DNA of 64,000 nucleotides from Mobula hypostoma (lineage: Eukaryota), in assembly GCF_963921235.1 (NCBI RefSeq), contig NC_086107.1, forward strand, positions 114,826,001 through 114,890,000. The letters are read 5' to 3'. The position numbers were made by a program, and so were the translations under genes. Position 1 is the stretch's first letter. Each line of letters begins with the position of its first letter. Positions 1 to 64,000 of this stretch are shown piece after piece. The notes under the pieces were generated by a model. It did not search any database. It was not told the DNA's origin and worked only from the letters and a program-made list of their open reading frames with translations.

Positions 1-1029
1 ACATCATATCCCAGCTTCTCATATTTTACCCCCTCTTCCCCCCTCACCTAGTCTCATCTATCACTTGCCATGTGGTACTCCCCCTACCTTCTTATTCTGG
101 CTTCTGCTCCTTCCTTTCCAGTCCTGGTGAAGGATTTCAGCTTGAAAAATAGTCTTGTTTATTTCCCCTCCATGCCCGCTCTGCTGAGTTCCTTCTTTGT
201 CTTATGTGTGTGGCTCGGGATTTCTAGCATCTGCAGAATCTCTGGGGTGATGCTTCAGGTTCTTATATCCTTGGTCAGAGCTCGGCTGGAGGTTGATGCA
301 GTTCTGGATGTTGCTCTACAGGAAGGGTATGATGGCCTTGGAGAGGGAGGATGAACCAAAATCATAAACTGGTAGAGCACAGAAATGGGCCTTTCTGCCT
401 TCTGTTTTTACTTATCATGATGCCAAATACCATTTCTTATTGATGCACCATAGAATCATGGAAACTAGTGTCCTCTCCATCCACTGTCTACACTTCCTGC
501 TGACTCAGTAGGCAGCCGGCATAATCAAAGACCCAGACATTCTCTCTTCACCCCTCTCCCATCAGGCAGAAGATACAAACGCCTGAAAGCGTGCGTCTGT
601 CCCACTGATATCAAAGGTCTGGAACAGACACTCAGTACGATGAGATGGAGGTTTGATTTCTCAGATGACCTCATTATGATCTTGTTGTTTATTGTTTACA
701 CTCTCTGTAGCTATTACACTTTGTTCTGCATTCTTCGGTTCTACCTTAATACACCAATGAATTGATTTCCTTGACAGAATGCATGACAAACTTTTGACTG
801 TACCTTGGTACAGCTGAAGATAATAAACCAATCTTACATCTTTCCATTCTCTGTTTGGTTATTTGCATATTTAATTGACTATTGTATCTGCTTCCCATTA
901 TAGTCTGTTCCAGACACCAACCACAGGCCCCTCTCTCATTCTAAACCTCTGCCCTCTAGTATTTCATATTTTCACCCTGAAGAAACAGGCTGTAATTATC
1001 TGACTCATCTATATATAAGTTTCTGTCAG

Positions 1030-1184
1030 GCCTCCTCAGAGCGATTGGGGGGGTGGGGGAGAGGGAAGTACATAGGAAGGGAGGGTGAAATGATCATGTG
1101 GAGAGAGGAGGGAGGGAGGCACATGCGCAGAGGAAGGACGCCACGTGCAGCGGGGTGGGGGGGAGAAGAGGCATGCGCAGACAG
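1030..1184 (+). CDS. SRCAP: Candidate upstream SRCAP exon with in-frame ATGs at 1090, 1096 and 1123 (MIMWREEGGRHMRRGRTPRAAGWGGEEACADR)
   Basis: Branch-like CTGAC at 1000, acceptor ttctgtcag|G at 1029/1030, donor CAG|GTACAT at 1184; phase joins in frame to exon 5969-6042. Confidence 0.55.
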
Positions 1185-2089
1185 GTACATTGTCGATGGT
1201 TTGGGTAGCGCCCAGCTCTGGCACTGTCCACTGCTCCATGCTGCCAACTGTGTAAAACTGAGGAAACAGGCTGAAAAGCCAAATGTTAATGCACTGGTTC
1301 AGCAAACGATCAGGAGGGCAAAAGAGAGAATGATTTAGTCTTCCTTTAATTTTGTTTACAATAGTTTTAATTTATTTCCTGAATCCTGAAAGCCTGATGG
1401 ATTTTTTTTTTGATTTGCAATTGTAAGATATGGTGGACGATTTTGGATTCCTTAGGTGAGAAGAGGTGAAGGATGTTTACAAGGTTATTTTTTTAATGGA
1501 GTGGTGAGTGCTTGGACTCTGTTGCCAAAGGGGGTGATGGAAGCAGATACAATAGAGATGTTTATGATAGAAGGGCCTGTTCTGGTATGGGGTTTACATT
1601 GCCACACGTACGGATATACAGTTCATGCAGATCAGATCATTGCGCATTGCATTGAGGTAGAATAGGGTAAAATAGTAGCAGAGCGCAGAGAAAGTACAGT
1701 GCAGTTAAACAAAAGGGTCCAGGATCCTAACTGATGGAGGTCAAGTGATAGGTTAAGGGTACATCTTATCGTACTCTGCAACAGTGAGGTGGATGCTGTC
1801 CGTGAGTCTGGTTGTATGAGTTTTCCAGAATGCAATACTGTGGATGCAGCCTACCCAGATTTCTGGATTTGGAATTGGTTTATTATTGTCCGTGAACCGA
1901 GATACAGTGCAAAACTTGTCTTGCATACTGTTCGTACAGATCAATTCATTGCACAGTGCATGGTAAAAATTCAAAGTAAATTTATTATCAAAGACATATG
2001 TGTCACCAAATACACCCTGAGATTCATTTTCTTTCAGGCATATTCAATAAATCCATATTAGAATAATAACCTTAATAGAATCAATGAAA

Positions 2090-3400
2090 AACAAGAGAAA
2101 ATCTTCAGATGCTGGAAATCCAAGCAAAAGACACAAAATGCTGGAGAAACTCAGCAGGCCAGTTAGCATCTATGCAAAAGAATATAGCCTACGTGTCTGG
2201 CTGAGACTCTTCAGCAGAACTGGAGAAAATAAAGCTGAGGACTAGATTTAAAAGGTGGGGGGAGGGGAGAGAGAAACACAAGGTTATAGGTGAAACCTGA
2301 AGGGGGAGGGATGAAGTAAGGAGCTGGGAAATTGATTGGTAGCTCTGTCTCTGGAGACAGCTTATCTACTGATGTCTGTTACAAGCCTATGAAATCTTCA
2401 AAGCAATCTGGACTATACCTCCTCCCACCCTGTTACTTGCAAAAACACCATCCCCTTTTCTGAATTCCTCTGTCTCCACTGCAGCTGCTCTCAGGATTAG
2501 GCTTTTCATTCCAGAACGAATGAGATGTCCTCCTTCAAACAAAGGGGCTTCTCTTCCTCCACCATCAATGCTGACTTCAACTGCATTTCTTCCATTTCAC
2601 ACACGTCTGCTCTTAACCTATCCACCTGCCACCCTACCAGGGACAGGGTTTGTCTTGTCCTCACTGACCACCCCACCAACCTCCACGTCCTGCAATTTCC
2701 ACCATTTCCAATGAGATCCCACCACCAAGCACATCTTTCCCACCTCCCTCATCCCTTTCTGCTTTCCGCAGGGATTGTTCCCTACGCAATTCCCTTGTCT
2801 GTACGTCCCTCCCCACTGATCTCCCTCCTGTCACTTATCCTTGCAAGTGGAACAAGTGCTACACCTGCCCCTACACTTCTGCCCTCACTGCCATTTAGGG
2901 CCCCAAACTGTTCTTCCAGGTAAGGCAACATGTCACCTGTTAGTCTGATGACGTATTATACTGTGTCCAGTGCTCCTGGTGTGGCTTCCTGCATATTGGT
3001 GAGACCCGATGTAGATTGGGAGACCGTTTCGCCAAGCACTTACACTCCATCTGCCAGAAAAAGCAGGATCTCCCAGTGGCCACCCATTTTAAATACATTT
3101 CCCATTCCCATTCCGGTATGTCTATCCATGGCCTCCTCCACTTTCGCGATGAGGCCACTCTGAAGTTAGAGGAACAACACTTTGTATTCTGTCTGGATAG
3201 CCTCCAACCTGATGGTATGAACATTGACTTCTTGAACATCCGGTAATGCCCCCACCCTTTCACCATTCCCCATTCCCTTTTCCTTCTCTTGCTTTATCTC
3301 CTTGCCGCCCATTGCCTCCCTCTGGTGCTCCTCCCCCCTTTTCTTTCTTGCATGGCCTTTTGCCCATCAGACTCCCCCCTTCTCCTGCCCTGTATCTCTT
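2090..3400 (+). mobile_element. Penelope-like retroelement remnant (GIY-YIG endonuclease C-terminus) with an inverted terminal segment
   Basis: Reads CGFLHIGETRCRLGDRF...PVATHF...LEEQHFVFCLDSLQPDGMN; 2090-2340 is the inverted complement of the element tail. Confidence 0.8.
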
Positions 3401-3419
3401 CCACTAATCGATGAAAAAC

Positions 3420-4330
3420 CACACCAACTTGGACATTCTGTCAGTGTGCAAAAGACAGCAAACTGCAAATATCAAAAGAAAGAAATAATAATAAATATAT
3501 AAGCAATAAATATGAACAACCTGGAATGAAGAGAGTTCTTGAAAGTGAGTCCGTTTGTTGTGGGAGCATTTCCATAATAGGGCAAATGAAATTGAGAGAA
3601 GTTAACACGAGGAAATCTGCAGATGCTGGAATTTCAAGCAACACACATCAAAGTTGCTGGTGAACGCAGCAGGCCAGGCAGCATCTCTAGGAAGAGGTAC
3701 CGTTGACGATTTGGGCCGAGACCCTTCGTCAGGACTAACTGAAAGAAAAGCTAGTAAGAGATTTGAAAGTGGGAGGAGGAGGCCCTTCCCCTCCCACTTT
3801 CAAATCTCTTACTAGCTCTTCTTTCAGTGCTCAATGGTGGGGAGGGTTTTAGCTGTGATGAACTGCTTTTTGTAGGATTTTCCATTGAAGGACATCAGTG
3901 TTTCCATTCCAGGCTGTGGTTTGATGCAGCCAGTCAGTATACTATCAACCATACATCTGTAGAAGTTCACCAAAGATTTAAGTATCGTGCTGAATCTTTG
4001 CAAACTCCTGAGTAGAGACGCTGCTGTGCTTTCTTCATAATTGCACTAGGATACGATCTCCAAAATGATAACACTGAGGAATTTAAAATTGCTGACCCTC
4101 TCCACCTCTGATCCGCTAATGAAGACTGGCTCATGGACCTCTGGTTTCCTCCCTCTGAAGTCAATCATCAGCACCTTGGTCTTCCTGACAGTGAGTGAGA
4201 GGCTTTTGTGGCACCATTCATCCAGATTTGCAATCTCTTTCTCATAAGCTGAGTTGCCACCACCTTTGATTCGCCCTGTGACAGTGGTGCTGTCAGCAAA
4301 TTTGAAAACAAGTGGTGTCAGCAAACATGT
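3420..4330 (-). mobile_element. Rex/Babar-like LINE remnant interrupted by a Penelope-type terminal piece at 3604-3827
   Basis: KFADSTTVTGRI...WCH..LSLTVRKTKVLMIDFR RT C-terminal peptide. Confidence 0.7.
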
Positions 4331-4839
4331 ACAAAACAATAGCATTATGTAGAATAAAGTGTTACAGTACAGGTAGGCAATAAGATGCAAGGTCTGTAAT
4401 GAGGTAGGTTCTGAGTTTGTCTGTCTTAGCAGACTAGTAAACTGTTCAATAATCTTACAATGGTATTAAGGGTAGAACCTTGAGCATGGTGGGATGTGCT
4501 TTCAGGCTTTTGTATCTTCTACTCAATGAGAGGGGGAGAAGAGAGACTGGGGTAGGTGGGGTCATTGATTATGCTGGCTTCTCTCATGTAGACATTGTTC
4601 AGCGCAACTCTGCAGATAGTAGGAGAGATTGTGTAAACTAGGATTGAATTATTTGGAATCTCGGAGTGCAAGCGTAAGTTACTGTGTATTCATTTTTATT
4701 TATGGCCCATTCCTAACTGCTGCTTGACAAGTTGAGGTCCAGTTCTTATCTTGAGCCACCGGATGAGCGGTTGGGGGGGGGGGGGTGTCAGGAATGCGAA
4801 TGAACAGGGCTCAGGCAGCAATAAGCAGTCTGTTGGTGA

Positions 4840-5600
4840 ATCAGAAACAGGTTTAATATTACAAAGTTGTACGATTTGCAGTTTGTTGTTTTGCAGTAGC
4901 AATACATTGTAAAGTATTGCATTAGTGTAAAGTAAAATGTAACTAATGCAGAAAGAAAGGAATAGTGAGGTAGTGTTCGTGGACTGTAAAGAAATCTGAT
5001 GGTAGTGGGGAAGAATTGTTGAGTGTGGGTTTCGGGCTGTACCTCCCCAATGGTAATAAGAGGGCATGTCCTGGATGGTGAGGGTTGTCAGCCTCCTGAA
5101 AGTGTCCTTGATGTGGGGATGGTTGTGCCCATAATGTAGTGGCTGAGTACAACACTCTGCAGACTCTTGCGATCAATACCAGACAGTGATACAGCCAGTC
5201 AGAATGTCTCCATGTGTATCTCTAGAAATTTGCCAGAGTCTGTGGTGACATACCAAATCTTCTCAAGCTTCTAATGAAGTATGGCTGTTGGAGTACCTTC
5301 TTCCTAACTGCATCAATATGATGGGCTCAGGGTAGATCCTCTGAGATGTTGACACTCGGGAATTTGAAGCTGCTCACCCTTTCCGCTGCTGACCACTCGA
5401 CCAGGACTGGGATGTGTTCCCCTGACTCCTCTTTCCTGAAGTCCACAGTCATTTCTGTGGCTTTGCTGACAGAGTGCGAGGTTGCTGTCATGACATCTCA
5501 ACGAGCATATATCTCACTCCTGTATGCCTCCTCATTGCCCTTTGAGTTTCTGCCAACAACAGTGGTGTTATTGGTGAACTTACAGATGGAGTTTGAGCCA
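4840..5600 (-). mobile_element. Rex/Babar-like LINE 3' remnant
   Basis: Homologous to 3830-4330 and 59400-60790; frameshifted. Confidence 0.65.
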
Positions 5601-5968
5601 CCCCTCTGAGAGCTCAGCAGCTGGAACAGTCCCCGCAGGAAGAAGGACAGGATCCGCTGACCTCTGGTACCCCTGGGTTAGGACTGTGGGCAGAGGAGTA
5701 TGGACAGGCAAGACTGTCAGTACAGACAGATTGACGGAAGGGCCTATTTTTGCACTCTTTATCTCTGACTCCAAGGACAGTTATAATAAAAAGCTCTGGG
5801 TGGGATGGGATGTGCATGCTGTCATTCATCCTGACAGAAGAGGAGTATTACGTTTGGCTGAGCCGGCTGTCTGAAAAAGCTATTTAGATCTTCGCGGAGC
5901 CCAGTTTAACCACTGCTGCTTGTTTCTTCTCCTCTCCCTCCTCCCCTTTCTCCTCTCCCCAACAACAG

Positions 5969-6042
5969 GACCGGTGTTGCAACTTCAACCAACACCGTGG
6001 AAGGATACACTGAGGGAAACGGGGATACTGCACAGCACCCAG
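5969..6042 (+). CDS. SRCAP: SRCAP upstream exon, 74 nt (TGVATSTNTVEGYTEGNGDTAQHP)
   Basis: Long pyrimidine tract plus CAG acceptor, CAG|GTACTT donor, stop-free in the SRCAP frame. Confidence 0.75.
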
Positions 6043-6454
6043 GTACTTGGGAGTGGAGTGAAACTAGGGGTGTGGAGGGAGTCTTTGGGACACTGTCAAG
6101 AGAGCTTCATCCTGTGTCTGATCCTGGGAGTGTGTTATGCGATGGTGTGGGGGGAGCTTGACTCCATGTCTGATCCCGGGTGTGTGCGATGGGATGGCAC
6201 TAAGGGAACTTCTGCCTGTGTTTAACCCTGTCCCTCTACTTCTCCCCCCGCCCCCATACATAGGCGTGGTGTTACTCAACTGTGTGGAACGGACGCTGGG
6301 TCAGCAGGGGACCCAGGACGTGGACGCCTCATCTGGCAGGCCGACTTTCCAGAATGTGTTCAGCACCGAGCATGCCCTGCAGCAGCTACCCAACAGCTTG
6401 GCCGTTCTGGAGCGCCCTGAGTGTGTCTACGTCACCAGCAGAGGAGGCTGCAAG

Positions 6455-53211
<46,757 letters not shown>

Positions 53212-54005
53212 TTCACTCCCTAACCACCAGCCCCCCCACCCCTCCCCCCCATCCTCGGACAACTGGGAGGCAGGAGACCATCCTCCTCCCAGTCCTCAGA
53301 CCCCAGGGTGAAGGGTTTTGGAAATATCCCCTGTGATCTCCATCTCTCACACCCTCACTGCTTCCTGTTCCCCCTTTTCTTCCACTTCTCTCTCCTTACT
53401 CCTTCTCTCTGCCCTCTCTTCACTTCCTTCCCCCAACTTACTCTTTTTCCTTCCTTTCTCCCACTGAAACCCATAAGTGGATGTGCATGTGAACCCCCAA
53501 CAGGAGCTTGTGAGGGGCAGGAGGGTGAGTCCCCCACCCCAGGGGACTCTCTCCTCGCCCGCATTACTGCCTGATGGATTGGGGTTGGGTTTACAGTATC
53601 TGTACCCAGGTTTCCACATGTGTGTGCGTGCCTGTCAGCCTGCTGGGATATGGACATGGGTTCTCCCAGCAGCTGGTGATTGGGTGCTCCAGACCCACTG
53701 ACCAACATCCACCCATCCTTTTTAGGATGGGGGGGCGGAGGAATGCAGAGAGGGGAGGCACCCTCCCATTCCCTCCTCCTGCCTTGCTCTCCCTTCTCCC
53801 AGCAAGATGGGGACCAAACACTGCCCCTCCCTCCCCTGCGTTCTCCGATGATCTAGTTGTTCCAATTATGTTCAATGACATGATAAATTACAGATTACGA
53901 CTGTGTCTTTCCTGTCCCCTTGTACAGCCAACTTGACTCCAGGGTAAACCCCTCCTCCCATCCCCGACTAGACGCTCCCTTATTGTACTATACATGTATC
54001 TTTTG

Positions 54006-54076
54006 AATAAAATCTATGCAAAGAATATTTTGTATGGAAAACGGAGACAAGTGTCCACCTGTGTGACAGAAATAAA
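54006..54076 (+). terminator. Candidate SRCAP polyadenylation signals AATAAA (54006-54011 and 54071-54076)
   Basis: Two canonical hexamers about 800 nt after the stop, preceded by TGTA motifs. Confidence 0.65.
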
Positions 54077-54519
54077 GAGATATTAACAAAAATCTACAGC
54101 GCATGGGGATGTGCAAGGTGTTCTGAGGCTGTTATGGGGGTTCAACCAAGATCCAAAATACTGAACTTGCCTCCATGCTGTCCCAGCCAGTGTTATAAAA
54201 GAGTCCCATGACACTCCTGCATGCAGGCACAGAATGAAGCTCCCTCCATACTGTCCCATCACACATTCTTGAGTTGGACACACGGTGATGCACACTCCAC
54301 ACCATCCCTTCGCATGCTCCCATGGTCAGCTACAGAGTGAACCTCCCTCTGCATCATCTGTCACATTCCCAGCATCAAACAGTGAAGCTCTCTCCTTACA
54401 ATCCTGTCATGGTCTTGGGGTCAGACACAGAAACTCCATGCACACTGTCCATTACACTTTGACACACTGCAGCTTGCAGCACAACATCCTGATAGACATC
54501 TGCAAACTTTGCCACAGAG

Positions 54520-56270
54520 CCATCAATATATTATCTGAATAATTGACAAAGAGCTGGATGGGTTGAGGAAAGTTTCCTGCATATATAGAAGACCTAACTA
54601 GAGCAGGTAATACTGAATTTAGTGATAAATTACATTAGTTTCAAGATAATTGTGGAAAGGGATAGGTCTGGTCCTCGGGTTGAGATTATAAATTGAAAAA
54701 AGGCCAAATCTGGTAAGTCGGTTGTTTCTGGTAGGGTGGAAGGCTTTCAAAAGTGAAAAATTGAGTACAGAGTTTGTATGTTTCTGTCAGAATAAAAGGC
54801 AAGAATAACAGGTTTAGGGACCCTTGATTTTCAAGCCATTGAGGCCCTGGTTAAGAAGGAGGAGATGCATAGAGGTACTGGAAGAGTGTGCTGTAGAAAT
54901 GCAAGAGCCCACCCAGGGAAATCAGGAGGGCCAAAAGATGGCTGCTCTGGTAGACAAGGTGAAGGAGAATCCAAAGTATTTCTACAAATGTACTCGGGGC
55001 AAACGGATAGTAAAGCCATATTTGGTCCTTTTGTAGATGGGAGTGGTCACCTGTGCATGGAACCAAAAGAGATGGTGATCTGAAATGGACCTTTTGCACC
55101 TGTGCTCAGGAGCTGTACACAGGGTTTATAGAATGAGGGAAAACCAACCATAAGGTAATATATCTTGTACGGTTTACATGGGAGAAGATGCATGCTGTCT
55201 TGAGGCAATTTAGGGTGGATTTCACCTCAGGACCTGACAATGGGTCTCCTCACTTTGTGGGAGGTTGGTGCAGAAATTTCAGGGGCCTCAGCAGAACGTT
55301 CTTTGCCATGGGTGAGGATTGAGCAATAGCTAATGTTATGTTTTTTCTTAAGCAAGAAGCTCCGAGAAGACAGCAAATTCTAGGCTGGTGAGCCTGACTT
55401 TAGTGGTGGTAAGTTAATGGAAGGTATCCTAAGGGACTGCGTATATACACGTTTGGATAGACGGGAACTGATTAAGCACCGTCAGCATGGCTTTGTGTGA
55501 TAGATGGTGTCTAACCAGTCCTGCGGAGATTTTTGGAACGGCTACTAGAAAATCTGATGAAGGAAAAGCAGTGGTTGGACTTCAGTGAGGCCTTTGACAA
55601 GGTCTCACATGGGAGGTTGATGAAGAAGTTTAAGTCACTGGCATTCATGATGTAAATTGGATTAAACATTGGTTTTATTGGAGAGGCCAGAGAGTGGTTG
55701 TAGATGATTGCCTTTCTGACTAGAGGCTTGTGGGTAGTGGTCATTGTCATTTATGTCAACGATCTGCATGATAATGCTATATACAGGGTCAATACGTTTG
55801 CGGGTGACACCAAGATTGGGAGCATAGTGAACGGGAAGGCTCTCAAAGCTGGCAGTGGATGTGGACCAGCTGGAAAAACAGTGAAGTATTGAGTGTAGAA
55901 GTTGTATGTTACATTGAAGTTGTGTAAGATGTTGGTGAGGTGTAATTTGGAGTACTGTGTGTAGATCTGGTCACATAGCTACAGGAAATCTGTAAGATTG
56001 AAAGAATACAGAGAAAATTTACAAAGGTGTGCCAGGACTGAGGTGTGGGGAAAGATTGAATAGGTTAGGGGTTAATACCCTGGTGCAAAGGAGAATGAGG
56101 GAGATTTAGATAGAGGTGTATTAAATTATGAGGGGTAGAAAATGCTTAAGGCAAGCAGACTTTTCCCACTGAGGTTTGTGAGATGAGAGCTGGATGTCAT
56201 GGATTTAGTGTGAAAGGTGAAATATTTAAGGGGAACCCGAGGATGAATTTATTTACTCAAGGTGGCAAAA
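54520..56270 (+). mobile_element. Decayed CR1 LINE spanning much of ORF2
   Basis: KVKENPKYFYKC, QHGF-like and VNTFAGDTKIG fragments with many stops. Confidence 0.8.
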
Positions 56271-56919
56271 GAGCGGAGACTTAAGATCAAAAAATTTTCC
56301 CTCTCCTAGATGATCTGCTGTGCTCTATCTGCCCAAAGGGACTGGCTTTAAGGGGCTAATAACCCTCATTTGCCCCTTCTGTCAGTAGAAACAGTTGCTC
56401 CAGGCTTACTAGCTAAGCCACACATGAAGGCCAGGAGCTAGACTTGGTTGTTGGAGGCTATTTGAGGCACGCAACTTTTGGGTGTATTTAATAGGTAGTG
56501 GGAGATGGTCCTCATTATTACCCTGGCTATAACAACCTGAAGGAACCAATAAGAGTTGCAGAGTCCTTGAAAGTGAGTCCGTAGGTTGTGGAACCATGTC
56601 AGTGAAGTTATCCCCTCTGGTTCAAGAACCTGATGATTGGGGGGGGGGGCAGGAAGTGGGTGAATAACTTTTGAACCTGGTGGTGTGGGACCTGATGCTC
56701 CTGTATCAGCTCCCTAACGGCAGCAGCAAGAAGAGGGCTTGACCTGGGTTATCGATGCTGCTCTCTTGTCACAGCACTCCATGCAGATGTGCTCAATGCT
56801 GGGAAAGGCTTTACCTGTGATAGACTAGGCTGTATCACCTACTGTTAGACTCTTCCATTCAAGGGCATGTGTTTCCAATGATGCAGCCAATTACTATACT
56901 CTCCACATTATTTCTGTAA

Positions 56920-58720
56920 AGTCGGAAAAGTACAGCACAAAACAGGCCCTTTGATCCATCTAATCCGAGACAAAACCATTTAAACTGCCTATTCCCATTG
57001 ACCTGCAACAGGACCATATCCCTACCAGTCTGATGGCGATCCAAAATTTTCTTAAATGTTGAAATTGAGCTCATGTGTGCTCTTTTAACCCTGTTTACAT
57101 CTTTCCTGTAGGTAGGTGACCAAAACTACCCAATACTCTAAATTGGGTCTGACCATGAAAAACCCATCTCCTGTACTCAATAGATTTATGAAGGTCAATG
57201 TACCAAAAGATTTGTTTATGACCTTATCTACCTGTGCCACCACTTTCAATGAATCATGGACCTGTATTGCTAGCTACCTCTGTTCTACCACACTCCTCAG
57301 TGCACGACTGTTCACTCTATAAGATCTACTCCAGTTGTTCCTTCCGAAGTGCAAAACCCTGCACTTGTCTGCCTTAAATTCTATCTTCCATTTTCCAGCT
57401 GATGCAGAACCCTCTGCAAGCCATGATAGCCTTCCTCACTCTCTGCTACACTCCCAATCTTGGCGTCATTTGCAAATCTGCTGATCCAGTTAACCATATT
57501 TTCTAGATCATTGATATAGATGACGATTATCAAAGGAGCCAGCACTGCTAACGGCACACCACTAGTCACAGGCCTCCAGTCAGAGAGGCAACCTTCTACT
57601 ACCATTCTCTTGCTTCTCCCACAAAGCCAGTGTCTAATCCAATATACCACCTCATCCTGAATGCTGAGCAACTGAACCTTCTTGACCAGCTTCCCAAGTG
57701 GGACTTCGTCAAATGCCTTGTAGAAAATATCCACTGCCTGGCCCTTATTCACTCTCCTGGTGACTTCCTTGGGGGAAAAAATCTATAGGAGTGGTTAAAC
57801 ACGACCTACGATGCATGAAGGAGGGGTAGAATGAAGAGTTGGGAAGGTGGTTGGTGAAACAAATACAGGACTGGGGGGGGGTTCTGATGAGGACAAGGCT
57901 ATGGAAAGTAAAGGAGGAGGGGGAGGTAATGGGATAAGGTGAGAGAAAAATGGGAATGGTGAGGCAGAATGGGGGCGGGGGGGGGGAACATTACCAGAAG
58001 TTTAAGAAATCGATGTTCATGCCATCAGTTTGGAGTCTACCGTGATGGAATATATGGCCTTGCACCTCCACCCTAGTGCGGCCTGAACGTGACAGTAGAG
58101 GAGGCCGTGGACTATCATGGGGGAAGAGGAATTACAATAATCTCTGCCAACCATCCTTAATCAGGCCATGTTTATCCATACACTTGTATATCCAGTCCCT
58201 TGAAATACTTTCCAATAACTTTTCCATAACTGATGTCAGACTTACCGGCCTATAATTTCCTGGTTTATGTTTAGAGATTTTTTAAAAAACAGCGCAACAA
58301 CACTGGCTATCCTTGAATTCTCTGGTACCTCTTCCTGTTACAAAGGATGCTTTGAATATCTCTGCTAGGATCCTAGCAATCTCTGCATTTGTCTCCCATA
58401 CGGTCTAAGGGAAGATTTTGTCTGGCCCCAGGAATGTATCCACCTTGATTTTTGTCAGGGTAGCAAACAACTCTTCCATAATCGGTACAGGGTCTGTGAA
58501 GTTGATGCCGCTTTGCTTGACTTCAGTAGACACTTGTCCATTTCCCGAGTAAATACAGATGGAAATAATTCATTTAACATCTCTCCATCTGTTTTGGCAC
58601 CATACATGGATTACCATTCTGGTCTTCCAGAGGGCCAATTTTGTCCCTTAAAATTCTTTTGCTCTGAATCTTGTCTGCTAGACGAAATTCATGCCTTCTT
58701 TTAGCCTTCCTGATTTCTTT
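56920..58720 (-). mobile_element. Decayed CR1 LINE pieces with a Penelope fragment at about 57820-58130
   Basis: ORF 57381-57752 (KAFDEVP...WRPVTSGVP...RFANDAKIG). Confidence 0.75.
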
Positions 58721-59399
58721 CTTTCTTCGATGACTTCTCCGAGCTGCAGAGGGAGCCCTTGGGCTGTCTAAGCATGGAACCCAGAGATCTGAGGACAGCC
58801 AGCGAAAAAGTTCTCTCTTGCATGTTTTGGATGCGGCGGCTGTTTTTGAAGCTGTCAATGGGGATGGGAGGGAGGACCCCGTTGTCCTGTGTTCATCGTC
58901 TCCCCTGTAAGCACTCTGACTACTGTGGTACATATTCCTTTTCCCTGCCTATGTAAATGACGCCCTCCACTCCCTCTTGTGTCTATTAATGCCCTCCAGC
59001 CCCTAAGTGCCTCACTCTCTCTGTAACCACCTCCTTCCTATATATCTCTGGAAGCCCCTCCATCTCCTACTCACGTCCGCCCCAACTCCTGGATCCCTTC
59101 GCTCTGCCATTAGCTGCAGTGTCTTCACTCAATGACTACGCGTCCACCCCTCCTCTCCCGGGACAGCAAGGACCCAGGGATGGAGGGGCTGGTCGCTGAG
59201 GGGTCAAAGGGAATCCATTAATGGGGTGACCCTCAGTAAGTCCATTCGGGCCAGCAAGCTTCTGTTTCCGTTTTACCTTCCAACCCAACAGCCGTCGATT
59301 CACCCATCCACCTGGTTTGTCAGTGTTTTAATTACACAAATCACTGCACTAGGGGTATTGTCTGCAGTTCTGGTCACCCTGCTACAGGAAGGATTGGGT

Positions 59400-60790
59400 T
59401 AATTCAAAGTAATGTATTAGTGTCACCTGAGATTCGTTTTCTTGCGGGCATACTCAATAAATCCATAATGGGATAATAACCATAATAGAATCAATGAAAG
59501 ATGGCACCAACTTGGGCATTCAACCAGTGTACAAAAGACTCCGGACTGTGAAAATACAGAAATGAAGGAATTGTAATAAATAAATATAAAGCATGTGAGA
59601 TGAGAAGTCCGTGAAAGTGAGTCCATAGGTTTTGGGCACATTTCAGTGATGGGGCAAGTGAAGTTGACTACTTTGATTCAAGAGCCTGAAGACCGAGGGG
59701 TAATAACTGTTCCTGAAGCTGGTGGTGTGAGTTCTCAGGGTCCTATACCTTCTTCCTGGTCGCAGCAGCGGTGAGAAGAGAGTATGAGCTGGGTGCTGAG
59801 TGTCCCTGATGATAGATGCTACTTTCCTGCGACAATGCTTTGTGTAGATATGCTCAATGGTGGAGAGGGTTTTGCCCGTGATGGACTGGGCTATATCCAC
59901 TACCTTTTGTAGGACTTTCTGTTCAAGGACTTCGGTGTTTTCATACCAGGCCGTGATATAACCAGTTAATATAATCTCCATTACACATCTATAGAAGTTT
60001 GTTAAAATTTTAAATGTCATGCCGAATCTTCACAAGCTCCTAAGGAAGCTTGAGGTAATAATCAGCTCCTTGGTCTTACTGACATTGTATGAGAAGTTGT
60101 TATGACAACACTCAGCCAGATTTTGAATCTCCCTCCTGTATGCTGATTCGTCTTAATGTTTGTTTCTATCTAATGGCAGTGGAACTGTGATTAGCCACAC
60201 AGTCATAAGTATAGGGGCTAAGCACACAGCCTTGTGGTCCACCTGGGCTGATAGAGATCGTGGAGGGGACGTTGCCAATCCAAACTGACTGGGGTTTGCA
60301 AGTAAGGAAATCGAAGATCCAATTGCACAAGGATGTATTGAGGCCAGGGCCTTGAAGCTTGATTATTTTTGAGGGGATTATGGTATTGAATGGCGAGCTA
60401 TAGTTGATAAAGAGCATTTTGATTTATGCATTTTTGTTGTCCAGATCTGAAGAGCCGATGAGATAGCATCTGATGTGGACCTGTTGCTCTGGTAGGCAAA
60501 TTGGAGTAGATCCAAGTCGCTTCTCAAGCAGGAGTTGATATGTTTCATCACCACCCTCTCAAAACACTTCATTACTGAACGCTAGTCATTGAGGGGGGTT
60601 ACCACCTTCTCCTTGGGCACTAGTATAATTGAAGCCTGCTTTTAGCAGGTGAGACTGCCGAAGTGAGATGTTAAACATCTCAGTGACCACTCCAGCCCGT
60701 TGATCAGCACAGGTCTCTAGTAATTGGCCAGGTACCCCGGCTGGGCCGGATGCTTTCCGTGGGTTCACCCGCCTGAGGACTCATCGTACG
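59400..60790 (-). mobile_element. Rex/Babar-like LINE remnant (RT region to 3' tail)
   Basis: [19 protein letters not shown]...[36 protein letters not shown] fragments. Confidence 0.85.
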
Positions 60791-62013
60791 TCGGTTCGGT
60801 ACTGAAATCGCAGAATCATTGGGGGTTGTGGAGTTCGTGATGGTCCCTCCATGTCAAAGACAGCATAGAGGACATTGAACTAATCTGGAAGTGAAGCCCT
60901 GTTGTCGCCTGTTTCGCTTGATTTAACTTTTTAAAGAGGTGTTAGCATTCAAGCCCTGCCAAAACAGTCTGGAATTGCCACTTCACCCGTGAGGTGACTT
61001 TACGGATTAGTGTGATACAGTTGGCGGTAGGACCCTGTGGAATTTTGTAGAACAGGAATGGTACACGCTTCCCTGAAAGCTCCGTCACGTGCGAACAGGG
61101 TCATTGCCCTTCATCAGTCAGGGCAATGGGTACAGGAGTAGGGACGAAATGTTACGGTTGTACCAGACACTGCTGGGGCCACACTTGGACCATGTTTGCA
61201 GTTCCGATTTCCCAGCTATATGAAGAGTGTGATTCAATGGAGGAGTAGAAACTATTCACGGGACAGGAAGGCTTGAGTGAAAGAGGCTGAGGTTTATAAA
61301 ACCACGAAGATGGACCTTCATAGTCTTCCCCCAGGGTGGCACGAGAAGAGAAAGATTTTAAAGGGCAGATTTTTCACCCAGTGGGTGACGAGTACATATT
61401 ACGATATGACTGACGTGGGTACAACTGCAACGTTTGAAAGACGTTCGGAAAAGTTCCCTAATGACGGGACACAGAGGAAAACAAAATTAACACGGGCAAG
61501 TTCGATCTGTGAAAGCACAGACTTGAAGGGCTGAAAGGCCCGTTTCTATGCTGTACAACACAGTGACTCAACTTCGATTCTCGCTCTTTCCCAGGGATAG
61601 ACCGTTGGGGGGGGGGGGGGACTGAATATCAGTAAACTTCCAGTCTGAAGCGGTGCGGGGTTAGTCCTCTTGGTCCCCGCTAGAACTGTCGCATGGCGGG
61701 GAACCCTCTTAGTCCTAGTAGTCTCGTTTCTACAGCCTGCTGACCCTTTCCCGTCCTATTTCGACAGCCCGGTGATCCGCTGTCGTCCCATTGCAGTTCA
61801 GTTTCCACGGGACGATTTGTTCCCGTCCCTTTGCAACAGCCTTAGATCCCGCTGTCCTCAGCAGAGCCTCCGCCCTGCGCTGGTGTGTCAGCCAGACGGA
61901 CAACCTGTGAGGCCGCAAACACAAGGAAATCTGCAGATGCTGGAATTTCAAGCAACACACATAAAAGTTGCTGGTGAACGCAGCAGGCCAGGCAGCATCT
62001 CTAGGAAGAGGTA

Positions 62014-62051
62014 CAGTCGACGTTTCGGGCCGAGACCCTTCGTCAGGACTA
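62014..62051 (-). ncRNA. Minimal type-I hammerhead ribozyme motif within Penelope-type fold-back element 61919-62137
   Basis: Minus strand TAGTC-CTGACGA-A-GGGT(CTCG)GCCC-GAAAC-GTC^GACTG. Confidence 0.78.
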
Positions 62052-63486
62052 ACTGAAGGAAGAGCGAGTAAGACATTCTGTACCCCTTCCTAGAGATGCT
62101 GCCTGGCCTGCTGCGTTCACCAGCAACTTTTATGTGTGTAACTTGTGAGGCCTCAGTGGGGGAGGGACTAGATACCAGAAAGGTCGGAGCGGCTCATGAA
62201 CCCGTCTGTAATTACAGTCTTGATTACGGGTCTGGGCCCGAAACGTCGACTTTTTACTCATTTCCGTAGATGCTGCCTGGCCTGCTGAGTTCCTCCAGCA
62301 TTTTGTGTGTATTACCATGCTGAAGGATATCTCAGCTTGAGAAGACGGACCGCCATCCAAAAAGCAGCAGCGTGTCGGAAGGTGGGGTGGATGGAGTCTG
62401 CCTGTCTGCTGGGGTAAAGGTGTTGGAGAGGGGCGTATACGGGAGCGAGGTCACGTTACACACTCCCTCCGCACCGTCCCGTCACGCACAATATTTCTAA
62501 ACATTTTCCCAGAAAATTACATTGAAAGCATAGAACCGTATTTACTAATTATTGCAATCGTTAATCAAATTTCCAACATGAATATAATTTCAAAATTTAT
62601 ATACAATAAGCATAATTCCGTTTTGTAACTGCATTACAATCGATGCTTTTTCTCCCTGGATCCCATAGGCGCTACCCTATGTCACTCCCACCCAGCACTC
62701 AGTAGTACACTGGTTCCATGGATGAGGGAGCCCTTGGCCAGCCCGAGGACTAAGACTCCCTGGTGATGAGACTGCCGGTGGGAGGGAGGTTCTTACTGCT
62801 CAGACCCCTCCTGTATCAATCGTCGCCCTGTACACGCTCCCCCTCCACCGATCTCCCTGTCTCTACACCACTGCCGTCTCCGTGACCTCCTCCCTCTCCA
62901 TTCCTCAAGCCCCTACGACTCTCCCCGTTCCAATGACCACCTCCCTCCCCGTCTCCGTGATGGTCTCCCTTCCCTAAACACCTCTCCAACTCTGACACCC
63001 TTCCCCGATTCCGTGACCCCTTTCCTCACCGTCTCTGTAATCACACCACCTTGACTCTGAGACCCACTTGCATCCGTACACCCTCCTCATCTCCGAGATC
63101 ACCATAGACTTCCAGCCCCGTTTCCTTCGACCAGTTTTAACTTCCATCGCTCCTCCATCAGTTGCCTTGCCTTCTTTGCTCGGGTCTTCCCACCCACCCT
63201 CTCCTCCCACCTCCCATACCAGGGGCAGTGGGGACCCAGGAATACACGAGCTGATCTGTCCAGGAGAAGGCTAGCAAACACTTGTGGGATGAAGGGTCTT
63301 CAGCACGTGGTCCTTCAGTAAATCCATTTGGGCCAGCGAGCACCCGTTTGTTTTATTCTCCATCCCAACATCCTTCGGCCAAACAGTGGCCAACTCACCC
63401 ACCAACGTGGCTGGACGTCATGTTGCAGTCGCAGAAGCAGCATTTGGGAATATTCTGTGCAGTTCCCGTTCCCCCGGCTGGATGAA

Positions 63487-63790
63487 CAGACGCCTGGGAG
63501 TACGGGACAGACGCCTGGGAGCACGGGACAGACCCCTGGGAGCACGGGACAGACGCCTGGGAGCACGGGACAGACCCCTGGGAGCACGGGACAGACGCCT
63601 GGGAGTACGGGACAGACCCCTGGGAGCACGGGACAGACGCCTGGGAGTACGGGACAGACCCCTGGGAGCACGGGACAGACGCCAGGGAGCACGGGGCAGA
63701 CGCCTGGGAGCACGGGGCAGACCCCTGGGAGTACGGGACAGACGCCTGGGAGCACGGGACAGACACCTGGGAGCACGGGGCAGACGCCTG
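63487..63790. repeat. 21-bp minisatellite CAGACGCCTGGGAGCACGGGA, about 14 copies
   Basis: Read directly. Confidence 0.97.
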
Positions 63791-64000
63791 GCCACGGGGA
63801 GACAGAGCAATGATGCTGTTGTTTGACACATTGGCCTTCAGCTGTGGGGGCACTGAGTACAGGAGTTGGGACGTCCCGTTTCAGTTTCACAATTGGTGAG
63901 GCTGCTCGGTTCTGGTTATCCGGTTATTGAAAGGGTGGACTTAAACTGGAGAGGCGGCAGGAAAAGATTCTTCAGCAAGTAGTCTGGAGTGGGTAGTTGA

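Follow-up and report, generated by a model that had tools for sequence, protein, structure and literature searches.

We propose that SRCAP carries a vertebrate-wide, disordered N-terminal extension initiated at an ancient non-AUG start codon, a GUG, and put the probability of this reading at roughly 60%. In the Mobula hypostoma genome, the leader exons upstream of the AUG that matches the annotated SRCAP start contain an open, in-frame segment whose peptide is conserved across vertebrates, and the similarity begins at a GTG in good initiation context. SRCAP, and with it probably the human protein, may therefore begin upstream of the annotated start. SRCAP is an H2A.Z-depositing chromatin remodeller, and in humans it is a gene of disease, linked to Floating-Harbor syndrome and further neurodevelopmental disorders.

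Identity and layout of the SRCAP locus

We analysed a 64,000-nt stretch of the Mobula hypostoma genome (hereafter the window). Positions 8575–8790 match human SRCAP residues 102–165 with an E value of 4e-29, compared with a weaker 3e-19 for p400, and the HSA region, which resembles SRCAP more than EP400, is followed by split SNF2 ATPase exons; the exons of rat SRCAP map one after another onto window positions 8599 to 49791. The assignment of the gene to SRCAP in the original prediction is thus borne out. A single paralogous HSA locus elsewhere in the genome, 67% identical, is presumably EP400.

The mRNA probably reads, in order, a CpG-island exon 1 located upstream of the window, the 74-nt exon 2, exon 3 and exon 4 (Table 1), every splice junction named here for this species being deduced from sequence. 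Of 24 sequencing runs (11 coded organisms, 12 studies) listed as containing part of the region, none was listed as RNA, and they play no part in the argument. Homologues were found for both exons 2 and 3, which places them beyond chance. The original prediction had joined 1090–1184, 5969–6042 and 6264–6454, and its arithmetic is correct: the three pieces sum to 95 + 74 + 191 = 360 nt, contain no stop and share the frame of MQSSP (6455), each candidate donor has the form CAG/GTAC, which recurs at 6499, 17499, 22524 and 35980, and an ACC-GTG-G stands 79 codons 5′ of MQSSP, as it had noted.

Table 1 Features of the SRCAP leader region in the window
Feature	Position	Strand	Remarks
Cassette or first exon of the original prediction	1030..1184	+	In-frame ATGs at 1090, 1096 and 1123; unsupported
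Exon 2 of the leader, 74 nt	5969..6042	+	Carries the candidate start; phase 1 end splits H-P-G
Candidate GUG start, ACC-GTG-G	5994..6000	+	Codon 5997–5999; A at −3, G at +4
Exon 3	6264..6499	+	63 more in-frame codons, then the annotated start (MQSSP; first 15 residues)
Most conserved motif, Q-N-[VE]-x-x-S-x-[QE]-[HY]-A-L-[QE]	6350..6385	+	8 of 8 compared sequences
Two +1-frame AUGs, 6354 and 6372	6354..6374	+	Both with A at −3
AUG matching the annotated human, rat and shark SRCAP start (MQSSP / MQTNS)	6455..6457	+	
Exon 4, 3′ end approximate	7970..8330	+	Second conserved Met (MTGS) at 7991; poly-Ser tract at 8019–8133
Start of the SRCAP HSA region	8599..8790	+	E 4e-29 to human SRCAP 102–165

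An open frame conserved from cartilaginous fishes to mammals

An open in-frame segment 5′ of the annotated AUG was found in Mobula hypostoma, two sharks, a frog, a reptile-like record and ten mammalian forms. Its exon-3 part is kept in the shark, frog and reptile-like records (53% identity to whale shark, E 1e-16; 33 of 63 residues identical to bamboo shark; 43% identity to a Logan record), and the frame is open in frog and mammals. The mammalian set comprises 20 proteins in 10 distinct forms, all with an open frame of 84–85 codons from the GTG position. One mammalian ORF that carries the extension, P0043, is identical to human SRCAP over residues 1–258 (258/258); against it, the extensions of nine mammalian forms are 72/83 to 81/84 identical, and their annotated first 100 residues 91–99/100. 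These data support the claim of the original prediction that exons 5969–6042 and 6264–6454 hold an ancient in-frame segment, and contradict its suggestion that mammals lost it. Annotation begins at MQ in RefSeq shark and rat models and in the human chain of the PDB; in the model of Carcharodon, exon 2 is read in the +1 frame and exon 3 is left out.

The motif at 6350..6385 was present in all eight sequences compared (Mobula hypostoma, two sharks, frog, reptile-like, mouse-like, human-identical and seal). It lies 33 codons from MQ in the frog, 35 in Mobula hypostoma, 36 in the sharks, 39 in the mouse-like sequence, and 34 or 40 in others; these six lengths differ by whole codons throughout, lending support to a constraint on the frame. 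Broken copies would have been invisible, because protein searches show open frames only. At 30% identity, simulated neutral evolution free of indels left the frame without a stop in about 5% of runs; the figure was 11–17% at 50% identity and 42–49% at 80%. No named teleost record of the extension was found, three of the protein searches having spanned proteins of at most 2000 aa, shorter than full-length SRCAP, and the similar teleost extension cited in the original prediction was thus not confirmed; a weak search with query P0001 against proteins of 138–2000 aa gave no match among 81 candidates, and a metagenome scan for DNA of relatives gave 45 pattern matches, none confirmed. The extension is predicted to be disordered (pLDDT 34–39). 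No Pfam family was found for it, the ESM Atlas gave nothing usable for the Mobula hypostoma exon or the mammalian extension, and a PDB search with P0001 returned only two C1q matches at chance level (E 1.1).

Similarity begins at a GTG in good context

Aligned from the threonine at −1 of the GTG to E-R-x-L-G, the Mobula hypostoma and seal peptides are gap-free and identical at 11 of 29 positions, and upstream of that threonine at 0 of 8; none of 20,000 shuffles matched this alignment, a count that is optimistic because the anchor was picked by eye. The two share the pattern T-V-E ... H-[PT]-G ... E-R-x-L-G, and the spacing from T-V-E to H-[PT]-G is kept in the seal, mole-rat and bird models. 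The bird model (Pseudopodoces), found via its HSA region only at 22% coverage, keeps the exon-2 part with the T-V-E..H-T-G spacing and 6 of 17 identical residues, a result equalled by 64 of 20,000 shuffles. The Chiloscyllium punctatum model contains the TAQHPG junction, diverges 5′ of it and has no T-V-E, which is also missing from the frog model.

Outside Mobula hypostoma, the identity of the codon was read from protein. Logan ORFs have M at this position and the models of seal (XP_006738070.2) and mole-rat (KFO36312.1) have V, within G-T-V-E; a GTG following ACN is therefore indicated in mammals. Exon 2 matches the Carcharodon RefSeq model at 69% in the +1 frame (E 6e-8), and there the peptide P-W-K forces CC-NTG-GAA at the same spot. 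In Mobula hypostoma, where the codon is seen in the DNA itself, a near-cognate codon in good context stands at the edge of conservation, and GTG 5997 is, as the original prediction had offered as an alternative, the best start candidate, in this species as in mammals. No stable hairpin was found 3′ of the GUG in four windows (z −0.2 to +1.4).

The least probable of the readings that we weighed is that the extension is translated from some other near-cognate codon, either upstream in exon 1 or at a GTG, CTG or ACG downstream in exon 3. The frame is open through the whole of exon 1 in Mobula hypostoma and over 195 codons in the seal model, the 360-nt join contains 13 in-frame near-cognate codons, and among the Logan ORFs three begin two codons later and two begin 42 codons before MQSSP. 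Yet T-V-E marks the start of similarity, only 5997 among the listed near-cognates of exons 2 and 3 combines A at −3 with G at +4 as ACC-NTG-G, and the late Logan starts may reflect choices of the gene caller or truncated contigs.

The candidate first exon at 1030–1184

In the model of the original prediction, 1030–1184 provides the AUG of a 120-residue extension. It would be spliced in either as a cassette or as the first exon, and the conserved segment would then have gained an AUG by capture in this lineage alone. We consider this improbable. The sequence is single-copy in the genome and has an acceptor (TCAG/G), a CAG/GTAC donor, an open frame and three in-frame ATGs, and some of the extensions described by Ivanov et al. 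are AUG-initiated in certain species (section 12; PMC3105428). However, none of seven N-termini run against window positions 1–9000 gave a credible match to it, and the RefSeq models of two sharks begin at MQTNS. Nor do its features exceed chance, since within the 22,051-nt leader-intron interval from the CpG-island donor to window position 5900 4 of 30 VAG/GTR sites are preceded, at a distance of 20 codons or more, by an ATG in frame, and CAG/GTAC occurs three times. As an argument for the exon, this donor form is weak: the window has 10 copies on the plus strand and 3 on the minus strand, and the one at 32688 falls within an exon match.

The position of the CpG island also speaks against this exon. 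The region of 1030–1184 is no CpG island (observed/expected 0.32 at 801–1200), whereas 16.2 kb before the window there is one of housekeeping type that has a donor of its own. With the exon of this island joined to 5969, the frame is open through exon 1 and, traced back as far as a genomic stop, contains no AUG; the number of in-frame AUGs 5′ of MQSSP is thus zero with the CpG-island exon spliced in and three with 1030–1184 included. We looked for another gene between the island and exon 2 and saw none, the ORF matches being only of retroelement type, ALKBH8_N and GDSL; the upstream scan covered 56 of 120 ORFs, among them every one of the 45 within the nearest 30 kb.

Two out-of-frame AUGs and a model for initiation

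The AUGs at 6354 and 6372, both lying beneath the most conserved motif and neither with G at +4, open +1-frame ORFs of 56 and 50 codons that overlap MQSSP and end at a TGA overlapping the MTGS ATG (AUGA). The leader thus has the overlapping-uORF layout of EIF4G2, whose start codon is GUG, and of R3HCC1 (CUG), in which a non-AUG start is likewise followed by out-of-frame AUGs. The SRCAP leader differs from these in having only two such AUGs, with A at −3 and without G at +4, and in the conservation of its MQSSP and MTGS AUGs.

These features suggest the following course of GUG initiation. Scanning 43S complexes would pass a 9-codon uORF located in the CpG-island exon 1, and a fraction would initiate at the GUG of ACC-GUG-G, giving SRCAP with a disordered extension of 79 residues in Mobula hypostoma and 84–85 in mammals. 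Complexes leaking past the GUG would meet the two out-of-frame AUGs before MQSSP, and since the ORF that these open overlaps MQSSP and ends on the MTGS AUGA, initiation at MQSSP is proposed to be reduced. The extended protein may account for a sizeable share of the product or even be its main form, in an amount that would be set by start-codon stringency. Conservation extends to the AUGs of MQSSP and MTGS, so that several forms probably coexist.

The same AUGs lend themselves to another explanation, which we regard as unlikely but as a serious competitor: exons 2 and 3 may be a regulatory 5′ leader conserved as nucleotides (the two AUGs of overlapping uORFs, splice signals and perhaps some RNA element), the open main frame being a by-product with little or no extended protein, and leaky scanning or reinitiation bringing translation to MQSSP or MTGS. 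The core motif agrees with the patterns xAG-AAT-G and xAG-yAT-G, and would be largely explained by the two AUGs with their −3 A, as the variable Q/E and H/Y positions would touch only bases outside the AUG context. The peptides are compatible with the two AUGs being kept in other species. Given the protein and the codon usage of Mobula hypostoma, the probability of finding both AUGs is 0.066 and that of an open +1 frame 0.097. An indirect test on exon 2 gives no coding signature: of the differences forced relative to Carcharodon, 2 are in position 1 of the codon, 3 in position 2 and 3 in position 3, with no third-position bias; in mammalian codons 47–85, changes lean to position 1, the wobble position of the +1 frame (9 versus 6, not significant); and SRCAP is missing from the non-AUG catalogues searched. 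However, a conserved leader leaves unexplained the T-V-E, H-[PT]-G and E-R-x-L-G elements, the whole-codon spacing over the 44–45 codons 5′ of the first out-of-frame AUG, and a start of similarity exactly at a GTG with A at −3 and G at +4. In mammalian codons 1–46, moreover, the number of changes at position 2 (6) is no lower than at position 1 (4), which gives the +1 frame no preference in this part.

Possible consequences for the annotated protein and relation to known non-AUG starts

The annotated human SRCAP (3230 aa; PDB 6igm_H and 20 other entries) is orthologous and its start matches MQSSP at 6455; the deposited sequence is without the 85 upstream residues that are present in frame in the human-identical transcript ORF. 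Should GUG initiation yield the long form, both the reference protein and the sequence of the deposited structures would be 85 residues short, and variants in leader exons 2 and 3 would need to be re-read for frameshifts, loss of the GUG, and loss or gain of out-of-frame AUGs. The reading makes a precise prediction for existing TI-seq and proteomics data, namely a single codon together with the N-terminal peptide that it would define. As residue 25 is the first Arg of the 85-residue extension, a long tryptic peptide would be expected at the N-terminus. A bolder version, possible but rather doubtful in our view, would have the GUG as the main SRCAP start across jawed vertebrates and the two conserved out-of-frame AUGs shadowing the annotated one; the annotated human protein would then lack 85 N-terminal residues, exon 2–3 ‘5′UTR’ variants would be coding or start-altering, and the dose of this H2A.Z-depositing enzyme would be tuned by start-codon stringency (eIF1, eIF5, 5MP).

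SRCAP was absent from the published Ribo-seq, PhyloCSF and N-terminomics lists searched and from the main text of Ivanov et al. 2011 (PMC3105428), and a full-text literature search gave no paper on an upstream SRCAP start. The mechanism itself is already of a known kind. As in the class described by Ivanov et al., an open segment precedes the annotated AUG of SRCAP in frame, similarity begins at a near-cognate codon in good context, and the length of 79–85 codons is close to their mean of about 80 (PMC3105428). Non-AUG starts were kept across vertebrates in 10 of their 42 candidates, and the vertebrate-wide extensions include those of C1QL1-4, YPEL1/2/4, WDR26, VANGL2, TEAD1/3/4 and EIF4G2 (PMC3105428). 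SRCAP, conserved beyond mammals in the same way, would add a large chromatin enzyme to this short list.

HDGF offers a second point of comparison: as portrayed in the passages of that paper dealing with it, its GUG initiates a 50-residue extension, the codon is conserved along with its context, and long and short forms occur (PMC3105428). SRCAP shares the GUG in good context, and long and short forms are proposed for it as well. In those passages, HDGF is without an intervening out-of-frame AUG and is described as conserved in mammals, whereas the SRCAP segment reaches the cartilaginous fishes.

Gene identity and leader layout

By sequence similarity, the window carries SRCAP, a disease gene: one stretch matches human SRCAP residues 102–165 at E 4e-29 against 3e-19 for p400, rat and shark SRCAP map onto the window exon by exon, and one paralogous locus lies elsewhere in the genome. 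The nearest hits are to sharks, which suggests a cartilaginous fish, perhaps a ray. We find that peptide-level conservation that keeps the reading frame starts, in the leader of this gene, at a GTG with A at −3 and G at +4. The best reading, to which we assign a probability of roughly 0.6, is a vertebrate-wide, GUG-initiated SRCAP extension of 79–85 residues ahead of MQSSP, the annotated N-terminus. Between the GTG and MQSSP lie two AUGs in the +1 frame, whose ORF overlaps the MQSSP start and terminates on the ATGA of the second methionine (MTGS) in exon 4. No hairpin was found after the GUG, a point against GUG initiation.

Features of the SRCAP leader and its surroundings (window positions; L003 is a segment of the upstream sequence)
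Feature	Position	Remark
Nearest CpG island	L003:3500–4100	16.5 kb upstream of window
9-codon uORF	L003:3799–3828	16.2 kb upstream of window
Donor of CpG-island exon	L003:3849	CAG/GTAGGC
Candidate exon of the 120-aa form	1030–1184	
Two CATGCGCAG words	1115–1182	within candidate exon
Exon 2	5969–6042	
N-T-V-E codons	5991–6002	
Candidate GTG start	5997	237 nt before MQSSP
Exon 3	6264–6499	
+1 AUGs	6354, 6372	101 and 83 nt before MQSSP; A at −3 in both
ATG of MQSSP	6455	
Exon 4	7970–	
ATG of MTGS	7991	
(CCT)n array	8019–8133	about 38 units, exon 4
Match to human SRCAP	8575–8790	
21-nt tandem repeat	63293–63896	downstream of SRCAP
CAG/GTAC, gene strand	1184, 6042, 6499, 17499, 22524, 32688, 35980, 44783, 46600, 60731	

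Conservation of the putative extension

Exon 3 has only two matches in 1.84 billion representatives, one to a model from whale shark (53%, E 1e-16), the other to a Logan record (43%, E 1e-4), and the Chiloscyllium punctatum model has the same exon 2/3 junction, TAQHPG. Translated in its +1 frame, exon 2 is 69% identical to the RefSeq model from Carcharodon; the forced differences number 2/3/3 across codon positions, a spread that tells against the coding reading.

One protein search gave 16 proteins (7 beginning MQ, 2 MTG, 1 partial, 2 with unrelated leaders), the informative four being a rat-like Logan ORF, Carcharodon, Pseudopodoces and Pelobates; further searches enlarged the set. An open frame of 84–85 codons beginning M/V-E-V-Q-T is present in 20 mammalian proteins of 10 distinct forms; beyond these, the start falls two codons later in three proteins, 42 codons ahead of MQSSP in two, and at MQSSP itself in one Logan member. 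One form agrees with human SRCAP 1–258 at every position (258/258 residues), and the other nine match it at 72/83 to 81/84 positions in the extension and at 91–99/100 in the annotated first 100 residues. Because the seal and mole-rat models, which read through, have G-T-V-E at the extension's first residue, a GTG preceded by ACN is the simplest explanation for the M with which the Logan ORFs begin; the sequence here encodes N-T-V-E. Aligned without gaps from T to E-R-x-L-G, fish and seal share 11/29 residues (0/20,000 shuffles), and 7/17 in exon 2 only (4/20,000), shuffle counts that are optimistic because the alignment anchor was chosen by eye. For exon 2 of Pseudopodoces, a bird sequence retrieved through its HSA region alone and whose MTGSSP join is a less reliable gene model, the figures are 6/17 and 64/20,000, the latter optimistic for the same reason. 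Upstream of T, fish and seal share 0/8 residues. T-V-E is absent from the C. punctatum and frog models, which tells against the extension. Initiation of the extension at another near-cognate codon is improbable.

The main rival, a uORF leader conserved at the nucleotide level, is possible at rather long odds. The best motif, Q-N-V/E..A-L-Q/E, lies over the two +1 AUGs and is open to interpretation as a pair of conserved AUG contexts; the frog model has it in frame (Q-N-E..Q-H-A-L-Q), and its distances to MQ are 33, 34, 35, 36, 39 and 40 codons. When substitution was simulated as neutral, with no indels, about 5% of runs kept an open frame at fish–mammal divergence and 11–17% did so at 50% identity, an argument that is conditional because protein searches cannot reveal broken copies. 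No teleost record was found in our searches, three of which covered proteins up to 2000 aa; this too tells against a vertebrate-wide extension.

MQSSP is absent from all five bird SRCAP models (P0015–P0019), which begin at or read through MTGSSP. Exon 3 seems to be lost or much reduced in birds, with one model retaining the T-V-E..H-T-G part of exon 2. The (CCT)n array encodes a long poly-Ser tract missing from the models of bamboo shark and great white, and by this comparison a lineage-specific expansion.

The predicted 120-aa form and the likely first exon

The original prediction joined 1090–1184, 5969–6042 and 6264–6454 into a 120-aa, AUG-started extension, with the GTG as an alternative start. 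The three pieces do total 360 nt without a stop, in frame with MQSSP; the donors and GTG are as described, and exons 2 and 3 have homologues. Exon 1030–1184 gained no such support, with no match among the seven N-termini tested. It is single-copy in the genome and lies outside any CpG island. Of the 30 donor-like sites of the 22-kb intron, 4, its own included, are preceded in frame by an ATG at a distance of 20 codons or more. The original observation is borne out in part, and so is its interpretation: the GUG alternative stands as the best reading and the AUG form is unlikely. The CATGCGCAG words, which we take to resemble NRF1 sites, are the sole matches to the search pattern in 89 kb, and this element may act as an enhancer or a minor promoter and not as coding sequence. 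CAG/GTAC occurs ten times on the gene strand and three times on the opposite strand of the window; several of these sites are exon ends, and 32688 is inside an exon match.

The CpG island contains TCTCGCGA, CCGCCATTTT and ACTACATTTCCC, presumably housekeeping-promoter motifs, and its exon is likely the first of SRCAP, with a putative splice to exon 2. No other gene was found between them among 56 of 120 upstream ORFs scanned, including all 45 of the nearest 30 kb. Given this splice, reading upstream from MQSSP through exons 3 and 2 and the CpG-island exon meets a genomic stop before any in-frame AUG, and the leader would include the 9-codon uORF. This uORF begins M-V, as does the Carcharodon RefSeq model, which reads exon 2 in the +1 frame and, skipping exon 3, joins exon 4. 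That model tells against the main-frame extension, and sharks may thus have another way of making a long product. The seal model has G-H-F about 156 nt ahead of the presumed junction, which could, on a weak likeness, be the CATTTTG word present here (185 nt in this fish). In the mole-rat model SRCAP is fused with an Auts2-domain gene lying upstream, for which the 80 kb preceding the window (L002–L009) gave no match. Several further CpG-rich blocks lie 35–77 kb upstream.

Proposed mechanism and earlier catalogues

With GUG initiation, some scanning ribosomes would start at the GUG and yield long SRCAP, and those leaking past would be partly caught by the two +1 AUGs, reducing initiation at MQSSP; reinitiation at MTGS would be possible. 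The same layout is described in the main text of Ivanov 2011 (PMC3105428) for EIF4G2, R3HCC1 and half of 42 candidates. The extension is predicted to be disordered (pLDDT 34–39, 14-row alignment), as are the annotated first 170 residues of SRCAP. Any function it has would lie in a short linear motif, or in altered stability or dose, rather than in a domain. The GUG start is testable with existing data.

Listings and abstract openings from full-text literature searches held nothing on an upstream SRCAP start. SRCAP is absent from the main text of Ivanov 2011, 12 of 13 supplement files and main-text passages of Fedorova 2022 (PMC9789052), its addendum file (PMC10764858), the PMC11317171 supplement, the PMC5749180 supplements other than file 1 and one small file of PMC5701008. 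This absence is weak evidence because the Fedorova 2022 pipeline gives even the known extension of TRPV6 a PhyloCSF of −1512; the SRCAP upstream start may have been noticed before in print. At the far end of the window, the 21-nt tandem repeat gives rise to repetitive ORFs in three frames.
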